DNA of 64,000 nucleotides. Origin: an uncultured bacterium. GTDB lineage: Bacteria > Chloroflexota > UBA5177 > JANWHV01. Shown piece after piece: positions 1-64,000 of this stretch. The stretch is taken from NCBI GenBank assembly GCA_963827235.1, contig CAWHAE010000015.1, forward strand, positions 32,001 to 96,000. The letters run 5' to 3'. How positions within the stretch are numbered: the first letter of the stretch is position 1; each line of letters starts with the position of its first letter. The notes beneath the pieces are model-generated. The model saw only the letters and a program-made list of their open reading frames with translations. It ran no database searches and had not been told where the DNA came from. Both the position numbers and the translations under genes were made by a program.

Positions 1-927
1 AACCATTAGTCTGCGTACTGCGCAAACTCATGCGTAGATCGACACAAGCGCATTAAGCAGAGCCGATATGCTATCCGATTTCTCCAATATGGTGCCATAG
101 TGCCCTAATTGTAGGCCGTCTGGCCCTATCTACGGTGGCCAACCGCCTGCTACAGTGGTGCCCAGTCGGACCACGGCTTGCGACCAGGTTCCGACTTCGC
201 TGAGTTCTGGATACGGGGCATTGTGACACTGACGTAGGAGGTCTAGCGTACGTCACCGCCGGTGTGGACCGGCGAGGTGGGAGCAGTCGATGGGCAGGCG
301 ATCCCTGCCAGTGCGACGACCCGGCCTCTTGTGGTTGGCAATGAGCCTGACACTCGTGCCTAGTGCTGTCCGACGTACGCGCTCAACGGCCTCGAGCCAT
401 ACCAGGGTGATCCCGGCAGGCCCCCTAGCCTCAGGGCAGGAATCCCCCTCATCGCTCCTGCGCGCCGCCCATGGCCACAGGGGGGCACCGAGCCCCGGCA
501 ATACGCTGGCAATCCAGGAAGTGCCTGTTCTCGCCCAGCGCCATGCACTGCCGGCGAGTCATGCCACCACGACACGCACGATAGTCGTCACCATCGACGC
601 GTCTCCGATCGGCACGCCCCGACGCAACGTGAGCACCCTTGGGTGCGTTCAACACCCATATGTTTCGTCGGCTTCGCTAGCTGCGCGAGGAGGCCCAGGA
701 ACGCGCAGTGGGCGCCCGTCAGAAGCGGCCACTATGTAGCTGCGCAGTGCGACCCAGAGAGGAGGTCGAAAACGCGCCGCAGTTCTTTGGGGGACGCATC
801 TCGAGAGATCCCCTGGACTACACACACGACATTGTCAGGTAGGAGGTAGACCATGAGGGAAGGAGCAGGCTAGCGAATAGCGGGAAACACCACATCCCCT
901 GGAGGTGACTCCAGAAAGGAGCAGGTC

Positions 928-2802
928 ATGTCTCACCGCGGGATATCCTATACCTTCCGGCGCTTGATGATCTTGCTGCTCGTCGTCGGCATGACGGCGG
1001 AGAGCGCCACGGACGTCCACGCCGCCACACCGCCGGCTGCCACCGGGGTCTATGGCCAGCCCGACTTCGCGTCCAATACCGTGAACAACGGGGGCGTCAG
1101 CGCCACCAGCCTTTGGCAGCCTATCGGCGTGGTGCTCGACAGCAGCGGCAACGCCTATGTGGCGGATCAGCTTAATAACCGGGTACTGTACTACCCAGCA
1201 GGGAGCACCACAGCTACACGGGTCTATGGTCAGCCCGACTTCATCTCTAACGCTTATGACAACGGCGGGGTCAGCGCCACCAGCCTCGCCGAGCCAATGG
1301 GAGTGGCCCTCGACAGCGGCGGCAACCTCTACGTGGCCGATACGGACAACAACCGGGTGGTGTACTACCCGGCGAGCTGCTCGTCAACCCCGTTCAACTG
1401 TGCCGCTACCCGGGTCTACGGGCAGGCCGCTTTCTCCGGCTATGACCAGAACGAGGGGGGGCATCCCACCGCGCCCAGCCTCGTTCTTCCTGATGCACTG
1501 GCACTCGACAGCGGCGGCAACCTCTACGTGGCGGACTGGGCCAACAACCGGGTCGTGTATTATCCGGCGAGCTGCTCGTCCACCCAGTTCAACTGTGCTG
1601 CTACCCGGGTCTACGGGCAGGCCGACCTCACCACAAACAGCCCGAACACTGGGGGCATCAGCGCCACTAGCCTGGACAAACCCAATGGACTGGCCGTCGA
1701 CAGCACCGGCAACCTCTACGTGGCGGACTTTTCCAACAACCGGGTGCTGTACTACCCGGCGAGTTGCTCGTCCACCCCGTTCGACTGTGCCGCTACCCGC
1801 GTCTACGGTCAGATCGGCTTTGCTGAGAGCACTGGGGTTGTCAGCGCCACCAGCCTGTGGCTGCCCACTGAGGTGGCCGTCGACAGCAGCGGCGACCTCT
1901 ACGTGGCGGATTGGTATAACAGCCGGGTGCTGTACTATCCGGCGAGTTGCTCGTCCACGCCGTTCGCCTGTGCCGCTACCCGGGTCTACGGCCAGCCCGA
2001 CTTCACTTCCAGCGCTGCAAACAACGGAGGCATCAGCGCCACCAGCCTCGCTGAGCCCTGGGCAGTGGCGCTCGACAGTAGCGGCAACCTCTACGTGTCG
2101 GACTTTTCCAACAACCGGGTGCTCGCCTCTTTCAGAGAGGCGACCAGACAGGCGACCTCCCTGGCTTACACCGGTCCGACGCTCCTGGCTCAGAGTCAGT
2201 CTGCCCTCCTCACTGCTACGCTCCACGGCCAGAATCAGCCGGTGGCCATCGACGACACTGTGACTTTCGCACTCGACGGCCAGAGCTGCACGGCGACAGT
2301 TGGCGACAGCTCCGGAACGGTATCCTGTGCGATCATGGTGAACCAGGCACTCGGTCCGGGGCTCTCGGTACAGGTCAGCTTCGGCGGCGATCAGGACAGC
2401 GCGCCCTCGTCCACCAGCGTGCCGGTCATCGTGTACGGGACGCTGGCCAGCGGGTCCTTCGTGATCGGTGACCAGAGTGCAACGGTCGGCGCCAGCGTCA
2501 TGTTCTGGGGCGCTCAGTGGGCCAAGGTGAACGTCCTTTCCGGCGGCGCGGCGCCCTCCTCGTTCAAGGGTTTCGCGGCCAACGTGAGCGGGAGCCAATG
2601 GACCGCTGGTCCGGGCAACAGCTCCGGAGCGCCAAACAGCGTGCCCACGTATATGGCGGTGGTGGTGTCGTCCTCGGTTACCAAGTCTGGCAGCACCATT
2701 TCCGGCAATATCGTGCACGTGATGATTGTCAAGGTCAATCCCGGCTACGGTCCCGATCCCGGCAGCGCGGGAACCGGCACTAGCGTCGCGCAACTCTCGT
2801 AG
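928..2802 (+). CDS. Secreted NHL-repeat (beta-propeller) protein with Ig-like and C-terminal domains
   Basis: Signal peptide ending VHA. Six NHL repeats (P.GVALDSGGNLYVAD..NNRV.YY..ATRVYGQPDF). SD aaggag just upstream. Confidence 0.85.
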   Translation: MSHRGISYTFRRLMILLLVVGMTAESATDVHAATPPAATGVYGQPDFASNTVNNGGVSATSLWQPIGVVLDSSGNAYVADQLNNRVLYYPAGSTTATRVYGQPDFISNAYDNGGVSATSLAEPMGVALDSGGNLYVADTDNNRVVYYPASCSSTPFNCAATRVYGQAAFSGYDQNEGGHPTAPSLVLPDALALDSGGNLYVADWANNRVVYYPASCSSTQFNCAATRVYGQADLTTNSPNTGGISATSLDKPNGLAVDSTGNLYVADFSNNRVLYYPASCSSTPFDCAATRVYGQIGFAESTGVVSATSLWLPTEVAVDSSGDLYVADWYNSRVLYYPASCSSTPFACAATRVYGQPDFTSSAANNGGISATSLAEPWAVALDSSGNLYVSDFSNNRVLASFREATRQATSLAYTGPTLLAQSQSALLTATLHGQNQPVAIDDTVTFALDGQSCTATVGDSSGTVSCAIMVNQALGPGLSVQVSFGGDQDSAPSSTSVPVIVYGTLASGSFVIGDQSATVGASVMFWGAQWAKVNVLSGGAAPSSFKGFAANVSGSQWTAGPGNSSGAPNSVPTYMAVVVSSSVTKSGSTISGNIVHVMIVKVNPGYGPDPGSAGTGTSVAQLS

Positions 2803-2848
2803 CTCGCGGGGGGCGCTGCCTGCTACCGTCGGCAGAGCGCAACACCGC

Positions 2849-2884
2849 AAAAGAGGCCTCCGGCACTTGGCGCCGGAGGCCTCT
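2849..2884. terminator. Intrinsic terminator-like hairpin between convergent genes
   Basis: Perfect 13-bp stem agaggcctccggc/gccggaggcctct. The A-tract on the left gives a U-tail on the minus strand. Confidence 0.65.
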
Positions 2885-3267
2885 GTAGCCTAGGCGCGGC
2901 TGCCCGCACACGTATGGGGGGGGGTGTGCCCAGCGGCTCAAAGCTTTCCTGTACTCGACGAGTGTCTATGCGGGGAATCGCATGGCCATGCAGCAGCCGA
3001 TAGGTCGATTCCTCGCGCCTCCGCCTGTCCCCCGTGGCTGTCCGGGAGCCTGTAGTTGCTTCCGTGGCCAGGAGATGGGGTTTGGAAAGGTCCACCTGAT
3101 CTCGAGTAGCGCCGGCATCGGGAGAAGCCGCCCACTCTCCAAGGCCGGGTACCGTTCTGCATCTTGGCCACACACCGTTGGGAGCGGCATCTAGGTCGGC
3201 TCCTGTTCGCTGTGGCACGGCAGTGGCCGGATCGACGCGATCCGGAGGCTGCAGAAATCGTGCCCGC

Positions 3268-4320
3268 CTACGGCACCGCGGCACCGCGTGAGGCGTCGGC
3301 CCAGTGCAGCACGACCTTGCCCGCGTTTCCCTGCTCGGCCACGGCGAATGCTTCTTCGTAGTCGGCGTAGGGAAAGCGATGGGTGATCACGGGTGAGATG
3401 TCGAGACCGGACTGCAGCATGGAGGTCATCATGTACCAGGTCTCATACATCTCGCGCCCGTAGATACCCTTGATGGTCAGCATGTTGAATACGACGGTAT
3501 TCCAGTCGATGGCGATCTCGTCCTTTGGAATGCCGAGCATGGCGATACGGCCTCCGTGCGCCATGTTGGCGAGCATGTCGCGCAGGGCGGAGGGGCTGCC
3601 CGACATCTCCAGTCCAACGTCGAAGCCTTCCTGCATGCCCAGGGCGGCCTGGGCATCCTTGATCGTCTCGGTGCGGACGTCGAGGGCGCGAGTCACGCCC
3701 AGCCGGCGCGCCAGGTCCAGCCGGTACTGGTTGACGTCGGTGATCACCACGTGCCGGGCTCCGGCGTGGAGGACCACGGCGGCGGCCATGATGCCGATTG
3801 GTCCGGCGCCGGTAATCAGCACGTCTTCACCGAGCACGGAGTACGACAGCGCGGTGTGCACGGCATTGCCGAAGGGATCGAAGATAGCGGCGACGTCGAG
3901 ATCGATGCCGGGCGCGTGACGCCAGATATTGGTCATCGGCAGGGCGATGTATTCGGCGAAGGCGCCGGTGCGGTTCACGCCGATGCCTTCGGTGTGCGCG
4001 CACAGGTGGCGCCGGCCGGCCATGCAGTTGCGACAGCGCCCGCATACCACGTGACCCTCGCCGCTGACGATGTCGCCGGGGCTGAAATCGTTGACGTTGG
4101 ATCCGACCTCCACCACCTCGCCGACGAACTCATGCCCGATGGCCAGTGGGACGGACACAGATCGCTGTGCCCAGGCGTTCCAGTCGTAGATATGCAGATC
4201 GGTGCCGCAAATGCCGGTGCGAAGCACGCGAATGAGCAGATCGTTGATGCCGATAGTCGGCTCGGGCACATCCGCGAGCCACAAACCCTTCTCGGGCCTG
4301 CTCTTGACCAGTGCTTTCAT
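3268..4320 (-). CDS. tdh: L-threonine 3-dehydrogenase
   Basis: MKALVK start, [49 protein letters not shown]. True start at 4320; the ORF-track extension to 4917 is spurious. Confidence 0.95.
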
Positions 4321-4479
4321 AGCAAAGCCTCTCCCCTCGTGGGACAGCGCGCGGATATGCGGATATGTGGATCCGCACGGTCCTGTTCCTGAGTATAGCC
4401 CGGTCTCCCGCCGCGCCTCACCGGAATGGCGGTCTCGGAGTGCTGCGCTGTGCCCACCTCGCCAGGCACGAGCTTCTCG

Positions 4480-4950
4480 ACCGGGGAAGTTGATTTGCGT
4501 CAGGAACGTGCTACTGAATATCAGCAGGGCACCCACGTGCACCACATTCAGCTTCACACTTCCGGTGAGGCGTTCCCGGTGACTCTCGATGCGGAGAGTC
4601 TGCATCACGTGGTGGACAACGTGCTCGCCAATGCCATCAAGTACAGCCCTCTTGGGCGACATCATCCACTCGCAGTCGATCGCCTGGATGAGCCGTCCGG
4701 TGCGAAGGCCCGCCTGCGCGTGACCGACCAGGGGATCGGCATTCCCCACGCAGACGTACCGCGTGTTTGCGACCAATTCTTCCGTGCCTCGAATGTGGAT
4801 GGCCTGATAGCGGGCACGGGCATCGGTCTGGCAGCCGTGCGCCAGCTCGTCGAGCGCCGCGGCGGCACGCTGTCCATCGAGAGCGAGCTCGGCAAGGGTA
4901 GCGCGGTCACCATTCACCTGCCTCTCCGCCTAACGGCCATCGAGCAGGGG
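4480..4950 (+). pseudogene. Histidine-kinase HATPase_c fragment without HisKA or sensor domain
   Basis: N box ([11 protein letters not shown]), G1 (DQGIGI), F box (FFRA), G2 (GTGIGL). No phosphoacceptor His region and no good start. Boundaries approximate. Confidence 0.7.
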
Positions 4951-5155
4951 GCCGCCGCGAAGCTCTATCCAGGCAGCCGGGTCGTCGACGGAGTACAACG
5001 CGCCCGTTCATGCCGGGTGCAACCGCCCGACGGCGCGGCATCTTGTTGCCGGCCCGGCAGCCTTTCAACACCTCCGGGCGGCCGTGGTCCCCCATCCGCT
5101 GCCATGCGACCTCAATCGCGGGCCTTACGCGTCGCTCCTGCCAGCCTCGCCGCGG

Positions 5156-8100
5156 CTAGAGGCCCATTTCGTCAATTGGCCCGCTAACGCTGCCCTGCCA
5201 GGGAGCGGTGGTTACCCAGCGCTCGAGCTCGGCGGCCGGCACAGGGTGGCTCATGTGGAAGCCCTGCCCGATGTCGCAGCCCAGCTCGGCCAGCCGCCCC
5301 AGCGTTATCTCGTCTTCGATTCCTTCGGCTACCACGGCGAGGCCGAGGCTGTGACTCAAGTCGATGATCGAGTGCACGAGGGCCTCGTCGCGTCTGCCGG
5401 GCGCCATGGTCGAGACGAACGATCGGTCGATCTTGATCTCGTCTACCGGCAGCTGTTTGAGGAAGGCCAACGAGGAGAAGCCGGTTCCGAAGTCGTCGAT
5501 GGCAATATGCACGCCCGCTGCCGACAGGGTGGTCAGGACGTCCAGCGTGTGCTCGAGATCCGCCATCAGGGCGTTCTCGACGATCTCCAGGGTCAGGCAG
5601 TAGGGTGGGACTCCGTGCTCGCGTAACGCGGCGAACACCATGGTTGCCAGCTCCGGGCTCTGCAGTAGCCGCGCCGAGATGTTGACCGCCACCCTCAGTC
5701 CGAGGCCCTTCCGTCGCCACTCGGCACACTGGCGCACCGCGGTGTCGAGCACCCACCGTGTCAGGGGAATGCCTGCGCCGATGCGCTCGGCAAGGGGCAG
5801 AAACCGCGCCGGCGGGATGAAGCCATGGCGCGGATGGTGCCAGCGCAGCAGCGCCTCAACCGTGGCCACCTGCTTCGTGCCGAGGTCGATCAACGGCTGG
5901 TAGTAGAGATGGAGACCGCCGGTATTCAGGGCATGCATGAACTCCTGCGGCAGGGCCAGGTAGTCGGGGTTGTGCTCGTCGAGGACGATGTCGTAGAGGG
6001 CGTGGCCGCTTCCCGCGTGCTTCGCCGCGTACATTGCTACGTCCGCGTGAGCGACGAGGGTCGCGGCATCGTCTCCGTGCAGAGGATAGAGCGCGATGCC
6101 GATGCTGGCGGCCATCGTGGGGCAGTGCCCCTCGATCTCGATCGGCTTCTGCAGCGCTCTGCCGATCCGCGCCGCGATGTCGACCGCGGTTTGCTCGTTG
6201 GCATCCGGCAGAATGATCGCGAACTCGTCGCCGCCCAGGCGCGCAATCGTGTCCGGCGCACGCACGGCAGCACGCAGGCGCTCGGCGACCACTTTCAGGA
6301 CAAGGTCGCCGAAGCCATGGCCAAACGCATCGTTGACTTCCTTGAATCTGTCAAGGTCGAGCAAGCACATGGCGAGCGACGTCTGCTCGCGCCTGGCGAC
6401 GCGCAACGCTTGCTCGATGCGGTCACCGAACAGGGCGCGATTCGGCATGCCGGTGAGCACGTCGTGCATGGCCTGGTGCTGCAGCGCTTCCTCGATCTGC
6501 TTCCTCTCGGTGATGTCGCGGCTGTTGAGGATAATGCCCCTGATAGCGGGATCGGAGCTTCGATCGTTTGCCTTCACCTCGAGGATTCGCCAACTGCCGT
6601 CCGCGTGCTGCATGCGGACTTCGCCAACGACGAACGAGCCGCCGTAGCGCCCCGCGCCGGCGAGGGCGGCAGTGAGATGCTCCGCATCGTCGGGGTGCAG
6701 CCAGGCAGCCAGGTGCGTGCCCAGCAAGCGCTGCGCGGAGATGCCCAGGAGTGCCTCGTGTGACGGGCTGGCGTAGGTGACCGTCTCCTCGGCGCCGACG
6801 ATGAGCATCAGGTCGGTGGCATGCTCCACAAGCGCCCTGAAGTACTGCTCCCGCTGCTGCGCGGCCTGCCGCTGTTGATCGGCCAGGAGGCCAAGCGCCT
6901 CCCGCTCCAGGACGACGGTGAGCTGCGCCAGCCACTGTCGCAGCGAATCGTGTGCTTCGCGAAACTGGCCGCCGGCGGGAAAGACGACCGCGAGATATCC
7001 CCATTGCTTTTCCCGCGTGCCGAGCGGGAACACAGACACCGTCTGCGGCATGGATCGCTCCACGCATGCCTCGAGAAATTCTGCCGGCGGAAACGCCTGC
7101 ACGGCGACGCGCTTGCCAACCGCGGCGGCCGCGGCACCGTCGTCTCCCAGGACGGCGCGAATCTCCAGCCGGCGCTCTCCTCCCCTCGTGCCCTCTCGCC
7201 AGAGAGCAAGGCAACAGCGCCGGAGGGCCGCCAGGCGCGCCCATTCGAGATCGCCCGTACTGCCCGAGGAGCGAGCCAGTGCTACGCTCACGTCGTAGGC
7301 GCGGTGCATCGTGGTCTCGTGAGTCCGCCTGGCACGTGTGCCGGCGAACATGGCACTGCGCAGCACCGATAAGCGTGACTGCTCGAGGAACGCGGCCAGC
7401 CGGTCGGGCGCGCCTTCGTCCGCGATGTCGCCCTGCTCGAGACGGGCCTCGCCCGCCTGCTCAATGGTCAACAGCAGGGAATGCAGGGTGTCCGTGCTCG
7501 CGGTGGCCGTACAGCCCTGCCGCCATGCCTCGTCCAGGCGCGCCGTGTCCAGCGGCCCGGCGCCGCGCAGTGCGCCGTCGAACGCCTCCGCGATTGCGCC
7601 GACGCCTGGCCAGAGCTGTTCGGCAGACGTAAGCCTGTCCGGATGGCGCGGCCAGAGGAGCTGAGCGGCGAGTTGATCGGCGAGCCATGCCGGCCAATCC
7701 GTGCGCGGCATACCCTGCAGCCGGTCCCGCGCCATGCTGCCGTCACCCGCGCAGCCGCAGGAGCGGCGGCAGACGAACGTGGTCGGCACCAGCACGACGC
7801 CGCCCGAGGCCGACTCGCCGGCGAGCAGGGCGAGCAACTGTTCGGCGGCCGCGACTCCCAGGGCGCTGAACGTCTGCCGCACACTGGTGAGCGGGGGCGT
7901 GCTGTACTGTGCCAGGTCGATATCGTCGAATCCGATAATCGCCATGTCGTCGGGTACGCGACAGCCTGCTTTCTGCAGCACCTCCAGCGCGCCGATCGCG
8001 TTGGCATCGGTGGCAGCCAGGATCGCCGTGCAGGGCATTCCCGCGGCCAGCATGGCGGTCGCGGCCACCCGCCCGCCTTCTTCGATACAGTCGGAGGCCG

Positions 8101-8629
8101 CGAAGAAGAGCTCAGAATCGGGACTGATGCCGGCTCCGAGCAATGCCGCGCGGTAGCCTTCGTAGCGCTCGAGCGGATCCTCCTGCTCGAGCCAGCCCAT
8201 GAAGGCAATGCGCCGGTGGCCGTGGGCCAGCAGATGGCGGACCGCGGTGGCCGCACCTCCGCGGTTATCGGGCACGACGGACGGAAACAGGGGGACGGGA
8301 TTGTGGGCGCTCACGGTGACGATCGGCTTGCCCCCGGCTACCAGGGCCTGCAGCCCTTCCTCCGTCAGCGAATCCGCGATCACGATGAAGCCATCCATGT
8401 GATCCTGGGCGATCGGCAGCAAGGGGGCCGGGTTCATCCGGTCATAGGCCCACGGCTCGGCTTGCTGAACTGCAACCACTCCCGTGCCGCGCCGGGTAGC
8501 AACGGCGTCGATGCCGGCCATGACGTCGCCGTAGTAGAACCCGCCCACGAGCGAGGACAGCACGCCGATGGTCCGGCGGCGCGGATGAGCAGGCTGAGCC
8601 AAATTCCCACTTGTCGATACGGCACCCAT
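5156..8629 (-). CDS. LacI-type ligand-binding domain + PAS + GGDEF + EAL diguanylate cyclase/phosphodiesterase
   Basis: N-terminal HLLAHGHRRIAF and IIGFDDI..PPLTSVRQ (LacI sugar-binding fold, no HTH). PAS (LHPDD..DGSWR). RLGGDEF, VEALLRW and DDFGTGFSS intact. Start could be 8686. Confidence 0.9.
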   Translation of the reverse strand: MGAVSTSGNLAQPAHPRRRTIGVLSSLVGGFYYGDVMAGIDAVATRRGTGVVAVQQAEPWAYDRMNPAPLLPIAQDHMDGFIVIADSLTEEGLQALVAGGKPIVTVSAHNPVPLFPSVVPDNRGGAATAVRHLLAHGHRRIAFMGWLEQEDPLERYEGYRAALLGAGISPDSELFFAASDCIEEGGRVAATAMLAAGMPCTAILAATDANAIGALEVLQKAGCRVPDDMAIIGFDDIDLAQYSTPPLTSVRQTFSALGVAAAEQLLALLAGESASGGVVLVPTTFVCRRSCGCAGDGSMARDRLQGMPRTDWPAWLADQLAAQLLWPRHPDRLTSAEQLWPGVGAIAEAFDGALRGAGPLDTARLDEAWRQGCTATASTDTLHSLLLTIEQAGEARLEQGDIADEGAPDRLAAFLEQSRLSVLRSAMFAGTRARRTHETTMHRAYDVSVALARSSGSTGDLEWARLAALRRCCLALWREGTRGGERRLEIRAVLGDDGAAAAAVGKRVAVQAFPPAEFLEACVERSMPQTVSVFPLGTREKQWGYLAVVFPAGGQFREAHDSLRQWLAQLTVVLEREALGLLADQQRQAAQQREQYFRALVEHATDLMLIVGAEETVTYASPSHEALLGISAQRLLGTHLAAWLHPDDAEHLTAALAGAGRYGGSFVVGEVRMQHADGSWRILEVKANDRSSDPAIRGIILNSRDITERKQIEEALQHQAMHDVLTGMPNRALFGDRIEQALRVARREQTSLAMCLLDLDRFKEVNDAFGHGFGDLVLKVVAERLRAAVRAPDTIARLGGDEFAIILPDANEQTAVDIAARIGRALQKPIEIEGHCPTMAASIGIALYPLHGDDAATLVAHADVAMYAAKHAGSGHALYDIVLDEHNPDYLALPQEFMHALNTGGLHLYYQPLIDLGTKQVATVEALLRWHHPRHGFIPPARFLPLAERIGAGIPLTRWVLDTAVRQCAEWRRKGLGLRVAVNISARLLQSPELATMVFAALREHGVPPYCLTLEIVENALMADLEHTLDVLTTLSAAGVHIAIDDFGTGFSSLAFLKQLPVDEIKIDRSFVSTMAPGRRDEALVHSIIDLSHSLGLAVVAEGIEDEITLGRLAELGCDIGQGFHMSHPVPAAELERWVTTAPWQGSVSGPIDEMGL

Positions 8630-9112
8630 GAGGCGATGAGTTCCTTTCGACCGTCCGCGGACGCTTGCCGGCGGGACCTCTCTCACGCGGAAATGCAGTC
8701 CCGAGCTCGCACGGGACCGGTCGCACGACGAGCGCCGGCCGCGGCGTCACCGGGTAGCACCAGCATACTTCCTTCGCCGTCGCCGTGCACAACGTATCTG
8801 GACAGCCGGGCCGTCCAGGCGTCCCTGAAATCCGCTCCTGCCGGCCAATAGACGGGCCGGCGACGGCGCACCTGGATCCGGGACCGATCGGACATCTTGC
8901 CCGCTCCGTCCGCCGCCAGGAGGCCAGCGAGACGCTCGCGGTTCCGGTGTGTTTGCCAGCAGTGTCAAATCTGTGATCCGGCGCTTTGGTCCGCCGATCC
9001 CGGGATCACTCTTGCCTACCTCCGGACATGTCCGGCATAGCTGTCATCGTCGCGAGGCGACAGCCCGCTGCCTCACACTCTCCAGGCGTGCCCTCACGGG
9101 GTCGAGTGGCGG

Positions 9113-9556
9113 TCAGGAGGCGCGGCAGTCGCCGCAGTAGCCGAACAGGGTGATCGCGTGGCCCGTTATCTGGTACAGCGTCTGCTGCTCCAGCAGCGGA
9201 CCGAGGCGCGACAGCAGACAGCCATCCAGATCCTCGACGCGGCCGCAGCGCGTGCATACCAGGTGGTGATGGTGACGGGGCGAGCAGTAGACGTACTTGC
9301 TCTCGTGGTTGTCCTGCGGAAATCTTGTTGCCGCGCCCACTTCCACCAGGAGCTCGAGGGTGCGGTACACCGTCGCCTGCCCGATGGCCGGCTGCTCCTC
9401 GCGCAGGGCAAGATGCAGCTCGCGAGGCGTGACCGACGTTTGCTGACTCATCAGAGCGGCGAGAATGGCACGCCGCTGGGGCGTCGCCACGTGGTGCCGC
9501 TCCTCTATTCGGCGCATGACGTCGTCCTGCTCGGCTGCCGCGTGTTGCATACCCAT
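9113..9556 (-). CDS. Fur-family metal-responsive regulator (probably Zur)
   Basis: TPQRRAIL, ATVYRTLELL, HHHHLVCTRCG, C-terminal CGDC. Last gene of a metal ABC operon. Confidence 0.9.
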   Translation of the reverse strand: MGMQHAAAEQDDVMRRIEERHHVATPQRRAILAALMSQQTSVTPRELHLALREEQPAIGQATVYRTLELLVEVGAATRFPQDNHESKYVYCSPRHHHHLVCTRCGRVEDLDGCLLSRLGPLLEQQTLYQITGHAITLFGYCGDCRAS

Positions 9557-9559
9557 ACT

Positions 9560-10432
9560 TTACCTCGGGGCGATCCTCGCGTGTGTGCGTGCCACCGACA
9601 CCATGCTCCCGGCCGGCGTCCGTCGATTCCTGAGCCACGGCGCCAGCAGGCGGGCGGCGAAATATACCGCGCCCACGAGGGCCGAGATCAGAAAGCCGAC
9701 CGGCCAACCGGTATCGTAGGCGGCGACCATGCCTATCCAGACGGCCGACACGGCTATGCCGACCGCGGCCAACAGCGCCCGCCAAGGCGTGCTGGTCAAG
9801 TAGGTCGCGGCAGCGGCCGGCCCGATCATCAAGCTGAAGATCAGCAGCGTACCGACGGTCGGCACCGTAACGGCGGCGGCCACTCCTACCACGACGAGAA
9901 AGCCGACCCCAACCGCCATCGTGGGCACGCCTCGCGCCTGGGCCAGCTCGTAGTGGAGGGTGGTGAGCAACAGCGGCCGGTAGAGGGCGGCCAGCACGAG
10001 CAGGCAGCCGAGCGACAGCAGGGCGGTCTGCCAGACCATGTCGCGGCTGATGCCCACGATACTGCCGAACAGCAGGCTAAAGGCCGCGGAGGCGTAGGAG
10101 TTGTTGAGGCTGAGAAACAGCGCCCCGGCGCCCAGCGCCGCCACGAGGATGAGGGCCGTCGTCACGTCGCGTCCATGCTCGCGCGCGCCGAGCATGCCCA
10201 TGCTAACCGCGCCACCGACCGCGAATATCACCAGGCCCCAGATCGGCTCGATGCCCAGTAGCACTGCCCCGGCCGCCCCGGCGAAGCCAATCTGCGCCAG
10301 CGAGTGGGCCGCGAAGCTGAGCCCGCGCAGGACCACGAAGAAGCCGACCACGCCCGCCACCACGGCGACGATCGTGCCGGTAACCAGCGCGTTCTGCATG
10401 AAGGGCTGGCTGAACATCTCAGGATGCAGCAT
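9560..10432 (-). CDS. Metal (Zn/Mn) ABC transporter permease
   Basis: ABC-3 motifs GFFVVLRGLSFAAHSL, LLFGSI, AQARGVP; multiple TM helices. Confidence 0.9.
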   Translation of the reverse strand: MLHPEMFSQPFMQNALVTGTIVAVVAGVVGFFVVLRGLSFAAHSLAQIGFAGAAGAVLLGIEPIWGLVIFAVGGAVSMGMLGAREHGRDVTTALILVAALGAGALFLSLNNSYASAAFSLLFGSIVGISRDMVWQTALLSLGCLLVLAALYRPLLLTTLHYELAQARGVPTMAVGVGFLVVVGVAAAVTVPTVGTLLIFSLMIGPAAAATYLTSTPWRALLAAVGIAVSAVWIGMVAAYDTGWPVGFLISALVGAVYFAARLLAPWLRNRRTPAGSMVSVARTHARIAPR

Positions 10433-11327
10433 AGCCGTGCATCCTCTCGGGGCCACGATCGGTCAGCCGGCCGCGCTTCCGGCGAAATGCCGGGCCCACG
10501 GCGCGGGCACAGAGATACGCCAGAAGCGCGAGCGTGCAGATGAAGAACGAGACGGGCCAGCCCTTTTCGCCCGGAGGCCAGTAGTAGCTGTCGTAGGAAA
10601 GGACGATACCGGCCCAGGTCTCTACGACGCCGATCATGCCGGCCAGGATCATGCCGGCAGCAGGCCGCGCCGACAGGTAGGAGGCGGTGGCCGGCGGACC
10701 GATCAGGAGCGCGGTGCTGAGCAGCACGCCCACCACCTGCGCGGCCTCGGCCACGGCGACGGCCATGCAGACCAGGAAGAGAGCGGAGACCACGCGCACG
10801 GGCACGCCCCGCGCCTCCGCCACCAGGGGGCTGACCGAGCAGAAGAGCAAGGGCCGGTAGAGCACGGCCAGCACGAGCAGGCAGGCTACGCCGATCACGA
10901 CCATCACGCGCGTCGTATCGGCATCGATCTCGAAGACCGATCCGAAGAGCAGCGTGAACGGCTGGCTGACGAAGCGCGTGCTGATATACAGAAAGAGAGC
11001 GCCGATGCCGAGCGCAAGAGCCAGGATCACGCCGGTGGCGACATCGCGCTCGCGCGCCCGATCGCCGAGCGAGCCGACGCCGAGCGCCGCCGCGACGCAA
11101 AACACCAGCAGACCCCAGAGAGCGTTGATACCCAGAAGCCCGGCCCCGGCTCCGCCCGTGAAGCCGATGTCCGTCACCGCGTGTCCGATGAAGCTCAGGC
11201 CGCGCAGCACGACGAAGAAGCCGATCAGGGCGGAGACGAGCGCGACCACCGTGCCCGCCTGCAGCGCCGTCACGACCTGGTCGTTCTGCAGCATGTCGAA
11301 GATGTTCTGCTGGAGCCAATCACGCAT
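10419..11327 (-). CDS. Metal (Zn/Mn) ABC transporter permease
   Basis: GFFVVLRGLSFIGHAV, LLFGSV, AEARGVP; paralog of the neighbouring permease. Confidence 0.9.
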   Translation of the reverse strand: MRDWLQQNIFDMLQNDQVVTALQAGTVVALVSALIGFFVVLRGLSFIGHAVTDIGFTGGAGAGLLGINALWGLLVFCVAAALGVGSLGDRARERDVATGVILALALGIGALFLYISTRFVSQPFTLLFGSVFEIDADTTRVMVVIGVACLLVLAVLYRPLLFCSVSPLVAEARGVPVRVVSALFLVCMAVAVAEAAQVVGVLLSTALLIGPPATASYLSARPAAGMILAGMIGVVETWAGIVLSYDSYYWPPGEKGWPVSFFICTLALLAYLCARAVGPAFRRKRGRLTDRGPERMHGYAAS

Positions 11328-11337
11328 AGCAGCCTAC

Positions 11338-12171
11338 TCACCCATGAGCGTGGCACTCGCGCTCGAGCTCACCGCCGCCGATCACGTCGCCGCCGGCCAC
11401 GACCAGTATGCGCCCGTGCACGTGCAGAACGTCGACGGGATAGCCGTAGAGCGCGCTCAGCACGTCCGAACGCACCACCTCGTCGACCTGGCCGATGGCC
11501 GAACGTCCTTCCGCCAGGTAGAGCACGCGATCCATCACGGGGAGCAAGGGGTTCATGTCATGAGCGACCAGCATGACGGCCACCGTCTGCTCCCTGCCCA
11601 GACGCGCCACCAGCTGCACCACTTCATGCGCGCTGCGCAGATCGAGATTGGCCAGGGGTTCGTCGAGCAGCAGCAGCCGCGGCCGCACGAGCAGGGCCTG
11701 GGCGATCATCAAGCGCTGCTGCTCTCCGCCCGACAAACGCCCGACCGGCGCATCCGCGAAATCCAGCGCGTCCACCCACTGCAATGCCTCGTCGATGCGC
11801 CGGCGCCTGGCGGCACTGGGGAAGGCGATGCCCCATCGCTGGCCGTCGAGTCCCAGGGCGACGAGATCGCGGGCGCGCAGCGGCGTGTCGGGATCGAACT
11901 GCTGTTTCTGGGGCACGTAGCCCACCGCGGCATTGCCGCGCTTGGCCGGCTGGCCGAACAGGCGGACCGATCCCGTGCTCGGTCGCAAGAGACCCAGAAT
12001 CACCCGCAACAGGGTCGTCTTGCCGGCGCCGTTCGTGCCGATCACGCCGATGAACTCGCCCGGCCTCACCTCGAGGCAGATGTCACGCAGCACCGGATGG
12101 CCGCCAAGGCTCAGACCGGCATGCTCCAGGCTCAACACGGGAGCGGTCGCGATGGACTGTGACGCCGTCAC
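11338..12171 (-). CDS. Metal ABC transporter ATP-binding protein
   Basis: Walker A GTNGAGKT, LSGGEQQR, LLLLDEP. GTG start overlaps the SBP stop (GTGA). Confidence 0.9.
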   Translation of the reverse strand: MTASQSIATAPVLSLEHAGLSLGGHPVLRDICLEVRPGEFIGVIGTNGAGKTTLLRVILGLLRPSTGSVRLFGQPAKRGNAAVGYVPQKQQFDPDTPLRARDLVALGLDGQRWGIAFPSAARRRRIDEALQWVDALDFADAPVGRLSGGEQQRLMIAQALLVRPRLLLLDEPLANLDLRSAHEVVQLVARLGREQTVAVMLVAHDMNPLLPVMDRVLYLAEGRSAIGQVDEVVRSDVLSALYGYPVDVLHVHGRILVVAGGDVIGGGELERECHAHG

Positions 12172-13112
12172 TGGATCTTCTCGGTGGAGATGCCCTTGCT
12201 CAGTGCCAGCCTGGTGGCCTGGAGCTCGGCAAGCATCCACCGCTGGTAGGTCTGGGACGGGGGCTCGGTCTCGTAAACGCCGACCACGGCGATATGGTGG
12301 GAGCGTGCCAGCGCGAGCAGCTTGACGGTGATCGGCGCCACGGCTTGCTGATTGTAGAAGAAGACCTTGACCTCGTTCTTGGTGAAGAGGTTGATCTCGG
12401 TCTGCGCGTCCTGCGGCGCCGGGTCGTTGCCTTGCATGATCGCCAGAGCAAACGAGCTGGGCGTCAAGATCTTCAGTCCGAGCGCCAGCGCTTCGTAGCT
12501 GAAGACGGGCTCGGTGATGGCGACCGGCGTGCCGGCGTACTGCTTTCTCACGGCCGCGATGCCGTCGATCCAGGGCTTGAGCGAGGCGTCGAAGGCACGC
12601 AGGTTGGCGGCGAAGGTGGCGGCACCGGCACGATCTTGCCTGGTCAGCTCGGCGGCTATCAGCGTGGCGACGCGCGGCATGGTCGCCGGATCGTACCAAA
12701 TATGCGGATTGTCGCCGGCCTTGTACCCGAGCCTGTCGCCGGCGTCGAGCACGACACGGCCCGCCTTCGGCGAGGCATTCTCCAGCTTGACCATGAACGA
12801 GTCGTAGCCGAGGCCGTTCTGCACGATCAGCGTCGCCCTGGCTACCGCGGCGGCATCGGTGGTGTTGGACTCGTAGGCATGGGGGTCGACATTCGGGTCG
12901 CTCAGCATGCTGAACACCGCGACGTGCGCGCCGCCGATTTGCTTTATCACGTCTCCATAAACGTTGGTCGAGGCGACCGCCTGCACGATCGTGCCGGCAG
13001 CACGCGCCGACGGCGCCCGCGGCACCGCTGCGCCGGCGCAGAGGACCGCTAGAGCCAGGAATCGTAGGACGCGGCGGCGTGCGACGGCATGATTCGGCGA
13101 TATCAGATGCAT
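12168..13112 (-). CDS. Metal ABC transporter solute-binding protein (ZnuA/PsaA cluster A-I family)
   Basis: DPHAYE, NGLGYD, NPHIW motifs; signal peptide with RRR. Confidence 0.9.
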   Translation of the reverse strand: MHLISPNHAVARRRVLRFLALAVLCAGAAVPRAPSARAAGTIVQAVASTNVYGDVIKQIGGAHVAVFSMLSDPNVDPHAYESNTTDAAAVARATLIVQNGLGYDSFMVKLENASPKAGRVVLDAGDRLGYKAGDNPHIWYDPATMPRVATLIAAELTRQDRAGAATFAANLRAFDASLKPWIDGIAAVRKQYAGTPVAITEPVFSYEALALGLKILTPSSFALAIMQGNDPAPQDAQTEINLFTKNEVKVFFYNQQAVAPITVKLLALARSHHIAVVGVYETEPPSQTYQRWMLAELQATRLALSKGISTEKIQ

Positions 13113-13125
13113 ACAAGCTCTTCAG

Positions 13126-13181
13126 TGATAATCGTTCTCATCGACAACCATTATCATAGTGGCCTGGCCGGCAGCCGTCAA
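13126..13181 (-). promoter_or_regulatory. Sigma70-type promoter with two tandem Fur/Zur-like boxes
   Basis: Minus-strand TTGACG(13181-13176)-17 nt-TATGAT(13158-13153). 7-1-7 boxes TGATAATCGTTCTCA (13126-13140) and CGACAACCATTATCA (13142-13156) overlap or follow the -10. Confidence 0.75.
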
Positions 13182-13218
13182 GGAGGAGCGCCGCCCCATC
13201 CTTCGGAAGCGGGCCCTG

Positions 13219-13270
13219 GTTTACGCGGTGTTTATACGCTGCCGGCTTCCTGTTTACGCGCTCGTTTATG
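13219..13270 (+). promoter_or_regulatory. Putative KdpE binding direct repeats
   Basis: GTTTAC/GTTTAT half-sites with TTTA at 13220, 13231, 13253 and 13265 (about 11-bp phasing) upstream of kdp, resembling the E. coli KdpE site TTTATA..TTTACA. Confidence 0.6.
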
Positions 13271-13407
13271 CCTCGCCCGTAGAGTGTGTTCTGGATGGAT
13301 GAGGCGAGGGACCCGCCCGGCGAGCCCCTCAACGTCGCTCGTGGTAATTCCGCGTGCGCAAGGTGCCGCGCGAATCGCCGGAGCGACGGGGAAATGCGGA
13401 GGTAACG

Positions 13408-13509
13408 GTGGCATTCGACCTCTGGCTGATGATTGTGACGGTCCTGTTCTTCCTGGCGACCGTCGTGTTCGCGATTGGCTGCGACCGACTGATGGGGACG
13501 AAGCGATGA
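13408..13509 (+). CDS. Small hydrophobic peptide upstream of kdpF (33 aa)
   Basis: SD GGAGGT at 13398-13403 and GTG start. MAFDLWLMIVTVLFFLATVVFAIGCDRLMGTKR, one TM helix; stop overlaps the kdpF ATG (ATGA). Confidence 0.7.
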   Translation: MAFDLWLMIVTVLFFLATVVFAIGCDRLMGTKR

Positions 13510-13592
13510 TCCAGAACATTCTGCTGTCTATCGTCTCGCTGCTCGTGCTCGTGTATCTCTTTGTTGCCTTGATCAGGCCGGAGGTGTTCTGA
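13506..13592 (+). CDS. kdpF: K+-transporting ATPase subunit F
   Basis: MIQNILLSIVSLLVLVYLFVALIRPEVF carries the KdpF YL..AL.RPE.F signature and overlaps the kdpA start. Confidence 0.9.
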   Translation: MIQNILLSIVSLLVLVYLFVALIRPEVF

Positions 13593-15346
13593 TGCCTGAT
13601 TGGTTGACCGGCAACGCCGTGATGCAGTGGGCGCTCTACAGCGTTATCCTGCTGCTCACGGCGAAGCCCGTCGGCACGCACATGTACCGCGTGTTCACCG
13701 GTGGGCGGACCTTTTTGCACCGCCTGGTGCGGCCCGTGGAAGCCGGGATCTACCGGATGGTGGGGGTCGACGAGCAGGAGGAGATGACCTGGTTCGGCTA
13801 TCTCCTGGCCTCGTTGTTCTTCAGCGTCGTCGGCCTGATCCTGACCTACATCATCGAGCGCACGCAACAGTGGCACGGCAGCTTCTTCAATCCGCAGGGC
13901 TTCCCCAACGTGCCCTCGCTCCTGGCCTGGAACACCGCCGCCAGCTTCACCACCAACACCAACTGGCAGAACTACGGCGGCGAGACCACCATGAGCTACC
14001 TCACGCAGATGACCGGCCTGGCCATGCACAACTTCTTCTCGGCTGCAACCGGCATCGTGTGGGCGGTGGCCCTGGTGCGTGGCCTGGCGCGGCGCTCGGC
14101 AGGGGCAATCGGGTCGTTCTGGGTCGATCTGGTGCGCTGCTTGCTCTATATCCTGCTGCCGATCTGTATCTTCTACGGCCTCTTCCTGGTGTGGCAGGGC
14201 GCGCCGGAGAACTTCAGCGCCTACACCGTGGTACACACGCTCGAGGGCGCCAAGCAGGTCATTGCCCAGGGACCAGTCGCCTCACAGGAAGCGATCAAGA
14301 TGCTGGGCACCAACGGCGGCGGCTTCATGAACGCCAACTCGGCACATCCCTTCGAGAATCCCACGCCGCTCTCCAACTTCGTCGAGATCCTCTCCATTTT
14401 CCTGATCGGCTCCGGTCTGGTCTACATGTTCGGCAAGTGGGTGGGGAACACCAAGCAGGGCTGGTCCATCTGGGCCGCCATGTTCGTCCTGTTCTCCATC
14501 GGCTTCTTCACCGCGGTGGTAGCCGAGCAGAAGGGCGATTCGCTGATCGCGGGCGCCGCCCACGTGATGACCGCGGCGACCAGCAGCCCCTACCAGCCCG
14601 GCGGCAACATGGAGGGGAAAGAGGTGCGCTTCGGCATCGTCGACTCCGCCCTCTTCGCCACCATCACCACCGATGCCTCATGTGGGGCCATCAATTCCTG
14701 GCACGAGAGCTTCACGCCGATCGGCGGTCTGGTACCGCTGACCAACATCGCCACGGGCGAAGTGATCTTCGGCGGCGTGGGGGCAGGCATGTACGGCATG
14801 CTGATGTACGCCATTCTGGCGGTGTTCATCGCCGGGCTGATGGTGGGCCGCACGCCCGAATACCTGGGCAAGAAGATCGAAGCCTTCGAGATCAAGATGG
14901 CCAGCATCGCCTTGTTGATTTCACCCGCGAACATCCTGTTGTTCGCAGGGGCGGCTGTGCTGGGAGCCTGGGGCACGGCGTCGATCTTGAATGCCGGCCC
15001 GCATGGGCTCTCGGAGATCCTCTACATCTACACGTCGAGCAACGGCAACAACGGCTCGGCCTTTGCCGGCCTGACGACGAATACCAACTGGTACAACTGG
15101 AGCGGCGGCTTCGCCATGCTGATCGGGCGCTTCGTCTTCGTGACGCCGCTGATTGCCATTGCCGGCTCCATGGCCAGGAAGAAGACAGTGCCGGCGTCGC
15201 TGGGCACGTTCCCCACGGACGGCCCCACCTTCAGCGTGCTGCTGGTCTTCGTGATCATCATCGTGGCGGCGCTGACCTACTTCCCGGCCTACTGTCTCGG
15301 CCCGATCCTCGAGCAGCTGCTGCTCAACGCCCATCACGTGTTCTGA
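13592..15346 (+). CDS. kdpA: K+-transporting ATPase subunit A
   Basis: [46 protein letters not shown]. Confidence 0.97.
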
Positions 15347-15362
15347 GAAGGAGTCGAATTCG

Positions 15363-17459
15363 ATGGCTATTCAGGCTCCGCGAATGGAGCAACAGGCGCC
15401 GCGACGGCCGCTGGGCGACGAGCGGCGGCGCAGCAAATCGCTGGCCCTGTTCGACCCGAACATCACGCGGAAGGCAGCCGGCGAGGCCGTCCGGAAGCTC
15501 GATCCTCGCGTGCAGCTGCGCAACCCGGTGATGTTCGTGGTGCTGGTCGGTGCGGTCGTCACGTCCGTGGAGTTCGTGCGATCACTCGTGACCAGCGGGT
15601 TGGCCGGCGACCGCGGCTTCACGCTGCAGGTCGCCGTCTGGCTGTGGTTCACCGTGCTCTTTGCCAATTTCGCCGAGGCCATGGCAGAGAGCCGCGGCAA
15701 GGCGCAGGCAGATACGCTGCGCAGGACGCGCACCGACGCCCAGGCTAAGCGTCTCGACAGCCGCGGCGCCGTGCAGATCGTCTCTGCCACGGAGCTGCGC
15801 AGGGGCGACCTGGTGCTGGTCGAGGCCGGCGATCTGATTCCCGGCGACGGCGATGTGATCGACGGCGTTGCCTCGGTCAACGAGGCGGCGATCACCGGCG
15901 AGAGCGCGCCGGTGATCAAGGAACCCGGCACCGACATCCGTTCGTCGGTGACGGGCGGCACCACGATCCTCAGCGACAGCTTGAAGATCCGCATCACCGC
16001 CAACCCGGGCGAGACGTTCATCGATCGCATGATCGCCCTCGTAGAAGGCGCCAACCGGCAGAAGACCCCCAACGAGATCGCGCTGAACATTCTGCTGGCT
16101 TCGCTGACCATCATCTTCTTGCTGGCCGTCTACACCCTGCAGCCGTTCGCCGTCTACTCCGGCAGCCCCGTGGACGTGACCACCCTGGTGGCCCTCCTGG
16201 TCTGCCTCATCCCCACCACGATCGGCGGCCTGCTCAGCGCGATCGGCATTGCCGGCATGGATCGCCTGGTCCAGTTCAACGTGCTGGCCATGAGCGGCCG
16301 GGCGGTGGAGGCGGCCGGCGACGTCGACACGCTGCTGCTGGACAAGACGGGCACTATCACTTTCGGCAACCGCATGGCCTTCGAGTTCGTGCCCGTCAAG
16401 GGCCACACTGAGGCCGAGCTGATCGACGCCGCCCTCCGCTCGAGCCTGGCCGACGACACTCCCGAGGGGAAGAGCATCGTCACCCTGGCCACCGAGCGCG
16501 GTGCCGTCGTGGACAGGGCCTTCCTGGATGGCGCCGAGCTGGTGCCCTTCACGGCGCAGACGCGCGTGAGCGGCGTGCGCCGCAACGGGCACCAGGTCAT
16601 GAAGGGTGCCGTGGACGCCATCGTGGCTGCCACGCCCAATCCGCCGCCCGATCTGCAGACCATCGCGGACCGCATTGCGAGCGAGGGCGGAACGCCGCTG
16701 GCGGTGGCGCGCGACGGCGAGGCGCTGGGCGTCGTGTACCTGAAAGACACCGTGAAGCCGGGCATGCGCGATCGCTTCGACGAGCTGCGCCGCATGGGCA
16801 TTCGCACCATCATGGTCACCGGAGACAACAAGCTCACCGCCGCCACGATCGCCAGAGAGGCCGGCGTCGACGACTTCCAGGCAGAGAGCAAGCCGGAGGA
16901 CAAGATCGCGCTGATCCGGCGCGAGCAGGCCGACGGCAAGCTGGTCGCCATGACCGGCGACGGCACCAACGATGCGCCGGCCCTGGCCCAGGCGGACGTC
17001 GGCGTGGCCATGAACTCCGGCACCCAGGCGGCCAAAGAGGCCGGCAACATGGTGGATCTGGACAGCAACCCCACCAAGCTGATCGAGATCGTGGCCATCG
17101 GCAAGCAGCTGTTGATCACGCGCGGGGCGCTGACCACCTTCTCTATCGCCAACGACGTGGCCAAGTACTTCGCCATTCTGCCGGCCATGTTCAGCAGGCA
17201 GTTCCCACAGCTCGGCGCGCTCAACGTCATGCACCTGTCCACGCCGCACTCGGCGATCACGGCCGCCGTGATCTTCAACGCGTTGATCATCGTGGCGCTG
17301 ATACCGCTGGCCCTGCGCGGCGTGAAGTATCGCCCGCTGGGCGCGGCCCAGATCCTGCGCCGCAACCTGTTGATCTACGGCCTTGGCGGGATCATCATTC
17401 CCTTCCCCGGCATCAAGATCTGCGATCTGATTCTGACCGGCCTGCACCTGACCGTGTGA
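15363..17459 (+). CDS. kdpB: K+-transporting ATPase subunit B
   Basis: [18 protein letters not shown] phosphorylation motif, [11 protein letters not shown]. Confidence 0.97.
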
Positions 17460-17474
17460 TAAGGAGACAAGCGT

Positions 17475-18116
17475 ATGGAATCAGTAACGACCCTTGCTGA
17501 GCGCGAGCGTGGCACGATACGCCCGTCACGAACGTCATTGGGCAATACACTGCGCATCAGCGTGGCGATGACGATTGTGTTGACCATTCTCGTGGGCGTG
17601 ATCTACCCGTTCTTCATGACCGGCGCGGCCCAGGTGCTGTTCCACGACCAGGCCAACGGCTCCCTGATCAAGGGCCCGAACGGCCAGATCGTGGGATCGT
17701 CCTTGATCGGCCAGAACTTCACCAAGCCGCAGTACTTCCACCCGCGGCTCTCGGCCGCGGGCACCGGCTACGATGCCAGCAACTCCGCCGGCACCAACCT
17801 GGGCCCGACCAGCGCCACGCTGTTGAAGAACACAATCGCCCAGGCCAACGCCATCCGCAAGGAAGACGGGCTGCCGCCCAACTATCCCCTGCCGTCCGAT
17901 GCGGTATCAACGTCGGCCAGCGGGCTCGACCCCGACATCAGCCCGGCCTACGCCGCGCTGCAGGTGCCGCGCGTGGCCAGAGTGCGTGGCCTGACGCAGT
18001 CCCAGGTGCAGGGCCTGGTGCACAAGTACACCAGCGATCGCACGCTCGGCGTGCTCGGGGAGCCGCGCGTCAACGTCCTGGAGCTGAACGTCGCCCTGGA
18101 TCAGCTGGAGAAATAG
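17475..18116 (+). CDS. kdpC: K+-transporting ATPase subunit C
   Basis: QANGSL, GSSLIGQ, YFHPR, SASGLDPDIS, GEPRVNVLELN. Confidence 0.95.
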   Translation: MESVTTLAERERGTIRPSRTSLGNTLRISVAMTIVLTILVGVIYPFFMTGAAQVLFHDQANGSLIKGPNGQIVGSSLIGQNFTKPQYFHPRLSAAGTGYDASNSAGTNLGPTSATLLKNTIAQANAIRKEDGLPPNYPLPSDAVSTSASGLDPDISPAYAALQVPRVARVRGLTQSQVQGLVHKYTSDRTLGVLGEPRVNVLELNVALDQLEK

Positions 18117-18127
18117 CGAGCACGACC

Positions 18128-18712
18128 ATGACCCTTGGCAGGATTCTCGTCTTGTATGATGGCAGCGAGGCCGCGGACAGGCTGTTGTCCATGGCCTGCG
18201 AGGCGGTATGGCAGGCCGGATGCGTCATGCCTCTGTACGTCACGCGCGTTCCTCCCGTGCTCCCGCTCGCGCCGCTGCCTCGCTGGTACGACGACGAGGG
18301 GCAGCAGGCGCTGGATAGGGCCGAGACCGTGGCCTGGCAGCACGGCTGCAGGGTCGATTCCTGGCTGGTGCGGTCGCGCGAGCCCGCCGATGCGATCGTG
18401 TCCGTGGCACGCGACGGGGAAGCCGATGCCATCTTCCTGCCTCTTGGCGGTTGGCGACATCCGGTCCGGCACCTGCAGGCCCGATTCCAGGCTCGGTGCG
18501 TGGCCTGCGCCGCTGCCTGCCCGGTGCTCGTCGGCTCCTCGCGGGACCTCGGTAGCGCCCGGCGGGCCGATCAAGCAGGCGCCGGCCTGTCCGATCCGCT
18601 TGCCATGCTCGGCGGCACCTTGCTGCCGCCGGCGCACGGGCTGCATTGCCGATTGCTGCAGCCGCGCCAGGGCAGAGTTCACCGCTTGGTGCGCTTGCAT
18701 GTACCGTACTAA
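18128..18712 (+). CDS. Universal stress protein (USP) family
   Basis: RILVLYDGSEAA, PADAIVSVAR..ADAI, AACPVLV; the C-terminal ~55 aa look like a non-conserved tail. Confidence 0.75.
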   Translation: MTLGRILVLYDGSEAADRLLSMACEAVWQAGCVMPLYVTRVPPVLPLAPLPRWYDDEGQQALDRAETVAWQHGCRVDSWLVRSREPADAIVSVARDGEADAIFLPLGGWRHPVRHLQARFQARCVACAAACPVLVGSSRDLGSARRADQAGAGLSDPLAMLGGTLLPPAHGLHCRLLQPRQGRVHRLVRLHVPY

Positions 18713-18943
18713 GCACATGGTCATCAACTTGGCACGGCTGCGACGTGCGTCTGCCTGCGGGGTGTATCGCGTCTACTCGCCGGAGCTGCAGGCGGACCAG
18801 TGCGAGTCGCCCCGATCTGTGTTCGACGGAGAATGCGCGAGCTGTTTCCGGCTACCTGCGTTTCCGCGGCGGCGATCGTATGCCGGGTGCATCGCGGCAG
18901 TGGACCGGACATCGTTCCGGCCGGGAAGAGGCGCGGCACATGT

Positions 18944-20122
18944 ATGGCTAGAGATCTGGAACGGCCCGATCCCGACGAGCTGCTGGCGCGGATCAAGGCC
19001 GACGAGCAGCCGGCAAAGGGCAGGCTGCGTGTGTACCTCGGCGCGGCCCCCGGTGTGGGCAAGACGTTCACCATGCTGCAGGAAGCCCACCGCCGGAAGG
19101 AGCGGGGCACGGACGTCGTGATAGGCTTCGTGGAGACACACGGCCGGCCGCACACGGCCGAGCAGATCGGGGATCTCGAGGTTGTGCCGCCGCGGGAAGT
19201 CCCTTACAAGGGCGTCGTGGTGCGCGAGATGGATACGGAGGCGGTGATCGCGCGGCACCCGCGCGTGGCGCTGGTCGACGAGCTGGCGCACACCAACGTG
19301 GCGGGCTCGCGGCATGCCAAGCGCTACGAGGACGTGCAGGATCTGCTCATGGCGGGTATTACTGTGCTCTCCACGCTGAACATTCAGCACATCGAGAGCC
19401 TCAACGACGTCGTGCACCAGGTCACCGGCATCAGCGTGCACGAGACCGTGCCCGACTGGGTGATCGAAGAGGCCGATCAGGTCGAGCTGATCGACATGGC
19501 CCCGGAGGCGCTCATCCAGCGCATGCGCCACGGCAACATCTATCCTCCGGAACAGGCGAGGCGTGCCCTCGAGAACTTCTTCACCGGCGCCAACCTCACG
19601 GCGCTGCGCGATCTGGCGCTGCGTGCCACGGCCAGAGGAGTGGAGGAGCGCCTCAGCCGGTACATGCGCGGCCGTGACGATCACTACCTCCACGCGGCGG
19701 TCACCGATCGCATCATGGTCGCGGTCGATCACCAGCCGGTAGGCAAGACGCTCATCCGGCGGGGCTGGCGCATTGCCGCCGCCATCAAGGCGGACCTCAT
19801 CGTGGTGCACGTCCAGCCCGATCGCGGTGCTCGCGCTGCCCAGACCGTGGAGGACGATCGTCACCTGCGGGCCAATCTGCAGCTTGCCGATGAGCTGGGG
19901 GCGCAGATCGTCCGTCTGCGCGGCGACGTGGTGGAGGAGCTGGTGGCGTACGCGCAGGCCAACAGCGTGACGCAGATCGTGATCGGCCAGCCCCGCCGCG
20001 GCCGTTGGGCAGAGCTTCTGCAGGGCTCGGTGACGCACGACCTCCTGCGCAAGGTGCGCGACATGGACGTCGTCGTCGTCGCCGATCCGGGCAAAGGATC
20101 GCGTCCGGGCAACGGCGCGTGA
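18944..20122 (+). CDS. kdpD: Truncated KdpD (KdpD N-terminal domain + USP; no TM, GAF or kinase domains)
   Basis: GAAPGVGKT, ETHGR, VDELAHTN, TLNIQHIESLND, NLTALRDLALR, then a USP domain and a stop. Confidence 0.9.
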   Translation: MARDLERPDPDELLARIKADEQPAKGRLRVYLGAAPGVGKTFTMLQEAHRRKERGTDVVIGFVETHGRPHTAEQIGDLEVVPPREVPYKGVVVREMDTEAVIARHPRVALVDELAHTNVAGSRHAKRYEDVQDLLMAGITVLSTLNIQHIESLNDVVHQVTGISVHETVPDWVIEEADQVELIDMAPEALIQRMRHGNIYPPEQARRALENFFTGANLTALRDLALRATARGVEERLSRYMRGRDDHYLHAAVTDRIMVAVDHQPVGKTLIRRGWRIAAAIKADLIVVHVQPDRGARAAQTVEDDRHLRANLQLADELGAQIVRLRGDVVEELVAYAQANSVTQIVIGQPRRGRWAELLQGSVTHDLLRKVRDMDVVVVADPGKGSRPGNGA

Positions 20123-20135
20123 AGAGAGAAGGCGA

Positions 20136-20534
20136 ATGGCCGGCCGGATACTGGTGATCGAAGACGATCCGACGCTGTCACGATCGATTTGCCGCAATCT
20201 CACCGCCCGCGGTTACGCGACACAGGCGGCCATGACGGTTGCCGAAGCCACTGCCGCCATCTCCAGCGATCTGCCGTCGCTGCTGGTGGTGGATATCGAT
20301 CTGCCGGACGGATCGGGGTGGGAGGTGCTGCGCGGCTTGCGCGAGGATGGGCACGAGGACGTGCGGGCAATCGTCATGTCCGCGCTCCGGCCCAACCCGC
20401 GGCTGGCGCGCGAGCTTGGCGTGATCGGTGTGCTCGAGAAGCCATTTCCCATCCAGTCTCTGCTGCGCCTGATTACCGGGCAGATAGAGCCACCGGCACG
20501 ACCGCATTCCGAGGATAATGAAGCAAAGAGCTAG
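20136..20534 (+). CDS. Single-domain response regulator (receiver only)
   Basis: ILVIEDD, VDIDLPDGSG (phosphoacceptor Asp), MSA, EKPF. Confidence 0.85.
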   Translation: MAGRILVIEDDPTLSRSICRNLTARGYATQAAMTVAEATAAISSDLPSLLVVDIDLPDGSGWEVLRGLREDGHEDVRAIVMSALRPNPRLARELGVIGVLEKPFPIQSLLRLITGQIEPPARPHSEDNEAKS

Positions 20535-20603
20535 CGCCGGAGCGGCCGGCTGCCGGCGGCGGCGATGCCCGCCCGTGTCCGGCGGATTCGGTGGTGGTGA
20601 GGG

Positions 20604-21314
20604 ATGACCGCGGCGCATATCCTCGTGGTCGATGACGAGCCGGCGATCCTGCGCACGCTGCGCGCCAATCTGGTAGCCCGCGGCTACGACGTGGCGACCG
20701 CGGAGAGCGGCGAGGAGGCCGTGGCAAGCGCGCGCGACACCGCGCCCGACCTCGTCATCCTCGATCTGATGCTGCCCGGGCTTTCCGGCCTGGAGGTCTG
20801 CCGCATCCTGCGCGACGATTCGGACAGCCCCATTCTCGTGCTGTCCGCGCACGGCGAGGAGCATCTGAAGGTGCGGGCGCTCGACCTCGGCGCCGACGAC
20901 TATCTCACCAAGCCGTTCAGTATGAACGAGCTTCTGGCCCGCGTGCGCGCCCTGCTGCGCCGGCACCCAAGCGCGCCCGGCAGGCCGCACGTGCTGGTGC
21001 ACGGCCCCTTCCACGTCGACCTCGATACACATCAGGCGACGCGTGCCGGTCAGGCGCTGGATCTGACGCATCGCGAGCTCGAGATCCTGGCCTGCCTGCT
21101 GCGCCACGCCGAACAGGTGGTTACGCACCGCCTGCTACTCGAGGAGGTATGGGGTCCGGAATATGAAGACGAGACGCAGTACGTCCGCGTGTTCATCAAC
21201 CGGTTGCGGCACAAGATCGAGCCCGATCCGGCGCATCCCCGGTACATCCTCACCGTGCCCGGCGTAGGCTACCGGCTGGTTGCCGAGGCCGGAGGGGATC
21301 GCGCGCCGGCGTAG
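20604..21314 (+). CDS. kdpE: OmpR-family response regulator KdpE
   Basis: LVVDDEP, LDLMLP, ALDLGADDYLTKPF, VWGPEY..TQYVRVFI.RLRHKIEPDP..PRYILT.PGVGY. Confidence 0.9.
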   Translation: MTAAHILVVDDEPAILRTLRANLVARGYDVATAESGEEAVASARDTAPDLVILDLMLPGLSGLEVCRILRDDSDSPILVLSAHGEEHLKVRALDLGADDYLTKPFSMNELLARVRALLRRHPSAPGRPHVLVHGPFHVDLDTHQATRAGQALDLTHRELEILACLLRHAEQVVTHRLLLEEVWGPEYEDETQYVRVFINRLRHKIEPDPAHPRYILTVPGVGYRLVAEAGGDRAPA

Positions 21315-21456
21315 GCCCGAGCGGCATGGCCCCAAGGGACAGGCCGGCGGAACGCGTCGCGTGGATCGAGATCCTGCCCTACCCGGCCCGGCAGATCCGT
21401 GGCGAGGGCACGGCCATTCGCGGCGACGCCTGCGCACGTCCGGCGACCGCCCCGCA

Positions 21457-22407
21457 TCAGCGCCTGCTGGTGCTGAAAGGATCGAGCGCGTCGCGCAGGC
21501 CATCGCCCAACAGGTTGACGCTCAGCACGGTGAGAAGAATCATCAGGCCGGGATAGATGGCAGCCCAGGGAGCGGACGCCATGTTTGCCTGAGCGTCGGC
21601 CAGCATACTGCCCCAGCTCGACGTGGGCGGCTGCACGCCGAAGCCGAAGAAGCTCAGCACCGATTCCACGATGATGTTGTTGCCGACCAGCAGGGTGGCG
21701 TTCACCACGATCGGGGCGACGGCATTGGGCAGCAGGTGACGGGCGATGATGCCTACCGGACCGACGCCCAGCGCCCTGGCCGCCAGAATGTAGTCGCGCT
21801 CCTTGAGCGAGAGAATCTCCGCGCGCACCAGTCGCGCGATGTAGGTCCAGCTCACGGCCATGATGATCAGCACGATCATGGCGACATTCTGGCCTCCGGT
21901 GTCGCCGGCGATGAACGCGGAGAGTACGAAGAGCAACAGGTAAAGGGGGAAGGAGAGCATCAGGTCGGTCAGGCGCATCACGAGGTTGTCGACCCAGCCG
22001 CCGAAATAGCCGGCCACGGCGCCGAGAGTGGTGCCGAGCACGATCGCGCTGAGCATGGAGCCGAAGCCGATCAGCAGCGAAATGCGGCCGCCGTAGAGAA
22101 CCCTGCTGAACACGTCGCGCCCCGAGAAGTCGAGACCCATGATGTGCGCGCTGGTGGGCGGGGCGCCGTCGAAGGCGGCGTAGTTCTCGTAGTTCGGGTC
22201 GTAGGGCGCGATCCACGGCGCCAGAATGGCCGAGCCGGCTAGCAGCACCAGCAGCACAGTGGCGACCAGGGCCAGCCTGTGCCTGCGAAAGCGCCGCCAG
22301 GCCAGGCTCAGGAAGCCGAGATGGGCGGTATCTACGCTCTCCGTTTGCACGGGGGCGTCGACGTGCGCCTCGGCTCTACCGGTTTTCGTATGGTCGACCG
22401 TGGTCAT
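21457..22407 (-). CDS. Oligopeptide/dipeptide ABC permease (OppC/DppC-like)
   Basis: AWRRFRRH, GRDVFSRVLYGGRISL, YILAARALG, GDGLRDALDP. Confidence 0.92.
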   Translation of the reverse strand: MTTVDHTKTGRAEAHVDAPVQTESVDTAHLGFLSLAWRRFRRHRLALVATVLLVLLAGSAILAPWIAPYDPNYENYAAFDGAPPTSAHIMGLDFSGRDVFSRVLYGGRISLLIGFGSMLSAIVLGTTLGAVAGYFGGWVDNLVMRLTDLMLSFPLYLLLFVLSAFIAGDTGGQNVAMIVLIIMAVSWTYIARLVRAEILSLKERDYILAARALGVGPVGIIARHLLPNAVAPIVVNATLLVGNNIIVESVLSFFGFGVQPPTSSWGSMLADAQANMASAPWAAIYPGLMILLTVLSVNLLGDGLRDALDPFSTSRR

Positions 22408-22457
22408 GCCATCTTCTCGTATGCGGTGCTCGGGTGGCTCACGCGGCGGATTCATGG

Positions 22458-23408
22458 CTAGGAGTAACGGATGCGGGGGTCGAGCAGACCGTACATGATG
22501 TCGGCGATGATGTTGCAGGCGACGATGGTCACCGCCGAAAGCTCCATCATGGCCATCAAGACTGGGTAGTCACGCGCCTGCAGCGACTCGTAGAACAGCC
22601 GGCCCAAGCCCGGCCAGGCAAAGATCGTTTCGGTGATCACGGCACCACCGAAGATGGTGCCGCAGTCGAGGGCGACGACCGTCACCAGGGGCGTGAGGGC
22701 GTTGCGGAAGGCGTGCTTGATCACGATCGTCACTCGTCTCACTCCCTTGGCCCGTGCCGTGCGCAGGTAGTCCTGATGCAGCACCTCGAGCATGCTGGAG
22801 CGCAGGTAGCGGCTCCATGCCGCGATGAAGTTCAGCGACAGCACGACGGCGGGCAGGATCAGGTGATGGATCTGATCCCACAGGGTTGCAGGCACCCCTT
22901 CGGTCACCTGGCCGCCGGTGGGAAACCAGTTGTGCTGCACGGCAAGACCGAGGATCAGCATCTCGGCGAACCAGAAGACCGGCATGGAAATGCCGATGTA
23001 CGACAGCACGGTCAGCACGTAGTCGAGGATCGAATACTGCTTGACCGCGGCGACGATGCCGAGCGGCAAGGCGCAGACGAAAGCGAGCAGGAACCCAGTG
23101 CCCAGAAGCTGCAGCGTGGCCGGGATACGATCGCCGATCACGGTGGCGACGGGCTGGCCGTTGGTGTACGTGTTGCCAAGATCGAGATGAATCGTACCCC
23201 ACAGCCATTTCACGTACTGGATGTACCAGGGCTTGTCCAGCCCCAGATTGACGACCATGTCGTGTTGTGCCTGGGCACTCATGTGCGGGCTGAACGCTAC
23301 CTGCGCCGGACCGCCTGGGATGAGCTGCAGCAGGAGGAAGAGTGCCACGCTGATCACGATCAGAAGGGGAACGGCCTGTAGCAGCCGCCGGGCAATGTAG
23401 GTGGTCAC
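22458..23408 (-). CDS. Oligopeptide/dipeptide ABC permease (OppB/DppB-like)
   Basis: YIARRLL, GLDKP, QDYLRTARAKG, ETIFAWPGLG, LDPRIR; GTG start with SD. Confidence 0.92.
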   Translation of the reverse strand: MTTYIARRLLQAVPLLIVISVALFLLLQLIPGGPAQVAFSPHMSAQAQHDMVVNLGLDKPWYIQYVKWLWGTIHLDLGNTYTNGQPVATVIGDRIPATLQLLGTGFLLAFVCALPLGIVAAVKQYSILDYVLTVLSYIGISMPVFWFAEMLILGLAVQHNWFPTGGQVTEGVPATLWDQIHHLILPAVVLSLNFIAAWSRYLRSSMLEVLHQDYLRTARAKGVRRVTIVIKHAFRNALTPLVTVVALDCGTIFGGAVITETIFAWPGLGRLFYESLQARDYPVLMAMMELSAVTIVACNIIADIMYGLLDPRIRYS

Positions 23409-23915
23409 CGCTGCTGTCCTTATGCACTGCCATTCGAACCGAGCGCCGTCATCACCGCGTATGACCACAAGCGCTCAGCACGTCGCTAGGCAGGCATTAC
23501 AGTGCTTGACGCGGCCAGACCGTCCCGGTCGTTCTTTTCGCTCAACGACCTGATCTTAACTCATGCGAGCGACGTCTTTGCTGAAATGGGGTGAGAGTGT
23601 CCGTCGCGCGTTGTACCGCGCCTCATACAAATCAGGGCACGCGCCCAACGCGTATGGGCGCGGGAAGGCGCAACCGCACTGTTATGCGGTATGTTCATTG
23701 CGTGTAGCCGTGACAGGTGGTGGGAGGAGCCTGCCAGGCGCCAGGGAGACGCGCAGACGACGCCGCGCCACCCGCTCGACACTCCAAGGAGGTGCTATGC
23801 AATAACGCCAGACGGGAGATTCGCCCGTCAACCCGTCGAGAGCTCGTCATTGTCGCCGTGATCTCCAATTGGATTTCCTGCTCTGAGCTTTGCAGAGTGC
23901 GAGGATCGAGACAAT

Positions 23916-25595
23916 ATGGAGTACAATCTCATGAAATTCTTCCATTCCCGGGGAAAGACCCTGGCAACCGCGGTAGCCATCGTGGCCCTGGTTGCCGGCA
24001 CGGTGGGACCTGTACACGCGCAACGGCCGTCGCAAGCATCGCACGCGGACGGCGGTGTCCTGATCGACCCTATCGCGGCCCAGACCTTGTGGGCCGGCAC
24101 GCTGGATCCGTCGCTCATCACTGCGCTCGTCGACAATGACGTGGCACAAAAGCTCTACTCCGGCCTGGTGAAGCAGGCGTATAACGACAAGACCCATCTG
24201 TTCGACATCGTGCCCGACCTGGCAGCCGGTATGCCCACGGTCAGCAAAGACGGCCTCACCTATACGTTCAAGATCCGCTCCGACGCGAAGTTCCAGGACG
24301 GCACGTCGATCACGGCGCAGGACTTCGTCTCGAGCTGGACCCGCGTCGTCGACCCCAAGGCTAACTCGGGCGCCGAATACTACATGAGCCCGATCCAGGG
24401 CGCCGACGCCTATGCCGCCGGCAAGACGAAGACCTGGGGCGTCAAGGCGATCGACGCCAGCACCCTGCAGGTCACCCTGGCGCATCCTGCCGTCTACTTC
24501 CTCTATGACCTTACATACCCGACCTTCTTCGTGCTCAAGGCAGGTATTCCGGTTGGTGCCAAGCTGACCACCGATCCTTCGTTGGTCAATGCTTCCGGTC
24601 CCTGGATGCTGAAGGACCACACCTGGGCGTACCGGAGCAAGATCACACTGGTGCCTAACCCCAATTACTGGGAATACAGCAAGATCACGCTCAAGGAAAT
24701 TGACGTCGTCTTCACAGGCACCTACATCACGATGCTCGCCGCCTACCGCAGCGGCGAGTACCCCATCGCCTGGCTCACTTCGGCCAATCTGAAGACCTAC
24801 CAGAGTGCGCCTGAGTTCCATAACGTGGCCGTGCTCGGCGATGTCTGGCTGGCCATGAACTCGCATATCGCCCCCTTCGACAACAAGAACTTCCGCCTGG
24901 CCGTGGCCTACGCCATCAATCGCGATGCCATTACCAAGGGTGTCGATCGCGGCGAGAACGCGACACTGTATAGCTGGTATCCAAACGGCATCCTGGGCTA
25001 CGACCCGAACGTGCAAAGCCAGCCCGGCGTGCCTCACTACGACCCCGCTATGGCCAAGCAATACCTGGCAGCGGCCATGAAGCAGATGTCGTCGGTTCCC
25101 ACCATCTCTCTGGAGTACCGGAGCGAGAACCCCGACGTCGCGCGTGAGATGGCCGAAGTGCAGGCCGAGCTCAAGGCCGTCGGCATCACCATTGCCCTGC
25201 ACCCGGTGCCTCGTGCCACCTGGATCAGCGACGGCAACAGCGGCAAGACCCAGTTCATCTGGGCTGATTGGTACGACGACTATCCGGATCCGCAGGATTT
25301 CTCCGACTACCTGATCCGCACCAATGCGCCTGAGAATTGGGGTCGCTACTCCAATCCTGTGGTCGATAAGCTCTTCGACCAGGCCAACGTCACCAGCGAT
25401 TCCGCCACGCGAACGAAGCTGCTCAAGCAGGCGCAGTTGATCATCCTGCGCGACGCGGGCGTGGCCATGCTGTACCAGTTCGGCGATCAGACCCTGATCA
25501 GCTCCAAGATCCATGGTATGGAGCTGAATCCGAGCTTCGGCAACGAGCCAGAGCCCGTCGCCAACGACTGGGCGAACGTCACCGTTTCATCGTAG
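23916..25595 (+). CDS. Peptide ABC transporter substrate-binding protein (family 5)
   Basis: TLDP, IVPDLA, DGLTYTFKIR, ITAQDFVSSW, NPNYW, PFDNKNFRLAV, DYPDP; cleavable signal peptide. Confidence 0.92.
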   Translation: MEYNLMKFFHSRGKTLATAVAIVALVAGTVGPVHAQRPSQASHADGGVLIDPIAAQTLWAGTLDPSLITALVDNDVAQKLYSGLVKQAYNDKTHLFDIVPDLAAGMPTVSKDGLTYTFKIRSDAKFQDGTSITAQDFVSSWTRVVDPKANSGAEYYMSPIQGADAYAAGKTKTWGVKAIDASTLQVTLAHPAVYFLYDLTYPTFFVLKAGIPVGAKLTTDPSLVNASGPWMLKDHTWAYRSKITLVPNPNYWEYSKITLKEIDVVFTGTYITMLAAYRSGEYPIAWLTSANLKTYQSAPEFHNVAVLGDVWLAMNSHIAPFDNKNFRLAVAYAINRDAITKGVDRGENATLYSWYPNGILGYDPNVQSQPGVPHYDPAMAKQYLAAAMKQMSSVPTISLEYRSENPDVAREMAEVQAELKAVGITIALHPVPRATWISDGNSGKTQFIWADWYDDYPDPQDFSDYLIRTNAPENWGRYSNPVVDKLFDQANVTSDSATRTKLLKQAQLIILRDAGVAMLYQFGDQTLISSKIHGMELNPSFGNEPEPVANDWANVTVSS

Positions 25596-25618
25596 GCCAC
25601 TCGCGGCGTGGTCTGGAT

Positions 25619-25658
25619 TGCGACTCGGGGTACCCGCTTGCGAGTGCCCCGAGTCGCA
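25619..25658 (+). other. Stem-loop after the SBP gene (mRNA stabiliser or partial terminator)
   Basis: tgcgactcgggg/ccccgagtcgca 12-bp inverted repeat, no U-tail. Confidence 0.5.
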
Positions 25659-25810
25659 GCCGTGCTGCGCTCGCCTGATGTCTTGCTGAGCAGGTTCGAA
25701 GGAGGAGGGCGCCAGGAAGCCAGCCCATCCACCTGACAATCCTCCGAAAGTCCGATATCTTTTCCAGGTCGAGATACAAGGCACCCATCGAGGCTGATAC
25801 CATAGGGCTC

Positions 25811-26764
25811 ATGCGACTTCTCAACTTTATCGTCAAGCGACTCATCGCCACGGCGTTCATACTGCTCGGCGTGGCAGCCGTCACCTTCTTCCTCGTGCGT
25901 CTCGCGCCCGGTGATCCGGTTACGCAGGTACTTGGCCAGCACGCCGGTGACCAGGCTACCTATCACCGGATCTACCACCAGATGGGCTTTGACCAGCCTC
26001 TGTGGATTCAGTTTCGAACCTACGTCTGGAATGCGCTGCACGGCAATCTCGGCACGTCCGTGAACCAGCTTAACGTGCCCGTAACCGACATTCTCGGACA
26101 AGGCTTGCCCGTCACCCTCGAGCTCGGCGGTCTCGCCACCCTCATCGCGCTCTTATTCGGCATCCCGCTGGGCGTCTTGGCCGCCGTGCGTCACAACCGG
26201 CTCGTAAGCGACAACGTGAACATGGGTATCATGATGACCCTGTATTCCCTACCGCCCTTCGTGATCATCCCTGTCGTGTGGATCGTGTTCGGCACTCTGC
26301 TCAAGGGCACAATCTTCCATCTTCCGGTCACCGGCTGGGATGGGATCGGCGATCCCCAGTACTGGCTGGCGCCAGCTTTCGTGTTCGCCGCCGGTCTGGC
26401 CGGTTTCTTTGCTCGATCGATGCGCAGCTTCATGCTCGAGGAATTGACCAAGGACTATATTCGCACAGCGCGCGCCAAGGGCATGCCGGAGCGCACCGTC
26501 ATCTACATCCACGCGCTCAAGAACACCCTCCTGCCGTTCGCTTCGGTACTGGGTCCCACGGTGGCGTTTCTCGTGGTTGGCGCCTTCATCATCGAGAATG
26601 AGTTCGGCATTCCCGGCATCGCGCAGATTACCGTGCAATCCACGCTGTCTAACGATTACTCTGTCACGCTGGGTACCACCCTGATCCTGGCCACGGCAGT
26701 GGTACTCGCCAATGCCCTGACGGACATCTTCTACACCATCGTGGATCCGCGGGTGAGTCTCTAG
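25811..26764 (+). CDS. Oligopeptide ABC permease (OppB-like)
   Basis: APGDP, KDYIRTARAKG, HALKN, VDPRV. Confidence 0.92.
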   Translation: MRLLNFIVKRLIATAFILLGVAAVTFFLVRLAPGDPVTQVLGQHAGDQATYHRIYHQMGFDQPLWIQFRTYVWNALHGNLGTSVNQLNVPVTDILGQGLPVTLELGGLATLIALLFGIPLGVLAAVRHNRLVSDNVNMGIMMTLYSLPPFVIIPVVWIVFGTLLKGTIFHLPVTGWDGIGDPQYWLAPAFVFAAGLAGFFARSMRSFMLEELTKDYIRTARAKGMPERTVIYIHALKNTLLPFASVLGPTVAFLVVGAFIIENEFGIPGIAQITVQSTLSNDYSVTLGTTLILATAVVLANALTDIFYTIVDPRVSL

Positions 26765-27754
26765 ATGCCTGCTTCCGAGGAAACGCTTCGCACCGCCGCG
26801 CGGGCCGCTCCGGATCTCTCCCCTTCTGCGGACCCGGGAGGATCACCTGCGCGGCTGGCAGTCGATCCTGGGGAGCTGAAGCCGATTTCGCTCACTCGCC
26901 AGGCCGTCTGGCGCTTCATGGATAACCGCCTGGCAGTGGTCAGTCTGGTCGTCCTGATCGTCCTGATTCTGCTTGCGCTGCTGGCTAACTTCCTACCGTT
27001 GATCGATCCGACGGCCGGCGACCCCTTCAACCAGGATTCCTTTCCCTCGCGCCTGCATCTGCTGGGCACCGACGCCTCGGGACACGACCTGTTCAGCGCG
27101 ATCATCTTCGGCCTGCGCCCGGCTCTTGCCGTGGGCATCATCGGCCAGGTTATCGCGACGATCATCGGCGTGGCGATCGGCGTGGTGGCCGGGTACTTCG
27201 GCGGCTGGGTTGACGCCGTGCTGTCGCGGTTTACGGATCTCGTCTTCGCCCTGCCCACCTTTCTCATGGCCTTCCTCACCGTTGCCGTGCTGGGCTCGAG
27301 CTGGGACAACCTGTTTGGTGGCACCGGCCGCATCGTCCTGATCACCATCGTGTTTGGCTTCGTGGGCTGGCCGCCGCTGATGCGCTTCGTGCGCGCGCTC
27401 GCCCTGTCGATGAAAGAGCAGCAGTTTATCGAGGCCGCGCACAGCATCGGCACGCCACCCTTGAAGATCATCGTCCGGCACATTTTGCCCAACACCTGGG
27501 GCCTGGTGCTCGTGCAGGCCACCTTTGGTATTGGCAACTTCATCTACAACGAGACCACCCTCTCCCTGCTGGGCCTGGGCGTGCAGCCCCCCAATCCGGA
27601 CCTCGGCTCGCTCATCACCATCGGAGCACAGCAAATCAACATCAACTGGATGGAATCGATTATCCCGGCCGCGTTCTTGGCAGTGCTTGTAGTGGGGTTC
27701 GCCTTCCTCGGCGACGGCTTGCGCGATGCCGTGGATCCGCGCGCCAGTGAATGA
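26765..27754 (+). CDS. Oligopeptide ABC permease (OppC-like)
   Basis: HLLGTD, FIEAAHSIG, RHILPN, GDGLRDAVDP. Confidence 0.92.
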   Translation: MPASEETLRTAARAAPDLSPSADPGGSPARLAVDPGELKPISLTRQAVWRFMDNRLAVVSLVVLIVLILLALLANFLPLIDPTAGDPFNQDSFPSRLHLLGTDASGHDLFSAIIFGLRPALAVGIIGQVIATIIGVAIGVVAGYFGGWVDAVLSRFTDLVFALPTFLMAFLTVAVLGSSWDNLFGGTGRIVLITIVFGFVGWPPLMRFVRALALSMKEQQFIEAAHSIGTPPLKIIVRHILPNTWGLVLVQATFGIGNFIYNETTLSLLGLGVQPPNPDLGSLITIGAQQININWMESIIPAAFLAVLVVGFAFLGDGLRDAVDPRASE

Positions 27755-27755
27755 C

Positions 27756-28823
27756 ATGACGGTTCAGGAAAGCATCGCCATTCCGGCGGAAGCCCGCGTG
27801 CGCGGCGACCTGCTGCTGAGCGTGCAGGATCTGCGCACGTACTTCTATACGCGAGCCGGCGTCGTGAAGGCAGTCGACGGAGTAAGCTTCGATCTGCGGC
27901 GGGGTGAGAGTCTGGGTATTGTCGGCGAGTCCGGGTCGGGCAAGACGGTCACCGCTCTCTCGATTATGCGCCTGATTCCCGAGCCGCCCGGGCGCATCGC
28001 CGGAGGTCGCATCACATTCGACGGCCGTAACATGCTCACACTCGGCACGCACGAGCTGCAGCGGATGCGCGGCAGTGTGATGGGTATGATCTTCCAGGAT
28101 CCCATGACCTCGCTCAATCCTGTGCTCAGCATCGGTTACCAGCTCAAGGAGACGCTCAAACGGCACCAGAAGATCTCGGGCAGGAAGGCCGATCTGCGCG
28201 CCGCGGAGCTGCTGGAGCGGGTTGGCATTCCGGCGCCGAGCAAGCGGCTGAAGGATTATCCGCACAACTTCTCCGGCGGCATGCGACAGCGCGTGGTGAT
28301 TGCCATGGCCCTGGCCTGCAATCCAAAGCTGATCATCGCCGACGAGCCGACTACCGCGCTCGACGTGACGATCCAGGCGCAGATACTCGATCTCTTGCGC
28401 GGTCTGCGCGAGGACTTCGATACGTCGATCCTGCTGATCACTCATGATCTTGGCGTAGTGGCCCGACTCTGCGACCGTATCGTGGTCATGTACGGGGGCA
28501 AGGTGCTGGAGACCGGCACGGCCCTGGAAACCTTCAAGAATGCCAACCAGCCCTACACGGAGGGCTTGCTCCACTCCATTCCACGGCTCGACCGGACGCG
28601 AGGCGAGCCCTTGACACCTATTCCCGGCAACCCGCCCAACATGCTGGCTCCGCCGCGAGGTTGCCCCTTCGCGCCCCGTTGCCGGTACGTGCTCGAGCGC
28701 TGCACACAGGACATGCCGCCGCTCGGCGCCGTGTCCGGCAGCACTTCGCACTTTTCGGCCTGTTGGGCCAGCAACCCGCCGGGCTCGTCCGCCGGATCGG
28801 CGCCGAGCGCGATTCCGGGGTAG
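27756..28823 (+). CDS. oppD: Oligopeptide ABC ATP-binding protein
   Basis: [43 protein letters not shown]. Confidence 0.92.
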
Positions 28824-29051
28824 GTGAGGCGACTGGATGACGATGCCCAGACGTGGCGGCTCCGTCGGCCCGCTCAACGGATCGGCTGGTTTCGTTGGAG
28901 TAGCGCCTCACGGGATGAACCGCGAGGCTCCGTGTCCGTGGACTACGAGGGCGCGCGGGACGCGCGCGGTCACAGGAGGGGGGACTCAACCTTATCCACA
29001 GCCGGTGATTGGTCGAGCAGTGGGTAGGGTCCAAAGAGGGAGATAGACGAG

Positions 29052-30104
29052 ATGAGTGTTGCCGTGGAGCAGGTACGGCCGCCGGTGGCGGAAGACGACG
29101 TGCTGGTGCAGATCGAGGACCTTCAGGTCCATTTCCCTATCCACGGCGGTTTCCTGGGCCGGCGGTCCGGCGCCGTGCAAGCGGTCGACGGTGTCAGCCT
29201 GCAGATTCGCCGGGGTGAAACGGTAGGCCTGGTAGGGGAGTCGGGCTGCGGAAAGTCCACGCTGAGCCGGGCAGTGCTTCAGCTGATCAAGCCGACCGGC
29301 GGCAGGGTGCTGCTCGACGGTCGAGAGCTGACCGGCATGTCCCGCGAGCGGCTGCGACCGATGCGCCGACGCATGCAGATGATCTTCCAGGATCCCTACA
29401 GCTCGCTCAACGGGCGCATGACCGTGGCCGAGATCGTGGCGGAGCCTATGAAGAACTACCACGTCACGAGTCGGTCCGCTCGTACTCGTGCCGTGCGGGA
29501 TCTGCTCAAGATGGTGGGGCTCAGCGACTACCACATGAACCGCTACCCCCATCAATTCAGCGGCGGACAGCGCCAGCGGATCGGCATCGCCCGCGCTCTG
29601 GCTCTGCGGCCCGACTTCGTGATCTGCGACGAGCCGGTCAGCGCTCTGGATGTCTCCATTCAGGCCCAGATACTCAACCTATTGGAACAGCTGCAGCGCG
29701 ATCTCAACCTCACCTACCTGTTCATCGCCCATAATCTGAGCGTCGTGCGCCACATCAGCGACCGTATCGCGGTGATGTATCTGGGTGAGCTCGTGGAAAT
29801 CGGGACCGGAGACGAGCTCTTCGTCCAGCCGCTGCATCCATACACGCGTGCCTTGCTCTCCGCCATTCCCGTGCCCGATCCGGAGACGGAGCGGCAGCGG
29901 CAGCGAATCGTGCTGCAGGGCGACGTCCCCAGCCCGGCGGCGCCGCCCGACGGCTGCCGCTTCCACACGCGCTGCCCCATCGCTCGGCCCGAATGCGGTC
30001 AACTGCGTCCCTCCCTGCAGGGCCGGCCGCACAAGGTGGCCTGCTGGGCGATCACCGGACTCGAGGGTATGGCGCCCTGGGCGCCCTGGGCCACGACTTC
30101 ATAG
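29052..30104 (+). CDS. oppF: Oligopeptide ABC ATP-binding protein
   Basis: [42 protein letters not shown]. Confidence 0.92.
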
Positions 30105-30109
30105 TGCTG

Positions 30110-30322
30110 AGATGTGCAGCCGGCGAGCCGTCCCCATGCCGGCGGCCCGGCCGGTGAAGGCCGAATTCAGTATCTACCCGACCGGCGGAGGCTGCAGCTC
30201 GCGGTCGAAGTCCCGGTAGACCAGCGAAATCCCGAGCCAGGCCGGGTACTCCTCGACGAGCTCGAGCACCTGCTCGATGTCCTCGGCTGAGACTGCCTCG
30301 GCGAGAGCAATGACGGATGCCA
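30110..30322 (-). pseudogene. Remnant of a GNAT acetyltransferase N-terminus
   Basis: Translates as IALAEAVSAEDIEQVLELVEEYPAWLGISLVYRDFDRELQ, resembling the ..LF.EY..WLG.DL.FQ.FD.EL N-terminus of a GNAT family, then degenerates. Confidence 0.5.
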
Positions 30323-30332
30323 GGCCGCTCGC

Positions 30333-31481
30333 TCAGCTGTGCCGGGTCGGGGTGCTCGTGGGCACGGGCTTGCCGCCGTAAAGCGGCGAGGCGACGACGG
30401 TACGGTATGCCTTGAGCGCAGAGCTGGACGTGTAGACGCGCCAATCCCCCTTGGCCTTGGACTCGTACCACATCACGGCGCGGATACGCGGCAACAGGCT
30501 CGGCAGCTCGTGCAGGAAGCCCTGGAGAATCCAGTTGGCCTTGCTGCCGCCCTGCTCCACGGATCCGGTCTCGGCGATCATCAGCGGACGCCGTGTGATG
30601 GCAGTCACCTCGGCATAGGAAGCGCCGAACACCTGGTACAGCGTCTGCCACGTGTGGCCGTACGTGGTGCCCCAGTTGTAGCCGTCGAGCGCTACCCAGT
30701 CGACGTAGGCGTCGCCCGGGTAGTCGAGAATGTCCGGCGTGGAGCCGGGGTAGCTGACGTTCACGCACCATACCCACATCGCGTTGTGCACGCCGAGGCT
30801 CGTGAAGATGTCGTGCACGTGGCGCCATGCGGCGACGAAGTCGGCGGGAGTGTTGCCGTCGGGGTTGCCGGGTGTGGTGTTCCAGCTATACCAGTCGCCG
30901 TTCATCTCATGTGCGAACCGCAGGTAAAAGGGATGTCCCCACGCCTTTGCATCGCCGGCGAAGCGGCGAATATAGGAATCGAATGCGCCGTGTGTGATGG
31001 CGCTGAGCTTGTACTTCGGCTGTGAGAGCCCGAGGCTGTAGTCGTTCGGCTGCCAGGTCCACATCGGAGTACTGCCGCGCGCGCGGATGCTGTTCATCAC
31101 CCGCGGATCGAAGTTCGCATAGTGCACCCAGTCGCTGCCGGTGTTGACGATCGCCGGCATGCGACCCACCAGGTGGGCATACCAATCCATGAGTCCAGGA
31201 TCGCTGGTGACATAGTCCCCGTGCTCGTGGATGTACGCGCCGAGGGCGATTGGTCCTGCCGGCGCCGTAGGTTGCGCGGCAGCCTTCGTCTGCACCGGGG
31301 AGGTCACCACGATCCCGCTGGAGGACGATGGTCCACCGAACCTGGTGATCGCGAAGACCGGCAATGCCACGGCAACGAGAAGCAAACCGATCAGGGAGTT
31401 CTCCCACCAGGGTCGCTTGATCCGGGCAGGGATGGCGGCGCGAGCGTTCACAGCAGTAGTGCGGAGCACACGGGTACACAT
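30333..31481 (-). CDS. Glycoside hydrolase family 26 (beta-mannanase-like), N-terminally anchored
   Basis: LRFAHEMNGDWY (acid/base Glu), YPGDAYVDWVALDGYN, MIAETGS (nucleophile Glu); N-terminal TM segment. Confidence 0.9.
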   Translation of the reverse strand: MCTRVLRTTAVNARAAIPARIKRPWWENSLIGLLLVAVALPVFAITRFGGPSSSSGIVVTSPVQTKAAAQPTAPAGPIALGAYIHEHGDYVTSDPGLMDWYAHLVGRMPAIVNTGSDWVHYANFDPRVMNSIRARGSTPMWTWQPNDYSLGLSQPKYKLSAITHGAFDSYIRRFAGDAKAWGHPFYLRFAHEMNGDWYSWNTTPGNPDGNTPADFVAAWRHVHDIFTSLGVHNAMWVWCVNVSYPGSTPDILDYPGDAYVDWVALDGYNWGTTYGHTWQTLYQVFGASYAEVTAITRRPLMIAETGSVEQGGSKANWILQGFLHELPSLLPRIRAVMWYESKAKGDWRVYTSSSALKAYRTVVASPLYGGKPVPTSTPTRHS

Positions 31482-32026
31482 CCAGTCGGTTGAGCGATGA
31501 GCGTCCTGTTCCAGTGCTTCTATCCTACCTATACCTTGAGACTTTCGCTAGTCCATCCGCCGGCCACTGCACGCTATCGAGGGTTGCTGGAATGGCGTGC
31601 GCCCGGGGTCCGGAATTGCCGTCTTGCCGTCGTCCTGCGCATCGGCTATCCGTCTTGGCTAGCCCGATTGGTCGTGCAATCGTCCATTCTCTATCGTGAC
31701 TTGCCTTCATCGATCATCATTGTTCTCCCAGCTTTGCCGGCCGGAATGTCTGCGATCTCTACAAGGATCACCTGTCCATAGTCCTGAACACACCTGAATG
31801 GGCTGGCCCATTGGGTTGACGTGTCCGTACCGTTGGTCATAAACATATACATCCGTTCCTGCTATCCATACTGGCCATCCAGAATTGGTGATTGGTTTCT
31901 TCCTAAAACTCGTCCACAGTACGCATGTGGCTTTACGGCAGTATGTTCGACGGGTTGCTTGCCCGCCTGCGTGCGGCGGTCTTGCCAAGCCACACCGGCC
32001 AGACAGTTTTGGGAGGCAGATTCGAA

Positions 32027-33967
32027 ATGCTATTCATGAAGTCTCACGGTGGCGCAAGGCTGGCGCTCAGCGCGGCCCTGGTCGCGGGAAGCATAATCGT
32101 CGCGACGCTGCCGCGAGCTCTTGCAGCTCCCGCCAGTTACAGCGCGACGGCGGCCATGGCAGGCGCGACCGCGGGACAGCTTGCCGCCAGCTCGCCGCTC
32201 AGCTTATCCTCCACGACTGTATCGGCCGGTGGTACGATCAACGCGTCATTCACCTTGCAGAACCAGGGCAGTGCGTCGGTCGTGGTCACCGGTGCTGCCT
32301 TTGCCACGCGCACGCCCAGCGGCGGCAACGCCGATTTCGGATGGACATGGAGCACCACGACCCTGGCACCCGGCCAGACCCTACCCATGCAGGGCAGCCG
32401 GACGTTCAGCGCCTCGGACGCCCTGGGCATGTGGACGATCTTCGCCAGCTATCGCACCAGCGATAACGTGTGGCACGACCTGGCGCCGACCCTCTCGCTC
32501 ACGGTGAGCGCACCGGCTCCGGCCGCTACGGCGACCAAGCCTGCGCCCACCGCCACGCAGCCGGCGCCCACGGCTACACTGCCCACCGTGGCTCAGCTCT
32601 CCGCCAGCTCGCCGCTCAGCTTGTCGTCGACGACGGTATGCGCCGGCAGTACGATCAACGCGTCGGTCACCCTGCAGAACCTGGGCAGCGCCTCGGTCGT
32701 GGTCACCGGTGCCGCCTTTGCCACGCGCACGCCCAGCGGCGGCAACGCCGATTTCGGATGGACATGGAGCACCACGACCCTGGCACCCGGCCAGACCCTA
32801 CCCATGCAGGGCAGCCGGACGTTCAGCGCCTCGGACGCCCTGGGCGTGTGGACGATCTTCGCCAGCTATCGCACCAGCGATAACGTGTGGCACGACCTGG
32901 CACCGACCCTCTCGCTCACGGTGAGCGCACCGGCTCCGGCCGCTACGGCGACCAAGCCTGCGCCCACCGCCACGCAACCTGCCCCCACGGCGACCAAGCC
33001 GGCGCCCACGGCGACCAAGCCGGCGGCGACTGCGACGCAGCCTGCGCCTACGGCCACCAAGCCGGCGCCCACGGCTACAGCCACGACAGTACCTGCGTCT
33101 GGTAGCACCATCGCGCTCGGCGCCACGATTCACGACAACGGCACCTACGTCGGGCCAAGCACCGGCCTCCTCGAGTGGTATACCAGCACTGTCGGCCGTA
33201 TGCCCGCCATGGTGAATGCCGGGGGCGCCGCGTCGCTGACCGCGGCGTTCGACCCCAGCCTCGGCAACTACCTGCTGAGCAAGGGCACGACGTTCATGTG
33301 GACCATGATGCCGTCGACGAGCGACGCATCCGTCACCAGCGGCACCTACGACAGCTACTTCAACACCTTCGCCAAGGCCGTCAAGTCCTGGGGCCACACG
33401 CTCTACCTGCGCTTCGCTCACGAGGCGAACGGGAACTGGTATCCGTACGGCACAGAGGGCAACCCCAGTGGCGATACCCCGGCGAACTACGTGGCCATGT
33501 GGAAGCACGTGCACGACATCTTCACCAACGACGGCGCCACGAATGTCAAGTGGGTGTGGTGCATGAATGTGACCAGCAGCGGTATGCCCTCGTACTCCTC
33601 GCTCTACCCCGGAGACAACTACGTGGATTGGGTAGCGCTGGACGGCTATAACTGGGGCACCGACAATGGCAACGCCTGGCAGTCATTCTCCAGCGTGTTC
33701 AGCACCTCGTACCAGCAGATCACGGCGCTGACGAGCAAGCCGCTGATGATCGCCGAGACCGGATCGGCGGAAGACGGCGGCAGCAAGGCGAGCTGGATCA
33801 CGCAGGGCCTGCTGACCACCATGCCGCAGTCGTTCCCACGCATCAAGGCGTTGCTGTGGTTCGACTGGAACACCGGACCCGACTGGCGCGTGAACTCTTC
33901 CGCTTCGTCGCTGACGGCCTTCCAGTCCGTGGTTGCCTCGCCGCTGTACAGCGGGTCCATGTCCTGA
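32027..33967 (+). CDS. Secreted GH26 glycoside hydrolase with two duplicated N-terminal beta-rich domains and a Pro/Thr linker
   Basis: Signal peptide; LRFAHEANGNWY, YPGDNYVDWVALDGYN, MIAETGS; PAPTATK repeats; SD gggagg. Confidence 0.9.
   Translation: MLFMKSHGGARLALSAALVAGSIIVATLPRALAAPASYSATAAMAGATAGQLAASSPLSLSSTTVSAGGTINASFTLQNQGSASVVVTGAAFATRTPSGGNADFGWTWSTTTLAPGQTLPMQGSRTFSASDALGMWTIFASYRTSDNVWHDLAPTLSLTVSAPAPAATATKPAPTATQPAPTATLPTVAQLSASSPLSLSSTTVCAGSTINASVTLQNLGSASVVVTGAAFATRTPSGGNADFGWTWSTTTLAPGQTLPMQGSRTFSASDALGVWTIFASYRTSDNVWHDLAPTLSLTVSAPAPAATATKPAPTATQPAPTATKPAPTATKPAATATQPAPTATKPAPTATATTVPASGSTIALGATIHDNGTYVGPSTGLLEWYTSTVGRMPAMVNAGGAASLTAAFDPSLGNYLLSKGTTFMWTMMPSTSDASVTSGTYDSYFNTFAKAVKSWGHTLYLRFAHEANGNWYPYGTEGNPSGDTPANYVAMWKHVHDIFTNDGATNVKWVWCMNVTSSGMPSYSSLYPGDNYVDWVALDGYNWGTDNGNAWQSFSSVFSTSYQQITALTSKPLMIAETGSAEDGGSKASWITQGLLTTMPQSFPRIKALLWFDWNTGPDWRVNSSASSLTAFQSVVASPLYSGSMS
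32177..32990 (+). repeat. Intragenic tandem duplication, 417-bp period
   Basis: Units start at 32177 and 32594 and are near-identical in DNA over most of their length. Confidence 0.9.
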
Positions 33968-34047
33968 CGCGCAGGCGAGTCGCCGAGCCCCTGCCTGCAG
34001 GCGTTGCGCGCACCGTTTGCACGGCACCAGGGCCGAGCACCGGACTG

Positions 34048-34094
34048 AACACCAAGGGACCGCCAAAGTTGCCGGTCCCTTGGTGTTTCCTTCT
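34048..34094 (+). terminator. Intrinsic terminator after GH26
   Basis: 15-bp stem aacaccaagggaccg/cggtcccttggtgtt followed by a pyrimidine tract. Confidence 0.7.
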
Positions 34095-34155
34095 CGGTCG
34101 ATCTGCTCGGCATGATCCGCGGTGCCGCACCGCTCTGCCGTACGCGCCCGGAGCG

Positions 34156-35250
34156 CTACCGCGACGGAGCGTAGCGGTACACGCCGTACTGCGTTGCGGC
34201 GAGGAGGGTGGGCGTGGCATCCGCCGATGCGCCGGCGAGTGCCAGGGCAAGAATCGTGTTCTGCGCGCCGATCAAGCCTCGGCCAAGCTGCTGCCAGGCG
34301 GAGGTTCCCTGCTTGACGTAGATGCCGTATCCCATGGTCCCGGCGTAGAGCAGCGGCGGCCCGTGGCCGGCAAGCGCCACCAGAGGCATTGCGTGCCGCT
34401 CAGGCAGTCCCTGGCTGATGTCGTGCCAGCTGCCCTCTGCAGGCCGTTCCCACACGCCGCCGCCCATGGTGGTCAGGATCACGGCAGGCGGCTGTGTGTC
34501 AAGAGCAAGGAGGGTCTCGGTCGGCAGCTCCGCGGGCAGTCCGCCGGCTGCCGCGTGCCAGGTGCTCCCGTCGTCGTCGCTGGCCATTACCGGGGGCGTG
34601 ACGCCGAACACGCTGGCCATGACGTGACTACCGGTTGCCGGAAACCAGACGATAGAAGAGATGGAGGCGTCATCCGTGCGCGCGGTACGCTTCCACTGCC
34701 ATCCGTGCGCGCCGCGGGCGCCGCGATAGAGCGCGCCGGACGTCCCTGCCAGGATCACCGGCGGCGCGTGCGCGACGGCGAGGCTGAATATCGGGGTGCC
34801 TCCGAGGGGGGAGCTCGCCGCTTGCCACGCAACGCTGCCGAGGATGCCGCCGGCGGCGTGGACCACGCCGTCCTCGTCGCCGGCATAGAGTGTCGTGCCG
34901 CCGGTGTCGACGGCCAGCGCAGTGATTACTCGGCCGCGCATGCCGGCGCGCTCCCAGGAAGTACCCGCGTCGAGGGATCGCCAGGCGCCGTCGTCGGTGC
35001 CGGCGAACAGCACGGCGGGGCGCGCGGGGTCTGCCAGCAGGGCGTTGGTCTGCTCCCGCAGTCCGGTAGCCGTCCACAAGCCGCCGGTCCGGGGTCCCGT
35101 CCACACCGCGGGCGTAGCCGGCCCCGCGCTTCGGTCGGCTACGCCCAGGACGGAGGCGAGGACGGTAATGAGCAGGAGCACGATGACTCCCAGCCGCTTG
35201 CCCCGGATGCCGTTCCACCCGGGCCCACCGTCTCCGTCACGTATCTTCAT
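34156..35250 (-). CDS. Membrane-anchored BNR/Ycf48-like beta-propeller protein
   Basis: N-terminal TM; Asp-box-like motifs SLDAGTSW and SDDDGSTW; repeated LYAGT strands. Confidence 0.75.
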   Translation of the reverse strand: MKIRDGDGGPGWNGIRGKRLGVIVLLLITVLASVLGVADRSAGPATPAVWTGPRTGGLWTATGLREQTNALLADPARPAVLFAGTDDGAWRSLDAGTSWERAGMRGRVITALAVDTGGTTLYAGDEDGVVHAAGGILGSVAWQAASSPLGGTPIFSLAVAHAPPVILAGTSGALYRGARGAHGWQWKRTARTDDASISSIVWFPATGSHVMASVFGVTPPVMASDDDGSTWHAAAGGLPAELPTETLLALDTQPPAVILTTMGGGVWERPAEGSWHDISQGLPERHAMPLVALAGHGPPLLYAGTMGYGIYVKQGTSAWQQLGRGLIGAQNTILALALAGASADATPTLLAATQYGVYRYAPSR

Positions 35251-35266
35251 CTGCAGCTTGAGGAGC

Positions 35267-36331
35267 TCAGCTCGCGTACGTCACGGAGGCCGTCTTCACG
35301 GTGGCCGAGACCACGAACTTGTCCCACATGCCGGCCAGTGCATGCCCGGGGACGCCGCAAATCAGCATGTACGTGCCGGCCTTGTTGGCCACGAACGTGA
35401 ATGTAGTCGGACCGCTCGTTCTCGGCGGGCGATTGCCGGCCGGCGGCCGGCCGGAGGACGAGCCGCCGGCGCCGGGCCGGAAGCCCGAGAAGGACGAGCG
35501 GGCGCCCGCGAAAGCCGGCGTGACGCTGTGGCTCGGCAACGCCCGCATATTGGGGATTACCAGCACGTCGTGCGGCGTGGTCGAGTCATTCTTGAACGTG
35601 GCGACCACCTTGGAGCCGAGTGGCACGGTCACGGTCATGCGGCCGTAGGCGCCGCCGTCGAAGTTGAAGCCGGCATTGGCATTGTTCCAATCCGCCACCA
35701 GGGTGAGGTCGACGACATTGCCCTTGGTCGTCACCCAGGTAGGCGTCTTCGAAGGCGGAGCGGCAGGCGCGCCGGTGGTGGCGAGGTCGGAGCCGTTGAA
35801 GGCGACGCTCGCGGTCTTGGCTGAAGACGATACGATCAGCGTGTCCCACATGCCGGCCAGCGCGTGGCCGGAAATACCGCATACGATCATGTAGGTGCCT
35901 GCTGTGCTTGCCACAAATGAGAACGCCTGGGCCGTGCTCGGCCGCGGCGCGCTGCCGGGGCGGAACTGAGGCAGTGGCGAGGCGGCGCCGGCAAATGCCG
36001 GCTTCGTGGCACCGCCGGGAAGTGCCTTCTGGAAGGGAATGATTACCGCGTCGTGCAGCGCCCCGGAGCCGGCGTTCTTGAACGTAGCATCCACCGTGTC
36101 GCCGAGCGGTATGGTCACCACCATCTGCCCGTGCGCGGCGCCGTTGAAGTTGAATCCGGCGTTGACGTTGTTCCAGCCCGCGATCAGCGTGAGGTGGACG
36201 ACCTTTCCCGTCGTGGTCACCCAGGTGGGTGCCTGGGCAGCCGCCCGCGCCCCGGCCGGGCCGACCAGGCCGGCAAGCACGGCTCCCGCGATCAGACCGC
36301 CCTGTATGCAGTGTGTTCTGGACCTTGGCAT
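35267..36331 (-). CDS. Secreted tandem sulfocyanin-like (cupredoxin) protein with two type-1 Cu sites
   Basis: Two homologous domains with GFNFNG/GFNFDG, an upstream His (LHD/PHD) and GTYM..C-G(I/V)(S/P)G-H-ALAG-M-W; signal peptide; SD ggagg. Confidence 0.85.
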   Translation of the reverse strand: MPRSRTHCIQGGLIAGAVLAGLVGPAGARAAAQAPTWVTTTGKVVHLTLIAGWNNVNAGFNFNGAAHGQMVVTIPLGDTVDATFKNAGSGALHDAVIIPFQKALPGGATKPAFAGAASPLPQFRPGSAPRPSTAQAFSFVASTAGTYMIVCGISGHALAGMWDTLIVSSSAKTASVAFNGSDLATTGAPAAPPSKTPTWVTTKGNVVDLTLVADWNNANAGFNFDGGAYGRMTVTVPLGSKVVATFKNDSTTPHDVLVIPNMRALPSHSVTPAFAGARSSFSGFRPGAGGSSSGRPPAGNRPPRTSGPTTFTFVANKAGTYMLICGVPGHALAGMWDKFVVSATVKTASVTYAS

Positions 36332-36446
36332 GCTACTGAAAACCTCCACTCCGGCGGCGAACACACCGCGCCGTTCGGGCAACATCGCCCGACCGTCACG
36401 CCGCCCACCGCCCACTCCACTCCTGTCACGGCCGCGCGACCATGAC

Positions 36447-36464
36447 TACTACACAAGCGTAGTA
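36447..36464. promoter_or_regulatory. Palindromic operator TACTAC-N6-GTAGTA (BlaI/CopY-like), copy 1
   Basis: tactac-acaagc-gtagta upstream of the sulfocyanin-like gene; same arms as the site at 37464. Confidence 0.7.
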
Positions 36465-36653
36465 AATCGTCCGGTAACGATCAATGGCTCCGGCCGAAGG
36501 GGCCGTACCCGAGATCCGATCCAGCCCCTCGGTCCGCCGATCCGCGGACCGAGGCCGTCGTGCCCGCCTCCCGACGTGCCCGGCATGGCTTCCATCCTCG
36601 CAAGACAACAACCCGCTGCATCACACTGTGCAGGGGTTCCGGCCGGACGCCGG

Positions 36654-37415
36654 CTACCGTGACGCGCCGGCGATACCGCCGGCCAGCAGCGAATACGACT
36701 GCTCACCCGAGTCGGCATAGCGAATGATGCCGTTCTTGTCGAGCACGTAGATCGTGGGGTAGCTGCTCACGCCGTATGTGTTGACCGTTGAGAAATTGGG
36801 ATCGATCAGTGTCGGGTGCTTGACGCCGAAGTTCTGGATAAACCAGCTGACGTCGGACTTGGACACGCCGCTGAGGTCGGTGCCGCCGCTCGTGTCGTAG
36901 TTGCGGCCGTAGGGACTGGAGAGCACGGCCAGCGTCTGCAGGCCCTTGGGGCCATAGTTCTTGTCGATCTGGTTCAGGATGCCGGACTCCGCCTGGCAGT
37001 ACGGGCACCAAACGGCGAAGAACTCGAGCAGCACGGGCCGGCCCTTCAGCGACGAGAGGCTGTAGCGTTTGCCGTCTATGGTCGAGAGCGTGAAGCCCGG
37101 CGCCGCGGTCCCGGTGCTCAGCAGCTGCCCGCTAGGGTTGTAGGCACTCGCGCTCACCAGGTCACCTGCCGTGCTCGTGGTGCTCCTGGTGGCCAGGATA
37201 GCGGCTGCGATGCCGGCGGCGATGAGCACCAGCAGGCCGGACGAGAGCAGCACGAAGCGCTTGCGGGCACGCGCCGCCGACGTCCGCCTCATATACCGGG
37301 AGCGCACCGGCTTGACGGGGGCTTGCAACGCCGATCGCCGGGTGGACAGGGTAGCCACACCGTCCTGCGTGCTGGTCGTTCGATCGCTTCTGGCGAGGCT
37401 CGATCGCTTGCTCAT
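36654..37415 (-). CDS. Membrane-anchored TlpA/ResA-family thiol-disulfide oxidoreductase
   Basis: TM anchor, APGFTL, EFFAVWCPYC, cis-Pro YPT..VLDKNGIIR. Confidence 0.88.
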   Translation of the reverse strand: MSKRSSLARSDRTTSTQDGVATLSTRRSALQAPVKPVRSRYMRRTSAARARKRFVLLSSGLLVLIAAGIAAAILATRSTTSTAGDLVSASAYNPSGQLLSTGTAAPGFTLSTIDGKRYSLSSLKGRPVLLEFFAVWCPYCQAESGILNQIDKNYGPKGLQTLAVLSSPYGRNYDTSGGTDLSGVSKSDVSWFIQNFGVKHPTLIDPNFSTVNTYGVSSYPTIYVLDKNGIIRYADSGEQSYSLLAGGIAGASR

Positions 37416-37463
37416 CTTGTCCTTCTCTGTCCGATAGCACCCAACCGGCATTTGGTGAATTTG

Positions 37464-37485
37464 TACTACGCAAATGTAGTATAAT
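37464..37485. promoter_or_regulatory. Palindromic operator TACTAC-N6-GTAGTA, copy 2, overlapping divergent -10 elements
   Basis: tactac-gcaaat-gtagta. Overlaps TATAAT (+, 37480-37485) and TATACT (-, 37483-37478, with TTGACG at 37505-37500). Confidence 0.75.
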
Positions 37486-37622
37486 TGACCCACAGAACGC
37501 GTCAAGACACGATGCCGGCCGGGCCGGTGGTTGTTTCTCTTCCTCTTCGTTCGTACGATCGAGGGGAACCAGGAATAGGCGGCCCCGCGTGGGCGGGCCT
37601 GCAGCGCACGAAGGAATCGCGA

Positions 37623-38057
37623 ATGGTGCGTCGCGGACGGCGGGATCGGCGTGACCTCGCCGTGCATGGCGAACAGAAGTATCTGGGCGAGCTGCAGGCA
37701 CAGATCATGGAGATCGCGTGGTCTCGCGCCGCCGTGACCGTGCGCGAGGTCATGGATGCCCTGGGCGCCGGCCGCGATCTGGCCTATACGACGGTCATGA
37801 CCGTGATGTCGCGACTGGCGGACCAGAGTATCCTCAGCCGCGAGCGCGTAGGCAAGACCTATGTCTACCGACCGGCCTGCTCGCGCGATGAGTTTCGAGC
37901 CGGCATCGCGGGCACCATCGTCAACGACTTGATCGTCGACTTCGGCGATCTCGCTCTATCGCAATTCGTCGACGCGCTCGAGCGTACGGATCCCGGTCGC
38001 CTGGAGCGCCTGCGCGTGTTCTTCAATGCCGCCGAGCAGACAGATGACCGTCCGTAG
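37623..38057 (+). CDS. BlaI/MecI/CopY-family transcriptional repressor
   Basis: LGELQAQIMEIAW..VTVREV..LAYTTVMTVMSRL..KTYVYRP. Confidence 0.92.
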   Translation: MVRRGRRDRRDLAVHGEQKYLGELQAQIMEIAWSRAAVTVREVMDALGAGRDLAYTTVMTVMSRLADQSILSRERVGKTYVYRPACSRDEFRAGIAGTIVNDLIVDFGDLALSQFVDALERTDPGRLERLRVFFNAAEQTDDRP

Positions 38058-39036
38058 GCCGTTTGCCGGTCTTCTGGCCGTGGCTGCTCTCGGCACGGCC
38101 CTTGCCGCCGCTCTGCTGCTGGTTGCTTTCCCTCCGCCCCCGCTCGGGGAGGCACTCAGACGCTGCTGCGAGTCCGGCAACTTCTGCTCCAGTCTGTTGC
38201 GATTCGGGCATCAGGTTGGTACGCCGCTCTTTCTCGCCCTGCTCCCCTGGTGCCTGCTCCGGGGACTGGGCCATGGCGCGCACCAGTGGTGGCTGACCCA
38301 CCGCGCCGTCGGGCGCCTGCGAGCGCGCGGCACTTGCGCGGTGACAGGCGAGGTGCAGGCGCTCTCCTCACGGCTCGGATTGCACCAGCGGCTGACCATC
38401 GTCGACATCGACGCGCCGCTCGCCTTCTGCCACGGCCTCTGGCGACCGTGTGTGTGGTTGTCGACGGGCATGCTGAATCTGCTTTCCATCCCGGAAGCAG
38501 CCGCGGTGCTGCGCCACGAGCAGGCGCACCTGCGTCTCCGGCACCCGTTGCAGCTCCTGGTAGCGCGCTCCCTGGCCGCCGCTTTCCCGTTCCTGCCCGT
38601 GCTGCGCGAGCTGACCGAGGCGGTCGTGCGCGCGCAAGAGCTGGCCGCGGATCGCGCGGTGATCGGTGCCGGCGAGCGCTATGCACTGGGACGTGCGCTG
38701 CTGGCTCTGGCTGCCGCGCCGAGAGCGACCGTGAGCGTTCCGGCCCCGAGCATGGTCGGTGCCCTGGATGCCCGGCTCGATCAGCTTACCGGCGTGAGCT
38801 CCGCGCCGCTGCAGCTCTCACGGCGCGCGCTGGTTCTTACCTGGCTGGCATTTGCGTTCGGCGTGCTACTGCTTCGCATGAGCAGCATGGCGCTGCCTCC
38901 GCAACACACGCTGCTCGGCCTGTTCGAGCTGCCGCCGGTGCGGCTCGCCGTATCCTGGCCCTGCCTGGCTGCCGCGTGTCTGCTGGCCGGCGCGCTGCAG
39001 GCGGCATCCCTGGCGATGGCGCGCGACCCATCCTAA
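38044..39036 (+). CDS. M56-family membrane metallopeptidase (BlaR1-like, no penicillin-binding domain)
   Basis: AFCHGLWRP..LSTG, HEQAH zinc motif, ELAADR; TM helices; overlaps the blaI-like gene. Confidence 0.88.
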   Translation: MTVRRPFAGLLAVAALGTALAAALLLVAFPPPPLGEALRRCCESGNFCSSLLRFGHQVGTPLFLALLPWCLLRGLGHGAHQWWLTHRAVGRLRARGTCAVTGEVQALSSRLGLHQRLTIVDIDAPLAFCHGLWRPCVWLSTGMLNLLSIPEAAAVLRHEQAHLRLRHPLQLLVARSLAAAFPFLPVLRELTEAVVRAQELAADRAVIGAGERYALGRALLALAAAPRATVSVPAPSMVGALDARLDQLTGVSSAPLQLSRRALVLTWLAFAFGVLLLRMSSMALPPQHTLLGLFELPPVRLAVSWPCLAAACLLAGALQAASLAMARDPS

Positions 39037-39415
39037 AGGCAAGCCACGCTGGGAACCACAACGGCAGCGCGCGCATACGATGTCCCACAATTCATCACAG
39101 GGACCTCGCTGCTGCCCTGCCGACCCACTGCGGCAGGTATCCCGATCCCAGCCTGGCGCTAGTGCCGGCGCGGCCATTCACCCCGAGCCCAGAGGGGCTG
39201 CGCCGACCGGAATCCCGTGCTATCCTACAAGAAGAGTGTCCAAACAGTTGAAGCAGTAATTTCCTCCATTCATCGCATCGCGCGCATGCCGGGCGGCAGG
39301 GTGATGGTTGCGCCGGCGGACCTCCAGGCAAACAGTGTTGGCCCCGCATACGGGGTTAGGGTGGGTATCGTCCAAGGTGAGTCAAGAATACGCAGCCCCT
39401 GCCGCTGGTCTCCAG

Positions 39416-40381
39416 ATGTCGCATGCCGATGCGAGCATCTCGGTGATCATTTGCGCCTATGCGGACGCGCGTTCCAGCCTGCTGGCAGCAGCAGTGCAGT
39501 CGGTTGGTGCCCAGAGCCTGCCCGCGTGTGAGATCATCGTGGTCGTCGATCACAACGCCGCGCTCCTCGCCTGGGTGCGTGCCGAGCTGCCCGGCGTCGT
39601 GGCACTGGCGAATTGCCACGATCGCGGCCTGAGCGGCGCCCGCAATACGGGAGTGGAGGCTGCGCGGGGCACGGTCGTGGCTTTTCTGGACGACGATGCC
39701 CTCGCGACTCCCGAGTGGCTGCTTCGCCTGCAGGTCTGCTACGAGGATGCGCGGGTAGTGGGCGCCGGCGGATCCATCTCGCCGCTGTGGGAAGCCGGCA
39801 GACCGACCTGGTTTCCGCCCGAATTCGACTGGGTGGTGGGCTGCACCTATCGCGGCATGCCCGCTTCGGTCAGCGCGGTCCGCAACCTGATTGGCGCCAA
39901 CATGTCCTTCCGGCGCGACGCCTGTCTGGAAGTGGGAGGCTTTCGCAGCGCGCTCGGCCGCGTGGGTGCTTCGGGAGCAGGCTGCGAGGAAACGGAGCTG
40001 TGTATCCGCCTCCGGCACCACGATCCGCGTCGCCTCGTGCTCTACGATCCACGCGCCCGGGTGCTGCATCACGTGCCGAGCGGCCGGACCCGACGCGAGT
40101 ACTTCATCAAACGCTGCCTTGGCGAAGGCCGCTCCAAGGCCCAGGTCGCATCCTCGGTAGGGGCCGGCGACGGGCTTTCGGCCGAGCGGGCCTACACACT
40201 CAGGACGCTCCCCTTGGGCTGCGCGCGAGGGGTGGCCGAAGGGGTCGTCAGAGGAGATGCTTCCGGGTTCGCCCGCGCGGGCGCCATCGCCGGGGGCCTC
40301 GCCGTCACGACCGTGGGCTACCTGAGCGGCCGGCTGCAGAGACGATCCGCGCCGGCGGAGATCCTCAATGGCGGCAAGTAG
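39416..40381 (+). CDS. Glycosyltransferase family 2
   Basis: ISVIICAY, GLSGARNTG, FLDDDA, GANMSFRR, CEETEL. Confidence 0.92.
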   Translation: MSHADASISVIICAYADARSSLLAAAVQSVGAQSLPACEIIVVVDHNAALLAWVRAELPGVVALANCHDRGLSGARNTGVEAARGTVVAFLDDDALATPEWLLRLQVCYEDARVVGAGGSISPLWEAGRPTWFPPEFDWVVGCTYRGMPASVSAVRNLIGANMSFRRDACLEVGGFRSALGRVGASGAGCEETELCIRLRHHDPRRLVLYDPRARVLHHVPSGRTRREYFIKRCLGEGRSKAQVASSVGAGDGLSAERAYTLRTLPLGCARGVAEGVVRGDASGFARAGAIAGGLAVTTVGYLSGRLQRRSAPAEILNGGK

Positions 40382-41585
40382 GCCGGACGCCGCGGCGTCC
40401 GTTTCTCGTACGGGCGTGACGCGCGTGCTGATGGTGACACCCCGCTATTATCCGCTGTCCGGCGGCGTGGAGCATCACGTCCGGCAGGTGGCCGAACGGC
40501 TGGCGCGCCTCGGCATCGAGGTCTCCGTGCTGACGACCGATCCGTCGGGGCGGCTCCGGCGGCGGGAGCTGCTCGACGGCGTCACGGTGCGGCGTGTCCG
40601 GGCGTGGCCGTCCAATCGCGACTACTACTTCGCGCCGTCTATCTACACGTCGATCCGCCGCGGGGACTGGGATATCGTGCATTGCCAGTCTTACCACACA
40701 CTGGTCGCGCCCCTGGCCATGGCCGCCGCGGTGCGGGCCGGCCTTCCCTACGTGGTGACGTTTCACGGCGGTGGAAGCAGCTCGCGCCTGCGACATGCCG
40801 CTCGCGGGCAGCAGCTCCGACTGCTCCGCCCCCTGCTGGCCCGCGCGGACAAGCTCGTGGCCGTGGCGGGGTTCGAGGTCGATCTGTATGGAAAGCTCCT
40901 TGGTGTCCCTCGCGACCGCTTCGCGGTCATTCCCAACGGGGCGGATGTGACTGCCGTGCCGCATCCCGACGCGCCGCCGCCGTCCGGATCGCTGATCATC
41001 TCGATCGGCCGGCTGGAGCGCTACAAGGGGCACCAGCGCATTCTCGCCGCCTTCCCCGCCGTTCTGGCCCGGCGTCCCGACGCCCGGCTGTGGATCATGG
41101 GAGAAGGCCGATACGAGGGCGCCTTGCGCAAGCAGGCGCAGGATCTTCGCGTGGCAGATCGGGTAGAGATTCGCGCCATTCCTCCGGGCAACCGTCAGGC
41201 CATGGCCGATGCCCTCTCCGGGGCCGCGCTGGTCACCCTGCTCAGCGAGTACGAGACGCATCCGATCGCCGTGCTCGAGGCGTTGGCGCTCGGGCGATCG
41301 GTGCTCGTGGCCGATACGTCGGGTCTACACGAGCTGGCAATGAAGGGCCTGGTCCGGGCGATCCCTCTTGTTTCCACACCCCGGCAGGTTGCCGCGGCAG
41401 TGCTGGCCCAGCTCGAGCAGCCCCTGCAGCCAAAGGACGTCGTACTGCCGACCTGGGATAGCTGTACTCATGAGCTTCTGGCACTCTATGATAGGGTATG
41501 GCTCGATCGCGCGGCCCGCACAGGCAGCTGCGGAAGTGCAGCGTCCACACGACATGGGGGTCGGGACGTAGCTCTCCGTGCCTGA
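40368..41585 (+). CDS. Glycosyltransferase family 4
   Basis: GGVEHH, IPNG, GRLERYKG, ETHPIAVLEA (EX7E). Confidence 0.9.
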   Translation: MAASRPDAAASVSRTGVTRVLMVTPRYYPLSGGVEHHVRQVAERLARLGIEVSVLTTDPSGRLRRRELLDGVTVRRVRAWPSNRDYYFAPSIYTSIRRGDWDIVHCQSYHTLVAPLAMAAAVRAGLPYVVTFHGGGSSSRLRHAARGQQLRLLRPLLARADKLVAVAGFEVDLYGKLLGVPRDRFAVIPNGADVTAVPHPDAPPPSGSLIISIGRLERYKGHQRILAAFPAVLARRPDARLWIMGEGRYEGALRKQAQDLRVADRVEIRAIPPGNRQAMADALSGAALVTLLSEYETHPIAVLEALALGRSVLVADTSGLHELAMKGLVRAIPLVSTPRQVAAAVLAQLEQPLQPKDVVLPTWDSCTHELLALYDRVWLDRAARTGSCGSAASTRHGGRDVALRA

Positions 41586-42924
41586 CGCTCTTGGAGACAG
41601 GCCGTCCTCCGTCGACGGGGACGAGAACCGGAAGCCTTCAGCTTCCGGGCCGCAAGATGAGGAGGACAGAGTCATTCGCGTTCTGATGCTCTCGCAGTTC
41701 TACCCGCCAACGCTGGGTGGCGAGGAGCAGCACGTGCACGCGCTGAGTACCTCCCTGGCGGCCCGTGGACATTCAACGTCGGTGGCCACGCTCTGGCGCC
41801 CCGGTCTTCCCGAGATCGAGACCGATAAGGGCGTGACCGTCTACCGCATACGGGGTGTCGCACAGCGCATACCCTGGGCCTACCAGGAGAGCGATCGACG
41901 GCACACGCCGCCGGTCCCGGACCCCGAGCTTGCCTGGCATCTGCGCACGGTTGTGATGCGCGAGCGACCAGACATCGTGCACGCGCACAACTGGATGGTC
42001 CATTCCTTCCTGCCGCTCAAGTCCATGAGCCGCAGCAAGCTGGTGCTCACGCTCCATGACTACAGTCTGATCTGCGCCCAGAAGCGGCTCATGTACGAGC
42101 ACACGCCCTGCAGTGGGCCGGGAGCGATCAAGTGCCTGCGCTGTTGCGGTGCCCACTATGGCACGCTGAAGGGCATGCCGATCGCGGCGGCGAACTGGGT
42201 AATGAGCCTCGAAGAGAGGCGGTCGGTCGACTGGTTTCTAGCCGTCAGCCAGGCGGTCGCCGATCGGAACAGGCTGCCTGTTTCGCGTACGGAGGTGGTG
42301 CCGAACCTCGTGCCCGACGAGCTGGGGAATCTGCAGGGCGATCCGCCACCCGAGCTGGACCAGCTCCCGCAAGGCGACTTCATCCTCTTCGCCGGCGACC
42401 TGAGCGCGGACAAGGGCGTGCCGGTGCTGCTTGCCGCCTACGCCAAGCTTTCGTCGCCGCCGCCGCTCGTGCTGCTGGGCCGGCGATGTGCGGACACACC
42501 GACCACGCTGCCGCCCGGTGCCAGGATGTTCTTCAGTTGGCCGCGCCGCTCGGTGCTCTGGGCCTGGAGCCGGTGCATGCTGGCGGTGGTGCCTTCGGTC
42601 TGGGAAGAGCCGTGGGGGACGGTGGCGGTGGAAGCGATGGTCATGGGTAAGCCTGTGATCGCCTCGCGCTTCGGCGGTCTGCCGGACCTCGTTGCCGACG
42701 GACTGACGGGTCTGCTCGTACCGCCGGGCGACATCGAGGCCCTGCGCGCGGCATTGGCGAGGATCCTGAACGACCGCGACGAACGCGAGCGCATGGGCCG
42801 GGCCGCACTGAAGCATGCGACCCGGTTCTACGTCAGCTCAGTAGTCCCGCGCATCGAGCAGGTCTACCGCAGCCTGATGCAGCAGGAGCCGCGCGCTGGG
42901 CAGGGCAGCGAACTGGCCGGCTAG
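41578..42924 (+). CDS. Glycosyltransferase family 4
   Basis: GGEEQH, VHAHN, TLHDY..C, PSVWEEPWGTVAVEAM. Confidence 0.9.
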   Translation: MPDALGDRPSSVDGDENRKPSASGPQDEEDRVIRVLMLSQFYPPTLGGEEQHVHALSTSLAARGHSTSVATLWRPGLPEIETDKGVTVYRIRGVAQRIPWAYQESDRRHTPPVPDPELAWHLRTVVMRERPDIVHAHNWMVHSFLPLKSMSRSKLVLTLHDYSLICAQKRLMYEHTPCSGPGAIKCLRCCGAHYGTLKGMPIAAANWVMSLEERRSVDWFLAVSQAVADRNRLPVSRTEVVPNLVPDELGNLQGDPPPELDQLPQGDFILFAGDLSADKGVPVLLAAYAKLSSPPPLVLLGRRCADTPTTLPPGARMFFSWPRRSVLWAWSRCMLAVVPSVWEEPWGTVAVEAMVMGKPVIASRFGGLPDLVADGLTGLLVPPGDIEALRAALARILNDRDERERMGRAALKHATRFYVSSVVPRIEQVYRSLMQQEPRAGQGSELAG

Positions 42925-42937
42925 GGACACGCGCGGC

Positions 42938-44800
42938 ATGGCAAGTGTGAGCTCACGCGATGACGACGCTCAGCTAGAGGCGACGGGGCCCGCTCAGGGT
43001 GCTCAGGCTGTCGACCTGGGATGGCTCCCTGCTCTCAGCGTGGTCGCAGCCGGCGGCCTGCTGCTGGTCGCGCTGGCCGACATGGCCGCGCGCGCGTCCA
43101 TGCACCTGGCGGCGCTGGTCTTCTGGCTCGGCCTGCTCATGCTGATCTGTCCGATTGCCGCGCGTCTGCTCTCCACCGCCGCTTCAGGCGGCGAGCGTCT
43201 CGGCCTCGTGGTGTTGCTCGGCATGGGGCTCTACGGCGTGAAGATGCTGCACAGCCCCCTCTACTTTACGTTCGTGGACGAGCTGCAGCACTGGCCCACG
43301 GCCGGCGACATACTGAGCACGAGCCACCTCTTCCACCTCAATTCCGTGCTGCCGGTCAGCTCGCTCTACCCATCCCTGGAGATCATCACGGAGGCGCTGT
43401 CCGCCCTTGGCGGGCTGTCCATCTTTGCCTCCGGCGTGATCGTGATGGCCGTGGCGCGGTTCATGCTCGCGCTGGCGCTGTTCCTGTACTACCGGCAGAT
43501 CGGCGGCTCGGCTCGGATCGCCGCTTTGGGCGTGATGCTCTACATGGCCAACCCCAACTTCATCTATTTCGACGCGCAGTTTTCCTACGAATCACTGGCC
43601 CTGCCGATAGCCGTTCTCGTGCTCTACGCGCTGGCGCGCCGCGAAGGAGCGCCGGCCAACCAGATGGCCGGCCTGGCGGCCGTGCTCGTGCTGGGGATCG
43701 CCATGATCGTGACCACGCACCACATGACCAGCTACATGCTGGCTGCCTTTGCCGTGCTCTGGGCTGCCATCGCCGCGCTGAAGGGCGGCGTGCGCGCCGC
43801 GGTCGGCCCGGGCGGTGTTGCCGTGCTGACCATTGCCCTGGCCCTGGCCTGGCTGTGCTTCGTGGCGTCGCTCACGATCAGCTACCTGGCGCCCAACTTC
43901 GTCGACGCGATGCAGCAGGTCGTGAAGCTCATAGCGCGAGAATCGGGGCCGCGGCAGCTCTTTCACTCCTCGACGTCCGGCTACGTGGCACCCGTCTGGG
44001 AACGCATCGCCGGCTTCGGCTCGATAGTCTGCATACTGGTGGGGCTGCCGTTCGGCTGGCTCTGCGTCTGGCGTGGGCGGCCCTGCAGCGCTCCGGTGCT
44101 GGCGCACGCGCTCGCCGCCCTGATCTATCCCCCCACGCTCTTCCTGCGTCTGACGTCCGGGGGCGCCGAGATCTCGAACCGGGCCTCGGAATTCGTGTTC
44201 ATTCCCGTAGCCTACATCCTGGCCGCCGGCATCGTGGAATACCGCGTCTTCGGGTGGCTCGAGCGCATCAAGCCGGTAGCGCTGCTGCCCTGGGTGGCAG
44301 TGATCTTCGTCGGCGGCCTGATCGTGGGATGGCCGCCCTGGGCGCGACAGCCTGGACCCTACCTGGTGGGAGCCGACTCCCGATCGATCGAGCCCCAGGG
44401 CGTCGACGCGGCGGAGTGGGCGGCGAGCGTGCTCGGACCCGGACACCGCGTGGCGGCAGATCGCACGAACACCCTGCTCATGAACAGCTACGGGAGGCAG
44501 TATGTAGTGACGCACCTGGAAGACAACGTGGACGTGTCCGGCATTTACTTCTCGCCGACCATGGGCTCCAACGAGCTCGACACGCTTCGCAAAGGCAAGA
44601 TCCGCTATCTGGTGGTGGATATGCGGCTGAGCACGGGAGTGCCTCAGGGTGGGCCGTTCTTCGAGGTGGATAGTAATGACTCGCATCCCATTGCCGCGGC
44701 CGCGCTGGCGAAGTTCGACCAATTCCCCTTGATCGATCGCGAGTTCGACAGCGGACAGATCGTGGTCTACGACACGCAGGCGCTGAGCAATGCGCCCTAG
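42938..44800 (+). CDS. Polytopic membrane protein, probable GT-C/polysaccharide polymerase (DUF2206-like)
   Basis: More than 12 TM helices; FVDE acidic motif in an early loop; THHMTS; C-terminal soluble domain; lies within a GT operon. Confidence 0.6.
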   Translation: MASVSSRDDDAQLEATGPAQGAQAVDLGWLPALSVVAAGGLLLVALADMAARASMHLAALVFWLGLLMLICPIAARLLSTAASGGERLGLVVLLGMGLYGVKMLHSPLYFTFVDELQHWPTAGDILSTSHLFHLNSVLPVSSLYPSLEIITEALSALGGLSIFASGVIVMAVARFMLALALFLYYRQIGGSARIAALGVMLYMANPNFIYFDAQFSYESLALPIAVLVLYALARREGAPANQMAGLAAVLVLGIAMIVTTHHMTSYMLAAFAVLWAAIAALKGGVRAAVGPGGVAVLTIALALAWLCFVASLTISYLAPNFVDAMQQVVKLIARESGPRQLFHSSTSGYVAPVWERIAGFGSIVCILVGLPFGWLCVWRGRPCSAPVLAHALAALIYPPTLFLRLTSGGAEISNRASEFVFIPVAYILAAGIVEYRVFGWLERIKPVALLPWVAVIFVGGLIVGWPPWARQPGPYLVGADSRSIEPQGVDAAEWAASVLGPGHRVAADRTNTLLMNSYGRQYVVTHLEDNVDVSGIYFSPTMGSNELDTLRKGKIRYLVVDMRLSTGVPQGGPFFEVDSNDSHPIAAAALAKFDQFPLIDREFDSGQIVVYDTQALSNAP

Positions 44801-45605
44801 CCGAGCCCTGCTCCTGGCGGCCGTCACCGTCGCGGCGGCGCTGATCTGCCTGCTGCCTGTGCCGGATGCGCTGGGCTGGCTGCGCGCGGCCTGCGCGGTG
44901 CTGCTGGTCCTGGTCCTGCCGGGGCTGGCGGTCACCGCGGCCCTGTTTCCCTGGCACACGCTCTCCGTCGCGGTGCGCCTGCTCTTCACCGTGGGGCTGA
45001 GCGTGTGCATCACGGCCTTGCTCGGCTACGTGCTGAACTGGAACGGCCCGGGACTGCAGCGCATCTGGTGGATCGGCGCCCTGGGCTACCTGACGCAGCT
45101 CGCGGCCGTCATAGCCGTGATCCGCCGGCGCGACGCCGAGCGTTTCCGCAGCCAGATGACCTCTCTCGCACCGCTACGCGATTTGCCCCCGGCGTGGTCC
45201 GCCACTCGCGCGCCGGTGTTTCGCATCCGCCGCGGGGCGTGCCTTCTCTTTGCCCTGGCGGCACTGATCACCACCACCGCGTTCGCGATCAATTATGTCA
45301 ACGCGAATGACGAGACCGGTCCCGGCTTCACGCAGTTGTGGATGCTTCCCACGGCGACCAATGCGGTGAGGCTGGGGGTGACGAATCACGAAGGCCGGAC
45401 CGTGCGCTACCGGCTCGTGCTCTCCGTTCCCGGCACCTCGCTGGCTTCCTGGCCGGCCCTGGCACTGCAGCCGGGCCACACCTGGACCGGCACCGTCTCC
45501 CTTCCGTCGTGGCTGCCCTTCGGCACCGAGCTGACCGGCACGCTCTACCGCGGCAGCGGCCCGCACGCCGTCCCCTACCGGCACGTGACCTACTGGACGC
45601 ACTAG
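44790..45605 (+). CDS. DUF1616-like membrane protein
   Basis: LPGLAVTAALFP..R....GLS, FTQLWML, GVTNHEG..Y.L, PYRHV. Confidence 0.65.
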   Translation: MRPSRALLLAAVTVAAALICLLPVPDALGWLRAACAVLLVLVLPGLAVTAALFPWHTLSVAVRLLFTVGLSVCITALLGYVLNWNGPGLQRIWWIGALGYLTQLAAVIAVIRRRDAERFRSQMTSLAPLRDLPPAWSATRAPVFRIRRGACLLFALAALITTTAFAINYVNANDETGPGFTQLWMLPTATNAVRLGVTNHEGRTVRYRLVLSVPGTSLASWPALALQPGHTWTGTVSLPSWLPFGTELTGTLYRGSGPHAVPYRHVTYWTH

Positions 45606-45779
45606 GGGCCTGACGGCAGCGAAAGCTCAGGCTTCCCGAGACCGCAGCCGCCCCGCTGCTGCGGTGACACCGCCGTGTCAGGCCGCGCTGCACCGTCCGG
45701 GGCCATCACGCTCCCCGGGTCGAGCTCCCTGTTCTCCGCCATGTCGTGCCCGGCCGGCACGACTGGTACTAATATCGAT

Positions 45780-45799
45780 ACGATACTATTGCGTTTCGT
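45780..45799. promoter_or_regulatory. Putative TetR operator upstream of the MFS-TetR operon
   Basis: Imperfect palindrome ACGATAC-N6-GTTTCGT in an AT-rich promoter region. Confidence 0.45.
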
Positions 45800-45856
45800 T
45801 ATCTGTTGTGATATACCGGATGGGAAAGGTAGTTGCCAAGCGGTTTGGAGACCCTC

Positions 45857-47416
45857 ATGCGCGCGCCTTCGAAGTATCTGATCGCTATCGTGGCGGCACT
45901 GGCACTCTTCCCCGTCGGCCTTGACAGCATGATCGTCAGCGTGGCCATCGTGCCGATCAGTCGCTCCATGCATACCACCGCCGACGTCGTGCAATGGATT
46001 ATGCTCGGTTATCTGCTGGCCAACGCCGCCGTAACTCCCCTGGGCGGCTACCTGGGCAACCGCCTGGGTGCCAAGCGGCTCTTCCTTCTGGGCATCGCCG
46101 TCTTTACGCTGTGTTCGTTCCTCTGCGGCGTGGCGGCCGACCAGACCTGGCTCGTGGCTTTCCGCGTGCTGCAGGGCCTCGGCGGCGGGTTCATCATTCC
46201 GCTGGGCGTGGCCGTGGCCCTGGCTCAGTTTCCCGCGAAGGAGCGGGCAAGAGGCATGGCGGCCGTTGCTCTCCCCATGCTGCTTGCGCCGGTGCTCGGT
46301 CCAATCGTGGGCGGCGTGATCATCGACAGTTTTAGCTGGCAGGCTATCTTCTTCGTCAACGTTCCGGTCGGTGCCCTGGCTGTGCTCCTCAACTGGCTCG
46401 TCGTACCGGCCGACCAAACGCGCGACGACCAGGCACGCGCCTCGTTCGATACTCCCGGCCTGGCCCTGTCGATGGTCGGCGTGGCGCTCGTCGTCTACGC
46501 CTTCAAGCTGGTGAGCCAGATCGATCCCGGCACCCGGAGCGCACTGAACCCGGGAGGCAGCATGTATGGCTGGGGCTACTGGCTGGTCTGGCTCCTGTTG
46601 GGCATAGGCTCCGCTCTGCTGGCTATCTTCGCCGTGCACGCCCTGCGCAACGACGATCCGGTGCTGGACCTGCGATTGTTCGCGGACCGCAACTTCACGC
46701 TGAGCAATCTGACCCAATGGATACAGGCTACGCTCACCTTTGGCGTTCTCTTCCTGGTGCCGGTGTACCTGGAGCAGATCCGGGTGCCGAACCTCTCTCC
46801 CCTGCACACCGGCCTGGCTCTGCTTCCTCTTGGGCTGGCCACGATCGTGGGCATGGTGCTGGCTACTCGGCTCTACCGCCCACTCGGCGTGCGTCCCCTC
46901 GTGGTGCTCGGCGGCGCCCTGACGGCCGTGGCAGCCTGGCAGCTGGCCACCCTCGGTCCCACGACCTCGATCGTCGACTTTTCACCCTGGCTGGCCCTGA
47001 TCGGCATGAGCACGACGCTGCTCGCCCTGCCGACGAACACGCTGGCACTGCAGTCGCTCACCGGCGAAGCACTCAACAAGGCCAGCTCGCTGGTGACGTC
47101 GACCAAGCTGCTTTTCGGCGCCATCGGGCCGGCGGTACTGGTAACCTACTTCCAGCAGCAGACGACCTGGCATGCCAATCGTTTGAGCGTCGTCCTGGCT
47201 CATGCACACGGCACAGCAGGAGGGGCCGGCGCGCCGACGAGCGGGCTGCTGGCCGCGCGGGTGGGATCGAGTGCGCTGCACGACGTCTTCCTGGTCATAG
47301 CCTGGATCTCGCTCGTGATAGTTGCCCTGGGTCTGTGCCTGCCGGGACGTGCGGGGTCGGCGCACAAGGCCGCGGCGGCATGGCGCCTGCCGGAGGCGGC
47401 ACCGGTATCGCTCTAG
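45857..47416 (+). CDS. DHA2-family (14-TM) MFS efflux transporter
   Basis: LDSMIVSVA, GYLGNRLGAKR, RVLQGLGGG, FFVNVPVG, PVLDLRLF. Confidence 0.92.
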   Translation: MRAPSKYLIAIVAALALFPVGLDSMIVSVAIVPISRSMHTTADVVQWIMLGYLLANAAVTPLGGYLGNRLGAKRLFLLGIAVFTLCSFLCGVAADQTWLVAFRVLQGLGGGFIIPLGVAVALAQFPAKERARGMAAVALPMLLAPVLGPIVGGVIIDSFSWQAIFFVNVPVGALAVLLNWLVVPADQTRDDQARASFDTPGLALSMVGVALVVYAFKLVSQIDPGTRSALNPGGSMYGWGYWLVWLLLGIGSALLAIFAVHALRNDDPVLDLRLFADRNFTLSNLTQWIQATLTFGVLFLVPVYLEQIRVPNLSPLHTGLALLPLGLATIVGMVLATRLYRPLGVRPLVVLGGALTAVAAWQLATLGPTTSIVDFSPWLALIGMSTTLLALPTNTLALQSLTGEALNKASSLVTSTKLLFGAIGPAVLVTYFQQQTTWHANRLSVVLAHAHGTAGGAGAPTSGLLAARVGSSALHDVFLVIAWISLVIVALGLCLPGRAGSAHKAAAAWRLPEAAPVSL

Positions 47417-47433
47417 CATTCGAAGGAGTGGGC

Positions 47434-48129
47434 ATGGACGCATTACCGCCGGGAGTCGACGACGCAATCTCCGGCTCGCATGGCGGTGAGCGCCGCACCC
47501 GGCCGAAGCGCGACAAGCACGCGACCACCCTGCCCGTGCGCACACCGGGTCGACCGCGCAGCGCCGAAGCGCACAGGGCGATTCTGGACGCTGCCGTCGA
47601 GCTGCTCGCCGAAGAGGGATTCGAAGGCTTGAGCATCGAGCGAGTGGCGGCGCGCGCCGGCGTGGGCAAGACCACGGTCTACCGGCGCTGGACGACCAAA
47701 GAAGCCCTGATCGTGGCCGCGGTCCAGGGACTGCACGCGGACTATCCCCTGATCGATACCGGCAACCTGCGCGACGATCTGCAGGCTCTGGCTCGTACCG
47801 GCGAACAGCCGCGCGCGCAGGAGTTGTTGCCCCGGCTGCTGCCGCGCTTCATCAGTCAGGTGGCGGCCAATCCCACGGTATTCGACGCCTTCTGGCAGGC
47901 CATGATCATGCCGCGACTGCAGCGGTTGATCGAGATGATCGAGCGCGCCAAGGCGCGTGGCGAGCTGCGCGCCGACGTAGAGCCCGCCGCGGTGGTCGAG
48001 CTGTTCGGCGGTGCCTTTTACTTCCAGATGCTCTTCGGCCGGCTGCTCGGCCTGCCGCCTTCGGATTTCGCCCGGCGCCTGATCGACACGCTCTGGCAGG
48101 GGATCGCGTCTCCCGATCCGGCGCCATGA
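47434..48129 (+). CDS. TetR/AcrR-family transcriptional regulator
   Basis: GRPRS..AILDAA..GLSIERVAARAGVGKTTVYRRW, DTGNLRDDL; SD aaggag. Confidence 0.92.
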   Translation: MDALPPGVDDAISGSHGGERRTRPKRDKHATTLPVRTPGRPRSAEAHRAILDAAVELLAEEGFEGLSIERVAARAGVGKTTVYRRWTTKEALIVAAVQGLHADYPLIDTGNLRDDLQALARTGEQPRAQELLPRLLPRFISQVAANPTVFDAFWQAMIMPRLQRLIEMIERAKARGELRADVEPAAVVELFGGAFYFQMLFGRLLGLPPSDFARRLIDTLWQGIASPDPAP

Positions 48130-48285
48130 CGGGTTCTCTGCAATGTCCGAAGGATTGTCCCCGCTAAGGGCCGTGGTGTCTAGCGGGGACGGAACCGGCT
48201 GCTCGTCCGAGAGCAGCTCGAGGCACGGCGGAGCCGTGCGGCTGTGGAGGCATGGTGGTGCGATCCAGGCCGCGCTTGTCGGCAC

Positions 48286-49179
48286 TCAGCGATTCGGCGC
48301 CACCGGAGCTAGAGTAGCCCGCTCAGCACGCAGCAGTACGTGCACAATCGACGCATCGGCATCACTACCAACAGCCTGCGCGTACATGGCCTCAAAGGCT
48401 GCAGCCAAGGCGGCACCGTAGGGGTGGAGACCGAAGTGCGGCGTTTGGTGATCGACCGCCCACTGGTAGTATCGATTCGTCGCTTCGCCCGCGCGGGCCA
48501 GTGTCGCCAGAGTAGCTCTGCCATGGTGGACGAGATAAGCATGGCTCCGAAACGGAAACGAGAGTATGCGCTGAGCCTGCGCAGCCACATCGTGCTGCAG
48601 GTGCCGCGCGGGGTCACCGTCTTCCAGAAAAGGACGATGCCGCGGCTGCCAGACTGCTGCCGGCTCGAACAGCAGGCTGTTCAGGGCTACCGGCCGTTCA
48701 GTCAGCTGCGGGCCTTGCGCATCGCCGTCGTCCGGCTCGCCGGCAAGCACTGCCCCCGTGCTCGCGAGTGCCGCGACGGCCGCGGTCAGGGTGTCCGAGC
48801 GGAGGAGATACACGTCCGTATCGAGGACCCACACCAGATTCAGATCGAGGGCACCGCTGCCCTGCAGCGCCGCGAGGTGGTTGACTCCTTGCGTGAGCGC
48901 TGGGCCGTGGTAGCGTTGCTGGTCGTTCACAATCGGTTCGACCAGGCCCGCCTCACCCAGCGCGGCGAGCAGCGACCGCGATCCATCAGTCGAGGCATTG
49001 TCGACGACGACGACAGCCTGGATTGCTCCGGGGGTAAGGACGCATCGGAGGCCGAAGAGCAAGCGGGCGAGCAGGTGCCGGGTATTGTAGTTGACCGCCA
49101 CCACGCCCACCCTCGGTGGCTCGTCCCGCCGGACGCGTGTAAGCACTGGCCATGGGCGCATCGGCTCGTCTCCTACCAT
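48286..49179 (-). CDS. Glycosyltransferase family 2-like protein
   Basis: VVAVNYNT, VVVDNASTDGS, LDTD (DxD). Confidence 0.75.
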   Translation of the reverse strand: MVGDEPMRPWPVLTRVRRDEPPRVGVVAVNYNTRHLLARLLFGLRCVLTPGAIQAVVVVDNASTDGSRSLLAALGEAGLVEPIVNDQQRYHGPALTQGVNHLAALQGSGALDLNLVWVLDTDVYLLRSDTLTAAVAALASTGAVLAGEPDDGDAQGPQLTERPVALNSLLFEPAAVWQPRHRPFLEDGDPARHLQHDVAAQAQRILSFPFRSHAYLVHHGRATLATLARAGEATNRYYQWAVDHQTPHFGLHPYGAALAAAFEAMYAQAVGSDADASIVHVLLRAERATLAPVAPNR

Positions 49180-49597
49180 GAGCCGCAGCCTCTCTTTCCA
49201 TCATGGCACGCCCAGCCGGCTCGTGTGTCAGGAAGCGTGCTATCTCAGTCCCGACACACAACAGCAACCACCGCGTGACCGGTGCTGTCATTGACGCAGC
49301 GACGGCCCGTACGTGCTGCTTGCCGGCGCATTTCATCCCCGTATCGTATCTCTAGCTGCTATTGGCACGCAGGGCGGTCCTGATACGCTTCACCTCGTCG
49401 CACAACACTCCACGCAGAACGATCAGTCCATATCCAGTTCAGCTAGACTCGCCTGGCGATGTGCAACAGGCGTCTCTGGAAGCACGAGTCTGGCTGCTCG
49501 GCACTGCTCGAGCTGTATGCTCAGTGTGGCACGCCACCAACGGACAATCATCAGCCGGCGGGCTGAGTAGCACTCGAGACAGGGCAAGTACACTGAG

Positions 49598-51784
49598 ATG
49601 AGTTCTGGCGGCTACTCATGGGAGCGCGTAGTGGCTCATCGCTCGATCGACACCGTACTCGCCGGGCGATCGGACCCTTCGCCGGTGGCCGCCGGCGCGG
49701 CTTCAGCTTCGTGGAGTGCGGCCCGCGCCGGTGCTCCGCCGTGCGGCAGCCCGCCGTGCCCCGATCTCTGCCGGCGACCGCCGAACCGGTTGCTGAAGCG
49801 CCTGCCCGCAGCGGCACTCGCCGCCGTGCTCGTGTTTTCGCTGGCGGCCTGCTCCGCCGGCGGCGCCACACCCGCGGCGGCCGGCCCGGCCCTCACCCTC
49901 CAGGCCGGTGAGCGAGGGATACCGATCAGTCCGACTCTGTTCGGCCTCATGTTCGAGGAGATCAACCACGCGGGTGACGGCGGCATCTATGCCGAGCTGC
50001 TGGCCAACCGCGCTATGCTCGACAATTCGCCTCGCGCCTCGCCCGATGAGCAGGATTCGACGCCGAGCACAGATCCGTGGGTGCTGGATTCGACCGGCCA
50101 GGCGTTCGGCTCAGTCGGTCTCGACACCCAGGATCCGGTGAACACGACGGCGCTCACCGAGAGCCTGCGCCTGGGGATCACACGGGTTGGGCCTGGCGAG
50201 CGCGTGGGCGTGGTCAATTCCGGCTACGGCGGCATTCCGGTGTGGCCGCGCACCACCTATCGCGTCTCCTTCTACGCACGCAGCGGGGACGGCTTCAAAG
50301 GGCCGCTCACGATCAGCCTGGAGAGCGCGACGACGAACAAGGTCTTCGTCTCCGCGACGGTACCTGGGGTTACCACCCGCTGGCGACACTATGCGATGAC
50401 CCTGACCACGCCCGGAGGCTTTGCGCCTAGCGAGGACAACCAGTTCGTGATCGCGGCAACCCACATAGGCACGATATGGCTCAGCCTGGTCTCGCTCTTC
50501 CCGCCCACGTGGAACGATCGGCCAAACGGCATGCGCATCGATCTGATGCGCGATCTGCTGGCCCTTCACCCCGCCTTCCTGCGCATCCCGGGCGGCAACT
50601 ACCTGGAGGGCCAGACGTTCGCCACGCGGTTCATCTGGCAGACCACTATTGGCGACCTGTCGTCACGTCCCGGCCATCTCGACGATGCGTGGGGCTACCG
50701 CTCCACCGACGGCCTGGGCTTGCTCGAGTACCTGGAATGGTGCCAGGACCTGCACGTGCTGCCCGTGCTGGCGGTGTTCGCCGGATACACCCTCTCGGGC
50801 AACTACGTCGAGGCAGGTCCGGCCCTGAGGCCGTACGTACAGGACGCCCTCGACGAGCTGCAGTATGCCACCGGCTCGACGTCGACCACGTGGGGAGCCA
50901 GGCGAGCCGCGGACGGCCATCCGGCACCTTTCAAGGTACCGTACGTGGAGATCGGCAACGAAGACTTCTTCGACCGATCGGGCAGCTACGACGGCCGGTT
51001 CGCCCAGTTCTACGATGCCATCCGCGCCACCTACCCGTCGATCAAGCTGATCGCCACCTCCACGGATGCCACCAGCCGGCGGCCGGATCTGGTCGATCTG
51101 CACTTTTATGAGACGCCCGACTGGTTCGCCGCCCATACTGATTACTTCGACCGCTACAGCCGCGAAGCGCCCAAGGTGCTGGTGGGAGAATATGCCGCGC
51201 ATACACCGGATAGCTCGCTGAACGGCGGGCCTTCGACCCTGGGCACCGCCATCGGCGAGGCAGCCTGGCTGACCGGTTTGGAGCGCAACTCGGACGTGGT
51301 GGCAATGGCCTCGTATGCACCCCTCTTCCAGAACGTGCAGCCCTCCCAGTCCCAATGGACCCCGGATCTGATCAGTTATGACAACCTGAGCAGCGCCGGC
51401 TCGCCATCCTACTACGTGCAGCAGCTCTTCAGCCTGAACCACGGCGACGTGGTTGTTCCTGCCGATCTGAGCGGCACGGCGCCGCTGGCCTACGTCGCCA
51501 GCAGAGACAGCCGCGGCAGTGCCCTGTATCTGACGGTGGTGAACAGTGGCACGGCGGTGGTGACGGCCCGCATCGCGGTCGACGGCGTTTCGTCCGTGGC
51601 CGCCCGCGGCACCGTCACGGTGCTCACGTCGGCGAGCGTGAACGACCAGAACACCCTGCAAGCGCCTACCACCGTGTATCCCGTAACGCGAACCGTCTCG
51701 ACCCTCGGACGCTCGTTCTCCTATGCCATCAGGCCGAGCTCCGTCACCGTGTTTCGCCTGTCGACGGTGCCGGCGGGGCCCTGA
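49598..51784 (+). CDS. GH51 alpha-L-arabinofuranosidase, probable lipoprotein
   Basis: FEEINHAGDGG, RIPGGNYLEG, EIGNED (acid/base), VGEYA (nucleophile), SYAPL. Lipobox LAAC; true start possibly TTG at 49790. Confidence 0.88.
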   Translation: MSSGGYSWERVVAHRSIDTVLAGRSDPSPVAAGAASASWSAARAGAPPCGSPPCPDLCRRPPNRLLKRLPAAALAAVLVFSLAACSAGGATPAAAGPALTLQAGERGIPISPTLFGLMFEEINHAGDGGIYAELLANRAMLDNSPRASPDEQDSTPSTDPWVLDSTGQAFGSVGLDTQDPVNTTALTESLRLGITRVGPGERVGVVNSGYGGIPVWPRTTYRVSFYARSGDGFKGPLTISLESATTNKVFVSATVPGVTTRWRHYAMTLTTPGGFAPSEDNQFVIAATHIGTIWLSLVSLFPPTWNDRPNGMRIDLMRDLLALHPAFLRIPGGNYLEGQTFATRFIWQTTIGDLSSRPGHLDDAWGYRSTDGLGLLEYLEWCQDLHVLPVLAVFAGYTLSGNYVEAGPALRPYVQDALDELQYATGSTSTTWGARRAADGHPAPFKVPYVEIGNEDFFDRSGSYDGRFAQFYDAIRATYPSIKLIATSTDATSRRPDLVDLHFYETPDWFAAHTDYFDRYSREAPKVLVGEYAAHTPDSSLNGGPSTLGTAIGEAAWLTGLERNSDVVAMASYAPLFQNVQPSQSQWTPDLISYDNLSSAGSPSYYVQQLFSLNHGDVVVPADLSGTAPLAYVASRDSRGSALYLTVVNSGTAVVTARIAVDGVSSVAARGTVTVLTSASVNDQNTLQAPTTVYPVTRTVSTLGRSFSYAIRPSSVTVFRLSTVPAGP

Positions 51785-51787
51785 GGG

Positions 51788-54136
51788 ATGACTCCTGCCG
51801 CCTACCCGACCGCACGCCCGTCCTGGCACAGCTATCTGCGGCTGCCGGCTAGGCGCCGTCTGCCGGCGTACCTGTTCATCTGGCTCTGCGGCCTGCTGTG
51901 CATCGGGCCGCTGGCGTACATCCTCATCCAATCGCTCACCTCGACGCCCAGGGGCCGGTTCGGTCTCTCGCCGGTTGCCAGCTACATCTTCATTCTGCAC
52001 AGCACGGCGCTCTGGAGCGCGTTCAAGAATACGGCCATTCAGGAAGGGATCCTCCTGACTACCACGATGTTCTTCTGCCCGCTCGCCGGATACGCCTATG
52101 CCAAGTTCACCTTTCGCTTCAAGGGCTTCTTCTTCGGCCTGACGATGTTGACCCTGTTCTTCGTGCCTATTGCCCAGACCATTCCGCTCTTGCTGGAGAT
52201 GAACGAGCTGGGCTGGCTTAACACCTATCAAGGCCTGGTGATACCCATGACCATCAGCTCGCTCGGCATCTTCTGGATGACCATGGTAATCCGGGGCGTT
52301 CCGGACGAGCTGATCCAGGCGGCGCGGCTCGACGGCTGCGGCATCTTCTCGAGCTGGTGGCGGATCGTTCTTCCGACCATCAGACCGGCGCTGCTGGCCC
52401 TGGCCTTTTTCACCTACATCACCGCCTATAGCGACTTCATGTGGCCGCTGCTCGTGCTTCCCGACAGCAGCATGCAAACGGTGTCGCTCTACCTCCAGTA
52501 CGCCGGCTTCAGCTTCTCGGGCGGCGGCGGTGGAGGAGGCGGCGGTGGATCGGCGGCGAACGTCGTGATCACGTCGCTACCCACCGTCCTCGTTTTCCTG
52601 GCCATGCGGCGCTACTTCATGCCGCAGTTGCTCAGGCGCGACGACATCGTGACGCCGGTGTACCTGGACGATGCCGGCGTGTTTCAACCGGCCGAGGCGC
52701 CGGGCGAACCCCTCCGTGCCGTGCGGCTTGCCGCGACGGAGTCCAGCGCCATGAGCCCAGCGGCGCCGTCCGCTTCGCGGGCCGAGACCGGCGGACCCCA
52801 GCCGGCCGTCTCCGTGCCGGCCGGCCTTCTTGCCCTGGCGGGCCTCCGCCGGTGGCAGGCAGTGCTGCCGGCGACGATCGTGCACTGTGCGGTGATAGCC
52901 TGCTGCACCTTCGCCGTCTATCTCACTGCGCTTCAGAACAGGCTGCATCTGGACGACGTCTACAAGGTGCTGGGCAACCCGGGCATTGAGAGTCTGCTGC
53001 CGATCCGGCGCTACTTCACCGATCCGCTCACCAGCGCGGCCGTGCCGAGCGAGGCGCAGTTCCGGCCGCTGGCCACACTCAGCCTGGCGCTCAACCACGC
53101 GCTCACGGGGGACAGCGTGCCCGGATATCATCTGGTGAATCTGATCGTGAGCGCGGTCACCGGCCTGCTGGTCTACTTTCTGGTACGCGAGCTGCTCGGC
53201 TATTGGTCCGCGATCCGCTTGCCCGGCTACCGCATCGACTTCCTGGCCATGATGGTGGGCTTGCTGGTAACCGTCCACCCGATCGCCGGGCTGCTCGTTA
53301 GCTACGTGTCCGGCCGTGATCTGCTGCTGATGGAGGCGTTTCTCTGTGCCTCGCTCCTCTGTTACGCGCGCATGCAGCGCGTGCACTACTTCGAAGAGCC
53401 GCGCTTCTTGCTGGAGGGGCGGCTGCTCGAGCGGCTGCTGCGGCGGTGGCTCGGCGGATCGCTCCTGAGCTGGGCGGCGGTGCTGGCTCTGTTCGAGCTG
53501 GCCCTGCTTTCAAAGGCCCAGGCCGTGATGGCACCGGCGCTGATCTTCGCTTTCGAGCTGACCCTGGGGAGGGGGAGCCTCTCCCGCGTGGCTCCCTACG
53601 CGCGCGTGCTGCCGTTTGCTCTGGTTGCCGCCGCGCACCTGTTCTACGTCGACGCCTACCTGCACTTCACGGTGTTGCCCGACGCACCGCTATTGGGGTT
53701 CGATGCCGAATGGACCTATCCGCTGACGCAAGCGCAGCTCAGCGTCACGCACTATCTGGCAAGCTTCGCCTGGCCGTTTGCCCTGCGGCAGGTGCCGGTA
53801 GTGGCCACCGTGCAGAGTCTGCTCGATCCCGGCGTGCTGATCGGCCTTGCGATGATCGTGGGAACGGTGGTCTGTGCCTGGCGCATCCGCCACGGCCGGC
53901 CGCTGCTGGCCTTCTGCATGCTCGCCTACTGGCTTGTGCAGAGCCCTGAATCCTCGTTCGTGCCGATGCTCCACAACGCCGCGGATTACCGGCCCTACCC
54001 GGCGAGTCCATTCCTCTTTCTAGCTCTGGCGCTGCTGATCGAGCGATTTCTCAAGCCGGCGCTGGCCACGGGCGTCATCCTGGGCCTCCTGGCCTTTTTC
54101 GCGATCGCCTCCGTGGTCATGAATGTGAGCTGGTAG
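51788..54136 (+). CDS. Carbohydrate ABC permease fused to a TMTC-like GT-C membrane glycosyltransferase domain
   Basis: aa 1-~280 are a MalG-like permease (AGYAYAK, PDELIQAARLDG). After a linker come HLDD, FRPL, YHLVN, VHP..VSYVSGR, LLSK. One uninterrupted ORF. Confidence 0.8.
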   Translation: MTPAAYPTARPSWHSYLRLPARRRLPAYLFIWLCGLLCIGPLAYILIQSLTSTPRGRFGLSPVASYIFILHSTALWSAFKNTAIQEGILLTTTMFFCPLAGYAYAKFTFRFKGFFFGLTMLTLFFVPIAQTIPLLLEMNELGWLNTYQGLVIPMTISSLGIFWMTMVIRGVPDELIQAARLDGCGIFSSWWRIVLPTIRPALLALAFFTYITAYSDFMWPLLVLPDSSMQTVSLYLQYAGFSFSGGGGGGGGGGSAANVVITSLPTVLVFLAMRRYFMPQLLRRDDIVTPVYLDDAGVFQPAEAPGEPLRAVRLAATESSAMSPAAPSASRAETGGPQPAVSVPAGLLALAGLRRWQAVLPATIVHCAVIACCTFAVYLTALQNRLHLDDVYKVLGNPGIESLLPIRRYFTDPLTSAAVPSEAQFRPLATLSLALNHALTGDSVPGYHLVNLIVSAVTGLLVYFLVRELLGYWSAIRLPGYRIDFLAMMVGLLVTVHPIAGLLVSYVSGRDLLLMEAFLCASLLCYARMQRVHYFEEPRFLLEGRLLERLLRRWLGGSLLSWAAVLALFELALLSKAQAVMAPALIFAFELTLGRGSLSRVAPYARVLPFALVAAAHLFYVDAYLHFTVLPDAPLLGFDAEWTYPLTQAQLSVTHYLASFAWPFALRQVPVVATVQSLLDPGVLIGLAMIVGTVVCAWRIRHGRPLLAFCMLAYWLVQSPESSFVPMLHNAADYRPYPASPFLFLALALLIERFLKPALATGVILGLLAFFAIASVVMNVSW

Positions 54137-54147
54137 CCCTCCGCAGC

Positions 54148-55278
54148 TCAGCTGCCGTGTCGCGAGTGCGCAGCGGCTTCGACCTTCCTTGCCGGCTCGG
54201 CCGCGACGGCGGTCGCCATCGCGCCGCACGATTCGCGCACTACCAGGTGCGTGTAGAGCACGGTCTTGATCGGCCTGGATGATTCGCCGCGCAGCAGTGC
54301 CTGGAGACGGCGCACCGCCTCCACGCCCATCTCGGCACGCGGCACGCTGACGGTGGTCAGCGGCGGCGTCGTATGCGCGCTTTCCAGGACGTCGTCGATA
54401 CTCACCACCGCCATGTCCCTGGGAATCTGCAGGCCCCGTTCCTTCAGCGCCTCCAGGGCACCGAAGGCGGTCTTGTCGCTGATCGCCACGACCGCCGTGG
54501 GAGGCTGATCCGCGTCCAGCAGATGCAGCATCTGCTGGTAGCCCTTCTGCCCGCCGGCATGATGGGTCGGCACGGGCATGAGCGAGCGATCGGCCGGGAT
54601 CTCGTGCTCGGTCAAGGCATCCAGATACCCTTCCTGGCGGTCGACCAGGCTCCTGTACTTTCGCGGACCGGTGAGCAGTCCGATGCGCGTGTGGCCGAGC
54701 TGGAGCAGGTGTCGCGTAGCCAGGTAGCCTGCGGTGACGTTGTCGGCGACGACGCAGTGCAGCGGCTGGTCGACGACGTAGTTGTCGACCAGCACGGCGG
54801 GCAGGCTGCTGGCCACCAATCGGCGAATGGCGCCGTCGGTCAGGTCGCCGCCGTTGGCCAGGATCATGCCGTCGGCCTCTCCGCGCAGGCTGTCGAGCAA
54901 GGCGTCGACGCCCGACTCGCCTCCCTCCAGCAGGTTGAGCATAACGCGATGCCTCTGCCGCTGGGCCTCGGTCTGTATGCCCTGCAGGATCTCGGAGTAG
55001 AAGATGTCGCGCTCGATCGGCTGCACCAGCCGCTCGGTGATGATGGAGACTGTGTAGCGCTCTTCGTCTCGCCGGGACCGCGAGCGCTGGACGTAGCCGA
55101 GCTGACGCATCACCGCGAGAGTTCGCGCGCGCGTCTCCTCGCTGACCCCGGGACGGCCGGTGGCCACCAGGGAAACGGCCGCCGCCGACACGCCGGCGGC
55201 ACGTGCGACGTCACGCATGCTTGGACGCCGCTCGCGGCTCAGCGACGGCTGCTCCAGGTGATCGCTCTCCGCACGCAC
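54148..55278 (-). CDS. LacI-family transcriptional regulator
   Basis: HTH MRDVARAAGVSAAAVS, HLLQLGHTRIG, PPLTTV. Confidence 0.92.
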   Translation of the reverse strand: MRAESDHLEQPSLSRERRPSMRDVARAAGVSAAAVSLVATGRPGVSEETRARTLAVMRQLGYVQRSRSRRDEERYTVSIITERLVQPIERDIFYSEILQGIQTEAQRQRHRVMLNLLEGGESGVDALLDSLRGEADGMILANGGDLTDGAIRRLVASSLPAVLVDNYVVDQPLHCVVADNVTAGYLATRHLLQLGHTRIGLLTGPRKYRSLVDRQEGYLDALTEHEIPADRSLMPVPTHHAGGQKGYQQMLHLLDADQPPTAVVAISDKTAFGALEALKERGLQIPRDMAVVSIDDVLESAHTTPPLTTVSVPRAEMGVEAVRRLQALLRGESSRPIKTVLYTHLVVRESCGAMATAVAAEPARKVEAAAHSRHGS

Positions 55279-55709
55279 TTCTTGATTCCGTCTCCCAACC
55301 ACTGTTGAGACATAATACAACCGGCCCGCGCGCTCCGGCAATCGACCATGTTTGCCAGGTGCCGCGTGGTCTGCATGGCACAGTTCTCCAGCATTGGCCT
55401 ATACGATACCACATTGCATACTGGATGTTTAGTAGTGGGATTCATCCCGCCATTCCGCGCGCTGGGCCTGCTTTCCGCATATCCGATGCGCCACGACACC
55501 GGGATTCATCCCGCTCGTCACCCTGGCTGAGCCCGTTTCCCGCTCATCTGAGCGGCCTTGGGCTCCAACCTGCCCGTCCCCGGAGCCAAGCCTGTTTCCC
55601 GCATATCCGAGCCATACCGGTCGGACACCAGCGTTTCACCTCGCTGTACCCCTTACCGGCTCGCTAAACAATCAGCGCGCTGTCTCGGGTTTGTTCAACG
55701 GCATGATGC

Positions 55710-55738
55710 TTGACATACATAAACACGGATGCTATGCT
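55710..55738 (+). promoter_or_regulatory. Sigma70-type promoter of the sugar ABC operon
   Basis: TTGACA(55710-55715)-17 nt-TATGCT(55733-55738). Confidence 0.7.
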
Positions 55739-55970
55739 CGTGTCGCCAACTCGGGGAAAGGAACATCTCGCCGGCCGCCCGTGCCGGAGGAGATTCCTAC
55801 CGAGGCGACGTGGCACTCATCCATATCCATTGCCAGGACCACGACGTGGAGAGAGGGGGTGGGCGGGCACAGAGTCGAGAGGTGAAGAAGCTGGTCATAG
55901 AGTCTGGCGCTATCATCGTGGCTCGTCGTTGGCACGAGGCAATGTGCCGATCAAACCCAAAGGGGGAGAT

Positions 55971-57349
55971 ATGGACCGCGAAGTAACCAGCATGCCCGAA
56001 GCGAAGAAGATCGAGCGCAAGACGTTCCTCAAGGGCGCCGCGGCCACCGCGGCGGCGGTAGCCGGAGCAGGCACGGTAGCCGGGATCGCAAAAGCCGCGC
56101 CGCGCGTCGAAGTGATAAGCTCGGCCCCCTCGGGCGAAGCTCTCATCTGGGTGAACACGAACCTGTTCAACGCGGGCCAGGTGGCCGCCTTCAACAAGGT
56201 CTATCCGAACGTCAAGATCACGCAGAAGGCGACCCTGTACGTGCCTGGCACGCCGAGCCTCTCCTCCCACCTCGTGACAGGCGTCGACGTTCCCGACGGC
56301 ATCTTCTTCATGGAGGATGCCTACCTTGGCCAGTTCGCGCCGAACCTGTATGACGTCACCAAGTACGTGGCGCCCTATGCGAGCAAGATCGCGCCCTACA
56401 AGCTGGCGGTCTCCAAGCAGCTGGGTAAGACGGTGGGCATTCCCTGGGACGTGGATCCGGCTTTCCTGATCTACAACAAGACTATCACCGACGCTGCAGG
56501 CGTCGACGTGAGCAAGATCGTGACGCGCGACGACCTCATCCAGGCGGCGCTCACGGTGCGAGTCGAAAGTGCCCACGTGCAAGTACTCCGATCGGCATCG
56601 GCGCCGATCAGGCCCACGTGCAGTTCATCGTCGAAGGCATGGCCTGGCAGCAGCACACCGGCATCGTGGACGCCAAGGGCAACCTCAACATCATGGCGCC
56701 GGAATACACCAACGCCTTCAACTACCTGGAGAAGAAGGCAAGAACAAGCTGGCGACCACGCTACTTCTTCGCCACGCCTTCCCTCTACAACGCGTGGAAC
56801 AAGGGCAGTGTGCTGCTTCACGGTCTTCGCCGACTGGTTCACGCACTGGAACGAGCCGGGCATGAAGCCGCTCTGGGGCAAGATCGGGTTGGCAAAGCAG
56901 CCGGTGTTCGACACCGGCCAAGGACAGCCCGTACTCCATGATGGGTGGCTCAGCCTACGTGGTGCCGCTCAAGGCCAAGAACCCGGAAGCGGGCGCCCTG
57001 TTCGGCACCTTCCAGCTCTTCGAGCCGGCCGCGCTGCAGGCCGGCAACGCCTCCAACATCTACGAAGGCATCCTTCCGTCTGCCGAGGCACTCTGGCCGG
57101 ACGTCAACCTGAATGCCTTCCGGCACAAGATGATCATCAACCCCTCTATCGACGAGCACAGCTTGCTGGTCACGGCTGCGGCTGGGCACACCCTCGAACT
57201 ACCGCTATCCGCCGTGGTACTCGCAGGCGTTCCCCTACTATGCCCCGCCGGTACTGAACGTGATCAAGGGCAAGATGAGCGCCGCGCAGGCCCAGCAGCA
57301 GATGTACAACGACGTATTGAACAAGGTGGTCAAGCGCTATAACGGATAG
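55971..57349 (+). pseudogene. Sugar ABC solute-binding protein with Tat-like signal, multiply frameshifted (possibly sequencing errors)
   Basis: ERKTFLKG signal, GIPWD, GGSAYVV, C-terminal IKGKMSAAQA. The coding frame switches several times between ~56550 and ~57190. Confidence 0.75.
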
Positions 57350-57385
57350 TAGCGACCGCGAGTCGAATCGCGCGGTGCCGTAACG

Positions 57386-57432
57386 TGTGGCTCCGGGAGG
57401 CGTGGGTCTTCGGACCCCGCCTCTGGAGCACA
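57386..57432 (+). other. UUCG-capped stem-loop after the SBP gene
   Basis: tgtggctccgggaggcgtgggtc-ttcg-gaccccgcctctggagcaca. Confidence 0.5.
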
Positions 57433-57680
57433 AACCCAGGTTGTGATTCTGGTCGTGACTCAATCGGTGGCGAATCGCAGAGGAATCTGCTATGGCGTTT
57501 GTTCCCGGGAGCGCGCGGACGGAGCGTATGCTTGCGCTCCCGGGCTACACGCTGGCTTCTGGGCGAGTCCGCGTGTGATAGCGGTAGTCCGTGGCCCCAG
57601 AGTCCGCCGATTCGGGTGTCGGAGAGTTCTGGCTTGAGTGGGTGTATGGTGCCGACGAGGCCAAGACAGGGCAGGCGGAC

Positions 57681-58619
57681 ATGACTGAGCGCCGAAGCGC
57701 AGTTCTCGTTTCCCCTTCATCCCCTTCACAGAACAGTGGATATATGAGGCGCGTGCGGCTCATCCGCACGACTGCGCCCTACGTGTTCATCGCGCCGTTC
57801 TTCATCATCTTCTTCGCCTTCTTCGCCTATCCCGTCGCCTACTCGTTCTACGTCAGCCTGCACGCGTACACGGGGCAGGGCACGATGAAGTGGGTCGGCT
57901 GGGGCAACTATAACTTTGCCCTTTCCGACAACTACTTCTGGGGGGCGCTGGAGAATACCGGCTTCTTCTGGCTGTCGGTGCCGATCACGGTCTTTCTCGC
58001 GCTGATCCTCGCCGTGATCTGGAACCGGCCCGGCATGCTCGGCCGCAGCGTCCTGCTGGTGCTGTTTCTCATGCCCACCGTTATCTCCGTCGTGGCCATT
58101 TCGGTGGTGTTCAAGATCCTCTATGACCCGACCGCCGGGCCGGTCGATACGGCCCTGGGGTGGCTGGGCATCCCGCCGGTCGACTGGCTTAACGACGACA
58201 CCTCGGCGCGGTTCGGCCTGCTGATCCTGCGTATCTGGGAGACGCTCGGCCTGGGCATCCTGTTCATCGCCTCATCCCTGCAGGCCATCTCCCAGGACTT
58301 CTACGACGCTGCCGCCGTGGACGGCAGCGGGCCGATGCGTACCTTCATCTCCATCACCGTGCCGCTGCTGGCGCGTACCATCCTGTTCCTCACCGTGTGG
58401 TACACGCTGACGGCCCTGAGCCTCTTCGCCGAGCCGCTGCTGGTGATGAGTAACGGTGGTCCTGACAACTCGACCGTGACGCTCGGTCTGTATCTATTCC
58501 TGAAGGATGTAAACCTCGATCTCGGCACAGCGTCGGCCGTCTCCTTCTTGACCACGGTCGTCATGATGATCATGTCGGTGCTGCTGTTCCTGGGTGCGCG
58601 CCGCTGGACGAGAGAGTAG
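57681..58619 (+). CDS. Carbohydrate ABC permease (MalF/UgpA-like)
   Basis: YVFIAP, VGWGNY, LQAISQDFYDAAAVDG, FISITVPL. Confidence 0.92.
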   Translation: MTERRSAVLVSPSSPSQNSGYMRRVRLIRTTAPYVFIAPFFIIFFAFFAYPVAYSFYVSLHAYTGQGTMKWVGWGNYNFALSDNYFWGALENTGFFWLSVPITVFLALILAVIWNRPGMLGRSVLLVLFLMPTVISVVAISVVFKILYDPTAGPVDTALGWLGIPPVDWLNDDTSARFGLLILRIWETLGLGILFIASSLQAISQDFYDAAAVDGSGPMRTFISITVPLLARTILFLTVWYTLTALSLFAEPLLVMSNGGPDNSTVTLGLYLFLKDVNLDLGTASAVSFLTTVVMMIMSVLLFLGARRWTRE

Positions 58620-58653
58620 AGACGGGAGACTTCAGCGTGCACGGAGATCGGCC

Positions 58654-59538
58654 ATGAGCATCGCACTCGAGATGAAGTCGCATCGCAGACGACGGGCCCT
58701 CACGCCTACTCGAGTCGGCGGTGTGCTGCTGCTGGTCCTGGCTTGGGTCATCGGGCTCATCTGCGTCTTTCCCCTCGCCTGGACCACATGGGCGTCTTTC
58801 CGCCCGGATTCGAGCTTTCTCAGTAACCCATTCGCCGTCAACGTGCACGAGCTGATGGCGAGCAACTACTCGAGCGCTTGGAACCAGAGTGACTTCAATA
58901 CCGGTTTCAAGAACAGTGCCGTGCAGGTTACAGTCATCCTGGCTACCACGCTGTTCTTCTGCCCGCTCGCCGGCTACGGCTTCGCCAAGTTCAACTTCCG
59001 GGGCAAGAGCTTCTTGTTCGGCTTGATGATGCTGACGCTCTTCTTCGTTCCCATTACCCAGTACATCCCTCTGCTCCTCGAGCTGAACAATTTCGGCTGG
59101 CTCGATACCTACCACGGGCTGGTCATTCCCCTGCTGATCAGCTCCCTGGGCATCTTCTGGATGAACGGCGTGATCGCCGGCATCCCCAATGAGCTGCTGC
59201 ACGCGGCACGCGTGGACGGCTGCGGCCTGTTCTCGACCTGGTGGCGCGTGGTCATGCCCGTGATCAGGCCGGCCCTGGTGAGCCTGGCTGTGATCACGTT
59301 CCTGGGGACCTACAACGACTATTTCTGGCCGCTGCTCGTCGTGCCCGCGCTGCCCACGGTGCAAATCACATTAGGCACGCTGGCGACGACGCTGTTTGCG
59401 CAGGCGCAGACCACCACGCAAAGCTGGGGCGCCTTGCTAGCCGGCAGCGTCATCGTGTTCGCGCCGACCGTGATCGTCTTCCTCGCCATGCAGCGTTTCT
59501 TCCTGCGCGGTGTGTTGCAGGGCAGTCTCAAGGAATGA
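58654..59538 (+). CDS. Carbohydrate ABC permease (MalG-like)
   Basis: AGYGFAKFNFRG, PNELLHAARVDG, NDYFWPL, QRFFLRG. Confidence 0.92.
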   Translation: MSIALEMKSHRRRRALTPTRVGGVLLLVLAWVIGLICVFPLAWTTWASFRPDSSFLSNPFAVNVHELMASNYSSAWNQSDFNTGFKNSAVQVTVILATTLFFCPLAGYGFAKFNFRGKSFLFGLMMLTLFFVPITQYIPLLLELNNFGWLDTYHGLVIPLLISSLGIFWMNGVIAGIPNELLHAARVDGCGLFSTWWRVVMPVIRPALVSLAVITFLGTYNDYFWPLLVVPALPTVQITLGTLATTLFAQAQTTTQSWGALLAGSVIVFAPTVIVFLAMQRFFLRGVLQGSLKE

Positions 59539-59542
59539 CAGA

Positions 59543-61039
59543 GTGATACAGGCACAAGTTCATCTCGATACGGAACATAATGCCGGTCCGATCGACCGCC
59601 GGATCTTCGGAGGCTTCCTGGAGCACCTCGGACGTGCGGTCTACGAGGGCGTCTACGATCCCGGAAGCGCGCTGGCCGATCAGCATGGCTTTCGACGCGA
59701 CGTGGCCGATAGCCTGAGCGCGCTGGAGATGCCCGTGGTCCGCTATCCCGGCGGCAACTTCGTGAGCTGCTACGACTGGAAGGACGGCGTCGGACCGAGA
59801 GAGGCGCGGCCGAGCCGCCCGGACTACGCCTGGCGGTCTATCGAGACCAACCAGTTCGGCACCGACGAGTTCATGGACTGGTGCAAGATGCTCGGCACGG
59901 AGCCCATGCTGGCAGTCAATCTCGGCACGGGCAATACGGCGGGCGCTGCACAGCTTCTGGAGTACTGCAACCTGGCGGGCGGCAGCTACTGGGCCGACCA
60001 GCGCCGCCGGCATGGGCACGCCGACCCCTACAGGGTGAAGCTGTGGTGCATGGGCAACGAGATGGACGGCCCCTGGCAGGCGGGGCACGTGCCCGCCGGC
60101 GTCTACGCGCAGCGGGCGGACCAGGCGGCAACCATGATGAAGGGGCTCGACCCGAGCATCGAGACCGTCGCCTGCGGCTCGTCCCATCGCAACATGCCGA
60201 CCTATATGGAGTGGGATCGCGCGGTGCTGGAGTATTGCTGGGAGCACGTCGACTATATCTCCGCCCACCGGTACAGCCATAACCGCGCCGACGACAGCGC
60301 CTGGTTCCTGGCCGAGGGCCTGGAGATCGATCGCGTGCTCGACGACTACGCCGGCCTGCTGACCTACGTGCGCGGCGTGAAGAAGAGCGACAAGAAGGTC
60401 TTCCTGTCGTTCGATGAGTGGAACGTCTGGTACAAGGATCGGGCCGATGACGGCCGGTGGGCGGCCGCGCCACACCTGCTCGAAGAGGTCTACAACCTGG
60501 AAGACGCCCTGGTCTGCGCCCAGTACCTGACCGGCTTCCTGCGCCACGCGGACACTGTGAAGATCGCCTGCATCGCCCAGATCGTGAACGTGATCGCGCC
60601 CATCCTCACCCGGAGCGATGGACTCCTGGTGCAGGCGACCTACTACCCATTCCGCATGATCTCGCGGTGCGCCCGCGGCGAGGCACTGAAGCCCGTGGTC
60701 TGCTGTCCGACCTATAAGGCGGGCGAGCGGGGCGAGGCGCCGGTGCTGGACTGCGCGGCGAGCTACGATGCGGCGACCGGATCGGCCGCGGTATTCATCG
60801 TCAATCGGCATCTGCAGGACGACCTCGAGGTGACGGTGGACGTGGCGGACCGGCAGCTGGCCGGCATCGCCGGCCTCGAGGTGCTAGGCGGCGGGGACGT
60901 GAAGGCCGCGAATAGCTGGGAGCACCCGCACGCCGTATCGCCCGTCAGGGGCGAGGCGGCGCTCGACGGCGGTGTGGCGCGCATGCGCATCCCGGCGCCC
61001 GGTTTGGCGGTGCTGCGCCTGGAGACTCGCCGGGCGTAA
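59543..61039 (+). CDS. abfA: Intracellular GH51 alpha-L-arabinofuranosidase
   Basis: FLEHLGRAVY, RYPGGNFVS, GNEMDGPWQ, FDEWNVWY, AQIVNVI; no signal peptide. Confidence 0.92.
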   Translation: MIQAQVHLDTEHNAGPIDRRIFGGFLEHLGRAVYEGVYDPGSALADQHGFRRDVADSLSALEMPVVRYPGGNFVSCYDWKDGVGPREARPSRPDYAWRSIETNQFGTDEFMDWCKMLGTEPMLAVNLGTGNTAGAAQLLEYCNLAGGSYWADQRRRHGHADPYRVKLWCMGNEMDGPWQAGHVPAGVYAQRADQAATMMKGLDPSIETVACGSSHRNMPTYMEWDRAVLEYCWEHVDYISAHRYSHNRADDSAWFLAEGLEIDRVLDDYAGLLTYVRGVKKSDKKVFLSFDEWNVWYKDRADDGRWAAAPHLLEEVYNLEDALVCAQYLTGFLRHADTVKIACIAQIVNVIAPILTRSDGLLVQATYYPFRMISRCARGEALKPVVCCPTYKAGERGEAPVLDCAASYDAATGSAAVFIVNRHLQDDLEVTVDVADRQLAGIAGLEVLGGGDVKAANSWEHPHAVSPVRGEAALDGGVARMRIPAPGLAVLRLETRRA

Positions 61040-61057
61040 GGGTGAGGGCAGCGCTGC

Positions 61058-63460
61058 TCAGCTCATGTGCAGGATCTCGCCGCCGGTGCCGACGGCGACG
61101 CAGGTAGTGGCGCGAGTACAGGCCACACCGTTCAAGACCGCGGTCTTGCTCGCGCCGGCTGCCACCTGACTCGTCCAGGTCCTTCCCCCGTCCGCGGTGG
61201 TCAGGATGGTGCCGTACTGGCCCACGGCGGCGCAGAAGGCGGCGCCGGCGCAGCTCACCGCGTGCAGCGTGCTGCCCAGCACGACGGCGTCGAACGAGGC
61301 ATAGCTGGACCACGTCGTGCCGCCGTCGTGGCTGCTCAGGATGGTTCCGTCGTAGTCGCCGCCCACGGCAATGCACATCTGCGGGCTCGGACAGCTCACG
61401 CCGGTCAGCGTCGTCTCTTTGGTGCCCGACTGTCGGCTTGCCCAGGTCGTGCCGCCGTCCTTGCTGACCAGGATGGTGCTGTCGTTGCCCACGGCCAGGC
61501 AGAAGGTGATGCTCGGGCAGCTCACGGCTGCCAGCGCAGCGGTGCCGGCCGCCAGGCGGCCCGTCCAGCTCTTGCCTCCGTCCGCGGTGGTCAGGACGGC
61601 GCTGCCGCCTATGCCGGCGCTGCCCACGGCGACGCAGCGGCCGGTGCTCGGGCAGCTCACCCCGTTGAGGAATGTATCGGGCGCCGGCGCCGGGCTCGTC
61701 CAGCTCGTCCCGCCGTCCGTGCTGACCAGGACGCCGTGCATGAGGGCGGCCAAGCACGTGCTCGCGGTCGGACATGCGACGCCATAGAGGCTGGAGTCGC
61801 TACCCGAGCGGCGGCTGCTCCAGCTATGGCCCTGGTCGGTGGTCACGAGCACGGCACCGTCGTCGCCGGCTGCCAGGCAGAAGCTCGATCCGGCGCAGCC
61901 CACGGCGCGCAGGCTCTGCGAGATGCCCGTGCTACCGCGGCTCCACGTGCTGCCCCCGTCCGCGCTGATGAGGAGGGTGCCGTTCATGCCAGCGGCCAGG
62001 CAAAGGCCGCTGCTCGGGCAAGCCACGCTATACAGGTTGTTGTCGGTGCCCGAGGTACGGCTCGTCCACGTGGCGCCTCCGTCGGTGCTGGCCAGAATGG
62101 TACCACTGTCGCCCACGGCCAGGCAGCTGCCGCTCGTGGGACAGGCAATGCCGTGCAGGGCGCTATAGACATCGGAGGGCCTCTTGCGGGCGCTCCACGA
62201 GGCGCCGCCGTCCGCGCTCGCCAAGATGCTGCTATCACCGCCGGCGAGGCACAGGCTGCTGCTCGGGCAGGTCACGGCGTAGAGGTCGTCGCTGGTGCCC
62301 GAGGTGCGGCTCGTCCACGTGGTGCCGCCATCGACGCTGGCCAGGATGGTGCCCTCGTCGCCCACCGCGATGCAGGCGACCGTACTCCGGCAGGTGACGG
62401 CTTCCAGCATCTTGGTGGTGCCCGGCGCGTGGCTCGTCCAGCTGGCGCCGCCATTCTTGCTGCTGAGCACGGCGCCGTCTTCGCCCACTGCCATGCACCA
62501 CGAGAGGCCGGCGCAGGTGATGCCGCGGAAGTCCCCGGAATCCGGGCCGATGGCATTCGAGGTCCAATCGACGTTACCTCCCACGGTGGTCAGGGCGACC
62601 CCGGCCGGGCGGTCGCTCGAGCCCACGAGCACGCAGGTACCTGCGGCCGCGCAGCTGGCGGCGACCAGCTTTATCCCGCTGTGCAGGCTCGCCCGGCTCG
62701 TCCAGGTAGCACCGCCGTCGGCGCTGCCGGCCACGGGCGTATCGTCGCTCAGGCTTGAATCGAGCTTCCAGCCCACGGCCCGGCAGTCGCGCGCGCCGCC
62801 GCAGGCCACGCCGAAGAGGTCGAGGTTGGTGCCGGAGGCGCGGCTGCTCCAGGCAGCGGTGCCCGTGCCGGTGGAGACCGAGGTGGCTTTGGCGGGCGCC
62901 GTGCTCTCGAGCCAGTAGCCGCAGTTCGGCTTTGCGTCAGGTTTGGGCGTCCGTTGCTGCAGGCAGAGCTTGGTGCCACGCTGGTAGCGATCGATCGCCC
63001 AGCGAAAGGTCTGTACCGCCAGCGAGCCCTTCTTCGTGTAGTTGTACTTCGCGTTGCAGGTATCCTTGCTGACCACCGCGTTCTGGTCCGGCACGAGCGT
63101 GAGGCCGTCCTTGGTGGCGGACGCTTTCCCCTTGGTGTAGATGTAGTAGGAGGTGGTGCAGCTATAGAAGGAGGTCTGCAGAAGGCCGCCGAACACAAAT
63201 TGGCCATCGGCCGCAAAGGTATAGCGTTCGCCCGCCCCGGTAGGAGGGGCATATTCACCGGTCAGGGGATTGACGAAGGTGATGCCGGAGACCGTGCCGG
63301 CCGACCAGTTGCCGAGGAGAATCTGGGGAAGCGGCGCCCCTGCCGGCGCGGTGCCGGGCGAGGCAGTGCTGATCGCGCCCAGCGCGGTGTGAAGCGGCAC
63401 AGAGAAGACCGGGAGCAGACCAACCATCACACACGCCAGGAGAGCAGCACGGCGAAACAC
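61058..63460 (-). CDS. Secreted Ycf48/BNR-like double beta-propeller protein with CX5C repeats and an N-terminal beta domain
   Basis: Signal peptide; 14 repeats of V.C.....C.AVG..G.IL.S.DGG.TW; GTG start with SD ggagg. Confidence 0.8.
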   Translation of the reverse strand: MFRRAALLACVMVGLLPVFSVPLHTALGAISTASPGTAPAGAPLPQILLGNWSAGTVSGITFVNPLTGEYAPPTGAGERYTFAADGQFVFGGLLQTSFYSCTTSYYIYTKGKASATKDGLTLVPDQNAVVSKDTCNAKYNYTKKGSLAVQTFRWAIDRYQRGTKLCLQQRTPKPDAKPNCGYWLESTAPAKATSVSTGTGTAAWSSRASGTNLDLFGVACGGARDCRAVGWKLDSSLSDDTPVAGSADGGATWTSRASLHSGIKLVAASCAAAGTCVLVGSSDRPAGVALTTVGGNVDWTSNAIGPDSGDFRGITCAGLSWCMAVGEDGAVLSSKNGGASWTSHAPGTTKMLEAVTCRSTVACIAVGDEGTILASVDGGTTWTSRTSGTSDDLYAVTCPSSSLCLAGGDSSILASADGGASWSARKRPSDVYSALHGIACPTSGSCLAVGDSGTILASTDGGATWTSRTSGTDNNLYSVACPSSGLCLAAGMNGTLLISADGGSTWSRGSTGISQSLRAVGCAGSSFCLAAGDDGAVLVTTDQGHSWSSRRSGSDSSLYGVACPTASTCLAALMHGVLVSTDGGTSWTSPAPAPDTFLNGVSCPSTGRCVAVGSAGIGGSAVLTTADGGKSWTGRLAAGTAALAAVSCPSITFCLAVGNDSTILVSKDGGTTWASRQSGTKETTLTGVSCPSPQMCIAVGGDYDGTILSSHDGGTTWSSYASFDAVVLGSTLHAVSCAGAAFCAAVGQYGTILTTADGGRTWTSQVAAGASKTAVLNGVACTRATTCVAVGTGGEILHMS

Positions 63461-63638
63461 GATCAACCTCCCGACCACTGGGCCGGCGAGGTCCGGCTCG
63501 CCGGCATCGCAGGCAGACGGTGCCACCTATCAGCGCCAGTATAGATCGGCTCGGCTCGCTTGTCGCGGTGGGCGCTCTCCGGGACCTCGCCCGGCTTGGG
63601 GACATCTGGACCGCCATCAGGGTCTTTCGGGTATCTGT

Positions 63639-64000
63639 TCAGGGCTCTGTCTTTGCATAGTGCGTCGGAGTGTTGATGTGTCGTTGACTCCTTTGACGTT
63701 TATGAGCACTATTACCTCGTGCACAGGTCAGCATGGTGCGCCGGCCTGCCGCGTCATAGGTCTCGTGCAGGTGCATACTCACCTGGCCCGCTGCCGGCGT
63801 CGCCGTGGCCGGGGTGACCGTGCCGCTGCTCGTCGCGGTGGCCGTGGGCTCCGCGGCCGGCAGGCTGTCGGCGGCGATCTCCACCACCCGGCCGGCATCG
63901 CGCATGGTCAGCCACAGGTTGCCGGCCTCGTCGAAGGCGATCCCCGCGGGCACGCTGCCCGCCGGCTGGTCCAGCTGGTACTCGCCGATCCTGCCGCCGG
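63639..64000 (-). CDS. 3' end of a Vgb/SMP-30-like beta-propeller protein (starts outside the window)
   Basis: PAGIAFDEAGNLWLT blade, then a Pro/Thr linker and one YD-like motif. Confidence 0.55.
   Translation of the reverse strand, partial: GGRIGEYQLDQPAGSVPAGIAFDEAGNLWLTMRDAGRVVEIAADSLPAAEPTATATSSGTVTPATATPAAGQVSMHLHETYDAAGRRTMLTCARGNSAHKRQRSQRHINTPTHYAKTEP

Follow-up and report, generated by a model that had tools for sequence, protein, structure and literature searches.

Does the long open reading frame between an arabinofuranosidase gene and an arabinoside importer locus in the 64,000-nt stretch of DNA analysed here (the window), from the genome (G000) of a soil Chloroflexota bacterium, encode a real fusion of an ABC importer permease with a GT-C glycosyltransferase fold, and what could such a protein do at the membrane? 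The initial annotation had read 51788–54136 (+) as a single 782-aa frame, and this frame is free of stops. The protein consists of a permease (residues ~1–284), a linker (285–342) and a GT-C fold (343–782), in that order. Pfam, homologs and structural matches all back a CUT1-type ABC permease joined to a TMTC/PMT_2-like GT-C fold that lacks TPRs, and we conclude that the two reside in one genuine, conserved two-domain inner-membrane protein. The fusion is apparently undescribed: a full-text literature search (ABC permease/GT-C fusion; bacterial/prokaryotic TMTC) found no description of both in one polypeptide, in line with the remark in the annotation that no fusion of this type was known.

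An artefact of assembly or annotation, in which a frameshift, a misjoin or a missing stop in the linker makes two adjacent genes look like one, is extremely improbable. The linker is of low complexity and weakly conserved, and the source assembly has an estimated contamination of 9.06%, both of which would suit such an error. However, the same single-frame architecture recurs in six other full-length proteins from several sources and with differing linker lengths, one of them encoded at another locus of G000; the fusion is thus not a singleton. Read support across the linker region (52600–52900) is partial: two 151-nt unitigs of public run X1 match 52461–52762 letter for letter, with no joints seen, whereas 52763–52900 has next to no cover. 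The sequencing-run search listed two DNA runs with window sequence, each in a small share (0.08 and 0.06), and no RNA run. We regard the artefact explanation as effectively refuted.

Table 1. Coordinates of the fused gene, its parts and its neighbours in the window.
Feature	Position	Strand	Basis or remark
GH51-type alpha-L-arabinofuranosidase, secreted or lipoprotein, conserved upstream partner	49598..51784	+	Pfam domains, leader
Whole fused ORF	51788..54136	+	782 aa plus stop; no internal stop
ABC permease domain of the MalG/UgpE/AraQ type with six modelled TM helices, residues 1-284	51788..52639	+	Pfam PF00528; Foldseek SugB, MalG
Run of ten Gly codons, outer loop TM5-TM6 of permease domain	52520..52549	+	read from sequence
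Disordered cytoplasmic Pro/Ala-rich linker, residues 285-342 (side predicted)	52640..52813	+	pLDDT <50 over 285-331
TPR-less, TMTC/PMT_2-like GT-C fold domain, residues 343-782	52814..54133	+	AF2, VIA-align, Foldseek
DD motif D389-D390, first outer loop of GT-C domain	52952..52957	+	HLDD = residues 387-390; TMTC motif M1
LacI-family regulator, convergent with fused gene, divergent from canonical ABC locus	54148..55341	-	domain scan
MalF-type permease of neighbouring canonical arabinoside ABC locus; candidate partner of fused permease (inferred)	57591..58619	+	Pfam PF00528
Unfused MalG-type paralog	58594..59538	+	49% identical to permease half
Second GH51, ArfA-like, 509 aa, canonical locus	59510..61039	+	Pfam Alpha-L-AF_C; NCBIfam ArfA

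The permease half matched Pfam PF00528 (BPD_transp_1) over residues 104–277 with 37 bits, above the gathering cut-off of 26.4, and NCBIfam UgpE over residues 98–281 (E 3e-22), under the equivalog cut-off. Foldseek aligned its model, in which pLDDT is only about 55–90, with SugB (8hps_B, E 2.2e-6, TMt 0.68) and MalG (3rlf_G, E 6.2e-4), and TMt values of 0.56–0.68 against SugB, AlgM2 and MalG chains showed the six-helix MalG-like fold. An EAA-type coupling loop (...QAARLDGCG...WWRIVLP...) is present in the window protein, with Gln at the first position where the local paralog has His. The coupling-helix stretch, VPDELIQAARLDGCG...WWRIVLP, is kept in 6/6 aligned fused rows, so the permease appears to be still under constraint. 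Between TM5 and TM6, all six aligned fused proteins have a Gly-rich outer loop, where that of the unfused paralog is ordinary. A homodimer model of the permease half (two copies of residues 20–290) scored 0.21 against a mark of 0.42, which is no evidence either way.

Where did this half come from? Residues 32–283 are 49% identical (129/261, E 9e-79) to the permease at 58594–59538, and the motif pairs quoted in the initial annotation in support of a close paralog are all present; however, a paralog on another contig is about equally near (50%, 256.4 bits, versus 53% over the matched stretch and 247.6 bits for the local one). These two closest unfused paralogs (50–53%) reside in LacI–SBP–MalF–MalG–GH51 loci, and sequence comparison thus points to arabinoside importer loci as the ancestry of the permease half. 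The proposal of a locally duplicated importer subunit did not hold, as the unfused paralogs are about equally distant and the fused homologs, down to 47% identity, form a single clade. Judged by the spread and the single clade of its homologs, the fusion is old; its permease half resembles the local paralog no more than the one on another contig and is therefore not a recent local duplicate.

The Pro/Ala linker that had been noticed after the permease was found at residues 285–342; among the fused homologs it is 26–59 aa long and 23–39% identical. In the model, the end of the permease and the start of the GT-C domain lie on the same side of the membrane. The loops at residues 170–198 and 278–358 are Arg-rich, and the Gly-rich loop at 219–252 contains no Lys or Arg. 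This charge pattern and the modelled topology fit a cytoplasmic linker.

The C-terminal half was modelled by AF2 with a pLDDT of 94.5 and a pTM of 0.93, and structure comparison revealed the GT-C fold anticipated from its motifs. VIA-align returned 20 GT-C-fold chains at Z 20.2–10.5, with the next match at 6.4; AglB (3waj, 20.2), Pmt1-Pmt2 (6p2r, 19.0), ArnT (5f15, 18.3) and Pmt4 (9e61, 18.2) were among them. The best Foldseek rows were likewise GT-C-fold chains, down to rank 37. At the sequence level, Pfam PMT_2 (PF13231) reached 15 bits, below its cut-off of 26.1, over residues 427–477 only. PMT_2 was detected at E<=0.01 in 5/10 close relatives scanned, also below the cut-off (17.6–25.4 bits); the Pfam model is insensitive for this bacterial TMTC-like subfamily. 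A profile of the fused clade searched by sequence against solved structures gave a best E of 0.74, to an unrelated chain. The absence of TPRs was confirmed: the family scan gave no TPR match in the fused protein, and W782, its last residue, marks the point at which P0009, the closest unfused relative, runs on into TPR repeats. Among known kinds of protein, bacterial TMTC-like GT-C+TPR proteins are the nearest to this half.

The motifs HLDD, FRPL, YHLVN, VHP...VSYVSGR and LLSK are all present as had been read from the sequence, with the DD codons at 52952–52957. The initial annotation had also regarded the usual Glu residues of HPxxxE and SKE as substituted. They are indeed absent, but not as gene-specific decay, since the whole bacterial subfamily lacks them (consensus HPVSG..VNY and LSKxNA). 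In a mapping based on Table 4 of PMC7801869 alone, which lists seven motifs (M1–M7) for TMTCs, the window protein has the DD of M1, a reduced M2 (QFRP), GRD as M3, K576 of M4 without the Glu, W642 of M5 preceded by a variable residue, and an M7 that resembles DYRPY. The same paper assigns TMTC metal binding to two acidic residues, Glu in M4 and Asp in M5; both are absent across the whole bacterial subfamily, including the window protein.

To quantify conservation, we took the 27 GT-C sites conserved at >=85% in 86 unfused relatives and compared them with nine fused proteins. The window protein keeps 26/27, and 22/27 are invariant across the nine, D390, R426, H497, R510, K576, Y656 and R735 among others. 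Conservation among the unfused relatives is 99% for D389 and 91% for D390; the fused proteins keep D390 in 9/9 cases and D389 in 6/9, the latter being replaced by Gly in P0002 and by Glu in P0007 and P0182. At the H652 position, all nine fused proteins have Ser, whereas 96% of the 70 unfused relatives with a residue there have His. Judged from this pattern, the GT-C half is probably an active glycosyltransferase. Its catalytic site may be altered or relaxed, because H652 is changed to Ser in 9/9 and D389 varies in 3/9. A supply of donor sugar seems plausible given the six GtrA-family loci in the genome and a member of the GT-C family, P0086, that is itself a GtrA–GT-C–TPR fusion. The GT2 gene at 48286–49179 (-) was considered as a donor synthase and rejected (weak Pfam GT2 match, no NCBIfam match, absent at the second fused locus).

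How widespread is the fused family? Six full-length homologs are 47–73% identical to the window protein: P0002, P0004, P0005, P0006 and P0007, from 29 matches among 8000 candidates scored, and P0182, from a separate search. P0003, P0008 and P0181 are partial. P0007, encoded on contig C9, is a second fused copy within G000. Compared with the window protein, the homologs are 52–82% identical in the permease and 52–72% in the GT-C half, falling to 23–39% in the linker; both halves are equally conserved and under selection, and the linker alone drifts. In a tree of GT-C domains, the nine fused domains and the fragment P0032 form one clade (support 1.0) whose sister is the TPR-type P0033.

Among the relatives searched the GT-C half was found only in G000, both in 21 genomes of the class (E<=1e-20) and in a phylum sample of 401 genomes (E<=1e-15), several of which are incomplete. 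When the whole protein was compared with 61 relatives (E<=1e-30), several of them again incomplete, all matches outside G000 were permease-only. A scan of genome contigs with the single protein gave 82 pattern matches, none confirmed, and a rescan with alignment A3 found only a locus in a Nitrospina MAG (36%) and one in Gemmatimonadaceae (27%). In the ESM Atlas, two clusters of ~707 and ~718 aa (78 and 210 members) are 99–100% PF00528 and mostly from Chloroflexota; both scored 0.87, under the 0.9 mark, and do no more than hint at a larger fused family.

The gene upstream of the fusion matches the catalytic and C-terminal domains of GH51 (Pfam ASD1_dom 2.1e-31, Alpha-L-AF_C 5.8e-31). Its translation begins with a hydrophobic leader ending ...LVFSLAAC and contains EIGNEDF and VGEYA, whose Glu residues we take to be the catalytic pair. 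The 3-nt gap between the genes was verified (GH51 stop at 51782–51784, fused ATG at 51788), and the linkage extends beyond the window: GH51 lies directly upstream in 3/3 loci with visible DNA, namely the window, C9 (67% identical GH51) and the metagenome locus L020, in which a deletion has fused the N-terminus of GH51, in frame, with the GT-C tail. Two further GH51 homologs, P0192 and P0193, come from the same source and equal-sized contigs (10892; 4651) as the fused P0005 and P0182. The genes downstream vary (LacI in the window, an unassigned 386-aa ORF at C9, an M55 peptidase at L022). The conserved module thus comprises two genes, of which the first encodes the secreted GH51 and the second the fusion.

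The importer partners are not part of this module. Within 1.5 kb on its own strand, neither fused gene has a MalF-type locus, and the C9 copy has no gene for a MalF-type partner, a binding protein or an ATPase beside it. The only ABC neighbours of the window copy are those of the complete canonical locus ~3.5 kb downstream, which includes the second GH51 (NCBIfam ArfA 616.3 bits, cut-off 625). The genome has 79 MalF-type and 85 MalG-type loci; nine are unpaired, all of them MalG-type and both fused genes included. Because G000 has no unpaired MalF-type locus, a partner would have to be shared. The intergenic regions 49150–49720, ahead of the GH51 gene, and 55300–55760, ahead of the neighbouring ABC locus, have no shared operator of at least 11 nt.

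We tentatively favour, at somewhat less than even confidence, the reading that the protein serves as an alternative to the usual AraQ-type importer subunit and so brings a glycosyltransferase, probably an active one, close to an importer and to an arabinoside hydrolase. The permease half would still serve as an importer subunit in place of the ordinary AraQ-type one, pairing with a MalF-type partner and a shared ATPase encoded elsewhere. The GT-C half would remain a transferase dependent on polyprenyl-phosphate sugar, its active site facing outwards. With the TPR arm that recruits acceptors lost, the acceptor would be found by proximity at the importer, most likely the co-encoded GH51 or a binding lipoprotein docking there. 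In this way the hydrolase would be modified, or kept in place, where uptake occurs. A tighter arrangement, which we think quite unlikely, is a new class of enzyme-coupled importer: GH51 would dock on the outer face of the permease–GT-C protein, replacing or beside a binding protein, and the channel would directly receive the arabinose or arabino-oligosaccharides that are freed from plant polymer. Drawing on a lipid-linked sugar, the GT-C domain would modify the hydrolase, the binding lipoprotein or a surface glycan, so that uptake and surface glycosylation would be physically coupled in one machine.

The altered residues raise the question of whether the GT-C half still catalyses. PIG-U of the GPI transamidase has a GT-C fold but is not known to have transferase activity, and PIG-U chains were among the structural matches (Z 16.3 and 15.7). 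By analogy, the fused GT-C could be a repurposed lipid- or glycan-binding or docking module that holds GH51 or a glycolipid beside the arabinoside importer. The uniform Ser in place of H652, the Gly or Glu at D389 and the missing TPR arm would all suit this reading. We nevertheless consider it somewhat unlikely: most family-conserved sites are retained across the clade and nearly all in the window protein, the GT-C half is conserved as much as the permease half, Asp to Glu is conservative and the sole Gly comes from one metagenome sequence. The opposite loss, in which the permease half is a mere membrane anchor or dimerisation module without a role in transport and this six-helix extension has replaced the TPR as the device for binding partners, is unlikely. 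It would explain why neither fused gene has an adjacent MalF-type partner, why C9 also lacks nearby binding-protein and ATPase genes, and why a Gly-rich stretch replaces the TM5–TM6 outer loop. However, the coupling helix of type I importers is needed only to engage the ABC ATPase, and its cytoplasmic stretch is kept in every aligned fused row; across the clade, constraint on the permease half also matches that on the GT-C half.

Both the membrane subunits of ABC importers and the GT-C glycosyltransferases have been studied in depth; their combination in one polypeptide is apparently undescribed. If the GT-C half is active, the protein would give a tractable bacterial entry to a large uncharacterised TMTC-like family (11,448 clusters related to this half at E<=1e-3) and a new mode of acceptor choice, by tethering to a transporter instead of by TPRs. 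If that half is inactive, it would be a bacterial case of a GT-C fold put to structural use as a subunit. In both cases the protein is relevant to the way in which monoderm soil bacteria arrange the breakdown and uptake of polysaccharides at the membrane.

Compared with known systems, the fused protein shares PF00528, the coupling-helix stretch and the six-helix fold with the MalG/SugB/UgpE/AraQ subunits of CUT1 importers, the unfused paralogs in arabinoside loci being 49–53% identical. It differs from them in its 500-residue C-terminal extension, its Gly-rich outer loop and the gene setting of both copies, without an adjacent MalF-type gene and, at C9, without a binding-protein or ATPase gene. 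The GT-C fold is shared with PMT (Pmt1/2, Pmt4), ArnT and AglB/PglB/STT3, at 9–14% sequence identity and without their MIR or periplasmic domains. The animal protein O-mannosyltransferases TMTC1–4 (CAZy GT105) are similar in sequence (Gadus TMTC2, E 7.4e-5); the DD of M1, RP of M2, K of M4 and W of M5 are kept in the fused protein, whereas the H-K of M2, the E of M4, the D of M5 and the TPRs are not, and its lipid carrier would be bacterial. A passage of PMC7801869 reports full-length TMTC homologs in prokaryotes. The bacterial TMTC-like GT-C+TPR proteins P0033 and P0009 have a GT-C domain that is 44–51% identical, with the same fold and the same set of sites (DD, (Y/F)RP, HP, RD, SK, PxSS, DYRPYP). 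Unlike these proteins, the fused protein has Ser for His652 throughout its clade, carries a 23-residue insertion at ~532–554 relative to P0009, and begins with an ABC permease and ends at the last GT-C helix, where they continue into TPRs.

The fused gene is a single open frame of 782 codons, and the motifs quoted for it in the initial annotation were all found in place, including the DD codons. The N-terminal half matches Pfam BPD_transp_1 (residues 104-277, 37 bits against a cut-off of 26.4) and an NCBIfam UgpE-like permease model (residues 98-281, E 3e-22, under the equivalog cut-off), and its supposed resemblance to a neighbouring permease holds at 49% identity between residues 32-283 and the downstream MalG-type product. 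Pfam PMT_2 gave a sub-threshold match to residues 427-477 only (15 bits against 26.1).

Coordinates of the fused gene and of features around it in the window
Feature	Position	Strand	Remark
Partner GH51-type arabinofuranosidase	49598-51784	+	728 aa; hydrophobic leader ending in Cys; directly upstream of fused ORF
Fused ORF	51788-54136	+	permease, linker, GT-C
Gly-rich outer loop	52520-52549		ten Gly
DD motif	52952-52957
LacI	54148-55341	-
14-nt near-palindrome, two exact copies	55437-55450, 55501-55514		0/100 shuffles reach 2 matches
18-nt element, three copies	55470, 55535, 55594		0/100 shuffles reach 3 matches
ORF at binding-protein position	55710-57257		515 aa
MalF-type permease	57591-58619
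MalG-type permease	58594-59538
Second GH51	59510-61039
BNR/Asp-box repeat protein	61058-63526	-	822 aa; PSII_BNR and Sortilin-Vps10-like matches

The domain combination is genuine and conserved. Among 5.8 billion proteins, a word-seeded search (8000 candidates scored, 29 hits returned) gave five full-length fused homologs, namely P0002 (71% identity to the window protein, coverage 100%), P0004, P0005 and P0006 (56-57%) and P0007 (47%), together with the partial P0003 and P0008. A second search seeded with the GT-C half (16 hits at E<=1e-20) added P0182, the sixth further full-length protein (769 aa, 54%), as well as P0184 and the partial P0181, whose NCBI source name is a Chloroflexota MAG. 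The gene of P0007 lies on another contig (C9) of the window's own genome, and therefore the assembly holds two fused copies; the fusion is no singleton. A public run contains two 151-nt unitigs that match 52461-52762 exactly, with no joints seen; cover of the remaining linker is negligible. With homologs of this kind at hand, an artefact of assembly or annotation is hardly credible. Across the fused clade, identity to the window protein is 52-82% in the permease half and 52-72% in the GT-C half but just 23-39% in the linker, which is 26-59 residues long; conserved halves and a drifting linker are the pattern of two selected domains on a free tether.

In a FastTree tree of 95 GT-C domains, with no row dropped, the nine fused domains group together (support 1.0); P0032, of 404 aa and taken to be a fragment, also falls inside this clade, and the TPR-type P0033 is its sister. 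The fused clade is rare. Among the best 150 matches from 1.84 billion representatives, only P0005 and P0007 carry a GT-C domain behind the permease, and at the thresholds used (E<=1e-20 and E<=1e-15, respectively) the GT-C half was found neither in 20 other genomes of the class nor elsewhere in a 400-genome sample of the phylum. Matches at E<=1e-30 in four same-genus genomes were permease-only. As a lead, the ESM Atlas holds two clusters of ~710 aa, 99-100% with PF00528 and mostly Chloroflexota (score 0.87).

The C-terminal half modelled alone is very confident (pLDDT 94.5, pTM 0.93), and the GT-C fold proposed for it was recovered: of 48,161 chains compared with VIA-align, 20 GT-C-fold chains scored Z 20.2-10.5, including AglB, Pmt1-Pmt2, ALG12, ArnT, Pmt4, STT3, PglB, ALG3, PIG-U and AftB, before the score fell to 6.4 (FtsW), and Foldseek concurs. 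At E<=1e-3 its sequence family comprises 11,448 clusters, falling to 121 at E<=1e-30, and the usual member has 600-700 aa with an N-terminal GT-C domain followed by TPRs (present in 8/10 members scanned). As the initial annotation stated, TPRs are absent here; the window protein ends exactly where P0009 (44% identity) runs on into them. Other fusions occur in the same family: GtrA-GT-C-TPR (P0086, 934 aa), GT87-GT-C-TPR-arylsulfotransferase (P0059, 1490 aa) and GT-C-TPR-sulfatase (P0148, 914 aa).

In the full-length AlphaFold2 model (mean pLDDT 82.6, 94-row alignment), the permease half is moderately confident, residues 285-331 are disordered and the C-half is very confident. Sequence and model are consistent in orientation: the permease C-end, linker and Arg-rich loops all face the cytoplasm, and the first outer loop carries the DD motif. 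Foldseek matched the N-half model to SugB, AlgM2 and MalG chains (E 2e-6 to 1e-3, TMt 0.56-0.68). The two closest unfused paralogs, the MalG-type protein of the window and one on contig C10 of the same genome, each belong, as the MalG-type subunit, to a locus of LacI, binding-protein, MalF-type, MalG-type and GH51 genes, and therefore the permease half descends from arabinoside importers. The C10 locus additionally has a GH43 and an FGGY kinase. In the window locus, neither Pfam nor NCBIfam (E<=1e-3) assigns a family to the ORF at the binding-protein position, and the true start of this ORF probably lies further downstream, given a sigma-70-like promoter match over its first codons. The LacI/ABC intergenic region (55437-55611) bears alternating 14-nt and 18-nt repeats, which may be operator or regulatory elements, and the BNR/Asp-box gene directly follows the locus. 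In a metagenome, the 574-aa P0010 reads as a MalF-type then a MalG-type permease in one chain (43% identity with the permease half, 26% of the query being covered).

The 3-nt spacing between the GH51 stop and the fused ORF was borne out. The C9 copy also lies directly behind a GH51, 67% identical to that of the window; no other ABC-system genes were found in the neighbourhood examined, which contains an ammonium transporter, an S53 peptidase, ArsA, DUF4037 and MetRS. At a metagenome locus (L020:7296-8708), one ORF runs from the leader and about 235 residues of the partner GH51 in frame into mid-GT-C and a premature stop, and is what a deletion has left of the GH51-fusion gene pair; a GGDEF-EAL gene and unassigned ORFs flank it. 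For the GH51 homologs P0192 (71%) and P0193 (68%), source and contig size match those of the fused P0005 (10892) and P0182 (4651), respectively, beside which we infer, rather than sight, their location. Thus a GH51 lies upstream in 3/3 loci seen and, by inference, in 2/2 further cases, a count that leaves out P0002, P0003, P0004 and P0006. The genes downstream of the fusion vary between loci.

Literature searches found no described fusion of this type, which is apparently undescribed, as had been suggested. We tentatively read it as an AraQ-type importer subunit of an alternative kind, through which a probably active lipid-linked-sugar transferase reaches the place of action of the secreted GH51 and the arabinoside importer. 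The fused subunit would stand in within the importer, its GT-C half would be placed where GH51 and importer work, and with the TPR arm lost the acceptor would be found by proximity instead. A tblastn census of the source genome gave 79 MalF-type and 85 MalG-type loci; all nine unpaired loci are MalG-type, both fused genes among them. Since no spare MalF-type locus was left over in this census, the fused permease, if in an importer, must borrow its MalF-type subunit and ATPase. The permease half might instead be a pure anchor, and a Gly-rich outer loop is specific to the fused clade; the coupling-helix stretch is kept in all fused rows of the alignment, a sign that the protein still engages an ATPase, and we consider a pure anchor improbable. 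The sugar-ABC repertoire counted in the census is very large, in an assembly of 8.0 Mb; same-genus assemblies are ~4.4-5.4 Mb, and foreign DNA may explain part of the excess (estimated contamination 9.06%).

Whether the GT-C half acts as a transferase was judged on 27 columns conserved at >=85% in 86 unfused relatives. The nine fused proteins are invariant at 22/27, and the window protein keeps 26/27, including D389, D390, N397, R426, P427, H497, P498, R510, K576, Y656, S722, S723 and R735. Of 70 unfused relatives with a residue at the H652 column, 96% have His, as against Ser in 9/9 fused proteins; D389 gives way to Gly in P0002 and to Glu in both P0007 and P0182, its conservation outside the clade being 99%; and Y506, T415 and N779 each vary in two or three fused proteins. 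The main rival, a non-catalytic, repurposed GT-C module, appears unlikely, if less so than the pure anchor, and residue conservation suggests that the GT-C half is probably, though not securely, an active transferase. Seven TMTC motifs have been tabulated with acidic residues assigned to metal binding (PMC7801869 Table 4). The initial annotation noted substituted Glu residues, and acidic residues are indeed missing; those tabulated as metal-binding are absent from the fused ORF and equally from the whole bacterial subfamily, and so their loss is not decay of the fusion. Of the tabulated TMTC motifs, the fused ORF keeps M1 and, from M2, M4 and M5, the RP, K and W, respectively.
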